Translations under genes and position numbers: made by a program
In this document: positions 1-64,000 of the stretch, piece by piece
Numbering within the stretch: position 1 is the first letter of the stretch
How the letters are laid out: each line of letters opens with the position of its first letter
From: Raja brachyura
Taxonomy: Eukaryota
DNA length: 64,000 bases
Direction of reading: 5' to 3'
Assembly (NCBI GenBank): GCA_963514005.1
Contig: OY740795.1
Coordinates: forward strand, 18,166,001-18,230,000
Notes under the pieces: generated by a model
Databases searched by the model: none
Told to the model about the DNA's origin: nothing
Seen by the model: only the letters and a program-made list of their open reading frames with translations

Positions 1-1039
1 TTTTAAATTCCTATCATACTAGATGACCTAGCATTTTCCAGAACTACGTTCGCCCATTCATTATCATGTTTATATCACCCTGAAGGCTAATCCTTCTCAC
101 AGTTCCCATTATCTCAGAGAGGTTTGAGAGTAATTACCATACCATGTCCATACACACATCTTTCCATTGATGGCCTCCATGTGGAGCTCTTATTGACCTC
201 AGCAGGATCTCAAGCCATGTGCGGTCTGTCTCTTTGCACAATCGCTAATATTGTAAGGACACATCGTGCTGGAGGACCCAGCAGGTCAGGCAATATCTCT
301 GGAGAACATGGATATGTGACGTTTTGGGTCGAGACGCTTCTTCAGGCTGTATTCTTAAATCAGGATTATAACAGCTCATCACGTTGGTTCTTGGATGGGC
401 CAACATGATGGCCCTGAACTGTGTAAGGGATCCAAGGTGTGCCCAGGAATTTGGTCCTGGGTCAGGAATTCAAGGTCATGGGTCACTCTGCCACAACTTC
501 TCATGGATAGTTACAGTCATGTTGCCAGCTACCTCTATCTTTGTGAAGATGAAGAAGGATAATGCTTGCCGGTCATAGTTGGGATGTTTGATTATGTTAC
601 TTCAATACCACGGCAGTGGTGGAGTCTGATGTTAAACGTTCAAACATAAGGCAATGGCAAAAATCACCATTGACTTGAGGTGACTACATATTCAGCAACT
701 GTGGATGGGGTAGACAGGTGAAAAGAGAGCTACGGATGTGTTTTTTGGCAGTGACAACGTTTGCAAAGATTTGTAAAGGGTAATGGAACCCGTTGTGCTG
801 ACATAAGACAGGTAGATGGTCAACAGTGGGAATGAAGTCTGGGTGAAAAAACAAGTCCCTGAAATCCTTGCGCTTGAAGTAGTGGGTATAAAGGGAAGAG
901 GCAGGAGAAGAAGAGATTTTAAGAAATAGTATTGGATAAAAGAAACCAAGAATATCCTTATTCTAAGGTAGAGAAGTGGGCCATGGATTGGGCAGAGGAG
1001 ATTGATGTCTGATATTACTTGACTTGGTCTAAGTCATGT

Positions 1040-1275
1040 CTAACCTTCACCATCTTAGGCTTTCCCTTGGGTAGCAGGACGGCTGGTTCTGTGCATTCTG
1101 AATTGGCTGATCAGGCTAATGTGAGACCTGCAGACGATGCCACAGTGAGGTGGGACATGCTTGGCAGGTGTGGGTGGGTGGTGTGGGAGCTGGTGCGGGG
1201 CTTCTATCTGCTCCAGACCAAGGGACCCGACGTTATCGACGCCGTCCTGAATGCTCACCCATTCTGAGCAGTCGT
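1040..1275 (-). mobile_element. RTE-clade LINE 3' end (degraded)
   Basis: Minus ORF contains PHCGIVCRSHISLISQFRMH, a decayed form of the C-terminal C2H2-like motif of RTE ORFs. Confidence 0.6.
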
Positions 1276-3277
1276 GCGTTGAATAAACTTTGACTGTGCT
1301 GTTTTTTGAACTCGCGTAGCGTACTAAAAAATAATTCTATGCAATTAGACAAAGAGTGACCCCCTACAAATAAACAGCAACATAATGAGTATTGTATCTT
1401 AAATGCTGAGTGACGTGTGCAGTTACAGTGAACTGTAATACCTTTGAAACTAATACAATTTGATAAAGCGACCTTAAATAAACAGACTCCATACATTGAT
1501 GCTGTGAATCGCCTGAATACAGAGTAAATCTGTAAACCTACACAGAATCTGTAAACTTGCAAAGAAAAACCGTTAACCTGCTACATAACCTTTGTGCAGT
1601 TGTACGATATACAAATCGCACCCTTTTCACTAGCCTATTTTAAAAGCAATTCACGCATTTCAGGTGCTGTTTCATGAGTCACTAATTCTGCCTCCATGTG
1701 GTGAATTGTTCTATTTGCCAATCAGCAAAGGCAACTAATAAAATGAGCCAGGGATATCTCTGTCCAGTTATCAAAGGGAGGTTTATTTTCATTGATCAAA
1801 AATTGTAAAGAAGTTTGAACATTTTGGTCCTTTAGTGCTAAAATAAGTTTCTGGGATGCCTTAGTGCCTTTGTCTGGGGCTTGAGGTGAGGATTGCAGCA
1901 AAACCCTGGCTATGAAAGGTTGGGTTGGGGAGGGCTCAGTGTTGGTGGTCTGTTGGCCAATTTTAGTGCGGCAGGTTTTGTATGAATGGAAACTAAAAGC
2001 TATTAGTGTGTACGTGAGTGTGATGGTCCCCCAGGGGTAGTGAAAGGGGCTAGGTGGTGGGAACACAGCAGGTAGTGGCAGGAACAGGGGAGGGGGTCTT
2101 TCAGGTGATCCACAGCCTGTGTGGGATTGTGCAAACTGCTCCACCCCTGTATTGTGTTGTGTAATAAATGATTCAGGCCTGCTCAAGAGCAGTGTACCAA
2201 CTGGAGAAAGGCTAATTCCAATCTCTTCCCCCCTCCGAGCCCCTTCGTCACACCTCCCCTGCTCTTAACCATGTATCCAGCACTGGATTAGTGTTAACCC
2301 ATTCCATGATAGAACCTACATGCATGATTTGTGTAGATCCATTCTCGGTTTATTTTGTGCAGGAAGGAGCTGTAGATGCTGGTTTACAATGAAGATAGAT
2401 ACAAAATGCTGGAGTAACTCAGCGGGACAGGCAGCAACACTGGATACCCATTCCTTCTATCCAGAGATGATGCCTGTCCCGCCAAGTTACTCCAACATTT
2501 TGTGTCTATCTCGGGGTTTTTTTAACCTCCTGCATTAGAACTCTAATAATACAATACTTGCCAAAGTGCAGCTCGTTTCATACAGACATTATGGATAATG
2601 ATGGATGATCCACTGCTACTACCCCTTCTCCCTGTCCCTCGATCTCTGGTGGGTCCGAGGGCAAGGCTGACTTGAATAAAGCTGGCTGGTGCCTTTGCAA
2701 GGTCCAAAATTGATCTTGAGATGTACAGAGCAAGGGATATGGGGGGAAAAGCAGGAACGGGGTACTGATTTTAGATGATCAGCCCTGATCATATTGAATG
2801 GCGGTGCTGGCTCGAAGGGCTGAATGGCCTACTCCTGCATCTATTTTTCTATGTTTCTTTCTATGTTTCAATATTTCTAGAGCAGTAGTCCGAGGGTCTC
2901 CAATGTGGTGGGTGGGAGGTCAGGGCTGTTCTCGAGTTGGTGATGGGATGGTTCAGTTGCCTAATAACCACTGGGAAGTAAATGTTCTTGAATCTGAAGG
3001 TGTGCGTTTTTGCACTTTAGTACCTCTTGCCCAATGGGAGAGGGGCGAAGAGGGAGTGACCGTGGTGAGACTCATATTTGTTGTCCCCATGTCTCCTTTC
3101 CGTCTCGTATATATACTTTTGCACAATGGCCCCTGACACAAAATGTTATTGGGGTAAAGTGAGGATTACACACATCCACTCCAAATCAAGGGCTCTAGAA
3201 TACAGGAATAGGAAAATATATAATTTATTTTGATGCACCTTCTTGTTTGGTAAATGCTTGTACTTTCTCTTTTCTAG

Positions 3278-3343
3278 CTCTGTTTTGACCGGGACTGCTT
3301 GCTGTGGCCATGCCTCACCCTTACGGATCTGGGACCTTCAAAG
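3278..3343 (+). CDS. FBXW4: FBXW4 internal coding exon (66 nt)
   Basis: ttttctag|C...AG|gtaagg; translates SVLTGTACCGHASPLRIWDLQ, matching the FBXW4 motif TGTACCGHxSPLRIWDL. Confidence 0.93.
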
Positions 3344-5149
3344 GTAAGGGAACAAACCCCATGAATTTCACAGTTAGTGTCCTTGTGGTGTCACTGGAGC
3401 CCTCCTCTATTCAGAGGGTGGAAAGAACCTGCATTTGTTCAGCACCCTTCACAACCTTCAGTCATTCTAATGTGTCCTACAACCAGTCAGATACTTCTAA
3501 TGCACAATCGGCATGATGAGGAAACACAGTGGCCAGCTTAAGCACAAGGGGAAACTGCCGCAAACAGCAATGAGATGACAGTCAGGTTCCCTGTTACTAG
3601 GGTCCAGACCCTAAACGTCACCTATTCATGTTCTCCAGAGATGCTGCTTGGCCTGCTGAGTTACTCCAGCACCTTGTGTCCTTTAGTTGTAAACCAGCAT
3701 CTAATGTTCCTTATTTCTACACCTGTTATTAGAGTTGTTTGAGATACAAATATTGCTTGCAACTCGTGGGAGAACTCTGTTGCTGCTCTTTAGAAAGATC
3801 CATGGATCTTTAATGTTCACTTGGAGGTGAGAGGATCCCTTAGTTTAATATCTCATCTGAAAGAGCAACTCGGACAGTGCAGCATTCCTCCATTTTTGCC
3901 CGGTTTTCTGCCCAGAAACAGACCCTTAGAACTAACACATCGATGCCAAACATCCAGTACCCATCTACACCAAACCTCTTTGTCCAACACTTGGCCTTCG
4001 ATCCTTTTTGCCTTGATGATTCCAGTGCTCAACAAATGCTTCTTAACAGTTGTGAGAGTGCCTTCCACCACCACCCCTTTAGGCATTCCAAATTCCATAA
4101 CCTGTCTGGGTGAAAGAGAATATTTCTCGCCTTCTCTCTAAACCTCCTATCCTTACCTTAATCCTGTCCCTTTTGATTTCCAGCATCCCTGCTCTTTATG
4201 TCGTTCATAATTTGTATACATGGAACATGGACTATACGACGCAAGAATAGACTCTTTGGCCCACAGTATCTATAATCAGATTATCAACCCCCCACTAGCC
4301 TCCACAGAACACAAACCCAGCCTGACCAATGTCTCCTATAAAGAAAGATCCATCCTTATACTACAATCGTATACTTCCTATAGTGTTCCAGCCACAGTAT
4401 TCTGCACACAGTACTCCACCTGCACCCTAGCCAATATTTCATAAAATAGTAGCATATCTTCCTTTTCCTACAGTCTGTGCTCCAGTTAATGGAGGCGAGT
4501 ATTCTGTAATGGGAAGACTCATTTTGAGTATCTCCCACCTTATCTGTCGGTGCTGCCGCCTTCCGTGGTCCTTGGACTTGTACACCTAGATCCCTCTGTT
4601 CCTCAGTTCTCCCTCAGGATCTACCAGTCATTATGTGAAATATTATGAGTCCTCCCTTGCACTTATCCGGATTAAATTCCATCTGCTCTTCTTATCAACT
4701 GATCAATAGCATGTTGTCACCTAAGACAACCCTCCTCACTAACAACACCATTGATTTTCCATGCTGTCTACAAACTTGATAATCATACCTCCCAAATTTG
4801 CATCTAAATCATCAGTGTATGTCACAAACAGTAAACATCACAGCACCGATCCTATGCTACACCACTAGACGCAGGCTTTCAATCGCTCCTATTACCGTGG
4901 CAATTAAATTTGGCTACAACTTGCCAACTTGTCCTGAAAGGGGATTTGAACCATCAACTTTATGACTCGAAAACAAGAATGCAGCCCACTTAGGGCAGCA
5001 CAGTGGTTGAGTGGCCGCCTTACTGCGCCAGAGACCCGGTCTCGATCCTTACGACGGGTGCTGCCCGTACAGAGTTTGTACATTCTCCTTGTGACCATGT
5101 GGGTTTTTTCCGGGGGCTCCCATTGCCTCCAACACTTCCAAGATGTAGG

Positions 5150-6030
5150 TCAAGTCAAGTTTATTCATCACATACACATACGGGATGTGCAGTAAAATGA
5201 AAAGTGGCAGTGCTCGCGTACTTTGAGCAAAAAACAAACAAACAAACAAACTATAAACAAAATGGAACAGAATCATGAAATGTTCTTTTTCATATTAAAT
5301 ATTGTGGGCGGTATTGTGGTACAGTAATTTAGTAGAGTTAGTCCCTGGTGAGATAGGAGTTTACAGTCCGAATGGCCTCTGGGAAGAAACTCCTTCTCAT
5401 CCTCTCCGTTCTCACAGCACGGCAACGGAGGCGTTTGCCTGACCGTAAGAGCTGGAACAGTCCGTTGCAGGGGTGGAAGGGGTCTCCCATTATCTTATTG
5501 GCTCTGGAGTTGCACCTCCTGATATATAGTTCCTGCAGAGGGGCGAGAGAAGTTCCCATAGTGCATTCGGCCGAACGCACTACTCTCTGCAGAGCAATTC
5601 CCAAACCAGATTGTAATGTTTCCGGACAAGATGCTTACCACAGCCGCAGAGTAGAAGCACTGGAGGATCCTCGGAGACACTCTGAATTTCCTCGATTGAC
5701 TGAGGTGGTAAAGGCGCTGCCTTGCCTTACTCACGAGTGCTGCAGCGTGCGATGTCCTTGTCATATCCTCAGAGATGTGGACTCCCAGGTATTTAAAACA
5801 GCTCACCCTATCCACAGTATCCCCATTTATCCTCAATGGTGTGTACATCCTCAGATGTTGTGCCCTCCTAAAGTCCACGATCAGCTCCTGAGTTTTTTTG
5901 ATGTTCAAGAGGAGGCTGTTGTCCTGACACCAGAGTGCCAGATCAGCTACCTCCTCCCGGTAGGCCTTCTCATCGTTGTCTGAGATCAGGCCCACCACCA
6001 CGGTGTCATCAGCAAACTTGATTATCGAGT
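5150..6030 (-). mobile_element. Rex1/Babar LINE, 5'-truncated, inserted into a V-SINE
   Basis: RT C-terminal peptide (K)FADDTVVVGLISDNDEKAYREEV...FKYLGVHI...KARQRLY with a frameshift; 3' tail AATAAACTTGACTTG; SINE halves at ~4992-5150 and ~6030-6140. Confidence 0.85.
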
Positions 6031-9000
6031 TTTATCGAATTGGCCCTAGTGTGTAGGATAGTGCTAGTGTATGGGGTGATTGCTGGTCGGCGTGGACTAA
6101 GTGGTCTGAAAGGCCTGTTGCCACGGTGTTTCTCTAATGTGTAAAGTCACTTAAAAACCCTGAGGAAGAGACTAATTCAGCGTTTTGTATTAAGGAGATA
6201 GGGAAGAATGAGCAGAGAGGGTGTTGATTAACCTTGGACACCAATGCAATGAGGAAGAAGAGCATGCAGGGAGTTGTTATGAAGAGAGGGATTGGCGACC
6301 TCTAACCATTCCTGTGACAACCACCTCTATATCAGGTGTAGGTAGTAATATTATGAAGCTGTACACTTGAGGGGTCAGTAAACAATGCCAGTGATTTTAA
6401 ATGTGAAGGAAATTTATAGGCCTGTTTTCATTGCAGTGGAGTGATAGCTCAATGCAGCTGGGGAGCCTGAATCTGCCCGAGTAACAAAGCTGTATTAGTC
6501 AGGATTAGCAACACGGATAGACAGGGTTTGAGTTTATCTAGTGAAGAGGCAAGCACAGGCAATTGAAGGAGATTAGTCTTGTCTAGTAGTTTAATTTCTC
6601 TTTTAACTGGCAATCGCTCTTCATTTGACTGGCAGCTTGTGCAAGTGGTTTAGTGTCGAGCCTGCTGAGAAGGGCAAGAAGTAACAGATCTATTTGTAAT
6701 AGACAGGTGTCACGTTTAGGTGTTGAGTGAGGCTGTTCAAAGGCTCTGACAGATGATGTGGCCTTTTTCTCTTTTTTTGATTTGGCTTTCTGTGTTCTCC
6801 CACTGTCTATCCATAAATTGCTTGCATTTCCTTTTCTTTTCACACCCTTTATTGTAATACTTTTTGGTTCTAAGTCTTAATAATGTTTTTATTTTCTCAC
6901 GTCTAGCAATTTGTCTTTATATTTGTCACTCTTTTTCTGATTTGCTTTATATTTCGCTCTTTATTCATTCATTCTTTCTTTCATCATGGCTTTTCAATTA
7001 TTCAACCTGGTAAAATCATACAGCAGACCTCGCCTCGGCAGGGCACAAAAGAGTTGCCACGTTTCTGCACCGACAGTCACTAAATGTTCATCGAACATAG
7101 AACATTCTTCCTCTTGGATTCTCTGCTCCTATTTGTTTGCTGGCCTCACATTTAACTGTTAAATGAAAGATAGACACAAAATGCTGGAGTAACTCAGCAT
7201 CTCTGGAGAGAAGGAATGGGTGATGTTTCAGGTCGAGACCCCTCTTCAGATTCGATCTGCCATTTTTCACAACAGTCCGATCTGCCATAAAATGATATAT
7301 CCCTCATTTGTCAGGTATTTAGCTCCTGTCAGGGGTATTGCTCTGCAAAAATTGTTTAATGTGTTTTTTGCAATGCTGGGCTCACATTTAAAATTAAACA
7401 TTTTATTAGCTGAAAAATTACAATTGGGCATCCTGAAAGGGGTTCATAAGGAGCTGCAGAAATCGATATAAAGGCTGAATTGTAAGTCTTCTCTCTTTTA
7501 CTGTATTTAGCGGGTCAGTGAGAAACATTGAAATAGGTAGATAGGATAGGTTTAGAGGGATATGGGACAAATGCAGGCAGGTGGGACTAGTGTAGATGGG
7601 ACATGTTGGTTGGGCTGAGCAAGTTTGGCAAGGGCCTGTTTCCATGCTATATGACTGACTCTAAATGGGTGGGTGCTGTTTTTCTTTCAAAGAATCAACA
7701 ATAGTAGTTCAGTGAGTCCCTTGAATCTTTCCCATCCTTCACTACTATGATTAATACTTTGCCTCAATTTCCCACTTAATCCCCATATTCTTTGATTTCC
7801 CCAATTTGACTACCTGCCTCTCTGGATTGGAGAAAGCCAAACACTCACAGCACGCTGAGTTAATAAATATTTCCCCATCTCCGTCTTAAGTGGCTGACTA
7901 TCCTGAGACTATGCCTCTTGTTCTAAACTTGCCATCAAGAGAAATAGCCAGTCAAAATATACCCTTTTTATGCCTCTAAGAATTTGTTTACCTTTCATTA
8001 AAATCACTCATTCCTCTAATGTCAGGAAAGTACTTTAAGGAAACATTCAAGGCTGCGCTTAGTTCATTCATATGGTCCGACCATGGTGGCTTATCAATAA
8101 CAAAGCGAGTTTGAAGTGAGCAAGTCCGTAACCAGCTATTTCTGCATAGTAAATGTATGCACTGTGCCTACTGTGACATGCCAATATTATTGTCAACCTA
8201 TATATACCACCCTTGCATATTGGTTTATTGTCAGGTGTACCAAGGTACAGTGAAAAGCTTTTTTTTTGCTTGCTACCTAGTTTGTTGTGTGCTAACATTA
8301 TGGGTTACATCCCAGACTTGGGTATTGAAAGAAAATAATAATTATCAATCATTTTTATATGAAACTACAATTGATCTGGATAAATAATTGTGGACTAAAT
8401 AGGAATATCACGTGATTTTTGTATATGTATTAATACATCTCTGGGATTTAGTTCAAGTCTAAAATCAAATCGAGCGATTCAGGTGGTTTATATACGGAAG
8501 TGAATTCAAAAGTTTGTGGTCTAATCAAAATGTTTAGGTAGTTCATACACTGAATTATTACAGATACCTGAGGTATAAGTTGTTGCTGTGCTTAGTTTGG
8601 TCAGTGAAGATAATGGAAGGATCTGGAAGTTTGGATTTATCTTTTTTTTTCCCCTTGTGGGGGCCAGATGGGCTGCTGTGAAACAGATGTTTTGCTTTCA
8701 TCCTTTTATCTTCTGTGTGTGTAATCATGTATGTTTTGTCAAAGTACAAAGTAGCCCTGGTACAGGTTTACCTTTGTGAGCCATTGTGATGGCAAATGTC
8801 TTGTGTGTGATTGTGTGTGTTTTCTCCCACATATAGGGGCCACCTCGGCCTCCCCTTTTTTTTGTGTATCTTCCATTATCTGAAGCTTTTTCTCTGCATG
8901 TCGTGCTATTGAAGCTCGTGCCCGGGCTTGCGATGCAGGTTCCCACCATTCAAGACAGAACGTCAGGTGTTCGGGAAAGGGAGAGCCCTTTGAAGTAAAC

Positions 9001-9738
9001 CGCTGAAGTCAGCACCAATCAAGGAATAAACACAAGCTGCACTGAGAGGCAACAGAACCTGCCTCAGACTGGACGACAGCTGGACCTGCCTGCAACCTCA
9101 CTACAGTCCAGCAGAAAAATAATCTTTTTTTTTTCCTCTTTCTCCTTTTGTTGTCCATCTTCCCCTAGAGGTCAACGTTTGCCAGTTTGACCCAATGTCC
9201 AGCATTGTTTTGTATAGTTTAGTTTAGTCTACTTTATAGTCACGTGCACCGAGGTACAGCAAAAAGCTTTTTAGTTGCATCCTACCCAGTCAGTGGAAAG
9301 ACTATATGCATGATTACAATCACGCCGTCAGTGTACAGATACAGGATAAAGGAAATAACGTTTAGTGGAAGATAATGTCTTGTAAAGTCCAGCATTGTGT
9401 TAATGCTGGCTGGCTGAGTATAGATTATGAATGTTGATATATTACCCCCCCCCCCCCCCCAGAATCTGCCCTTATCTGGCAATAATATGCCCTTGCGGTC
9501 AGTATAACCTTTCACTGATCGCACCGAGTCCAACGGAGACCTGTTAACCAAGCACAGACTGAGACTTGAAGTCACGTCTGACCTGCCTCTAGGCTTGGCG
9601 TGGTATTGTGCTGTTGCCCCTGTAGGCAGCTTTTTATTGATAAACATTGTGTTAGGTGAGGTGTTTGAAAAATACATCAAAAGTAATAAACACACCTTTA
9701 CATTTTCCCCGCTGGGCTGTTTATAACTAGAGTAATGG

Positions 9739-9945
9739 ACACCTGGCAGTGTGTTATAGTCTGGAATCTAATCAAGGTGTTTGGGAAGTTTACATGTAGA
9801 ATGGTGGATACCTCTGTGTGAGTTACAGGGTACAGTGTAATTGAAGGGTTCAGGGGCTTCAATTATTGAATAACATACCTGGAAGTGAATTACAGGATGG
9901 AATCTAATAGAGGGACTCAGGTGGTTTGTGCATAGAAAAGCAGAT
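9739..9945 (+). repeat. Degenerate ~68-bp tandem repeat (3 units)
   Basis: Units start at 9739, 9808 and 9875 with A(C/T)ACCT...G(A/T)GTTACAG...GGAATCTAAT...GG...TTT; related units at ~8435-8580. Confidence 0.55.
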
Positions 9946-10597
9946 TGGATTTGGGACTGGACACTTCTGTACGCTTGAAATTAGTTCAGTGGGATAGTTT
10001 ATGCTATGAGGAAAGATCAAGTAAGACTTGAGTCTGTACTCACTGCAATGTAGAAAGTAGAGGGTATCCAACTAAAGACTCTCAAGGGAGTGACAGGGTA
10101 GCTATTTCAGAGGATATTTCTTCAATGCATAACATTGCAAATGTTCAGACTGGTTCATTTTCGCATGTGCAAGATCCACCGAGAATTCATAGAGTCACAC
10201 AGCATAGAAACAAGCCCTCTAGCCCAACTTGTCCATGCTGTCCAAGGTGTCTCTCTAAGCTAGTCCCATGTGCATGCGTTTAGTTTATATCCCTCCAAAT
10301 CGTTCTCTCCATGTACCTGCCCACCTGTCTTTTAAACACTGTTATAGTACCTGCCTCAACTATCTTTAGCTGCTCGTTCCATATAACCATCATCTTCTGT
10401 GTGTTAAAGTAGCCCCTCAGTTTTCTATGAAATGTTGCCTCTTCACCTTAAACGTATGTGCTCTGGTTCTTGATTCCCCTAGCCTGGGTACAAGACTTTG
10501 CGTTCAGCCTATCTATTTCCCTCGTGATTTTACACATCCCAATAAAATCAATGCATTTTTGTAAGATTAAATATAAGATCTGATTTTTGGAAATTAA

Positions 10598-10905
10598 AGG
10601 GCCTGTCCCACTGTACGAGGTAATTCAAGAGTTCTCCCGAGTTTCCCCAGATTCGAGCTCGGGGAATTACATTAATAGCTGCTCGTAGGTACTCGGGGCT
10701 CTCGTGGACATTTTTCAACATGTTGAAAAATCTTCACGAGTCTACCGCATTTCCCGAGTACCTGCCGTTAGCGTTACGAGCCACTAAGAGACGTCCCAAG
10801 CTCCGACGTACCCGCTACGTACATTCAACGTACCTACCACGAGTTTGATTTTTTTTTTAAACTCGGGAGAGCTCTTGAATTACCTCGTACAGTGGGACAG
10901 GCCCT
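10598..10905. mobile_element. PIF/Harbinger-type MITE (308 bp)
   Basis: 47-bp TIRs AGGGCCTGTCCCACTGTACGAGG... with 1 mismatch; TAA target duplication at 10595-10597 and 10906-10908. Confidence 0.9.
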
Positions 10906-11454
10906 TAAAGGATTTAATAAAAAAATAAATAAGTGTAGTATCAGCCGTGTTACTGAATAGCAGAGCATGCTTGAGAGACATCTGGGACTGCTCTCACTGT
11001 TATATTGTGTTCTTCTGTGACCTAGGGATAAATATTTTTTTTATTTAGAATATCCCATACCTGGGGTGAGCGGGATGGAGGGGTTTGAATGATTAATTAA
11101 TAAACAATATTCAGGAATGATGTGTCACAGTGGTAGAATTGCTGCCTTAATGTGCCAGAGACCCGAGTTCATGTTCATAAGTCTAGGAGCAGAATTAGGC
11201 CATTTGGCCTGACTAAGGATGCTGTCTGTGTGGATTTTGTACGTTCTCCCTGGGACCACGTGAGTTTTCACCGGGTGCTCCAGTTTCCTCCCACTCTCCA
11301 GAGATGTACAAGTTTGTAGGTTTATTGGCTTCTGTAAATTGTCCCTAGTGCGTAGGATAGTGTTAGTGTACTGGGTGATCGCTGGTCGGCTTGGACCGTT
11401 TCCGTGCCGTATCTCTAAAGTTGAAAGTCTACGGAAAGTGCTAAATGTAGTGTA

Positions 11455-11565
11455 GGAAGGAACTGCAGATGCCGGTTTAAATTGAATATAGACATGAAAT
11501 GCTGGAGTCATCTCTGGAGGGAAGGAATGGGTGACGTTTCGGGTCGAGACCCTTCTTCAGACTGA
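11455..11565 (-). mobile_element. Penelope-derived pLTR-like repeat with intact hammerhead-like core (core 11533-11560)
   Basis: Minus strand reads CTGAAGAAGGGTCTCGACCCGAAACGTC. Confidence 0.7.
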
Positions 11566-12689
11566 TGAATGTGCTAAATGTAGTGTTAAACATTGTTTGG
11601 TCGAGGATAAACATCAAATGTGATGGGCTGGATCACTTCAATCCCCTTGTTTGCAACACTCTGCCAGCTCTAGTAGCTTGTGGTATGACTGGGATTCCTT
11701 GATGTGGCATGGTCTCCAACGTGGGATCTTTTGATGTGATCTCACCCTCATCCTCGGTGAACAATTTTGTAAACTCTGCTCTTTGCCAAACTGGAAGTTT
11801 GCTTTCTCTTTATCTACTGAAAGCTTTGCAGAGATGGGATGGGGAACCACATCAAAGAAGACATCTTGTTACTGACCGCAATGATTCGGAAGTGTACAGA
11901 CCCACCTGGCAAAGATACCAAAGCTCAGATGGTGCCTGGTATTGCACTTTCTGACAACACTGACCTTTCAAAGCTCCCTCTGCCACCTCATTAGGTTGGA
12001 CCGGATTGCACTTCAGTCAATGTCGTCTTAGCCCTAACCGGACTAAATCAAGGGCCCTGTGCGGTAACAGATCGGGATGATTAAGAAGACTTGGGATTCA
12101 GGGTGAGTTAACAAAGTGGATACCATAGTTTGGTGAAAAGAGGCAGAGCGTGGTAGTGAAGGTACCTGATTGTTTTTCAGGTAGAGGCCAGCGACCAGTA
12201 GTGTGCCACAGGGATCAGTGCTGGGTCTTCCATCATTTGTCACACATGTTAGTGATTTGGATGGGAACATAGGTAGCATGATTAGTAAGTTTGAAGATGA
12301 CATCAAAATTGAGGCAGGACAGTCTATGGTTACCATAAGATGTAGATTAATCACGCCCATTTCCCCCCTCCCGCTCTCCTTACATTTACGTTCCCCTCCA
12401 CTGTCTTCACAATTTACAACTATTCTATCTTTATCTCACACCTTCGTCTTTTTATCTCTAGCCTTTGTCCAACCATCTGCTTTGTCCTGCCCCTCCTCTC
12501 CTCAAGCTTTCTTCCATCCCACCCAAATCTGAAGAAGGGTCTCAGCCTGAAATGTCACCTATCCATGTTCTCAAGGGATGCTGCCTGACGCGCTGAGTTA
12601 CTCCAACACTCTGTGCCTTATTTGGAAGCCAGCATCTACAGTTCCTTGTTTCTACAATAGGAAAGTTAGTTGTTGACTTTTTCAAATAT

Positions 12690-13335
12690 CCTATTCTATG
12701 CCAAGAGGCTTCTGGAATTAAGTTATGAATCTCTGTAGACCAGCAGTTTTGTTTGAGCCTTTAGGTTTCGGTCTTCAAAGACTCTTTTCCTGAGTCTGGC
12801 TTAGGCTCCGCTGGCACAACTTGGGCGACGGTTAACCTCAGAGTTGATGTCAGCTTTTGAGGAAAGAAAATCCTGCTAAGGTTGGGGAAGTGGTCAATGT
12901 TTTCAAGAGTGGTGTCTCCCACTTTTATAGTGGGCTGGGTAGACGGCTGGTTGGGTGGAGGTTGATGTAGAACCTGGGTCCTCTTGATATTTAAGGCTAG
13001 GCCCATGGCTCTGTATGCATTGGCAAAGGCATTCAGGATGCCCTGAAGGTCTTCTGCAGAGTGTGCTGCAATGGCGCAGTCGTCCGCGTACTGAAGCTCC
13101 GTGATGGCAGTGTTACTGACTTTGCTCTTGGCCTTCAACCTATTAAGGTTGAAGAGCCCACCATCAGTTCTGTAGAGGATTGGGATCCCCTGTGGCAGCT
13201 CATCACCAATGAGGTGAAATATGGCAGCAATGAAGACGACAAACAGGGTGGGTGTGATGATGCATCCCTGTTTGACCCCCGCTTCCACAGTGAAAGGCTG
13301 CTGAGCATTTGTATAATGCTTGTATATCATTGTGA
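12690..13335 (-). mobile_element. RTE-clade LINE reverse-transcriptase fragment
   Basis: GVKQGCIITPTLF...YRTDGGLFNLNRLKAK...ELQYADDCA, typical of RTE/BovB-like RT. Confidence 0.88.
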
Positions 13336-16300
13336 ATGGCTTGACCTATTTACATGCATTGCATTGAACATGAGCTCCAGTCTGGTCCAGCATCAAAACC
13401 CTAAGGTTATTTGTGAGCAGAGACTGGATTCTTTTCTTTGTGGTCTTCCTCACAGCTAAGTATTTTAGTTGAGTTTAGTTTATTAACTGTCACGTATACC
13501 GAGGTACAGTGAAAATCTATTTGTTTCATGCAATCTATTCAGCAAAAAGTGTGCATGATTACAATCTAGCTGTCTACAGCATATAGATACTGGACAAGGG
13601 TATAATGTTTAGTGGAAGATAAAGTCCGATTAAACATAGTCCGAGGATCTCCAATGAGGTGGTTGGTAAGTCAAGACTGCTCTCTGGTTGATGATAGGCC
13701 AACTACAAATACAAACATATACAAACAAATACAAATTGCCTTTATTGTCATTCAAACAAACAGAACAAAATTGCAATTGCCTGATAACAGCTGGGAAGAA
13801 ACTGTCCCTGAATCTGGAAGTTTGCGTTTTCACACTTGTGTACCTCTTGTCCGATGGGAGAGTGGAGAAGAGGGAATGACAGAAAATCTTGTGTTTCTGT
13901 CTTTCACAATCTCAGATGCTCCAAAGTACCTTCCAGATAATGAAGCACTTTATAAAATTTGTTCATGGGACATCGAGGCACTCAAATTGCGACAGAAAGC
14001 AAAAGGAAGCAGCAAAATAAATGGCACAAATCTGTTGAAGTTGTGATTATTGAGAGACAGATGTAGGCCAGGATATCGGAGAGAGCATCCCTGATTTCTG
14101 TTCACGATAATATGATCTACGTGGCCAGACTAAGTGCGATGTTGCATCCTATACAGATAACATGTGCACGTGCAGCATAGGTGTTGTACTAGTTGTGTCA
14201 GGCTCGGCCGTGTGCTCACAACCCACAACCACAGCTGATGCCAGTTAGAATATCAAAAAAAAGCAAATCTAACAATCGCTTCTGAATCGTCTGGCAGAAC
14301 GTGAAGCTTGTGTAGGTTTAGCTTCAAAGGGCAGCTGGGGCTCAAGAGGAATAAGGTGTGCATTTGTTTAAAGTATTACTTTGACATCTAAACATGCTTT
14401 GAAGTGTTTTTGTTCTATTTCTGAAACTGTTGATGTCTTCAGATTAAGTGTAAAAGGGTGAGAATCCTCCTTTAGCTTCACACCCCAGTCTCTGTTTCTG
14501 ATTATGCTTCAATTTCCCTGTACTTTGTCCAACGACGTGGATTCTTTGGTAGGGTCGACATCAGAGTGGGGTCTGACGTATAGGGAGCTCAAACAGAAGG
14601 GCTATTTAAAATGTGACTATCCTCTCTAAATGTCAATTCATTACCTCCGCTCCTGGTTTAAAAAAAACTTGAGTGCTGTGGTATTGGTTGAAATCTTCAA
14701 GATCGATATAAAGGGAAAGATAAATGAAATTATAATGATAAATAGTGATAATCAAATGCAATCAAATACATCACAAAATAAATCAATAATTTATGTGCCC
14801 CTGTTAGCACCTCAAGGTTAGGACTTTATTTCTTAGAGGTAATCTTGTAGCATTGTATAAAAGCATGAGGATGTAGATAGAGTGGAATGTTTCCCAGGGT
14901 GGGGAAATAAAGAGCCAAAGGTTTACGGTATGAGTGGAAAAATTTAATATGAACCTGAATGGCAACTTTGCACACAGAGAGAGGGTGGTGGGTGCATGGA
15001 ACGAGCTGTCATTTAGGAGGTAGATGAGGCAGGTATTACAACAACATTTAAAATACATTTGGACAGGTACATGGATAGGAAAGATCTAGAGGAACATGAG
15101 CCAGGCATAGGCAAATAGCTTGGATGGGGATCTTGGTCAGCATGGATGAGTTGGACTGAAGAGCCTGTTTCCACTCAAGATGTCTCAAAGAAGCTTATAG
15201 CCGATTAGGTACCTCTGTTGGTCAGTCAGTGTTTCAAAGTAGGAGATTACAGCAGATCATTCATTTGGAAGATCCCACAAGCAAAAAGCATGATAACTGA
15301 AGAACATTGTGCTTTAGTGATATTGGCCGAGGTAGGTGTACAAACGGCAGAGGAGGATGTCCCTGCGGGAGTCAGTGACCAACTGTTCCCAGTCCATCCA
15401 CCTGTGATGAGCATCGTACACAGGAACCCTCGCAGTCGGCAGCTTTTCAGCTTCCTCTAATTCAGCAATTAGACTAGAAAACAGCTTCTTCTCCTCTGTA
15501 ATCAGACTTTGGAACAGTCCTTCCATATTCTTGGGTACTGTCTGATTCACCTCTACCCCATTGGACTTTGTCCCTGGAACTGATGCGCTACAATGCTGAG
15601 AGCCATACTCTGCACTCTGTGCCTTTCCCTTTGCTCTACCTATTCTACTTGAGTGCTTGGATGCCATATCTTATCTATTTGGATAGGATGCAAAACAAAG
15701 CTTTTCATTGTACTCCGGTACATGTGACAATAATAAACGAAACTTAGTTTTTGTTCTCCATCCTAGTTGTCTTCTCTTCTCACTTCTCCTGTGAGGAAGT
15801 AGCACCCGATGACATTGCTTGCGGTGGGTGTATAAAACGGAGTGTTCAGCTAGTTGTCCAGATTGAGACTACTGGAGTATGGGCAGAGGTCTCCCACGAT
15901 CAATTTGGTCAGCATCCTTTCCTCATTGGCGAGGTTTGAGGCGCATCATAATGTAGTGGTGTCTCCCAGCCTCCCCACCCCCATCTACCCCTCTCCCCTG
16001 CCTTTGACTCACCTTCAACAGCAGAGGATGTGAACAAGGTTTGGGTCAATAAAGTCCCTGGGGATCGTTGGAAAACCTCCCAATCTCTCACATTGCTTGA
16101 CCCTTCCTCCTCTCTCTTGTGTTTGTCATTTCTCTCCATCTCCCTCCATTTTTTTTTCGATCTCCCCTTTAATGCTCCACATTTATCTACTCTCTTGGAT
16201 ATTCTCAATTCCTGAATCTCATTTTTACCCTAGTGCCTTATCCTCAAGTCTACTTGGCACCCTGTGTGTTATTTAAAGGTTCTCCCTTTTAGATTTTTTT

Positions 16301-19300
16301 AAAGAAAAGCTGATACAATGACTTTGTAGTGCCGCAGCCGATGCAGCCATACCTACCCACCAATCCGTCCCACCTCGACCTTAATCAGTTAAACTTCACC
16401 CCCTCCCCTTTCTCTTTAAGGCTGCACAGCCTGGCTTAGATCCCCACAATGATGTCAACCAAATCTGTGTTGCTACGCAGCCAGCAATGAAAGGCAGGCT
16501 GCATTGAAAAGCCTTATTGCACTTCCAACATGCCTCATCGTCCTCCAACCCTGCCGCATTGTGTGTTCTCCTGAAGGGTCGGAGTGGTGCAGAGGGAAGC
16601 TTTCGGGTCCCTTGCTTGCAACAAGGGGAGCTGGGGGAGGAGGCTTTTGCTTTAGTTGTGGGTGGCCCGGTGGAAGGCGGGCTGCATTGTGTTGTGGCAC
16701 AGTGCAACCACTGGTAGCAACAGATGGTTAATAAGGAGAGGGTACAGTGCCATCTCTGTTTGTTTTTGCAGGAGTAACAAGGGTTGCAGGTCACTGTCTT
16801 TGCTCGCCGTCTGCCCCAGTTGCAGGGGGTGGCTGTTTCTCATAGCTGTGCGACATGACCGTTTACACACACAAACTTAACCTTTACAAGAGGGGTTAAA
16901 ATAAAAGAGAGAAAAGGCGCAGCCGTACCCAGCGGCTGTGCGGAGGGGAGTGGAGGAATCTGGGCTTTGTAAAGGAAGGTATTGCCTTTGCTCAATGCGA
17001 GGGCTCTGCAGCTAAAAGAAATCCTGATACGCTGCAGGCAGCTCCAGTCAAGTGAATATTTCTAAAGCGAAAAGCAAGTAAAATTCCCCTCCTCCAGTAT
17101 TTCTACCCAGACACATTGTGCTTGCTCCACTTGATTGAATGTTTGGTTTTCCAAACTTCATTTTTAAGTTCAGCATTTTTTTTTTAGTATCTATTTTCCT
17201 CTTTCCATACGGTCTACTCGTCCTTGATGTTTTGCTCAGGAGGAATAATCCCTGATTGTAAAAAGATAATTTACGCGTGCATTTCTCCCAGATGCCCGTC
17301 AAAGAATATCGCAGCATAGAAACAGGCCCTTCGGCCCAACTTGTCCACGCCGACCAAGATGCCCCATCTACGCCCGTGCCAGCTGCCTGCGTTCGGCCCA
17401 TATCCTTCTGAACCGTTCCTATCCATGTACCTGTCCAACTGTCTTTTGAATGCTGTTATAAAGTACCTGCCTCAACTACCTCCTCTGACAGCTTGTTTCA
17501 TATGCCCATTATCCTCAGTGTGGAAAAAGTTACCCCTCGAGTTCCTGTGAAATCTTTCCCCTCTCACCATAAACCTATGTCTTCTGGCTCTTGCCTCTCC
17601 TACTCTGGGTGAAAACTCTGTGACTCTATATGCATGACTCTGGACATAATTAATATTCCAGACACCTGACTAGGTTCCCTGAAAACTCCTTTGCACATTC
17701 TCACACTCTGTATTGCACAAGTGTGATCTTGCACACTGATGGTCTAACACACTCTCGACCATTGACTAACTATCTCTTGTGTAGGAAGGAACTGCAGATG
17801 CTGGTTCATACCGAAGATAGATACAAAATGCTGGAGTAACTTAGCGGGTCAGGCAGCATCTCTTGGGGGGGGGAAAAAAGGAATAGGTGACGTTTTGGGT
17901 CGGAACCCTTCTTCAGACATAAAGATTGAAGTGGGAAATGGTCTTTCACTCCCCCCCCCCCAAGTACAGGGAACATTTGTGTAAAACCCTCTGGCTATCT
18001 TGGCAATGTCAGGAAATCCAATCTGAATCTGTTTGAAACATTGTTCCTCACTTTCAGGTGGCCTGCTTTATCGTTTTTTACCATTCTGGGTAGCACATCG
18101 TAACCCTGCGACATGACTCCTGTTAATCCGTTAATGTACAAAATTGCAGTGGGCACAGAGCAGGGAGTTAACCTTTCAATCAGCAGGTCAAATTGTTTCC
18201 TAATTCTGCAAATACCCCACAACAGAAACAGTCTGACAACTTCCCAAATGCATTGTACAAAGGGGTCTGTAATTAAAGGATGGTCTCCAATTTCAGTCTC
18301 GTCCTTTCACGTTTAGTTTAGTTTGGAGATACAGCACTGAAACAAGCCCTTCGGCCCACTGTGTCTGCGCCGACCAGCGATCACCCCGTACACTAGCACT
18401 ATCCTGTACACTAGGGACAATTTACAATTTACAGAAGCCAATTAACCTACAAACCTGTACATCTTTGGAATGCGGAAGGAACTTATAGATTTAATAAGAA
18501 CTTGAGGGCAATTATTGTCACACAGATGGTGGTGGGTATATGGAACAAGCTGCCAGAGGAGTTACTGGGGCAGAAACAATAATATTTTTGAAAGACATTT
18601 GGACGGTACATGGATAGGAAATATTTCGAGGGAGAAAGGTCAGACCCAGGCAAATGGGACCAGCATAGATGGGGCACTTTGGTCGCCATGGACAAGTTGG
18701 GCAGGAGGGCCTATCTCCATGTTGACAACACATGCAGGCCTTTGCGAGGCTTACATAGGAATAAGATTATTCATTGATGTTTATTGATTCATTTCTGCAG
18801 TCATTTCCTGCAGTCATTTCTGAGCTTTGTTTTATATCACTAGGCTGCTAATTTCGGATCACGTTGAACATGTTTGTTATCCCTTCAATGTGTAAATATG
18901 ACGCCTTTAAAATAGCAAATTGACCCAAGGCAGGAGGATTTTAGAATAAAAAAGTTATGTCATCAAATGAAATTAGGAATTTGTCGCAGGAGTCTATAAA
19001 ACAAAACTATTTGTAACTATTGTTTTTTGACATAGCGTCTGTACAGGTTGCTGTGATGTCAGTCATACAGATAGTCATGTGGACAATAAAATTAAACCAT
19101 GGACCAAGATCCTGGTTGCACAGGTCCAAGTATTCACCAACCATATGGTGTCGGGGGCTATGGGGAGAAGCAGGAGAATAGTGTTGAGTGGGTAAGATAG
19201 GTCAGCCATGATTGAATGGTGGAGTAGATTTGATGGGCCGAATAGCCTAATTCTGCACCTATAACCTATGAACTTATCCCCCAGCCCCACCATTCTGTCC

Positions 19301-20357
19301 TTTCTGGTTCCTGCCCCTGATTATGGGTTTCCCATGTATAGAACACAAGATGCTAAAGTAACTCAGCAGGTCAGGCAACACCTCTGGAGGACATGGACCG
19401 GCAAAGTTTTGGGTCGGGACCCTTCTTTGGACTGAAACATCACCTATCCAAGTCCTCCGGAAATGCTGCTTAACCCGCTGAGGTACTCCAGTATTTTGTG
19501 TCTTTTTTTCCCCCCTGCAGTTGCTTGTCTCTTCTCTCCATGGCATTCCCATTACTGGCCCAGAGCTTCCAGAAAATAGACCAATTTGCATTTCTACAGT
19601 GTCACTATCACGGGACGTTCTAAAACATATTACAGTTAATTAATTCCTTTCAAAGCAAACTGATGAATGTACTTTAGAAAAAAGCAACAGAGCATGATTG
19701 TGCAGATATGGATGAGATCCCTGACCAGATATTCTGCTCGAGGAACCTACAGACTAGATAGAGCACTGAAGAAGGGTCCTAACCCAAAACTTCAGCTCTC
19801 CATGGATAGAAGCAAAGACGCAAATTGTAAAAAAACACGTGCTAGAATAACTCAGTGGGTCAGACAGCATCTATGGAAACACATGGATAGGTGATGTTTC
19901 CGTCCTTTTTCTCCTGAAATGCTGCCCGCCCTGCTGAGTTACTCCAGCGCTTTGTGCCATTTTTTGCAAGGCAGCATCTGCCTTGTTTCTAGACCAGGTA
20001 GAGTCTCAGTATAACTTCACACCTGGACTGAACTGAATCCAGCAAGTTCAAGAAACTAGAGTGATGAATGGAGAAAGATTGTGATTTTTAAAACAAATTT
20101 CCCTGGACCACCACTAGTGCCGATCTGATGGGGCAAGAATTCCCAAGCATTTGTAAATTGAATGATAGCATCGATTGTAGTTAACAGGAAAACCCATATA
20201 CATTCAAAGCTACCTGTGCAATAAGCGGGGTTTAATGATGTTCTGAGGTTTCCGCATGAGCAGCACTGGCTGGGTGAAAGGGTTAAACAATGTGCCTCTT
20301 TGTTCTCCGCTTTGTTGGCATGTGAATTTTCCCACTCGCAATTGGGACGAGCCGCTT

Positions 20358-20381
20358 CCCCCCCCCCCCCCCCCCCCCCCC
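20358..20381. repeat. C24 homopolymer
   Basis: Seen directly. Confidence 0.9.
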
Positions 20382-20770
20382 TCCTCTCCTCCACCAACTA
20401 TGATTCCCAGTATCTTTCAAACCCACTGGGCTGCTACCGAGACTTTTCTTCAACTACATTCTTTTGGGAACTCCTGAGAGGAGAGCAGGCAGTGTACGTA
20501 TCAAAACTGCCTGATCACCTCCAACTTGCCAGTTCACTTTGAGATAGACCCTTCTCCTTTGTATCCATGTCCCTTTACAAGGGGTTTGTCCACTTTGTTT
20601 GATCTCTGCACACGGATGCCATGACACCTCTCACCAACACACAAAGAGCCGGAGGAACTCAGCAGGTCAGGCATCATCTGTGGACGTAATGGACAAATGA
20701 TGTTTCAGTTTGATGTCCTGCAGGGACAGAATTCAAAAGGATGCAATAGCGGTGGTAAAATTGGGGAACT

Positions 20771-20774
<4 letters not shown>

Positions 20775-20800
<26 letters not shown>
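20775..20800. repeat. (GA)n microsatellite
   Basis: Seen directly. Confidence 0.9.
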
Positions 20801-20807
<7 letters not shown>

Positions 20808-21229
20808 CTACTCCGCAAGAAATTGCAGAGAATTGTGGACGCATCCCGGATAATCACACAAAACAACCTCCCTTCCATTGACTACACTTCACGCTGCCTT
20901 GGCAAGGCCACAAGCATAATCAAAGACCAGTCTCACCTCAATCTCCCTTCTCCCATTGGGCAAGAGGTCCGGAAGTGTGAAAACGCAGACCCCCAGATTC
21001 AGGGACAGTTTCTTCCCAGCAGTTATCAGGCAAATTAACTATCCTATACCAAATAGAGAGTGGACCTATGTTACCATCTACTTCATTGGAGACCCTCAGA
21101 CTATCTTTAATTGAACTTTGCTGGACTTTATCTTGCACTAAACATTATTCCCTTTATCCTGAATCTGTACACTGTGGCCGGCTCGATTGTAATTATGTAT
21201 AGTCGTTCAGCTAACTGGTTAGCATGCAA

Positions 21230-21663
21230 CAATGTACTCGCTAGAATTTAGAAGATTGAGGGGGCATCTTATAGAGACTTACAAAATTCTTAAGGGGTTG
21301 GACAGGTTAGATGCAGGAAGATTGTTCCCATTGTTGGGGAAGTCCAGGACAAGGTGTCACAGTTTAAGGATAAGGGGGAAATCTTGTAGGACCGAGATGA
21401 GAAAAACTTTTTCACACAGAGAGTGGTAAATCTCTGGAATTCTCTGCCACAGAAGGTAGTTGAGGCCAGTTCATTGGCTATATTTAAGAGGGAGTTAGAT
21501 GTGGCCCTTGTGGCTAAAGGGATCAGGGAGTATGGAGAGAAGGCGGGTATGGGATACTGAGTATCCATGATAGATGGATGATATCAGCCATGATCATATT
21601 GAATGGCGGTGCAGGCTTGAATGGCTGAATGGCCTACTCCTGCGCCTATTTTCTATGTTTCTA
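21230..21663 (+). mobile_element. CR1 LINE 3' fragment nested in a Rex1-type 3'-tail repeat
   Basis: YSLEFRRLRGHLIETYKILKGLDRLDAGRLF; (TTTCTATG) tail; near-identical to 51336-51755. Confidence 0.85.
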
Positions 21664-23776
21664 ATAGCTTTTCACTGTACCTCAGTACACTTGACAATAA
21701 ACTAAGCGAAACCTGGAGATGAGAAAGGTGTAGGAAAGAACGACAGATGCTGGTTTTATCGAAGTGTAAGCTACCCAAGTGAAGTATAATGTTGCTGAAG
21801 TCATGATTACACATGGGGCAGCCTGAGTTGAAGCATTCAGCAGCACCTGGCATCTTAGTTTCAACCGCCGACTGAGCGACAAACCTTCAAACCGTATGAC
21901 CCACTCGGGGGAGGGAGGGTCAATGCTGAGGTTTGTTCATCTAGGTGGTGCGTGTAGGAAGCTGTTGGTGAGTCCAAGAATTGAGCACGGGAATCTCCTC
22001 TGACATTTCACACTCAGCAGGGAGCCCTTCTGCAACTAAGTTGCAGTTCTGTACTGCCTTCCAGAAAGCCCACAGCACTTGGAGTTATAGAACTTATACA
22101 GGATGGAAACGGGCTCTTGCCTAACTGTTAGTTGCTCGTCCCTTTGGGTTTTTCAGTTACATCATTTTTGTTGTTGAACTAAATTAAAGTGCATGTTGCA
22201 CTCAAAAGCACTTGAATAATTGGTTGGGAAGATGGTCAAAGTGAAAGCCAGGGGACTGACATCATTTTCAAGAGCAGCCAGCTCCTGTGCCTGGCCCATA
22301 TCCCTCCAAACTTTTCCTATCCATGTATCGGTCCAAGGGTCTTTTAAATGACTGACCCATACTTATGCTTAGCACTCGGTTATATTCATTAGAGCATCCT
22401 CTTCCATTTTGATGCCACTCTTTATATCCCTTTAGAGATGAAGGAACTCGGAGGATTTGGGTTATTGCGAGAAAGTGCCAATGATCAGCCATAAACTGAT
22501 TGAACGGTGGAGCAGGTAAGGGGTGTGGAAAGATCTGCTCCAGTTCCAGTATTAGAGTCGTATAGTCATAGAGCCATACATACAGTGTGGAAACAGACCC
22601 TTCGGCCCAACTTGCCCACGGCAACCAACATGCCCCATCAACACACATCCCACCTGCCATAATCCTCTAAATCTTTCCTGTCCCTGTATGTGCAAAAGTC
22701 TCTGAAACGTAATGATTGCTTTTAATCTCATTGTACATGTGTTTAGTGACAATAAAAGGCATTCTGATTCTGATTGTACTGCCTCAACTACCTCCTTCGG
22801 CAGCTTGTTCCATATAATCACCACCTTCCGTGTATTAAACGTGTATTAATAGGAGCCCCTCGGGTTCCTATTAAATCTTTCCCTCCTCATCTAAAACCTG
22901 TGTCCTCTGATTACTCGACTCCCCTATTATGGCAAAATACTCTGTGTGTCTACCCGATCTATTCCTCATACACCTCACTAAGATCACCCCTCATCCTCCA
23001 GCGCTCCAAGGAATCAAGTCGTAGCCTGCTTAACCTTTCCTTATAATTAAGGCCCTACTAACCAAGAGCAGTTACGCCAGCACTTTGTCTTGTTTAACCA
23101 GCCTCTGCAGTTCCTTGTGTCTACTTTGAAGATCTTTTTTGATTCCCCCGTCTTGGCCTAATCTTGACCCTCTGTGCCGACCATTGGGAAAGCCGAGACT
23201 CTCTTTCTGGAACCACAGCCTGCTAGCATCGTGACACCTAGCAAGGACTCATTCGGGTGCGCAGGACACCGGAGGAAGCTGAACACAAAATGCTGGAGTC
23301 ACTCAGCGGGTCAGGCAGAAAAAGAATAGGTGATGTTTCTGGTTGGAACCCTTCGCCAAACAGTCTGAAGAAGAGTCCTGACCAGAAAAACATCACCTAT
23401 TCTTTTTCTCCAAAGATGCTGCCTGACCCGCTGAGTTACTCCAGCATGTTGTGCCTATCCTCGGTGCAAACCAGCACCTGCAGTTCCTTCCTTCGCCTGA
23501 GGAAACTGTACAGATATAGTCAGACGGTTGTTTTGAAAGGTGCGTGTTTGGCACAAAGCCTTTGAAACGTTGTTGCTGAAGACAAAATACAGCTTTGCAA
23601 GAATAAAAAGGGAGCCTCGCAGTGAGAGTGCTTTGTTGAAATTGTGAAGATATCAAATTCCTTCCCTCCCTGGACTTTCTCTCTCACATCTTTTATTTTT
23701 AAAAGAAAATATCAAACACCACTGAAATGATGGGACGCACTTAATTTGCATCTGGAACTTTTCATGTCCTCCCGGT

Positions 23777-23935
23777 GGGTTCTTGGTTCTTGGTTACTTG
23801 GTCCTCCAAAATATTCCAACTGGAATTTAAACTGGAGGTGGTGAAGGGAGGGGTTAAGCCAGAGAGGGTTATTGGGAAGAAAGTGCCACTTTAAAATTTA
23901 GTTGCATCTGGCTAGGCAACGGTGGCTTGAAACCA
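23777..23935 (-). mobile_element. 3' end of the same LINE family as 41204-42790
   Basis: Near-identical to 41204-41352, including the (ACCAAGA)n tail. Confidence 0.85.
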
Positions 23936-24689
23936 CCATACAGCCAACAGTAAAAAATAAAGAACACAACATGGAGTAGAAATTCAACATAAAACATCCC
24001 CTCACAGCAGGATCAAAGGTTGTTGTGGGCATTGGCCTAAGTTCTGGAAATTCCGAGCCTGGACTTTCCTTGTCCTGGTGAGTCCAGGACAACATGGGGG
24101 CGACCCTCACAACAGCGTCACGTTCCTAGGCATCATTCATCTCAGCAGCCAGGCTGGTGTGGGGCATCTGGCCAACCAGTGTTTCCTCACTCCCTCTCCA
24201 GCCACGACCATCCACATCTGTTGACTCCACCTGCTTATATATCACCCCATTAGACAATCACCAATGCTTCCTCTACTGTTTAATTACATTTATTTGTTGT
24301 TCAAGCTATTCGGGTTTCTTCAAAGTCTACAATGGTTGAAAGTAGTGAGTTCTGCATAGAAGTTATGCCTTGGAGCCTCCATCTGCAATCGGTTTCTGAA
24401 CTTCCTGGCTTGCAGAATTGGTCGAAACATTCCCTCCACCTAACCCTCGATAATGTAGAAACACGGAACTGCAGATGCTGGTTTACCGAAAAAGACCCAA
24501 AGTGCTGGAGTAACTCAGCAGATCAGGCAACATCTCCGGAGAACATGGATAGGCGACAGTTTGGGTCGAAACCCTTCCCCGATTCAAAACGGCAGCCACC
24601 CATGTTCTCCAGAGATGTTGCCTGACCTGCTGATCTACTCCAGCACTTTGCTTCTTTCTTTGAACCCTCAACAATGATGCTCCTCAGCT

Positions 24690-25405
24690 GCTTGCTCAGT
24701 CTCTTGGTCTGCTCCATGTAGAGTACCAAGCACAGCGACAGCTCAAGCTTTAAGGTCACCGATGATGCCAGTGTCATCGGCCAGATCAACACCAATGATG
24801 AGACAGAATACAAAAAAAACAGTTCAGGACCCTTGTATCGCGGTGTCAGAATAACATAACCCTAATATCAACAAGACAAAGGAATTGGTTGTTGGCCTCG
24901 GGAAGCAGGGGAGAGAACACGACCCCATCCGCATCATCGGAGCTGCTATAGAGATGGTCGACAGCTTCAGGTTCCTGGGCATCCACCTAACCTGGTCCCC
25001 TCACACTGATGTGGTGATCTACAAAGCTCATCAGCGTATTTACTTTCTTAGGCATCCGAGAAAATTCGGCATGTCTTCAAGGGTTCTCCTGAACTTCCAC
25101 AGATGTGCAATAGAGAGTATTCTGACGGGATGCATCTCAGCCTGTTCTGGTAACTGCTCTGCCCTTGACCACCTGAACTTGCAGAGAGTGGTGAACACAG
25201 CCCGGTCCATCACAGGCTCCTCACTTCCTTCCATCTGGTCCATCCCCACGGCACGTTGCATGAGGAAGGCGGGAAGTATCGTCAAGGATGCTGACATCTT
25301 TCCCATTCTCTTTTCTCTCTTCTACCTCTGGGAGAAGATACAGAAGCTCAGACATTGAGACTTAAGAACAGCTTCTTCCTCACTGCTATCAGACTCCTGA
25401 ACTAA
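24690..25405 (+). mobile_element. Rex1/Babar LINE RT fragment (degraded)
   Basis: VDSFRFLGIHL...KAHQRIYFLR...ESILTGCI...LQRVVNTA. Confidence 0.8.
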
Positions 25406-26087
25406 TTGCCTTTTACACACCCACTTCCCAGTGGTGCTGGCTCGAACTCTTACTCCCAACTCTACCTCATTCAGTGATTCCTTTGGTGCACTTTATTTTT
25501 GTACTACATCAGATTAGTCTTCAATCTTGCACCATTTTGCTGATTTGTATTTGAAACAAACTTGGAAGTTTCTTTGCACCCTGGAGTATATGACTATAAA
25601 CTAATCGCACTAACTTTAAACCTCCTCCTTCCCATCTTAAATCTGTGCCCTCAGGAAGTGGACCCGGCCATGGGAAACACACGCTGGCTTTCCACCGATC
25701 TCTGCATCTTATACTTTTACATACCTCTATCATGTCACCTCTCAAACCCCAGGAAAATCAGAGGCAGCCTTGTAACTCAAGCACCCCAATCCAGCTACAA
25801 TGCCATTGTTTTATAGTATAAACTACGGTATTATTGGTGTAGCGCGCGGTGTTAAATAATTAAAGGAGTACTGAGTTATTAACATATTCAGCTGTTTTGA
25901 ATATTGTAATTCATAATGCTATGATGTAATAGTTGTACAGGAATGTTACATGCAATAGCATATATTGTCATCTATATTAATGCTAACAGTTTCACAATAT
26001 AGAACACAGGACAGTGCAGCCTTCGGCCCACAATATCCGTTCCGAACCTGATTCTAAGGCCAACTTTTATCTGCCTGCATGTTATCC

Positions 26088-26392
26088 GGGGCGGCACAAT
26101 GGCACAGTGGTAGACTTGCTGCCTTACAGCGCCAGAGACCGGGGTTCGATTCAGAACACAGGTGCTGTCTGTACAGAGTTTGTACGTACCCCCTGTGACT
26201 GCATGGGTTTTCTCTGGGTGTTCCGATTTTCTCCTACACTTCAAAGACGTGCAGGTTTGTAGGTTAATTGGCTTCTGTAAATTGCCCCTAGTGTGTAGGA
26301 TTGAACTAGAGTATGGAGTGATCGCTGGTTGGTGCGGACTCGGTGGGCCGAAGGGCCTGTTACCACACTGTATCTCTAAAACTAAAACTAAA
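26088..26392 (+). mobile_element. tRNA-derived V-SINE (HE1-like), full length; representative of ~15 copies
   Basis: tRNA-like head with A/B-box-like motifs, V-domain GCTGTCTGTACAGAGTTTGTACG...CCTACAC, CR1-like tail GGGCCGAAGGGCCTG, (CTAAA)n end. Other copies near 11127, 18312(-), 27280, 28158, 31265(-), 34095, 37600, 47150, 52890(-), 54410, 60376. Confidence 0.85.
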
Positions 26393-26782
26393 CAATAATC
26401 CATATGCCTCCATTCCCTACATATCCATGTGCTGATCCAAGACTCTTAAACGCCACTATCGTATCTGTCTCCACCACCAACACCCCCGGAAGTGTGTGTA
26501 AAAAAAAAAACCTGCCCTGCACAACTCCTTTAAACTTTGCCCCTCTCACATTGTAAAGCTTTTTTGTTGCGTGCTATCTAGACAGCAGAAATACTATATG
26601 TGATTACAATCAAGCTGTTCACAGTGTACAGATACAGGACAAAGGAAATAACGTTTCGTGCAAGTCCAGTAAAGTCCGATTAAAGATAGACCGAGGGTCT
26701 CCAATGAGGTAGATGGTAGCTCTCTAGTTGGTGACAGGGTTAGTGCGCGCATAGATGGAACATCTTGATTGGCATGGGCAGC

Positions 26783-26912
26783 TTTCTCTCTCTCTCTTTC
26801 TTCTCTCTCCCCCCCTCTCTCACTCCCCTCCTCTCTCTCCACACTCTCTCTCTCCCCCCTCTCTCCCTCTCCCCCCTCCTCCCTGTCTCCTCCCCCACCT
26901 TCTTTCTCTCTG
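26783..26912. repeat. Pyrimidine-rich low-complexity (CT/CCT) tract
   Basis: Seen directly. Confidence 0.8.
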
Positions 26913-28157
26913 TTCTTCTGTTTTCAGCTCTTCATGAGATGACGGAGGAAGACCCTGTATCACTGGCCCAAGGCGTTTGTGCAGTCCCGTCTGTTTGTGT
27001 GTTTAATCACAGAATACGTTTCTCTAAGTGATGCTGGTTGTGGGTTTTTTTTGATGTTCAAAGTGTTGACTGAGGATTCTTTCCCTTTGAATCTCCTGTA
27101 TCATGTCCCATCTCGTCCTGCGCTCTGAGTGCACCCACCGGGTGCTGCGATAAGGGATTGGCCTTTGCGCCACTCTGTTGGCCCGGGGTGGTGCTATAGA
27201 GCAGTGCCCTGGTGCGGCAAACCCAGATACTGCCGTGTGCTCACCTAGCAACCCTGCACTCGCGGTCTGAGACCTCGTCGGCAAAGTGGCGCAGTGGTAG
27301 AGTTATTGCCTTGTAGCACCAGAGACCTCGGTTCCATCCTAACTATGGGTGCTATCTGCACAGAGTTTGCACGTTCTCTCTGTGACCATGTGGGTTTTCT
27401 CCAGGTGCTCCAGTTTCGTCCCACATCCCAAAGGTTTGTAGGTTAATTGTCCTCTGTAAATAAAACGATACAATACCCACCCTGAATCCTAACCACAACC
27501 GTACCTCAGCAACTATGATCTTCTATCTGTACTGTTTCCGTTGTACTATGGTCTTTGCTTGGTTATCAATTAGTTCCTGATTATTAATTTATTGTATTGT
27601 TGATGATTACGTATTTGTCTGTGCGTTGTAGCGTTAATGAACCTGTTAAACTGCAGCAAGTAAGAATTTCATCATCCCTCTTTCAGTGCATGACAATTAA
27701 ATGGTCTTAAGGCATAGAACATAGCACAGGAACAGGCCCTTCAGTCCTCAATATCCCACCCGAACAGGATGCCAAGGCTAACTCATATCTGCCTGCACAT
27801 AATTTATATGTTTCCCTCCATTCCCTGCATGACGTGCCTTTCCAAAAGCCTCTTAAACGCCGCTATCGAATCTGCCTTGCGCACCAGCCCGGTGCGTTCC
27901 AGGCAACCACCATTACTTTACACTCTATGTAAAAAAAACCATCCTGCACATCTTTAAACGTTGCCCCTCTCACCTTGAAACATTTCCACCCTGAAAAAAG
28001 GTTCTAATTGTCTACTCAAACTGTGCCTCTCGCAAGTTTTGACACTCTTGACTCTCAGGTTCCTGACATGACTGCCCATACAATGTTATGTAAAGTTTTG
28101 CTGTGCTAGACACATTCAGTTTGTTTTCATCACCGTTAATTTGTGGGAGTTAATCCA

Positions 28158-28455
28158 GGGTGGCGCAGTGGTGGAGTTGCTGCCTTACAGCGCCAGAGAA
28201 CAGGGTTCCATCCTGACTACAGGTGCTGTCTATACTGAGTTTGTACGTTCTCCCCGTGACCTGCTTGAGTTTACTCCGGGAGCTCTGGTTTCCTCCCACA
28301 CTCCAAAGACATACAGGTTTGTAGGTTGATTAGCTTGGTATAATTGTAAATTGTCCCTCGTGCCAGATAGTGTTAGTGTGCGGGGATCGCTGGTTGGTGT
28401 GGACTTGGTGGGCCAAAGGGCCTGTTTCTGCACTGTATCTCCAAACTAAACTAAA
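28158..28455 (+). mobile_element. V-SINE (HE1-like)
   Basis: Same head, V-domain and tail architecture as 26088-26392. Confidence 0.85.
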
Positions 28456-29139
28456 ATTCCCCTGCCCCTGAGAGCGAGGCAGAGCAGCAAGGGTTAAAAT
28501 CTTGACTCCAGTGGGTTTGGGTCACCTCCAACGTGGAGAATCTGCAACACAATAACACTCCACTGCAGGTTAATGTCAAGGATTAGTCAAACTACTTGAC
28601 GATAAAGCTTGTGAAGGGATGCTTACAAGAGCCTGTTGCCAGGGCCGGCCGAGCTACTTTGGCTGGTTGCTAGGGGCAAGGTATCGAGGTGCAATGTAGA
28701 CATGCCCAGTCACGGCCAAGGGGAGAATTGAACATTGACAAAGAAATTGTTACTCTAAATAATCTTCTCTTTGGAAAGCGAGTGGGGACAGGTCTCCCCC
28801 AGTGTGTGATTAGCTGTGATCAGAGCAGCGTAGTTAGTCTCTGCTCGGTCTGCATTGGGGCGCTGTGTTAGATCTCCAGCACTTCGCTTCAACTAATAAG
28901 CTCCTTTTGCAAACCGTTCCCCCGGACAAAGGTGTTTATTTATATTTTAACATTGCCTGGCCTTTTCTCTCTGCTCCACTCCAACTTTTGGTGTGGTCTC
29001 CATCTTAATAAAGTCTGACCCCGCTGATATGCCGGGTCAGTCAAATAAAATAGTCACCGCTCTCTTTTTTTTTTGCCTGTGTGCTGCGGCCTTGCTCCTT
29101 AAAATGTTTTGCAAACTTCGGTCAGCGTTGTCCTGCGGA

Positions 29140-29638
29140 ACAGCTCCATCCAAGAAATTGCAGAGAGCTGTGGACGTAGCCCAGACCATCACACAAACCA
29201 ACCTCTCGTTCCTTTGACTGCATTGGCACTTCACGCGGGCTCGGCAAGGCCACCAGCATAATCAAGAACGAGTCTCACCCCGGTCACTCCCACTTCTCCC
29301 CTCTCCCATCAGGCAACAGATACAGAAGTATGAAAACGCACACCTCCAAACTAAGGGACACTTTCTTCCCAGCTGCTATCAGGCAACCAAAACCATCGTA
29401 TCACCAACTAGAAAACAGTCCTGAGCTACCGTCTACCTCATTGGAGACCCTCGGACTATCTTTAATCAGACTATGCTGGACTTTATCTTGCACGAAACAT
29501 TATTTCCTTTATTTTGTATCTGTGGACTGTGGGCGACTTGATTGTAATCATGTATAGTCTTTTTGCTGACTGGATAGCACACAACAAAAAGCTTTTCACT
29601 GTACCTCGGTGCATGTAAAAATAGTAAACTAAACTGAA
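29140..29638 (+). mobile_element. Rex1/Babar 3'-end derived repeat; representative of many copies
   Basis: KKLQRAVDVAQTIT...KLRDTFFPAAIR plus the shared 3' UTR ending AAAAGCTTTTCACTGTACCTCGG...AAACTAAA; similar copies near 9215, 13470, 20810, 31620, 34480, 46970, 56680. Confidence 0.75.
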
Positions 29639-30771
29639 ACGATGTCTTCCCTCGACCACGGGTGAGACAAAAGGATACGGTAGTGATGTTTAAGCGGCGT
29701 TTAGACAGGCGCATGAATACACGGGGATAGACACAAAATGCTGCAGTATCTCAACGGGACAGGCGGCATCTCTAGAAAGAAGGAATGGGTAACGTTTCAG
29801 GTCGAGACACTTCTTCAGACTGAGACTGATACACAAGGAATGAAGGGATATGGATAACATGCAGGCAAGGAGATTAATTTAACATCATGTTCAGCATTGA
29901 CATGGTGGGCCAAAGGGCCCGTTCCTGCCCTGTACTGTTCTATGATTGTTTCTCAGTGATATTGGGAATAACGAAAAGCAGTTTAACAAAGTCTGACGCC
30001 ACTGATATAAACTGAAAAAAGTACAGAAAAAATGTACAAGGATGTTGCCAGAACTAAAGGGTGTGAGCTACAGGGAGAGGTTGGGCAAGTTAGGAATTTA
30101 TTCTTTGGGGTGCAGGAAGCTGAGGGGTGATCTTATGGAGATGTATAAAATCATGAAGGGGATAGATAGGGTTAAAGCACAGAGAAAGCAACATGCCACA
30201 TCGACACTAGTCTCACCTGCCTGCATTTGGTGCACATCCCTCTAAGCCTATCCTATCCATGTACTTGTCTAAATGTTTCTTAAATTTTACGATAGTACCT
30301 GTCTCGACTACCTCCTCCGGCAGTAGACAACAATGCTGAAGAAACTCAGCGGGTGAGGCAGCATCTACGGAGAGAAGGAATGGGTGACGTTTCGGGTCGA
30401 GACCTCCTCCGGCAGCTCACTCCATACACCCAGCATCCTTTGTGTGAAAACGTTGTTCCTCAGGTTCCTATTAAATTTCCCCATCACCTTAAACCTATGT
30501 CCTCTGGTTCACAAATCCCCTACTCTGGGTAATATAGACTTTTACCTGATTTACCTTATATATACCTGTGTTTACCTGATCTATTCCTCTCATGATTTTG
30601 TACGCCTCTATAAGATCACCCCTCATCCTCCAAGGAATAAAGGAATAAGCTTGCCTAACCTCTCCCCATAGCTCAGGCCCTCGAATACTGGCAACATCCT
30701 TGTAAATCTTCTCTGCACCCTTTCCAGCTTGACGACATCTTAATCAATGCTGTGTGTCTGATCCATTCCAG

Positions 30772-30912
30772 TGGCCACCTGGAGAGCAGCCTGGGGTCGG
30801 ACTTCCGAAGGGGAGCCGGGGTCCTGGACATCGTGTACGAGAGCCCCTCGGTTGTGCTGAGTTGCGGGTACGATTCCTACATCAGGCAGTGGGACACACG
30901 GGCCGGCACCAG
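30772..30912 (+). CDS. FBXW4: FBXW4 internal coding exon (141 nt)
   Basis: ccattccag|T...AG|gtaagc; GHLESSLGSDFRRGAGVLDIVYESPSVVLSCGYDSYIRQWDTRAGT (WD40 repeat). Confidence 0.95.
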
Positions 30913-31937
30913 GTAAGCCCAGCTTCTCCAGCCTCCGAGCACCGCTCCCCACTCCTCTCTATCTGCACACGCTCGCATGTAAAAAACAAGAGCCGTGCTT
31001 TGGGCTCGTCTGTACCACGGTCATGAGATGCCCCAAACCATTTCCCAGCCAGTCACAGATTCATACAGCACAGAAACAGGCCCTGGGGAGACGGGGGGGA
31101 TTCACCTGCAGTGAACCCAGGCCTGTGTGAAGAGAGAGCATGTAGTGGTACAGCGTTGTGATTCTCTCTCCCTGTGGGATAATGCTGCCATCTGCTGGAT
31201 AGCCAGAGAGATTCATACTCTGGCAAACACACCCAGTCTGAGGTGAGTAATGTGGCTGATTTGACTTTAGAGATACAGCGCTGAAACAGGCCCTTGAGCC
31301 CACTGTTCACACCGGCCAGTGATCACCCCATATACGAGCAATATACTACACGCTGGGGACAATTTACATTTACAGAAGCCAATTAGCCTACACACCTGCA
31401 TGTCTTTGGAGTGAGGGAGGAAACCGGAGCACCGGGTGAAAACCCACACGGTCACAGGATGTACAAACTGCGTACAGACAGCACACCCAGGATCGAACCT
31501 GGGACTCTGGCACTGTGAGGCAGCAATTCTACCACTGCGCTGCAGTGCCGCCCCATATAAATGACTAGATAAAGACTTTCATTCAGAGGGTGGTGGGTAT
31601 ATGGAAGCGCTGCCAGAGAAGGAAGCTCCCAGATTCGGGGACAGTGTTGCCCAGCTGTTATCAGGTAACTGCGCCATCCAATCATCAACCAGTGAGCAGT
31701 CCTGAGTTACCATCTACCTCATTGGACACCTTTGAATTGGACTTTACTGGACTTTATCTCGCACTAAAGGTTATTTTATTCCATTTATCCTGTATTTGCA
31801 CACTGTGGACGACTTGTTTTTAATCATGTAGTCATTTTGCTGACTGGATAGCACGCAACTGAAAAGCCTCTACCAGCTGCACCAAGGTGCTGCCCAAATG
31901 CCGCATTCTCAGTTCTAACCTGCCCCTTCTGTAACAG

Positions 31938-32079
31938 GCGCTGTGTGATGGAATGGGAGGAGCCCCACGACAGCGCTCTCTACTGCCTGCAGACCGACGG
32001 GAACTACATGATCGCCAGTGGCTCCTCGCACTATGGGGTGGTCCGCCTCTGGGACAGGAGGCAGTCAAAGAGCCTCCAG
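31938..32079 (+). CDS. FBXW4: FBXW4 penultimate coding exon (142 nt)
   Basis: gtaacag|G...CAG|gtagga; RCVMEWEEPHDSALYCLQTDGNYMIASGSSHYGVVRLWDRRQSKSLQ. Confidence 0.95.
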
Positions 32080-32129
32080 GTAGGATGGGTGGGGCAGAGA
32101 GTTTGACCAAATCACCCATGATCACCCGG

Positions 32130-32520
32130 AGTGTGATTGTCCCGGTGGGTCCTGTCTGTGGATTTTGAGATGGCTGATCCTGAAGCCACAGGCGTCCTGT
32201 CCCTCCAGGCGCACGCCCATGGGTGACGTCTTTACCGCGGGGAGACTGGTGCACGGACAACCATCACACGGTCTCCGACAGAGACTGACCTGGGTCAAAC
32301 AGCATGGAATCCACCACGGTTGGGAGCCTCTCCCCGCTGCCGCCTTCTCAGCCCTTGTGGTCCCCACCCACCGGCCAGCCACCATCCTCCGTCGAGATCT
32401 TTTTGGGCCGCGCTTGGCAAGGAACCTCCCCCTCGTGCTCCCAGCCAGCACAGCTCCACACGGATCTCAGGATCACACAGGCATCTCCACCACAACAAAG
32501 TGATGACCCTTAGAGGAGTC
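32130..32520 (-). mobile_element. Possible RTE-clade LINE 5' UTR remnant
   Basis: Minus strand CACTTTGTTGTGGTGGAG...GAGCTGTGCTGGCTGG...GTGCACCAGTCTCCCC resembles RTE 5' UTRs as I recall them; no ORF support. Confidence 0.35.
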
Positions 32521-32763
32521 CCATTGTAGACACCTGGTAATTGAACCCATATCATTTTCCACTGGAGGCCAGTCAGCAATACCCAACAAAACCACCCTGG
32601 CACCAACAATACGCGGTTTTGGGTGGATAATGGTGACTGGCATCCTCGGGCAAGGACTTGATTTACTCTCATCTCTGAGGGTTGTCTTCACATCGTCAGT
32701 TGTTGAGGCAAGGGACCCTGACAGGGTTTCGAACCATTGAAAACATAACTTCCCTTTCCCTTT

Positions 32764-33135
32764 GCCAAACGCAAATTGGAGGAACAGCACCTCATATTTT
32801 GCTTGAACACCGTACAACCCATCAGTATTAATATTGATGTCTCTAACTTCAAGTAACCCTTACATCTCCTCTCTCTTCATCCACCCCCCACTCTAATAAT
32901 CATACTAGTTTTAGCGTAGCTCTGCTGAGTTTTACTGTTTGTATGACTCGTTATCACCTTTCCCACAGCCAACAATGGACCATCGTAGGCTCTACCATCC
33001 CTTGATCATCGTTGCTGGCTTTGATTTGTTCTATGTACATTATCATATCTCTCGTTTCTCTCTCCTGACTGTCTGAAGAAGGGACTCGACCTGTAATGTC
33101 ACCAACACCTTTTCTCCAGTGATGTTGCCTGACCT
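32764..33135 (+). mobile_element. Penelope-like element 3' end: GIY-YIG C-terminus plus pLTR with decayed hammerhead motif
   Basis: AKRKLEEQHLIFCLNTVQPISINIDVSNFK* (32764-32856), followed by CTGAAGAAGGGACTCGACC at ~33073; links the motif family to Penelope. Confidence 0.75.
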
Positions 33136-33457
33136 TTAGAGGGTGGATGAGAAAGTGGGGTAACATAGAACCAGTGTGAATAGTTGATCGATCATGATGT
33201 TCGGCGTGGGCTTGGTGGGCCGAGGGGCTTATTTCCATGCTGTATCTCTGAACTAAACAAAATTAAACATCCCATCCCGGTCACAGCTTCTTCTCCCCAT
33301 TCCCATCCGGCTGAAGGAACAGAAGCTTGAAATGTGCGCATCACCAGATGCAGGAACAGCTTCTTGATCTATCTTTCAATCCATCAAAAGTGACAAACTG
33401 GTCACAAATCGGAGCAGGCACGTTTCCGCGCTAACTTGTTGTTTCCTCTTCCACCAG

Positions 33458-33640
33458 ATGTTCTTCCTCTCCTCCCCCAACAGCAGTCCTGTGTACTGCC
33501 TCCGGTTTACTACCTCCCACCTCTATGCTGCCTTAGCCAATGCACTTTACACACTGGACTTCACATCCTCCAAGCTTTGGGGCTTGCCAGGTAAAGAGCC
33601 CCAGACACCAACCGTGACATATCCAGGACGGTGCACCTGA
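33458..33640 (+). CDS. FBXW4: FBXW4 terminal coding exon
   Basis: ttccaccag| acceptor, phase 0; MFFLSSPNSSPVYCLRFTTSHLYAALANALYTLDF... to TGA. Confidence 0.9.
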   Translation: MFFLSSPNSSPVYCLRFTTSHLYAALANALYTLDFTSSKLWGLPGKEPQTPTVTYPGRCT

Positions 33641-33910
33641 AGTCAAGGTCCGCCCAGCACACTGGCAGATGATGCATTTGGAACAGATACCACTCCTTCA
33701 CCCTTCCAGCTCTGCAGTCTTTAAAAGTCACCTCCTATGGCTTTTTTTTTAATATAAAAGAGAGTGTTCTTTATTTGCAATAACTTTTATATGACTAGTG
33801 AATGAGGTTGTCCATTCGCTCGAAGCGTCATCTGTAACTGGATTTGTGTACAGTCGGAAGGTGCTAAAGGCTGCACCAGTGTCCGGGTGTTTGAATGCAA
33901 TTCAAAAAAT

Positions 33911-33916
33911 AATAAA
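33911..33916 (+). terminator. Probable FBXW4 polyadenylation signal AATAAA
   Basis: AATAAA about 270 nt after the stop, at the end of the TE-free 3' UTR. Confidence 0.6.
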
Positions 33917-35058
33917 AAACCTTGCATTTGCAAGCGACACATACTGATCTATCAGTTATCTCATGTTGTAATGCCAGCAAAGGCAACAGCTGGTTTGTAC
34001 ATACAATTATGACTTTTGAAAGACATTTGGACAGACATATGGATAGAAAAGGTCTAGAGGACTATGTGCTAAATAGGACTAGTCCACAGTATGCCAGTGG
34101 TAGAGTCGCTGCCTCACAGCACCAGAGACCCGGGTTCAATGAGGTCTGTATGGAGTTTGCACGTTCTCCCCGTGACCGCATTGGTTTCCTACATGTGCTC
34201 CGTTTTTCTCCCATAGCCCAAAGAAGTGCAGATTTGTTGGTTAATTGGCTTCTGTAAATTGTCCCTAGTGTGCAGGATAACCCTAGTGTACAGGTGATCA
34301 CTGGTCTAATAGCCTCATTCTGTTCCATGAACTAGGTGGGCTGAAGGACCTGTGTCCATATTTTATGACTGACTCTTTGTGAGTGCTACCACACGGAGTG
34401 AGGTATCCCAGTAAGTGACTGATTTGACACCATGAAGGGCTTTGAGGGCGTGGGAAACAAATGTCATGACAATATCAGATGTAGAAAGCATTTTATCGGG
34501 ATGCATCACAGCTTGGTTTGGGAACAGCTCCATCCAAGACTGCAAGAAATTGTGGAGAAGTGTGTACGCAGCCCAGATAATCACATAAACCTACCTCGCT
34601 CCCATTTACATTTCATACTGCCTCAATGAGGCCACCAGCATAATCAAGGACCAGTCTCACCCCGGTCACTCCCTCTTCTCCCATCAGGCAAGAGATACAG
34701 AAGTGTAAAAACGCACACCCCCAGGTTCAGGAACAGTTTCTTCCCATCTGTTATCAGGCAACTGAATCATCCTACCAACGACTAGAGAACGGTCCTGAGC
34801 TTCCATCTACTTCATTGTAGACTCTCAGACCATCTTAAATCAAACTTTACCTTGCACTAAACGTTATTCCCCTTATCATGTATCTGCACACTGTGGACAG
34901 CTTGAGTGTAATCATGTAGTCTTTCCTCTGACCGGATAGCATGCAACAAAAAGCTTTTCACTGTACCTTGGTACACGCGATATTAAACTAAACTGTTGGT
35001 AGAATTTACTATGACCACCATAAAATGAAGACATTCTATATTCAAAAACTACCAGAAC

Positions 35059-35064
35059 TTTAAT
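35059..35064 (-). terminator. Possible DPCD polyadenylation signal ATTAAA
   Basis: TTTAAT on +, about 110 nt downstream of the DPCD stop and just before repeat sequence begins. Confidence 0.5.
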
Positions 35065-35173
35065 GGGATTTTAAATATACAACTGGAAGGTGGATTTGAA
35101 GTAGTGTGTGCGACCACAGGTTTGTGCCTTCTCCCTACACGTTGCCTGTGGAGGCAGACACCAGTGCTGAGGA

Positions 35174-35278
35174 TCACTGTGTTTTACACTGCACATCTCC
35201 ATCCTCTGCCACCTTCATCTTCTTCAGTTCCTGCTGCACCTCCTGCTCCAGCTGCAGGATTGCTGTCGGCTTTTGATA
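35174..35278 (-). CDS. DPCD: DPCD coding exon 6 (terminal)
   Basis: cccatcag|; YQKPTAILQLEQEVQQELKKMKVAEDGDVQCKTQ*. Confidence 0.94.
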   Translation of the reverse strand, partial: YQKPTAILQLEQEVQQELKKMKVAEDGDVQCKTQ

Positions 35279-36273
35279 CTGATGGGAGGGAAAAGTATCC
35301 AGTGAACACATTTACAGTCAGCACCCAGCCAGCCCGCCCGTCCCTTCAGCTGTTAACACCATGCCGCTCTCAACCACACGCATCGCCACCACTTTGCCGA
35401 TACATGGAAATGCAGATGTTGGTTTACAAAAAATACACAAAGAGCTGTAGGAACAATGGGTCGGGCAGCATCTCTTGAAGGCACTAGATAGATGATGTTT
35501 TGGGTCAGGACCATTCTTCAGACTGATTGTAGTAGGGGAGAGAATACTGGAAGAGAGGTGGGGGCAGAACAAAGCCGGGTGAGTGATAGTCAAATCAAGT
35601 CAAGTGAGTTTATTGTCATGTGTCCCTGATAGGACAATGAAATTCTTGCTTTGCTTCAGCACAACAGAACATAGTAGGCATTGACTACAAAACAGATCAG
35701 TGTGTCCATATACCATTATATATGTAAATACACACGTGAATAAATAAGTGGATATAGTTGAGGGGGTTGATAGGCTGATGGTTGGACAAAAGCCAGAGAC
35801 GAAAAGACAAAAGGTCGTGAGAAAAGGCAAAAGGACAGAGTGTTGGTCTCAACCCAAAACGTCACCTATCCAAGTTCTCCAGAGATGCTGCCTGACCTGC
35901 TGAGTTACTCCAGCACTTTGTGTCCTTTTGTGTATTAACCACCATCGGCTGTTCGCTGTTTCTATACTACGGATGCAAGAGGCATGACATTTGAAGTCAG
36001 AGTATGGGATATAGGTGGAAGGAGAAGGGGGAAAAGAACCACTTTTCTGCCTCCACTCCCGTGGCCTGAATTGTCCACAATTGGACACGGTTCTGAATTT
36101 GTGGCCTAAGATTCTCTCCTGGATTATTTTTACCACTACTCCTTCTGCAAATCCAGGGGAGTCGCTGACCTGCCCGACATTGAATGATTTAAAAATCATC
36201 TGAAGCAGCTGGGCCAGCCAAATACGATGAGGCTGCTCTATACCTGTGCTCTCAGTCTGTGCATGGAAGGTTA

Positions 36274-36543
<270 letters not shown>

Positions 36544-38179
36544 TCAATCATGGCTGATCTATTTTTCCCTCTCATCCCTATTCTCCTGCCTTCTCCCCAC
36601 AACCTTTGACATGCTTACTAAATCAAGAACCTATTAATATCTGCCTCATGTTAACAGTGTTAACATAAAGAGAAACAACTTGCATCTGAACGTACTGATA
36701 CTCCCCCCAGGATATCCCAATGCATCTTCTCATTCCCTTAAAGCTCCGACCCTGGTCCTGAGATGGGAATTTCCTCCCTCTCTAAACCAGCCATGGGTTT
36801 ATCCAGCTCCGCAGCCAGAGATCTACCCTATCAACACAAATGAATGCTGGGATTCTGAAAAAAACACTGGTTTTGAGGTCTAATCACTTTTTTTCTTGAT
36901 TGAAAGACACGGCACAGAAACAGCCCCTTTGGCCCACGAGTCCACGTCAACCATCAATCACCTATATTATCCCACTTTCTCATCCACTCCCTACACATTA
37001 GGGGTAATTAACCTACAAACCCGCACGTCTTTGGGATGTGGGAGGAAACTGGAGCACCCTTATCCCCCTTCCAGGGACACAACTGGGATCATCATAGGGC
37101 GAGGGAAAACTTAATAATGCCACATAAAATTATGAGTGTCATAGATAGGCTAGACATTCAGGTGGAAAATACAACCGAGCGTAGATTTAAGGTCCAAGGG
37201 GGAAAATGTAAAGATGTGCAGGGCACGGTTTTTTTTTTACACAGAGGGTGGTGGATGCCTAGAACGTGCTGCAAGTGGTGGTGGTATTTAAAGAGGCTTT
37301 TACATAGGCACATGGATGTGCAGGGAATGGAGGGATACAGATCACATGTAGGCAGAGGTGATTTGTTTGATCTTAGGATACAAGGCATGACATTTGGGAT
37401 GGAGGCACGCTGAATTTCTTCAGGGGATAGTGAACCCCTGGAATTCCCTGTCACAGGAGGCTATGGAGAACAACTTACTCAATATACTTGGAAGGCAAAT
37501 AAATGTCTAGCACAAGAAGCTTTGAGGTTACTCACACTCTGCCGTTTACCCTGTCCACGTCCACCAGATCAAACTTCCACAGATGCTTCCTACATATGTG
37601 GGCGGCCCAGTGGCGCAGCAGGTAGAGCTGCTGCCTCACAACGCCAGATACCCGGATTCGAGCCTAACCGCAGGTGCTGTCTGTGCGTGGAGTTTGCACA
37701 TTCTCCCTGTGACTGCGTGGGTGTCCTACGGGTGCTCTAGTTTCCTCCCACGTTCCAAAAACGTGCGGATTTGTAGGTTTATTGGCCCTCTGTAAAAGAA
37801 AATTGTCTCTAATGTGAAGGGAGTGGGTTAACATAGAACTAGTGTGAACATGATCAATGGTCAGCATGGACAATGTGGGCCAAAGGACCTGTTCCCATGC
37901 TGTATCTCTAAACTAATCATCAATGGGTGTCTGAAAGAGGAGAGGGACCATGGGCATGGGGTTGTTGTAGAATTGTAACAGTAGCAAAGTAAACTAATTG
38001 GCCTACGTCCATGTCTGCATGCTGCTGGAGAGGGAACACACGGTGTCCCTGAGGACTTGAGGCCTTCCGTGCATGCTGGTCGCCACAGGGGAGGGGGGGA
38101 ACGGGACATCCAGTGCATCGTGGATATGGATGATAATGTTGTCATTTGATTGATCTTAGCATTGCTTTATAACGGATTA

Positions 38180-38512
<333 letters not shown>

Positions 38513-38945
38513 CTACATACATTATTATTGTGTTAATGGTCGTGTTAAGCTGCAGTAAGTAATAATTGCACTTCTGTTGTAAGTACATGTGGCAATAGAC
38601 ATAAACACTTTTAGATGGTGAAACAAACTCATGGAACCAAATAACTTTAGAGTTATTCAGCGCAGGAACAGACTATTCGGCCCAATTCTTTCATGCCAAC
38701 CAAGATGCCCAATCTAGGCTGGTCCCATTTGCCCGCATTTAACTCATATCCCTCTGCACCTTTATTTCTTATGTTATTTTGTCTTTTTTAATCAATGGAG
38801 GGAGGCTAAAAATGATCAGCCAATCCAACTCAAGTAGTTTCTGTAGGTTCAGGAAGGCTTGTGCCCTCCTGGCTCCGCAGGTACTCACTCTGATGAATAC
38901 GGAGCACTTTAAGAGTTGTTTACGACCCTTGCTCCAGACACTTAC

Positions 38946-39070
38946 ACTGCTGCCACTCTCGTGTATCAGCTGCTGCTCCAAGGTCACTGCAGGTCGAGAA
39001 GACGCTTCACCCACCTCGAATTGCCACTGCCCAGGCGATCCCAGTGTGGTCTTCTGCTTCCACTTCCTGA
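38946..39070 (-). CDS. DPCD: DPCD coding exon 3
   Basis: ttgtag|TC...AGT|gtaagt; VRKWKQKTTLGSPGQWQFEVGEASSRPAVTLEQQLIHESGSS. Confidence 0.94.
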
Positions 39071-39797
39071 CTACAAGCAAAGGTCTCAAAATGAACATTC
39101 GAAGAGAACCATTAAAAAACGTGATGCCAAGACCAATTTATATCTGCCTGCATATAATCCATGTTCCTCCATTCCCTGCATATCCATAGGTCTCTTAGAC
39201 ACCACTATAATTTCTGCGTCCACCATCACCTCCGGCAGCACATTCCAGGCACTCACCACACATTGTGCTCATCTCCTTTAAACTTTTCCCCTCTCACCTT
39301 AAAACTCACCTCTGCTATTTGATTTTTCCATTCTGAGAAAAAGGTTCCGACTATCTACTCTATCTATGCCTCTCATAATTTGATATACTTCAATCAGGCC
39401 TCCCTGGAACCTCTGGCATGCCAGAACAAACATTTCAAGTCAGTCCAACCTCTCCCTGTAGCTAACTAGTACCCCTAATTCAGCCATCATTCTGGTAAAC
39501 CTCCTCTGCACCCTTTCCATTCTTGCTGCTATGGGGCGACCAGAACTGCACGCAATACTCGAAATGCAGCTTAATCGAAGTCCTATAAAGCTATATCATG
39601 AATTCCTGCCTCTTATGCTCAATGCCTCGACCATTGAAGGCAAGCATACCGTAGGCATTATCACTGGGTATGACTTGCAACTGATCACCCAACACTACCC
39701 CTATTTACTCTATAAGCACGATTAATACAATTGAAAAACAAATACTAAATAGTTATACAAAACCAACAAGTTGCCAGTGGACGCGTGTAATTCTTAC

Positions 39798-39878
39798 CCT
39801 TTAGTTGATCGCTGGAAATGTCATATTCTTCCACCATTTCTGCACCATCGGCAAATACATAATGGACTTTCCTCTTAC
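39798..39878 (-). CDS. DPCD: DPCD coding exon 2
   Basis: cccctag|GT...G|gtaaga; GKRKVHYVFADGAEMVEEYDISSDQLK. Confidence 0.93.
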
Positions 39879-40149
39879 CTAGGGGTTTGCAAGGGAGTCA
39901 GGAACAGAGTTAGTAACCATTGTAACAATCAACACAAGTGGCAGAGATGATGTATGGAGATACAAGAGAGTACAGATGCAATCTTGAATACAGAAGTACA
40001 GAAGGAATCTTGAGCAAAACACACAAAGTGTTGGAGGAATTCCCGGTTGGAAGTTCCCAGCCAGCAGCAGAGGCCCCCGCGAGCCGCGGCCATACCTTGA
40101 CAGCAGGCCCTGCACGCTCACCATGGAACCAGGAACCCGACTGGAGTTG

Positions 40150-41040
40150 TCCAAGGCTCATCTCTTGCTAGACCCCATAGACCAGGAACCGGGAAGAAGA
40201 GTGGAGGAATATCTGGAGGAATAAAAGATCTGTGCTCATTGGAGAGATGGGAGAAGAATGGCAAATGATGTTCGCCAGAAAAATGTAATGTCGTGCGTTT
40301 TACTACGAAACCTAAATCAATCCACCATTCCTATACACTCTCTGGACATCAGCTACAGGCAGTTTCTAGTCATAAATACTTAGGAGTTACTTTGTCAGAA
40401 AACATTTAATGGAACAAGCATGTGGAAGGGGCAACAGCCAAAGCCAGCAGTATAATCAGCTTTCTACATTGCAATCTGCAAAATGCACCCAAAGAAGTTA
40501 AGATCCAAGCATATAAAAGCCTTGTATGTCCACATGTTGAATATTGCTGCTCTATGTGGGATCATTTCACTCAAGGGAACATCAATAAGATCCAGGCCGT
40601 GCAAAACAGAGCAGCATTGTTCATATCTAACAACTACAAGTGGCAGAGAAAGGACCTTAAACTTCACCCACCTATTACTCATCGCAAGTTCATCAGACCG
40701 ACAACATTCCACAAGATCAAGAATACCACTATTGATTTAAAGATGGAGGACCACATCCAGTTAACCCAAGCACCCATAGGCATGTCAACCAGAAGCTACC
40801 AACATGGAAATTATTTCATTCCGCATGGCACTTCATTAGCACTTTCTAACTCGTTTTTCTTCAAGACAGCAAGGGATACCCTACCAGCCAGCATCAGAGA
40901 TCTCCAAAACATCAACACATACAAAGATGCACCACAAAAGCATCTCCATCTCGACTAGCACGTCCACCACCATCATAGTGCTGAGTGATGCTCTACTTTT
41001 CAGCGGAGCTTTTCAGCAGACTACATCCAGATCCAGATAC
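40150..41040 (+). mobile_element. CR1-group LINE 3' fragment (divergent type, degraded)
   Basis: KASSIISFLHCNL...AYKSLVCPHVEYCCSMWD...VQNRAALFI...NSFF; (ATCCAG)n tail. Confidence 0.8.
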
Positions 41041-41203
41041 TTTACTGGACCTTATCTCCCACTAAACGTTATTCTTTTTTAAACTTTTCACTGTATCGCG
41101 GTACACGTGACAATAAATTTTATCACTCCCCTGTCCACACCGCTCTCCCTCTTTCCCTCTCCTTAACACCCCCTCCTCCATCCATCCATCCACGCTCTCC
41201 CTC

Positions 41204-42790
41204 TCTTGGTTCTTGGTTACTTGGTCCTCCAAAATATTCCAACTGGAATTTAAACTGGAGGTGGTGAAGGGAGGGGTTTAGCCAGAGAGGGTTATTGGGA
41301 AGAAAGTGCCACTTTAAATTTAGTTGCATTTGGCTGGGCAACCGTGGCTTGGTGGAGATTATTCCATGCTTTAATAGTGCGTGGAAAGAACAAATTGCTG
41401 TACACATCTGTCTTTGAGACTGGGACCACAAATTGGATCGAATGCCCTCGTCTGACCCTAATTGGTTTGGGGTTGGTGTAGGTCTTGTGATTTATGTCTA
41501 GCTGACCATTTAACATTTTGTAAAAACAGGTCAAACGGTGAGCTTCACGTCTGCCTTGGAGAGGGTTCCACCCCAGAGAATTCAGAAGTTTGGTGACACT
41601 CGCTTCTCTCTCGTAGGTGTTAGTAACAAATTGAGCGGCCTGTCTTTGGACACGTTCGATGGATGAAATGTTTTTATCTGTGTATGGGTCCCAAGCTGCA
41701 ACTGCGTAGTCCAGATGAGGTCTACCGAGGGTGAAATACAGCTTCTCCTTGACAGAAGCTGAACAATGATGGAAGTTGCGCCTCAGAAAGTTTAGGACAC
41801 CTGTTGCTTTCACTGTTACATGATGAGTCTGACCATTCCAACGTAGATCATTCTCCAATTTGATGCCAAGATACTTGGTTTGTTTGGATTCTTCAAGGGT
41901 GACACCAAGTATGTTGTAAGATGTGACGCCTGGATTCCTTTCTGGTGACACGCATGGTTTCACATTTGGAAGGGTTGAACTGCATGCCCCATTGTTGTGA
42001 CCACTCGACCATAGTATCGAGATCCTTTTGGAGAGCATCTTCATCATCAGCTGACTTAATTGGACGGTACAGCAAACAATCATCAACGAATAGTCTGGTC
42101 GTACTTGCGACTTTTTCATGGATGTCATTGATGTAAAGCAAAAATAGGTGTTGGCCAAGTACTGTGCCCTGGGGTGTACCACTCAACACTGGGTACCAAT
42201 TGGAGCTCCTTCCGTTCACACACACGCGCTGAAGACGTTTTGCCAGGAAACTGGAAATCCATCGTTTCGTGTTGGAACGAATACCGTAGAAGTCAAGCTT
42301 CCGAAGCAGTCTCTGGTGTGGGATGACATCAAATGCTTTAGAAAAGTCCAGTACAACTAAATCCATGATGACGTTACTGTCAAGGTGCTTGGCCAGGTCA
42401 TTTGTTGTCAGGATAAGCTGAGACTCGCATGATCTATGCCTCCTAAATGCATGTTGGTTGTCGGCAAGAATATTATGTTTGCTCACGTGACGCATCAGAT
42501 TACTATCAATGATATGCTCCAGCAATTTACAGCAAGTACTTGTTAGTGAAACAGGACGATAATTCGCTGGGTTGGTGGTTGAACTTTTCTTAAAGAGAGG
42601 AGTGATGTTGGCCTTCCTCCAATCCAGCGGTACTTCGCCCGAGTCAAGCGATTGTTGAAAAATGAACTGTAAAACTGGAGCCAGTTCTTCGGCTGCGATC
42701 TTGAGGGCTTGATTTTGTATCTGATCTGGTCCAATTGCTTTTGTGGTATTAATGTTGAGCAATAACTTCTTGACACCTTCAACTCTCAAT
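41204..42790 (-). mobile_element. Young 5'-truncated CR1-group LINE (RT domain nearly intact, one frameshift)
   Basis: KAIGPDQI...NYRPVSLTSTCCKLLEHI...LDFSKAFD...SGTPQGTVLG...FVDD; second frame KYLGI...RPHLDYAVAAWDPY; (ACCAAGA)n tail. Confidence 0.9.
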
Positions 42791-42805
42791 CCGTCCCCCT
42801 CTCTC

Positions 42806-43840
42806 TAGGTATGTTACAAAACTTACCTTTACCGGCGCTGCACTTCTGCCACTCCCCGTGTGCGCGACTTTGGCGCCTTGCAGAGGGGGGCGGGCTTAAA
42901 GTGCCGTTTTTCCACAGGCCTGGATAATCGATGAATGTCGGGCGATTTGGTTGCTGAAGAAAAATCGCTCCGACATTTAATGAATGGTGGTATTTTTAAA
43001 TTACTCTAAATTATTTATTAACTAGAGTAATTTAAAAATCACCTTCAAAAGCCGTGACCGCAGACAACCGGAAGCATTTTGCGTAGGGGAGAAAAAAAGG
43101 TAAATACTTTATTTTTATATTAAAAGTTGGTTTTTCGGGAGGCATTAATAATATTTTTATGTTGCGAAATGGGGTCCCCAAAAAATGTATGAACCCCCAA
43201 TATTTTTCCCCCCGACTTCACTGCTAACCGCAACGTTCCAATCCACCGCATTCCACTAAAACCCACTCGCTAGTTGATTTAAATGGCCATTAATTTACAG
43301 GCATTAAACACTAAATTCCTTCCATTTGGCCCAGAAATTCATGAAAATGAAATTTAAAAATTATGTTATATTGTGGATCATTGTGTGAATGTTATTTGGA
43401 CACTTAGGCAATTTAAAAAAAGTTTATCTTTTCTTAAGAAATGGATAGATGTTTAGATCTACTCATTGAATTTTGTAATTAGCTACAATTAGATAACTAA
43501 CTAATTATATGCTTTAATTTCAGGTCATCCAAGTAAGATTGTTTAATATTTGTTTCAGAATGCTTCAATCTATAATAACTGAAAATTTCATTGAGTTCTC
43601 TTAATTTTTAAGAAAGTTATGGGCTTTTAACTTTTCCAGATCACAGCTTTTGAGTTAAGTCAATTGAAAGGCAATGTGAAGCAAGATGCTCATTTCCGAG
43701 TATGAAAATGGCCATAACTTTCTTAATACTGAAGATATGAAAGTAAATTAGGTGTCAAATTAAACTTCTTTTTATGCTTTATCTGATGGGATAAATTGCA
43801 GACTTGATTTTTAAAATCTCAAAATTTTGTAACATTGCTA
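42806..43840. mobile_element. Non-autonomous DNA transposon, hAT-like (~1035 bp)
   Basis: Imperfect 16-bp TIRs TAGGTATGTTACAAAA and TTTTGTAACATTGCTA; both flanks are CTCTCTC, so the TSD length is ambiguous; no ORF. Confidence 0.6.
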
Positions 43841-43947
43841 CTCTCTCTCTCCATCCATCCCTTTTTCTCTCGATTTCTTTTCTCCCTCCCTCCCTTCCTT
43901 CTTTCTGTTCCTTCTTTCAACCACCCCTCTCCTCATCCTCCACTCAC

Positions 43948-44011
43948 CCTCCTGCACCATCGCCGTTTTCTTCGCTTCCCGCAAACTCTCCAGCCAGACC
44001 CGCGCCGCCAT
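43948..44011 (-). CDS. DPCD: DPCD coding exon 1
   Basis: gcaagATGG Kozak context; MAARVWLESLREAKKTAMVQE; G|gtgagt donor. Confidence 0.93.
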
Positions 44012-44032
44012 CTTGCATCAATCCGGCTGCCC

Positions 44033-44046
44033 GTCTCCACGGCAAC
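44033..44046. promoter_or_regulatory. RFX X-box (GTCTCCACGGCAAC / GTTGCCGTGGAGAC)
   Basis: Close match to the X-box palindrome GTTGCCATGGCAAC, about 20 nt upstream of the ATG of ciliary gene DPCD. Confidence 0.75.
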
Positions 44047-44061
44047 GGCCGCCCCTGGATC

Positions 44062-44360
44062 GCCCCGCCCCTCTCTGGTGGCACGTCCCCAGTCCTCCGG
44101 CCCCGCCCCTGGTCTACCGGCCCCGCCCCCTCTCTGGCGGCACGTCCCCAGTCCTCCGGCCCCGCCCCTGGTCTACCGGCCCCGCCCCCTCGCTGGCGGC
44201 ACGTCCCCAGTCCTCCGGCCCCGCCCCTCTGTGGCGGCCCCATCCTCTGTCCCCTGCCCCGAGTCCTCCGGCCCCGCCCCCTCTCTTACGGAACGTCCCC
44301 AGTCCTCCGGCCCCGCCCCTCTGTCCCCGGTCCTCCGGCACTGGCCCCGCCCCCGCCCCA
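44062..44360. repeat. GC-box minisatellite (~59-bp unit, ~3 near-perfect plus ~2 degenerate units)
   Basis: Unit ...ggcacgtccccagtcctccggccccgcccctggtctaccggccccgccccctc... recurs with a 59-nt period. Confidence 0.85.
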
Positions 44361-44399
44361 CCCGCACTGGCTGCACTGATTCCACCCGCAGCGCGCTCC

Positions 44400-44478
44400 C
44401 ACCGTTTCCGCTGCCGCTTTATGAATGGACGCGCTTTAATTCACGCGGGGCCGCTGTCCGCTGGGTACTTCCGGCTTG
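44400..44478 (+). other. POLL: Probable non-coding first exon of POLL (5' end approximate)
   Basis: Strong donor TTG|gtgagt at 44479 inside the CpG island; next acceptor gttgtacag| at 46730 precedes the ATG. Confidence 0.5.
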
Positions 44479-46773
44479 GTGAGTGAGGCCGCGGCCATCT
44501 GTCCATCTCCCGCCAGGGCCAGGCCAGGCCAGGCCAGGCCACCTCAGCGACCGTCGCCTCCCTTCCGCCCGCCGCTCCGGTGATTTAATCCAAAGATCGT
44601 CGCTCGCTGTGGGATCTTTGACCCGTCCCGCGGCCACACAGCCGGGAGCGGGGCTCTGATTGGCCGCTTCCTGTCGCACCGGCCTCGCCCGTTGGTCACT
44701 TTAACCCAGACACAGGCCCTTCGGCCCAACTTGCCCAATCTAGCCCAGATGTCCCACCTGCCTGCGCTTGGCCCCTATCCCTCCTAACCTGTCCCATCCA
44801 TGTACCTGTGCAAGTGTCTTTTAAATATTGTTAACCTTTTCCCCATAAACATCATAGGCTCCAAACTACATAGAATTGGGGCATTAGTTTTGTCTTTTTG
44901 CGTACATATTGCACACAACATTTTTCCCATTTATTACATAGTTTACAAAGTACATATACATATTCTGTTGTGCTGCTGCAAGTAAGAATGTCAATGTTCT
45001 GTCTGGGACATTTGACAGTAAAACACTTGACTCTTAATAGTACCTGCCACAACTATCTCCCCTGGCAACTCATTCCATATACCCTGTGTGAAAAAGTTGC
45101 CCCTTAGGTTCCTATTAAATCTTTCCCCCCCTAACCTTAAGCCTATGACCTGTGATACTTGATTCCCGTACTCTGGATAAAATACACAGAATTCACCTGA
45201 TCTACTCCTCTCATGATTTTGTATACTGCTGTAAGATCACCTCTCACCCTCCGAAGCTTCAAGAAAAAAAAACCCTACCCTGCCCAATCTCTCCCTAAAG
45301 CTTGGGCCCTGGCGTTCTGGAAAACATCCTCGTAAATCTTCCCTATACTTTTTTGAGCTTATTGGCATCTTTCCTATAACTGCAATTAAAAGTAATAATC
45401 ATAACATTTGAATTAATCACAAAAATTCAATTTTTGAATTAAAAAATTGTTACCCTGGGACCATTTTTTTAGAGCCTAGGATGCTGAGGGGTGACCTTAG
45501 TGAGGTGTACAAGATCAAGAGGGGCACGGATAAAGTGGAAGCTCATAGTCTTTTTCCCAGGGTAGAGGATTCAAAAACTAGAGGGCATCTGCAGGTACGT
45601 GTTTTCAAACTTCCGTACCTCTTGCCAGGTGGGAGATGGGGGAAAAGTGAGGTTCAAGATTCAAGATAGGACAATGAAATTGCAGCAGGAATTGTGTCCC
45701 TAAAAGGACAATGAAATTCTTGCTTTGCTTCAGCACAACAGAACATAGTAGGTGAGACTCGTCCTTGATTATGCTGGTGGCCTTGCCGAGGCAGCAGGCG
45801 TGTCAAGAGAACAGAGGTTGGTTTGTGTGATGGTCTGGGCTGCGTCCATAATTTTCTGCAATTTCTTGCTGCCTTGGTTGGAGCTGTTCCCAAACCATTC
45901 TGTGAAGCATCCTGATAAAATGTTTTCCACAGTGCATCTGTAGAAGCTGATGAGGGTTGTTGGGGACATGCCGAACTTCCTGGGCTTCTAAGGAAGTGGA
46001 GGCGTTGGTGCGTTTTCTTAGCCATTGCTTTGATATGGCTGGTCCAGGCCAAATTGCTAGTATTATTTATTCCTAAGACCTTGAAGCTTTCAACTTGAAG
46101 AATCTCTACTTTGTCGCCATCAATGTATTCCTGGGTATGTGTACCGCTTCGCTTCCTGCAGTAAATCATAAACGTCTGCCTCTTGCGTTAGTTCACTCAT
46201 TACCTGCCGCTGATCCAGTCCACAGCTGTGTTTTGAGAAGTCACATTGCACCAACGTTGTCCTTCAAGACCCGGCCAGCAGTCAGTGCTGATGCATGTTG
46301 AAGGTTCTCCTGCCCAGGATACTTCTGTATCCTTTGCTAACTTGCATCACTCATTAACGCTAACTCTTGCAAGCATGGGTGGTCGCTGTGTGGGTGGCCC
46401 GAGTATTTGTCATAGGCACTGGATAGGAAACGGAACAATAAAATTCCTGCTGCAATTTTATTGGCACATTAGAGACAACAAAAATATACGTTAAATGATC
46501 AGTTATTCTAAGTAACCTAGACCATGATCGAGTACGAATCAAAGTACTTTAAGCAGGTGTTTTAGTGCAAAGTCCTTAGTGGGTCGGTGGGTGCTGTGCA
46601 AACACAGCTTCCATCAGAAACTCTGGCGAGGTTTGGCCACTTTGGGGAGTAAACGTGGGTCCACAGCTCCACGCTCGCCCCCAGAGATCATGGGTGCTGA
46701 CACGTGTCTTTCTCACAAATCGTTGTACAGGTGGGATAAGCGCTAACCCTCACCGGCGGCTGGCGGGCTGTGC

Positions 46774-46885
46774 ATGGAGCCTCAGGGGATCGTGAAGGCT
46801 TTTCGAAAGGTGAAGCGAGCCCAGGATGTCCAGTCCACCACAGACGGGGAGCCCCTGAAGAAGGCAAGGCCGGAGGAAGCCAAAG
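46774..46885 (+). CDS. POLL: POLL coding exon 1
   Basis: MEPQGIVKAFRKVKR... resembles the Pol lambda N-terminus; G|gtagaa donor. Confidence 0.88.
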
Positions 46886-47511
46886 GTAGAACCATTGATT
46901 TATTATTGTAACCTGTACGGAAGTACAGTGAATAGCTTTGTTTGTGTGCTCTCCACAGGGCAGAGCAGTGGGTTTAGTTTAGTTCATTGTCACCTGTACT
47001 GAGGGTACAGGCAAAAGCTTTTTGTTGCCTGCTAACCAGTCAGCTGAAAGCCTCTACATGATTACAGTCGAGCCATCCACAGTGTACAGATACAGGATAA
47101 AGGGAATAACGTTTAGTGCAAGATAAAGTCCAGTAAAGTCTGATTAAAGAGTTACTGCCTCACATCGGCAGTGACCCGGGTTCAATCCTGACCCCGCGTG
47201 CTGTCTGTATGTGGAGTTTGCACGCTCTCCCTGTGACCGTGAGAGTTTCCTCCGGTTTCCTCCCACATCCCAAAGACGCGCAGGTTTGTAGGTTAAATTC
47301 CCCCCTAGTGTGTAGGGAGTGGATGAGAATGTGGAATAAACACAGAACTTGCATGCTATCCATTCAAATCATACTGTCTAGAATATGTGGAGGCAAAGAA
47401 GAGTTGGTCTTGGCCTTATATTGGGCACAGACATTGTGGCCTGTTCCTGTACTGTTCTGCATTGTACACCGTGGTTGTAACGCTCTTATCCCCGCATCCA
47501 TTCCATTGCAG

Positions 47512-48011
47512 AGCAGTGGTTGAGTGGAGTGACGGTGTACATCGTACCGGCCGGGATTGGAAAGGCTCGGACGGAGATCTTCCAGAAGCAGATAGCACAG
47601 AATGGGGGAGAGGTCAGCCTGGTCTTCGGCCCAGCGGTTACCCACGTGGTGGTGGACGATGGGATGGATGCCGAGCGCGCCCTTCGCCTGCTGCGGCTGG
47701 AGGTGCTGCCACCCAGCGTCTGCCTGCTGCGCTCCGCCTGGCTCAGCTCCTGCATCTCGCAGCGGAAGTTGCTGAGCACTGCGTCCCACGCCCTCTGCAC
47801 CCCGGGACACCTCCTCGCGACCGAGCCGCCGCTCCCCGCGCCTACGGCGGGAGACGAGGGCCAATGCGAGAACGTGCGCCCTGAACTCAGTGGGCGGCCT
47901 ACCCTGTCGCCAAACGCCAGCTCCCTGTGCCCAAAGGCAGAGGAAGTTGCAGCCCAGCACCCCCAAGCCATCACAGAGAGTAGCAAAAAACATCATGCCT
48001 CTACAGCCCAG
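47512..48011 (+). CDS. POLL: POLL coding exon 2 (BRCT + linker, 500 nt)
   Basis: ccattgcag|AG...CAG|gtaagt; WLSGVTVYIVPAGIGKARTEIFQKQI...VTHVVVD...SAWLSSCI. Confidence 0.93.
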
Positions 48012-48509
48012 GTAAGTAAACAAGAGTCGAATGTTTTATTGTGATGTGTCCCGAAACGGAACAATGACATGTAATCATGCCCAACATTATGCTCCACCAT
48101 TCAATCATGACTGATCTACTTTTCCTTCTCAACGCCGTTTCTCCCCGTAACGCTTGACTCCCTTAAGAATCTGTCGATCTCTGCTTTAAAAATTCCAAAT
48201 GACTTGGGCTCCACAGCCGTCTGTGACAATGAATTCCACAGATATACCACACTCTGACTAAAGAAATTCTTCCTCATCTCCTTTCTAAGGTGTGTCCTTT
48301 TATTCCCACTGATCCTAGACTCTCCCACTCGTGGAATCATCCTCTCCACGTCCACTCTATCCAGGCCTTTCATTATTTGGTAGACTTCAATAAGATCCCT
48401 CCTCATCCAGTGAGTACGGACCCAGAGCTGTCAAATGCGCCTTGTACGTCATTCAACTCAGTCATGCCAGGGACCCTGCCACTGAGCACCATTTATGATA
48501 TCTCCGCAG

Positions 48510-48818
48510 CTCCCCAACACTGACAGTATCAGCGAGTCTGAGGATGAAGGTGTGTCCCAACGTGACCTGCGAGCTCTGATCTCTGGGGGCGAGCGTGGAG
48601 CTGTGGACCCCGACCCCAGCAGAGCCGCTGGCAAAAGCACATGGGTGTGTTCCCGCTCGTCCGAAAGCAAGCAGCTCAACCACAACCAGGCCATCACGGA
48701 CAAGCTGAAGACGTTGGAGACGGCGTACACGCACCAGGGTGACAGGTGGCGAGCGATGGGATACAGCAAAGCCATCAACACCCTGAAGAGCTATCACAAA
48801 CCAATCTCCACCTATCAG
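48510..48818 (+). CDS. POLL: POLL coding exon 3 (linker + start of 8-kDa domain)
   Basis: tccgcag|...CAG|gtaaaa; WVCSRSSESKQLNHNQAITDKLKTLETAYTHQGDRWRAMGYSKAINTLKSYHKPISTYQ. Confidence 0.94.
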
Positions 48819-48844
48819 GTAAAACATTCTCACCGCCTCCCTAA

Positions 48845-51755
48845 GGAATGAAGCTTAAATGTGTGAGCAGAGAGACAGAGGGGTGTAAAATTAGGGTAGA
48901 AGCAATAGGTAGCAAGGTGAAAAGTAAAAGTGGCAGGCAGGCAAATCCAGGGCAAAAATCAAAAAGGGCCACTTTTCAACATAATTGTATAAGGGGTAAG
49001 AGTGTTGTAAAAACAAGCCTGAAGACGTTATGTCTGAATGCAAGGAGCATTCGTAATAAGGTGGATGAGTTGAATGTGCAGATAGTTATTCATGAATATG
49101 ATGTAGTTGGGATCACGGAGACATGGCTCCAGGGTGACCAAGGCTGGGAGCTGAACATCCAGGGATATTCAATATTCAGGAGGGATAGACAGAAAGGAAA
49201 AGGAGGTGGGGTAGCGTTGCTGGTGAGAGAGGAGATTAACGCAATAGAATGGAAGGACATTAGCTTGGAGGATGTGGAATCGATAAGGGTAAAACTGCAA
49301 AAACCTAAGGGGCAGAAAACGCTAGTGGGAGTTGTGTACAGGCCACCTAACAGTAGTAGTGGAGTTGGGGATGGCATCAAACAAGAAATTAGAAATGCGT
49401 GCAACAAAGGTAAAACAGTTATAATGGGTGACTTCAATCTACATATAGGTTGGGTGAATCAAATTGGCAGGGGTGCCGAGGAAGAGGATTTCTTGGAATG
49501 TATGCGGGATAGTTTTCTAAACCAACATGTAGAGGAACCAACGAGAGAGCAGGCTATTCTAGACTGGGTATTGAGTAATGAGGAAAAGTTAGTTAACAGT
49601 CTTGTTGTGCGTGGCCCCTTGGGCAAGAGTGACCATAATGTGGTTGAGTTCTTCATTAGGATGGAGAGTGACATAATTAATTCAGAAACAAGGGTAGTGA
49701 ACTTAAAGAACGGTAATTTTAAGGGTATGAGACGTGAATTAGCCAAGATAGACTGGCAATTGATTCTTAAAGGGTTGATGGTGGATAGGCAATGGAAGGC
49801 ATTTAAAGACTGCATGTATGAACTAAAAAAATTCTTCATCCCAGTTTGGCAAAAGAATAAATCAGGGAAGGTAGTACATCCGTGGATAACAAGGGAAATC
49901 AGGGATAGTATCAAAACTAAAGATGAAGCATACAAATTAGCCAGAAAAAGCAGCCTACCAGAGGACTGGGCGAAATTCAGAGTCCAGCAGAAGAGGACAA
50001 GGATGAATTAGGAATGGGAAAATAGATTATAAAAGAAAACTGGCAGGTAACATAAAAACTGACTGCAAAAGTTTTTATTGATATGTGAAGAGAAAATGAT
50101 TAGTGAAAACAAATGTAGGTCCGTTGCAGTCAGAAACAGGTGAATTGATCATGGGGAACAAGGACATGGCAGACCAATTGAATAACTACTTTGGTTCTGT
50201 CTTCGCTAAGGAAGACATAAATAATCTGCCAGAAATAGCAGGGGACCAGGGGTCAAATGAGATGGAACTGAGTGAAATCCAGGTTAGCCGGGAAGTGGTG
50301 TTAGGTAAATTGAATGGTTTAAAGGCCGATAAATCCCCAGGGCCATATAGGCTGCATCCCAGAGTACTTAAGAAAGTAGCCACAGAAATAGTGGATGCAT
50401 TAGTGATAATTTTTCAAAACTCTTTAGATGCTGGAGCAGTTCCTGAGGATTGGAGGGTAGCTAATGTAACCCCACTTTTTAAAAAGGGAGGGAGAGAGGA
50501 AACGGGGAATTACAGGCCAGTTAGTCTAACATCGGTAGTGGGGAAACTGCTAGAGTCAGTTATTAAAGATGGAATAGCAGCACATTTGGAAAGTGGTGAA
50601 ATCATTGGACAAAGTCAGCATGGATTTATGAAAGGTAAATCATGTCTGACGAATCTTATAGAATTTTTCGAGGATGTAACTAGTAGAGTGGATAAGGGTG
50701 AACCAGTGGATGTGTTATATCTGGACTTTCAGAAGGCTTTCGACAAGGTCACACATAAGAGATTAGTATGCAAACTTAAAGCACACGGTATTGGGGGTTC
50801 AGTATTGATGTGGATAGAGAACTGGCTGGCAGACAGGAAGCAAAGAGTAGGAGTAAACGGGTCCTTTTCAGAATGGCAGGCAGTGACTAGTGGGGTGTAC
50901 CGCAAGGCTCAGCACTGGGAAATGCATGGCAGATGCAGTATAATGTGGATAAATGTGAGGTTATCCACTTTGGTGGCAAAAACAGGAAAGTAGACTTACT
51001 TGAATGGTGGCCGATTAGGAAAAGGGGAGATGCAACAAGACCTGGGTGTCATAGTACACCATTCATTAAAAGTAGGCATGCAGGTGCAGCAGGCAGTGAA
51101 GAAAGCGAATGGTATGTTAGCATTCATAGGAAAAGGATTTGAGTATAGGAGCAGGGAGGTTCTACTGCAGTTGTACAGGGTCTTGGTGAGACCACACCTG
51201 GAGTATTGCATACAGTTTTGGTCTCCTAATCTGAGGAAACACACTCTTGCCACAGAGGGATTACAGAGAAGGTTCACCAGACTGATTCCTGGGATGTCAG
51301 GACTTTCATATGAAGAAAGACTGGATAGACTAGGCATGTACTCACTAGAATTTAGAAGATTGAGGGGGGATCTTATAGAAACTTACAACATTCTTAAGGG
51401 GTTGGACAGGCTAGATGCAGGAAGATTGTTCCCGATGTTGGGGAAGTCCAGAACAAGGGGTCACGGTTTAAGGATAAGGGGGAAGTCTTTTAGGACCGAG
51501 ATGAGAAAATTGTTTTTCACACAGGGAGTGGTGAATCTCTGGAATTCTCCGCCACAGAAGGTAGTTGAGGCCAGTTCATTGGCTATATTTAAGAGGGAGT
51601 TTGATGTGGCCCTTGAGGCTAAGGAGATCGGGTGTATGGAGAAAAGGCAGGTACGGGATACTGAGTTGGATGATCAGCCATGATCATATTGAATGGCGGT
51701 GCAGGCTCGAAGGGCCGAATGGCCTACTCCTGCACCTATTTTCTATGTTTCTATG
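48845..51755 (+). mobile_element. CR1 LINE ORF2 (AP endonuclease + RT), with stops, frameshifts and an internal deletion of the RT active site
   Basis: CLNARSIRNK, GITETWL, GGGVA, YRPP, GDFN, SDHN (endonuclease); NYRPVSLTS, DFQKAFD (RT); jumps from GVPQG to the post-ADD region near 50915; (TTTCTATG)n tail. Confidence 0.93.
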
Positions 51756-52142
51756 TCACAGATAGACACAAAGAGCACAAAAAACTCAACCTGATGAAGG
51801 GTCTCGATCCGAAACGCCACGTATTCCTTTTCTCCAGAGATGCTGCCTGTCCCGCTGAGTTACTCCAGATCTTTGTATCAATCTTCGATTTAAACCAGCA
51901 TCTGCAGTTTCTTCCTACACATGTTAGTATCACAGCTTGGTTTGGGAACTGCTCTGCCCAAGGCCGCAAGGATGGAGCCCGGCCCATTACACAGACCACA
52001 CTTCACCATGGACTCAAGCAGCATCTGTGGAGGGAATGGACCGAGGGAAGTCACCAGAGGAGCTGCCTGACCCACTGAGTTACTCAAGCACTTTGTGTCT
52101 CAGTCACATTGACTGGAGCACCATTCCTAGTATGAGCTTTTT

Positions 52143-52603
52143 TTTCCCTTTATTAGAAGCAATGTACATTACACTGATATAAGCAAAAATAACATAATAC
52201 ATTTCCTGTATCACTTCTTATTTTATACTTTAAGAAGAAGAAGAATAGAGAGAGTTAGATAGGATAGTAAGTGCGTGAAAGAATGATCAGGAAGAACCCG
52301 TAGAGGCGTAAGACACAAGAAAGACTAAAAAAGAAAAACAAAGGAAAAGAAAGAGGAAAAAAAAAAAAAAAAATAGAAGACAGAAAATATGAGAAAGTAA
52401 AATAAGATAAGATAAAAGGGATGTACCTACTTCGTATCTTTACACACCCCTCACCAGGTCCTGATACCATTTATTTTCAGAGTTGTGTTGCACCCTATGC
52501 TTGTAATAAGTCGATAAATGGAGACCAAATCTTTTGGAAATGGTCTGATTTGCCTGCTGGGAGGAATCTCGTATCTTCTAGGTGTAACATTTCGGACATA
52601 TTT
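52143..52603 (-). mobile_element. 5'-truncated L1-clade LINE with 15-bp TSD
   Basis: TSD TAGTATGAGCTTTTT at 52128-52142 and 52604-52618; target TTTTT/AA; AATAAA and A-tail on minus; ORF2-like end EMLHLEDTRFLPAGKSDHFQKIWSPFIDLLQA*. Confidence 0.8.
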
Positions 52604-53340
52604 TAGTATGAGCTTTTTAACCAGGAATTATTTCATTATTTGAATTTCACTTCCCAAGTTGTTTTGATGGGAAACACACTTCCATCGAGAAATTAAAATC
52701 AAAAGACAAGATGCTGGAAATCTGAAAAAGAAAATAGAAGGTGCTGGAAAGGCTGCATGTGTGGAGCAGAACATAGAACAGTGCAGTACAAGAACAGGCC
52801 TTTCGGCCCACAATGTCTGTGCCGATCATGATGCCAAACCCAACACTTATCTACATGCACATAACCCATATCCCTCCATCCCATCTCATTTAGTTTTAGT
52901 TTAGAAATACAGTGTGGAAGCAGGCAGGCCCTGCTTTGGCCCACCGAGACTGCGCTGACCAGCAATTACCCGTACACTAGTTCTATCCTACACACTAGGG
53001 ACCATGCCTTTGGGATGTGGAAGGAAATGGGAGAACCCGGAGAAACTCCCAAGTGGTCACGGAGAACGTACAAACCATAGTTGGAATCGAACCCGGGTGA
53101 CTGGTGCTGCATGGCACTCTACAGCTATGCCACTGTGCCGCACTATACCTATTATCTACTTGCACGTAGCCCATGCCCCACCTTTCTCTGCATGACCATG
53201 TGCCTTTACAAAAGTCTTCTAAATGTCATGAATGAGAATCAATGAACAAAAAAAACAGAACGAGTCGATGTTTCAGATGTGGAATTCCTCAGCAGAAGTT
53301 CTATGGGCCTGAAATGTTCAGCCCTTCCTGTCTCCACAGT

Positions 53341-53368
53341 CTGAAGAAGGGTCTCGACCCGAAACGTC
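53341..53368 (+). ncRNA. Minimal type I hammerhead-ribozyme-like motif
   Basis: CUGAAGA + extra A + stem II GGGU(CUCG)ACCC + GAAA + palindromic ACGU + C; helix I support is weak (2 bp). Confidence 0.55.
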
Positions 53369-53931
53369 GCCTATCTCCTTCGCTCCTTAGATGCTGCTGC
53401 ACCCGCTGAGTTTCTCCAGCTTTTTGTGTAACCCTCGATTCTCCAGCATCTGCAGTTCCTTCTTTAACACTTTGTCTACTCCACTGCGATATCTCCTCAA
53501 GGTATGCCTACTTTGAAGAAGTTCTCCTCCTCCCTACGAAGACAGTTTCACAACCTCCTCTCTAACTCCTCCTCCCTCTGTGATACCCCCTTCCCTCCAA
53601 CTCTACGACCACATCCTCACCCAGACTCGATACCACAGCCACATCTGCTTCCTCGGGGCCTGCCTGCGCCTCCACCTCATACCTCATGGATTCCAGCTCC
53701 AATTCCCTGCCTCCCAGTTCGGACCCCAGCCAGACTATCGGTACCGACTGGCCATCCGCCGCCACACTGTACAATTCTCCAACCGGGCATTAAGATCCAC
53801 CCTGGTTGCAATGCGCCGGCACCAGCAGGACCTCGCATTGGCTCTCCCGAATCTTCGGGCCTCACTCACCCAGACCTGCAACGGACCCCAACTACACTAC
53901 ATCCTCCAGAAGATCCACCGCAAAAAGCAGT

Positions 53932-53959
53932 CTGAAGAAGGGCCTCGACCCGAAACGTC
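53932..53959 (+). ncRNA. Second minimal hammerhead-like motif
   Basis: CUGAAGAAGGGCCUCGACCCGAAACGUC; one substitution in stem II relative to the first. Confidence 0.5.
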
Positions 53960-54183
53960 GCCTATCTCCTTCGCTCCTTAGATGCTGCTGCACCCGCTGA
54001 GTTTCTCCAGCTTTTTGTGTAACCCTGTCTCCACAGATGCTGCCTGACCGGATAAGAATTTCTGACATTGTATGTTTTATCTTGCGTTTCCAACTTCTGC
54101 ATGTTTGTTATGATTTGAAAGTCTGCCCCTCTCAGGGTTTTGTGCATTTCAGAGTCATCATCGCTCCCGTTCACTCTCCGCAG

Positions 54184-54357
54184 GAAGCCTGTGAGATCCC
54201 CGGGATCGGCAAGAGGCTGGCCGAGAAGATTTGGGAGATCCTGCAAACTGGCCATCTGCGCAAGTTAGATCACCTGGGCGACAGTGTCTCTGCGCTGGGG
54301 ACCTTTGCCAACATCTGGGGAGCTGGTGTGAAGACAGCCCAGATGTGGTACCAGCAG
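54184..54357 (+). CDS. POLL: POLL coding exon 4
   Basis: ccgcag|...CAG|gtgagg; [30 protein letters not shown]...[18 protein letters not shown]. Confidence 0.96.
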
Positions 54358-54965
54358 GTGAGGAGCTCATGGTGTGCAGAGTCCTGAGTGCCGTCAGTAC
54401 GTTCAACCTGGTAGGGTGGCACAGTAGTCGAGTTGCTGCCTCACGGCGCCAGAGACCCGGGTTTGATCCTGTCTACGGGTGCTGTTTGTATGGTCACCCC
54501 ATGACCTGCGTGGGTTTTCACGGGTGCTCCAGTTTCCTCCCAAATGCCAAACAACCCCCAATGTGGTGCAAAGACAAAGATAATGCCCCAAGTCCCTAGC
54601 ACAATCAAGAAAGTTTGTTGTTCAGAGTATAGTTGGAGTTCGTAGAGTTCAATAGCCTGATGGTTGTTGGGAAGAAGCTGCTTCTGAGGGATATGGACCA
54701 ACACAGGAAAATGGGACTAGCTCCATTAGACAACGTGGTCAGCATGAACGAGTTGGGCTGAAGGGCCTGCTTGAATATAATGTGACTATGATTCTATAAA
54801 TGCTGATGTATTGGTTAGAAACTGTAACCTATTAAGGTTTCCACAGCTCATCCAGGCTTGTAAATACCGAACTTTTTCTGGAAATTAAGATCCCTTCTGC
54901 ATTGCCACTTCCTTTCCCTTGCACTGTTCACTGAAAAGCTTCAGTGCCTTTGCTGTGTTTTGCAG

Positions 54966-55094
54966 GGATTCAGAACGTTGGAGGACATTAAGACGAAAGC
55001 CAGTCTCACCAGACAGCAGGCGATAGGTCTCAAACACTACCATGACTTCCTGGATCGCATGCCCAGGGAAGAGGCAGCTGAGATTGAGAAAACT
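54966..55094 (+). CDS. POLL: POLL coding exon 5
   Basis: tttgcag|...ACT|gtaagt; [43 protein letters not shown]. Confidence 0.96.
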
Positions 55095-55504
55095 GTAAGT
55101 GCTTCTGTATGATTGTGGGTGTGGAACCATCGCTACTCCGGTTTACTCCCACACCCCAAAGGCTTGCGGATTTGTAGTTTAATTGGCCCTCAGCAAATTG
55201 ATCCTAGTGTGTGGGGACTGGATGTGAAAGTGGGATGACATAGAACTAGTGTGAACGGGTGATCGATAGTCGGCATGGACTCAGTGGGCCGAACAGCCTG
55301 TTTCCATGTTGTATCTATAAATCAATCCAACAATCAAAAATGTGTGTAGGAAGGAACTGCAGATGCTGGTTTAAACCGAAGATAAACACAAAAAGCTGGT
55401 GTAACTCAGCGGGGACAGGCAGTATCTTGGAGAGAAGTAATGGGTGACATTTCGATCGAGACCCTTCTTCAGTTTTTAGGTTGCAGTTTGTCCGGCGGGT
55501 CCAC

Positions 55505-56680
55505 CTATATTCGATTCCTCTTGTTATAAAGGCCAACATGCCATTCGCTTTGTTCACTGCCTGCTGTACCTGCATGCTTACTTTCATAGACTGATGTACA
55601 AGAACCCACAGATCCCGTTGTACTTCCCCTTTCCCCAACCTGACGCCATTTAGATAGTAATCTGCCTTCCTGTTTTTGCTACAAACGTGGATAACCTCAC
55701 ATTTATCTGCATTAAACTTCATCTGCCATGTATCTGCCCACTCCCCCAACCTGTCCAAGTCCCCTGCATTCTCATAGCATCCTCCTCACAGTTCACACTG
55801 TCACCCAGCTTTGTGTCATCTTTGCTAATGTTACTTTGAATCCAAATCATTGATGTATATTGTAAATAGCTGTGGTCCCAGCACAGAGCCTTGCGGTACC
55901 CCACTAGTCACTGCCTCCTTTCTGAAAGGGACCCGTTAATCCCTACTCCTTGTTTCCTATCTGCCAACCACTTCTCTATCCTTGCCAGCACTCTACCCCC
56001 AATACCATGTGCCCTAATTGTGCCCACTAATCTCCTATGTGGGACCTTATCAAATGCTTTCTGAAAGTCCAGGTACACTACATCCACTGGCTCTCCTTTG
56101 TCCATTTTCGTAGTTACATCCATGCTGACTCGGAACAATCCTGTTACTGTTATCCAAATGTGCGGCTATCTCATCTTTTATAATTGACTCCAGTATCTTC
56201 CCCACCACCGATGTCAAGCTAACTGGTCTATAATTCCCCGTTTTCTCTCTCCTGCCTTTTTTTAAAAGTGGAATAACATTAGCTACCCTCCAATCCACAG
56301 GAACTGATCCCGAGTCTATAGAACATTGGAAAATTATTACCAATGCATCCACAATTTCTAGAGTCACTTCCTTAAGTACCCTGGGATGCAGACCATCAGG
56401 TCCTGGGGATTTATCAGCCTTCAGTCCCATCAGTCTATCCAACACCATTTCCTGCCTAATGTGGATTTCCTTCAGTTCCTCTGTCACCCCAGATCCTCTG
56501 GCCACTACTATATCAGGAAGATTGTTTGTGTCCTCCTTAGTGAAGACAGATCCAAAGTACCTGTTCAACTCATCTGCCATTTCCTTGTTCCCCATAATAA
56601 ATTCACCTTTTTCAGTCTTCAAGGGTCCAACTTTGGCCTTAACTATTTGTTTCCTCTTCACATACCTAAAGAAGCTTTTC
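55505..56680 (-). mobile_element. CR1 LINE RT fragment, antisense to POLL
   Basis: KSPGPDGLHPRVLKE...NYRPVSLTSVVGK...DFQKAFDKVPH; frameshifted. Confidence 0.9.
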
Positions 56681-56911
56681 AGGGATTTGCAGAAGATTCA
56701 GGGACACTTTCTTATCAGTCAACAGACCAGTCTTCTCACCAGCTAGAGTGTGGTCCTGACCTCCTGCCTGCCCCATTGGAGACCATTGAACTATCTTTAT
56801 TGGACTTCATCTTGCACTAAACGTTATTATCTTTATCTTGTATTTGTACACAGTGGACTGCTTGAGTGTAATCATTTATAGCTGCATGACTCTGTGCCCT
56901 GGGCATTCCAG

Positions 56912-57080
56912 GTTTGTGACATGGCGCATTCCATCAACCCGGGCCTGATTGGCCTCGCCTGCGGTTCGTTCCGACGGGGAAAGCCCACCTGCGGGGACGT
57001 GGACATCCTCATCACCCACCCCGATGGACATTCGCACCGAGGCGTCTTCAACAAACTCCTCGACGGTCTGCGCAGCGATG
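56912..57080 (+). CDS. POLL: POLL coding exon 6 (palm, catalytic DxD)
   Basis: ttccag|...G|gtgagc; [24 protein letters not shown]. Confidence 0.96.
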
Positions 57081-57887
57081 GTGAGCATGGGCTGGTGCGG
57101 CAACTCGTGCCCCCAGCAAGGTTTAGGTTCAGAGGCATCCCGGGTTTGGAGGCAGGATATCTCCAGCGGAAAACCAAATTCTGGAGTTATTGAGAGTATT
57201 GCGTGCTGTTCTGGTCATCCTAATGCTGGGAGATGTGGAGGCTTTGGCGAGGGTGCACCGGAAGTTGACCAGAATTATGGATTGGAGGGTTTCTGCTCAA
57301 AAGAAGATGGGTGAACTTAGATTGTTTTCTCTGGAGCGTTGGAGGGTGACGTGATAGAAGTATATAAAATGAAGAGAGGCATAGATAATCAGAACCTCTT
57401 TCCCAGGGTGGAAATGTGGCTTTAAGGTGAGGAGGAGAAAGTTTAACGGAGATGTGCGGTTCAAGTTTTTACAAGTAGGTGCTGGACTGCATTGTGTGGA
57501 GCGATAGCGGCGTTTAGATGGGCACGTGGAAGTGCAAGGAGTTAAGGTATATGGATCATGTACAGGCAAATTATGTCAGTTTAACTTGTCATCATGTTTA
57601 ATACGGCCATTATGGGCCAGGTCTTGTGCTGTAGCGTTCTAAATCAGGTCCGCATTAACAGAGATAACCAAAAACAAACAAAAATGCCAGAAACATTCGT
57701 TAGGTCAGGCAGCGACAGTAGAGATACACCAGGTTGAGGATGCTTCCCACAGATGCTGCCTGACCTGCTGAAGGCTTGTAGAATGTTGTGTTTTTATTTC
57801 AGAATACTCGTTTGACATGCTTCACTCCGTGAATGTGGGCCTGCTTGTTTTGCACGGTTTATTGACCGCTGAATTTTCTGCTGCTAG

Positions 57888-58246
57888 GGTTTATCACGGA
57901 TGACCTGGTCAGTCAGGAGAACAGGAACCAAGTCAAGTACCTGGGCGTCTGCCGGCTCCCGGGAGCCGGGCGTCGCTACCGGCGGCTGGACATCATCGTG
58001 GTGCCGTACGCGGAGTTCGCCTGCGCCTTGCTCTACTTCACCGGGTCGGCTCACTTTAACCGTTCCATGCGTGCCCTGGCCAAGACTAGGGACATGAGCC
58101 TGTCGGAGCACTCGCTCAGCTGCCAGGTCCTCAGGAAAGGCGGCACCAAAGTCGCTGCCGGCATCCCCGTCCCCACCCCCAGTGAGGAGGCAGTCTTCGA
58201 GAAGCTGGGGCTGGTGTACAGAGAGCCGCGGGAGAGGGACTGGTGA
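57888..58246 (+). CDS. POLL: POLL coding exon 7 (terminal)
   Basis: ctgctag|GG; FITDDLVSQ...[10 protein letters not shown]...[34 protein letters not shown]...REPRERDW*. Confidence 0.96.
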
Positions 58247-59520
58247 ATCTCTGCAATTCATTGCCACAGATAGCTGGTGAAGGCCAAATCTGTGTCGAGT
58301 GGCCTACTTCTGCTCCTATGACTTGTGAACATTGGACCTCTTCCTTTGGGCCTGATAGTGGTGAATCTGGAATTTGTTGCTACAGACGGTGGTGGAGGCT
58401 AAGTCAACGGGTGTTTTTAAAGCAGAGATTGATAGGTTCTTGATTAGTAAGGGTGTCAAAGGTTACAGGGAATGGAGTTGAGTTGAGTGGAGTGGAAAAG
58501 ATAGATTAGCCATGATTGAATGGTGGAGCAGACTCGATGGGCAAAATGGCCTAAATTCTGCTCCTATATCTTGTGAATCCTTGCATTGGCACAGGCACTA
58601 GGGTATGATCAAAGATCCTGAACCCCCTTCCTATTCACTGGTACCGTGCCCAGGGAGAGGTTCACAAAGTGGTGGGTGTTGTGCTAGCAAGGAATGGACA
58701 AGTTGGGCCTGTTTCCACCATATCACTCTATGAGCTTTCTCTCTGGGGATGAATGGGGAAAAAGTACGATGGAGGCACAAGGAACTGCGGGTGCTGTAAT
58801 CACAATCAAAACACAAAGTGCGGGAGGAACTCAGCGGGTCAGGCAGCATCTGTGGAGGGAATGGACAGGTGACATTTCGGGTTGGGAACTGCTTTAGACT
58901 CGTCTAATATTAACTTGGGAGTATTGTGTTCCGTTTTGGTCACCCTGCTAAAGGAAATATGCCATTAAGCTGGAAGGAGTGCAGAGAAGATTTGAGGATA
59001 TTCCCAGGACTCAAGGACCTGAGCTATAGGGAGAGCTTGAGTAAGCTAGGACTCTATTCGTTGGAGTGCAGGAGGCTGAGGGGTGATCTTATAGTTGTAT
59101 AAAATCATGAGATGAAGAGGGTGAATGCACAGAGCTGTTACCCAAGGTAGTTGAATAAAGAATTAGAGGACATGGCTTGAAGGTGAGGGGAAAAGATTTA
59201 ATAGTAATCTGAGGGGCAACTTTTTCACACCAAGGGTGGCAGTTACATTGAACAAGCTGCCAGAGGAGGTAGTTAACGCAGGTATTATAACATTTAAATT
59301 ACGCTTGGACAGGAACATGGTTTGAAAGGATCAGAGAGGTATAATGGGCCCCAATGGGACGAGTTAAGATGGGGCATCTTGGTCAGCATGGATGAGATGG
59401 CTCGAAGGGCCTGTTTCTATGCTGTATGATTCTGGTTCACCAACATCTGGATTAATTGATCTCATTTTAATGAAGTTATCCAATCCTACTGTGTTGTCTC
59501 TGTAAAAGCTTTTACATTTT

Positions 59521-59526
59521 AATAAA
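59521..59526 (+). terminator. Possible POLL polyadenylation signal AATAAA
   Basis: AATAAA in unique AT-rich sequence after a TE-rich 3' UTR; an earlier one at 59154 lies inside a LINE fragment. Confidence 0.45.
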
Positions 59527-62500
59527 TTACATTAATGTTCGTCATGTTCCCCAAACAGCTGCATTAAGATCAGATTGTTGGCGCGAGTCAGGTCCCAGAT
59601 ATCAAACTGGTGTTCTGTCTCCACCTTATGGACAGAACCTAAACTTGCCACGGCAACACAAGGAACTGCAGATGCTGGCACTTTGAGCAAAACCCTTCGT
59701 GCTAGAGGACCTCAGGTCAGGCAGCATCTGTGGAGTGGACAGATGCAGTTTCAGGTCTGGACCCTTCGCCAGCAATGGCACATTTTTTTTGAGTTCTGTT
59801 GACTAATTGTTTAGATGTACATCGTGGAAACGTCGTGGAAGGCCCTTTGGCCCAGCTGATGAACACTAAATACTAGGGACAATTCACAGAAGCCAATTTA
59901 CCTACCAACCTGCACGTCTTTGGGATATGGGTGAGAATGGCCTGTGGCCACAGGGAAAAAATTGAAATAATAAATGCTGAAAAACACAGCAGTCTGGCAG
60001 CATCCGTGGAAAGAAACCAAATTGGTTAGACAAGAAATTGCAGATGCTGGAATCTTGAGCAAAAAAAAGTGTTGGAGAAACTCAGCGGGTTAAGCAGCAT
60101 CTGTGGAGGGAATGGGCAGGCGATGTTTTGCATGAGGACATTTAGTTGGGGAGTTAGAGAGAACGTGGGGACATGGCTACCGCGACTGGACGCTGGGACT
60201 TCTTTCCCCTGGAGAGCGGCTGAGGAGCACCATGATAGTTACAATCTTTTCCCCAGGGTTGGCGAGTTGAAAGCTAGCATGGGACCCATGAACAGCAACA
60301 CACCCAGTCCAATCACTACACAATTCTCCCTGTTTGTGGGTTCATCCATTCCAGGTTCTCCAGCTGTTGGTTATAGGGCAGCACAGTGGTAGAGCTGCTG
60401 CCTCACAGCACCAGAGACCCAGGTTCAATCCGGACTGTGTGTCCCCTGTGACCCTTGGGTTTGCTCCAGGCGCTCTAGTTTCCTTCCACATTACAAAGAT
60501 GTGCAGGTTTGTAGGTTAATTGGCCCTCTAAATTGCCTCTAGTGTGTATACACTTTATCTCTAAATTAGACTTGCAGGCAAAGTCACACAGATTTGTGAG
60601 GAAATGCTAGGTGCATTTTCAGTTTCACCAGAGCAGAGGACAACTGATGAACATCGCTGGAAGTTTAATACAGGTGCACTCCTTTGGCATGCAGCCACAG
60701 ACTTCATACAAACAACATTGCCTGGTGTAGTGACCACAATCTCAGACCAGTCCCACTTCCCTTGGTTGGCACCATCTGTGTAAATGCAAGAAAGGATGAA
60801 GCAGTAACACCCGAGAGGCTGTGTATGAGGAAGCCCCTAAACAGGGGTTTAGTTTAATTTAGAGATACAGCACGGAAACAGGCCCTTCGGCCCACCGAGT
60901 CCGTGGTTAATTGGCTTCTGTAAATTGTCGCTGATGTGTAGGATAGAACTGTTGTCCAGATGATTGTGGGCAAGTTGGGCCAAAAGGGTAGTTTGCACAC
61001 TTTATGACTTGAGGGCTGAAATTTGAGTGCAAGATGCTCAAAGAGGAGACCAAGTGATCCAAGACATTGCTGGAAACACCGGTGAATTTGTTTAATGTAA
61101 TTGGATATGGACATTTAACTCCCATATACAGATTGTGCATGAAGACTTTTATATATCCATCTTAGGTCAGCCCAAAACACAATGTTACCCTGCTGTGTAG
61201 GCTTGAGTTTTCGGGACAGCTTGGACAGACTGGAACTTTTTTCTTTGCAAGCAGGTACAACAGCAAATATACTAGGGACAGGTACATGGATAGACAAGGT
61301 TTAGAGGAACTTGGGTACCAGACTTTAACACTGTCCAGTTCTCTCGGGCCTTTTTCCAATTATATTTCTCTGCTCTGTATCTAACAGGCAACAAGTCAAC
61401 AATCATTGATGTCTTTGAACATAATGCCGCAAATGTGCAGCCAATAAGTTAGGAACCCAGTCAGGACACACAGAGCTAGTGAGGGTGGTGGGTTTAATCA
61501 TTTTGACCATTCCTGGAGCTGGCTCTAAGCACGGCCAGAGAAGAACTACTTGCCCACATCTCAAGCCTCAAAGTGAACGGCAATACTCTTCGATTAAGGA
61601 TAATGGCCACTTTTTGTTTTAAATGAACTTGACATTTGACTTTAATTGTACACGCACCTTCCAATCTACAATAGTTTACACTGAACTTCAATAATGTATA
61701 GTTTGTAATAAGTGCTCTTTGCTTCCTGGGTTGCTGGAAGTTCACAGTGATTGCCGTCTCGACCCAGCCTCACGGCCTTTTCTGCCGGGCTCCCCTCAAA
61801 TCGACAGCCAGCTGCGGCAGATGTCAGGGGACGTCCGCTCTCCAAGGCCAGCCGTTTGCACCACTGGCGGCAAAACCAAGCTGCAACTGACAGGAGGTCT
61901 GTCCGCGGTATCCCGCGCACACCTGAGAGAACGCTGGCACACTGCTGATGAGCAACCTGGAATAGATTCCTTCAGTAAGTGCAGGGAACCCCTCCCCCTC
62001 AGTGCATGACTGCTTCACGGGGCCGGCGTACAAACAAGCTCTCCCACCACACTCAACGGTTTCACGTACATTTAATTAAGTTCTGATCCACCCAAATTAT
62101 GAACCCATCTTTCTTTACAAACGTTGACAGGCCCAGTATGCAGTCCAGTACTGCTGTGCTCATTTCCAATGTCAACATTTCATTCCTTTCTCCAGAGAGC
62201 AATTCCACTAACCATTCAGATCGAGATTCACTACTTATAAAGTGCCTTCAAAGAGAGGTATCAAAAGGTCATTAGTTTTCACAGATGCATACATGCTGCA
62301 GAATGCAAACTCTTAAAAATCACCGACTGAAGCCCTAAAATCTCACTTAGTGAAAATGAACTGGGCTCCAGGGATGAAGAACTCCAATTACTCCTGTGGG
62401 TGGTCAGTTGTAAACACAGCCACCTTGTGATGGCAAAATGGCTGGTTTAACAGCATGCTCACACCAGGACTGCAATCAGGTAGTGGATAGTCTAAACCAC

Positions 62501-63934
62501 TCTCTTTTTGAATGGCGTGGGCAGTGGACCGAGTAGTTCCCTACTCAGAGGCCATGTTCCCAGATTCCAAACGAGAAACTTCAGACTCCCCGATATTTGG
62601 AGGGAAGACTGGGATGAAATGTCAGAAGGGGAAGGAGATCAAATAACTGTTATTGCATCATTGGAAGCTCACCCACTTCACAACGTTCCATGTCGAGTTC
62701 ACCTTGTGTATTGCAAATTAAAAAGATAAAATATAAAACATTATTAAACACAGGTTATTCAGCTTAAGGCTAAATTTAGATACATTTAATTATACACATC
62801 CTTTAATTACACTACGTTGAAGAGGCTGCACGTTACAAATTCCTTCCCAGCACCAGCATCTCCTTGGGGAATCCCTCCATCTTGGCCAGCTCCAGGAAGC
62901 CCAGTTTGCTGTAAAACTCCAACCCTCGCCTGTCGCTGGGTTTCACTTCACAGAAAGCTCCTCGAGACCCTGGAAACGAAACAGTCCTTTAGCTCTTGGG
63001 ACAGACGGTGCATTCTGAGCGATAGTGGAAACTGGCGGTACCAATATACAGGGGTGTGACAAAGTAGTTTGTCATAGTCATACAGCATGGAAATAGGTCC
63101 TTCAGCCCAACATACCCACACCGACCAACATGTCCCATCTACACTAGTCCCACCTCCCTGCGTTTGGCCTATATCCCTCTAAATCCGTTCTATCCATGTA
63201 CCTGTCTAAATGTTTCTTGAAGGTTGCGATAGTATCTGCTTTAACTACCTGCTCCGGCAGCTCGTTCCATACATCCACCACCCTTTGTGAAAAAGTTACC
63301 CCTCAGTACTCAAGGTAGAGAAATCCAAAAATTGAGGGCAGTGGTTTAAGATGAGGGGGGAAGGACTTAATAGGAACCCGAGGGGCAACGATTTCACTCA
63401 GAGGCTAGTGGATATATGGAATGAGCTACCAGAGGAGGTAGTCGATGTAGGTACTATAACATTTACAAGACATTTTGATGGATACATGGATAGGAAAGGT
63501 TTAGAGGGGTATGGGCCAAACCCAGGCAAATGGGACAAGCTTGGATGGGCACTGGTCAGCATGGACGAACTGGGCAGAAGGGTGTTTCCGTGCAGTACGA
63601 TGCTAAGACTGGTCTAGGAAGGTAGAACAAATGCCACTGAAGGTTTACTCTGTGTGAACAATGCACTTCCTACTCACAGATGGAGGTAAAACACTTGGAA
63701 GAAAAGAGAGGTCCTTACCGTCAGCTTTTAAGGAAGAAAGCAAACAGCCCATCATACTCTTAGCGACACTGGGGTCTGTCACTTTCGTGTGCACGTCCAC
63801 TTTAATCAGCGAGGGAAAGGAAGCGAGGAAGTTTTCCGGCAAGCCTTGCTGCTCTTCGTGGAAACTCAACATCATTTTCTATGTGAGAGACACAGACCAG
63901 TGACGTTGAGGCACTTAGTAACAACACACAGGTA

Positions 63935-64000
63935 CAGTGGCTTGCAAATGTTTTCATACACCTTGAACTTTTCCACATTTTGTCACGTTACAACCACATA
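63935..64000. mobile_element. Tc1/mariner transposon terminal inverted repeat (runs off the window)
   Basis: TA|CAGTGGCTTGCAAATGTTTTCATACACCTTGAACTTTTCCACATTTTGTCAC, a typical fish Tc1 end after a TA target. Confidence 0.75.

Follow-up and report, generated by a model that had tools for sequence, protein, structure and literature searches.

An insertion with two hammerhead cores in a POLL intron

The window (the whole 64-kb stretch of DNA that was analysed) carries on its + strand a gene which, from its protein motifs, we take to be POLL, the gene for DNA polymerase lambda. One of its introns (48819..54183, + strand, 5,365 nt, GT..AG) separates an exon ending at 48818 from the next one, which begins at 54184 on the same strand, and holds a cassette with two hammerhead cores in sense orientation, as the initial annotation had proposed. 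The pyrimidine tract is kept, since the insertion stops 147 nt before the POLL acceptor. In presumed-RNA contigs from other organisms (X16, X17, X19; three of six such sets), the exon downstream of this intron is spliced to the exon that follows it; contigs do not reveal RNA ends, and these sets have no bearing on cleavage or on splicing across the insertion. The cassette had also been placed inside an older copy of its own repeat family, and local alignments agree: the host repeat is old and diverged, a terminal-repeat copy from a related Penelope family (53289..54100, + strand), and is split at about its position +55 into parts at 53289-53339 and 54037-54100.

Other repeats are found in and around the same intron. 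On the - strand, a decayed hammerhead core (53267-53292) faces the host repeat head-to-head. The intron also has a further, older sense copy at 51791-51914 (+ strand), in which the cleavage triplet has been lost. Two inverted LINE-like fragments (50067-51149 and 55504-56679), about 79% complementary to each other, flank the POLL exons at 54184 and ~54966 and might pair in the pre-mRNA.

Positions in the element are numbered from the first C of the hammerhead core (+1, window position 53341), with the predicted cut between +28 and +29; all features of the cassette lie on the + strand. Two direct repeats of 99 nt (53337-53435 and 53928-54026; 98 bp in the initial annotation) are spaced 591 nt apart and, as annotated, differ at a single site, T53352 in copy 1 against C53943 in copy 2, the latter within helix II. 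Both repeats open with CAGT, 4 nt ahead of the hammerhead core, and the cores themselves occupy 53341..53368 (minimal type I, predicted cut after 53368) and 53932..53959 (with the private T>C at 53943, predicted cut after 53959). The insertion is made of two pieces that begin at the same element position, -3. The left piece (53337..53921) comprises the terminal repeat, the leader and the start of the coding region and breaks off at parent position +580; the right piece (53928..54026) ends at +95, the main 3' end of the family. They meet at a single junction through a 6-nt A-rich linker, AAAAAG (53922..53927), which is absent from the parent at that position and is a putative template-jump scar.

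Aligned to a full-length parent unit in L031, the cassette reads as -3 to +580 with four substitutions and one extra base, then AAAAAG, then -3 to +95, an identity of 99.1%. The truncated coding start (53504..53935) opens with the ATG at 53504, meets the frame shift at ~53573 and gives a reading frame of 143 aa that stops at 53933-35, inside core 2. The motif H..FL..C...LIP.G, which had been ascribed to this reading frame, is present within the cassette but out of frame with the ATG because of the one extra base at ~53573. A Pfam scan of the cassette's coding piece in the other frame gave no match.

The cassette is bounded by the 13-bp duplication already noted in the initial annotation, at 53327..53339 on the left (its last 3 nt common to the first bases of the element) and at 54024..54036 on the right (its first 3 nt common to the last bases of the element). 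Contigs from 8 of 21 sequencing runs were compared. In all three other, related organisms compared at this site (X3, X4, X10) single contigs bridge an empty site that has one copy of the 13-mer, and both filled junctions are present in two runs (X1, X2) of organism A, which is one sample (S1) and possibly the source of the assembly. The empty sites in three organisms and the two junctions in organism A therefore establish a true, lineage-limited insertion. The insertion is young and Penelope-derived, as had been claimed.

The parent Penelope-like element and its abundance

The middle of the cassette has 2,374 candidate places in the genome. Forty were scored: all 39 others are 98-100% identical to the cassette up to ~53921, and four lie in tandem with a period of 3,965 nt. 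At L031-L033 (G000:C18:46.36-46.38 Mb) there is an array of at least four near-identical full-length units of 3,965 nt, and in the units read the coding region occupies two overlapping frames. The longer one, a 977-aa frame in L031, weakly matched RVT_1 (E 4.4e-4) and then GIY-YIG (E 1.3e-3), both below curated cut-offs, and the parent also encodes a CX4CxxC linker, with Cys motifs as described in the accessible sections of PMC8557442. Judged by its sequence, the cassette is a fragment of a Penelope-like element (PLE) with a reverse transcriptase (RT) plus a GIY-YIG domain at the C terminus. The parent may be of the Neptune type, and the linker fits Nematis equally well; a CX2-5CxxC linker between RT and endonuclease (EN) is typical of Neptune and Nematis alike in the same sections of PMC8557442.

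Compared with EN+ Neptune and Nematis PLEs, as these are covered in the accessible sections of PMC8557442, the family shows the same partial-tandem and inverted terminal repeats, and its parent resembles them in the order of RT, CX2-5CxxC linker and GIY-YIG-like domain. The two 3' ends of the family lie ~35 nt apart, and the known tail is 30-40 bp. These two 3'-end clusters, the inverted copies and the 3,965-nt tandem are the signs of a pseudo-LTR with a tail. The cassette differs from such elements in keeping only the first 580 nt and in having pieces that share one fixed start base, not random truncation points. Among the skate genome papers listed, none was seen to describe this particular Penelope family.

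The family is abundant. Across 2.7 Gb there are 50,608 exact copies of the 28-nt hammerhead core and, with up to one mismatch allowed, 67,262 of a 42-nt piece taken from the young repeat, a density of about one per 40-50 kb; eight near-matches to the core fall within the window. It is thus nothing unusual for an intron to hold a sense-oriented core. The cassette junction, searched for at up to one mismatch, gave one genomic match in 2.7 Gb, and both of its matches among the 236 stored loci are the POLL site; occurring once, it indicates that the 591-nt unit has not spread. Past +580, 27 of 29 other loci run on into the coding region, L013 continues for 13 nt before an internal deletion, and L024 returns to -3 after ~+580 by way of a linker other than AAAAAG.

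These counts bear on the possibility that the cassette descends from a non-autonomous retrozyme family that has amplified a unit of 591 nt. Such an origin would suit the two tandem hammerheads, a unit near the size range given in the accessible parts of the literature and the long target duplication, but it is hard to reconcile with a junction matched once in the genome and with a nearest look-alike (L024) that has a different linker. We regard it as very improbable and, given the single junction match, largely refuted in this assembly.

Family copies often start near one fixed base and mostly end at two sites

To survey the ends of the family, 115 young copies were sampled from contig C1, within its first 4.7 Mb. 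The 3' ends fell at +90..+97 in 71 copies and at +126..+132 in 27. The 5' ends fell at -4..+1 in 54 copies, further upstream in 40, at +2..+26 in 19 and at +27..+29 in 2. Among the 54 copies of the start class in this sample, 17 are in inverted form, and a crude survey of their target duplications gave lengths of 12-17 bp in 7 and none of at least 6 bp in 33. Genome-wide, no excess of starts was seen at the cut site, with 143 at +29 against 162 at +33. The number at +25 (59) is lowered by the exclusion of A and by the presence of two CpGs, which leaves +33 as the fair control. A second apparent cluster of 5' ends at ~-160..-168 (21/115), at a poly-C tract of the 3' untranslated region, is probably an artefact of ungapped extension.

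The base preceding CAGT was G in 796 and A in 447 cases genome-wide. In the 115-copy sample G was found in 10 of 23 (p 0.20), where the first 43 copies had looked suggestive, and 12 of 30 G-preceded loci examined were inversions, which confound a cap-G signal. These counts give a weak hint that -3 is a capped transcript start with a cap-derived G.

In the available passages of PMC11167929 on the anole element PAc (Poseidon), the tail is set by two adjacent internal RT start sites, insertion draws mainly on uncut RNA as its substrate and the hammerhead cleaves only with the element's protein. The present family resembles PAc, as described there, in that its two 3' ends match PAc's internal RT starts and tail, and equally in that no ends pile up at the cut site. 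It differs in layout: the hammerhead of PAc contains the beginning of the ORF, and the RT initiates within that ORF, whereas here the 3' ends precede the ATG (+164). Template jumps onto broken RNA ends are not described for PAc in those passages.

Recurrent A-linked junctions and probable template jumping

Searching for AAAG directly before the element start gave 54 places, of which 30 were fetched; 19 of these have element sequence joined directly upstream. These 19 junctions (two of which are one locus) break between +64 and +3662. Template jumping by the element's enzyme would account for the scattered breaks, the fixed restart and the short, A-rich linkers, whose As may stem either from an RNA tail or from addition by the enzyme. 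Head-to-tail double cores no more than 30 nt apart number 718 genome-wide; in the 100 listed, inspected by eye, about 5-8 end at the cut site and most at +30 to +45. Same-strand core pairs within 1 kb amounted to seven pairs in 5 of 85 sampled loci, which suggests that they number thousands genome-wide. In the literature on template jumping by Penelope elements, the relevant passage available to us concerns inserts in rotifers.

The cassette is a lineage-specific, two-piece, head-to-tail 5' insertion, probably produced by one template-jump event on uncut element RNA, with the hammerhead cores as passengers. In this sequence of events, the endonuclease would have nicked the old terminal-repeat copy in the POLL intron, and reverse transcription would have begun inside the RNA at ~+95 and proceeded to the RNA 5' end at -3. 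The RT would next have moved onto the 3' end of a short, broken-off fragment of element RNA, from the same molecule or another, and this short RNA would have been copied to -3 and joined to the target by a 3-nt microhomology. The two cores would have been carried along as passengers that, by prediction, adopt the active dimer fold very rarely. The recurrent A-linked junctions, the near-identical break in L024, the 718 double cores and the 5' ends at -4..+1 all support a template jump. On this reading the cassette is young and unremarkable, a by-product of a Penelope-like element that is very active.

The same arrangement could have arisen from a longer partial-tandem insertion that later lost everything between +580 and its last terminal repeat. 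Internally deleted copies do exist in the family (L041), and partial tandems are the normal form of PLEs in the accessible sections of PMC8557442. However, the right break of such a deletion would fall exactly on the 5'-end hotspot of the family (-3), the joint bears an A-rich linker and no microhomology, and the same type of junction recurs at many break points. We consider a deletion remnant quite unlikely and retain the template jump.

Several further loci carry related structures. Two-core cassettes with units of ~230 nt are present at L168, L197 and L207, and L179 holds a five-core stutter. L024 (G000:C2:53940362-53943845) is an independent two-core cassette with a 584-nt unit; given that it breaks at nearly the same place as the POLL cassette, +580 may be a favoured RNA end. 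In the sequencing contigs, a joint from 53815 to 53343 reached a depth of 2621 in run X4, compared with 95 for single copy, and a joint from 54007 to 53343 reached ~560 in runs X3 and X2, compared with ~10. Such high-depth joints to the repeat start are possibly amplified junction families; the joint 54007->53343 is absent among the 236 stored loci.

Hammerhead cores and prospects of cleavage

The initial annotation had recognised two minimal type I hammerhead cores with an extra A, and the sequence matches the motif as presented in the accessible parts of PMC4209133. All conserved bases are kept, including the G10.1-C11.1 pair, with the extra A after A9 and a palindromic ACGU in place of a helix III with loop 3. 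The published motifs share the conserved core, the extra base between A9 and G10.1, the G10.1-C11.1 pair, the palindromic 15.2/16.2 positions and the absence of loop 3, and they likewise are mostly scattered singles. The differences lie in arrangement, stems and number. The pairs reported in those parts of PMC4209133 are 100-700 bp apart on opposite strands, whereas the POLL pair is on the same strand; helix I has 2 bp in the cassette compared with 4-5 bp typically, helix II 3-4 bp compared with 7-8 bp in Schistosoma, and the 50,608 exact cores found here compare with ~2,000-9,000.

Helix II has 4 bp in copy 1 and 3 bp in copy 2 owing to the T>C at 53943. Helix I has 2 bp in all four registers, as the initial annotation had cautioned, and falls short of the 4-5 bp stem of the descriptor. 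An Rfam search of the cassette (E<=10) returned no match to a hammerhead family; for a core that lacks a helix III loop such a miss is expected, and it is no evidence against the motif. In fold computations the pairs of the dimer are legal and nested, but the constrained double-hammerhead fold of 53300-54060 lies 29.6 kcal/mol above the free ensemble, in an energy model that ignores tertiary contacts, Mg2+ and help from protein. Folded as a circle, the 591-nt unit (55% GC) is 43% paired, with a z of +0.8 against 40 shuffles. The 2-bp helix I and the penalty of ~30 kcal/mol thus make cutting of the POLL pre-mRNA or formation of circular RNA unlikely under this model, which likewise disfavours release of a 591-nt circle from the POLL pre-mRNA. 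With the active dimer fold predicted to be very rare, the POLL pre-mRNA would probably be spliced normally and no stable circle would form.

We nevertheless weighed an active double hammerhead, in which the two cores would pair through ACGU, perhaps with the element's protein, and free an RNA of 591 nt, whose ends would be ligated to form a circle; the substrate would be either the POLL pre-mRNA or a transcript begun at the start site in the cassette itself. Every conserved base is indeed kept in both cores and the required pairs can form without crossing. In the accessible parts of PMC4209133, minimal PLE hammerheads show low activity in vitro even as dimers, and D. virilis PLEs likewise have a 2-bp helix I. 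Elsewhere in the excerpts available, eight of nine Xenopus dimers remained uncut in vitro while axolotl dimers cleaved efficiently, and the anole hammerhead cuts only with the element's protein (passages of PMC11167929). At L188 (G000:C14:63771407-63774449), head-to-tail units of 36-37 nt end exactly at +28, the cut site, and are followed by an A-rich linker. On sequence grounds, this locus may record a hammerhead 5' cleavage product that was used as a template, a hint that the family motif cuts rarely in vivo. Against activity at POLL stand the 2-bp helix I, the lack of a loop 1-loop 2 contact and the weakened helix II of copy 2, together with the modelled energy penalty and a circle that is predicted to be no more structured than shuffled sequences. 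The family as a whole also has no cut-site signal, and the cassette has no daughter copies. Overall, we judge an active double hammerhead to be improbable, and the cores are better regarded as passengers of the template jump.

A different arrangement is seen at L007 (~825-880), where a copy from an older subfamily has an inverted junction; as a result, the stretch immediately upstream of the core is perfectly complementary to the post-cut sequence. Copies of this kind, with a long helix I, may be better ribozymes than the POLL cassette.

Relation to retrozymes

The initial annotation had called the cassette retrozyme-like, a description that we do not uphold: the junction is unique, the unit shows no excess fold (z +0.8) and the repeats start before the ribozyme. 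Several features do recall retrozymes. Type I hammerheads stand in direct tandem 591 nt apart, and the coding start between them is truncated and frame-shifted. As characterised in the accessible portions of PMC7229834 and bioRxiv 10.64898/2026.07.22.740005, non-LTR retrozymes similarly have tandem type I hammerheads, are PLE-derived and have a long target duplication. Their hammerheads are canonical, whereas those of the cassette are minimal; their RNAs are typically 170-400 nt compared with a unit of 591 nt; their GC content is typically below 45-50% compared with 55%; and their circles are highly self-paired, in contrast to the 43% pairing and single copy of the cassette. The Rfam search, the fold and the 55% GC gave no sign of a canonical hammerhead or a self-paired, GC-poor monomer, and with its junction found once in 2.7 Gb the cassette is not a many-copy unit. 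Having two cores but only ~1.2 units, the cassette comes close to the operational rule in the portion of the preprint available (two units, complete motifs), and the supplementary tables of bioRxiv 10.64898/2026.07.22.740005 on one cartilaginous fish may list such cassettes. Related literature is cited from excerpts of PMC2377424 and PMC3846280.

In itself the POLL locus is minor, one species-limited insertion out of ~67,000 young copies. Neither spread, by the genome-wide junction count, nor conservation, by the three organisms with an empty site, is apparent. The value of the cassette lies in providing a dated record of PLE copying that can be tested by polymorphism, with the fixed start at -3, the internal RT starts and the A-linked jumps all preserved, and it bears on how partial tandems form, on the purpose of the hammerhead and on the origin of retrozymes from PLEs. 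If cutting did occur, the locus would offer a ready test, set up by nature, of a weak ribozyme within an intron of a DNA-repair gene, and the empty-site relatives would serve as controls.

A broader and speculative proposal, to which we attach a low probability, is that such cassettes represent the birth stage of animal retrozymes. Template jumps of the PLE enzyme onto broken 5' RNAs would yield dimers and trimers of the hammerhead, arranged head-to-tail and 40-600 nt in size, in which the start site of the element and its RT starts are retained; the element's protein would aid their cutting. Some would then undergo cleavage and circularisation and would spread, and sense-strand copies in introns, such as the POLL cassette, would trim the pre-mRNA of their host gene in those tissues that have an active element. 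Among the loci examined, the most retrozyme-like is L189/L190 (G000:C15:23341499-23344833), where three cores follow one another with a 292-nt period and an identical linker occurs twice, an arrangement that we read as repeated copying of one short RNA.
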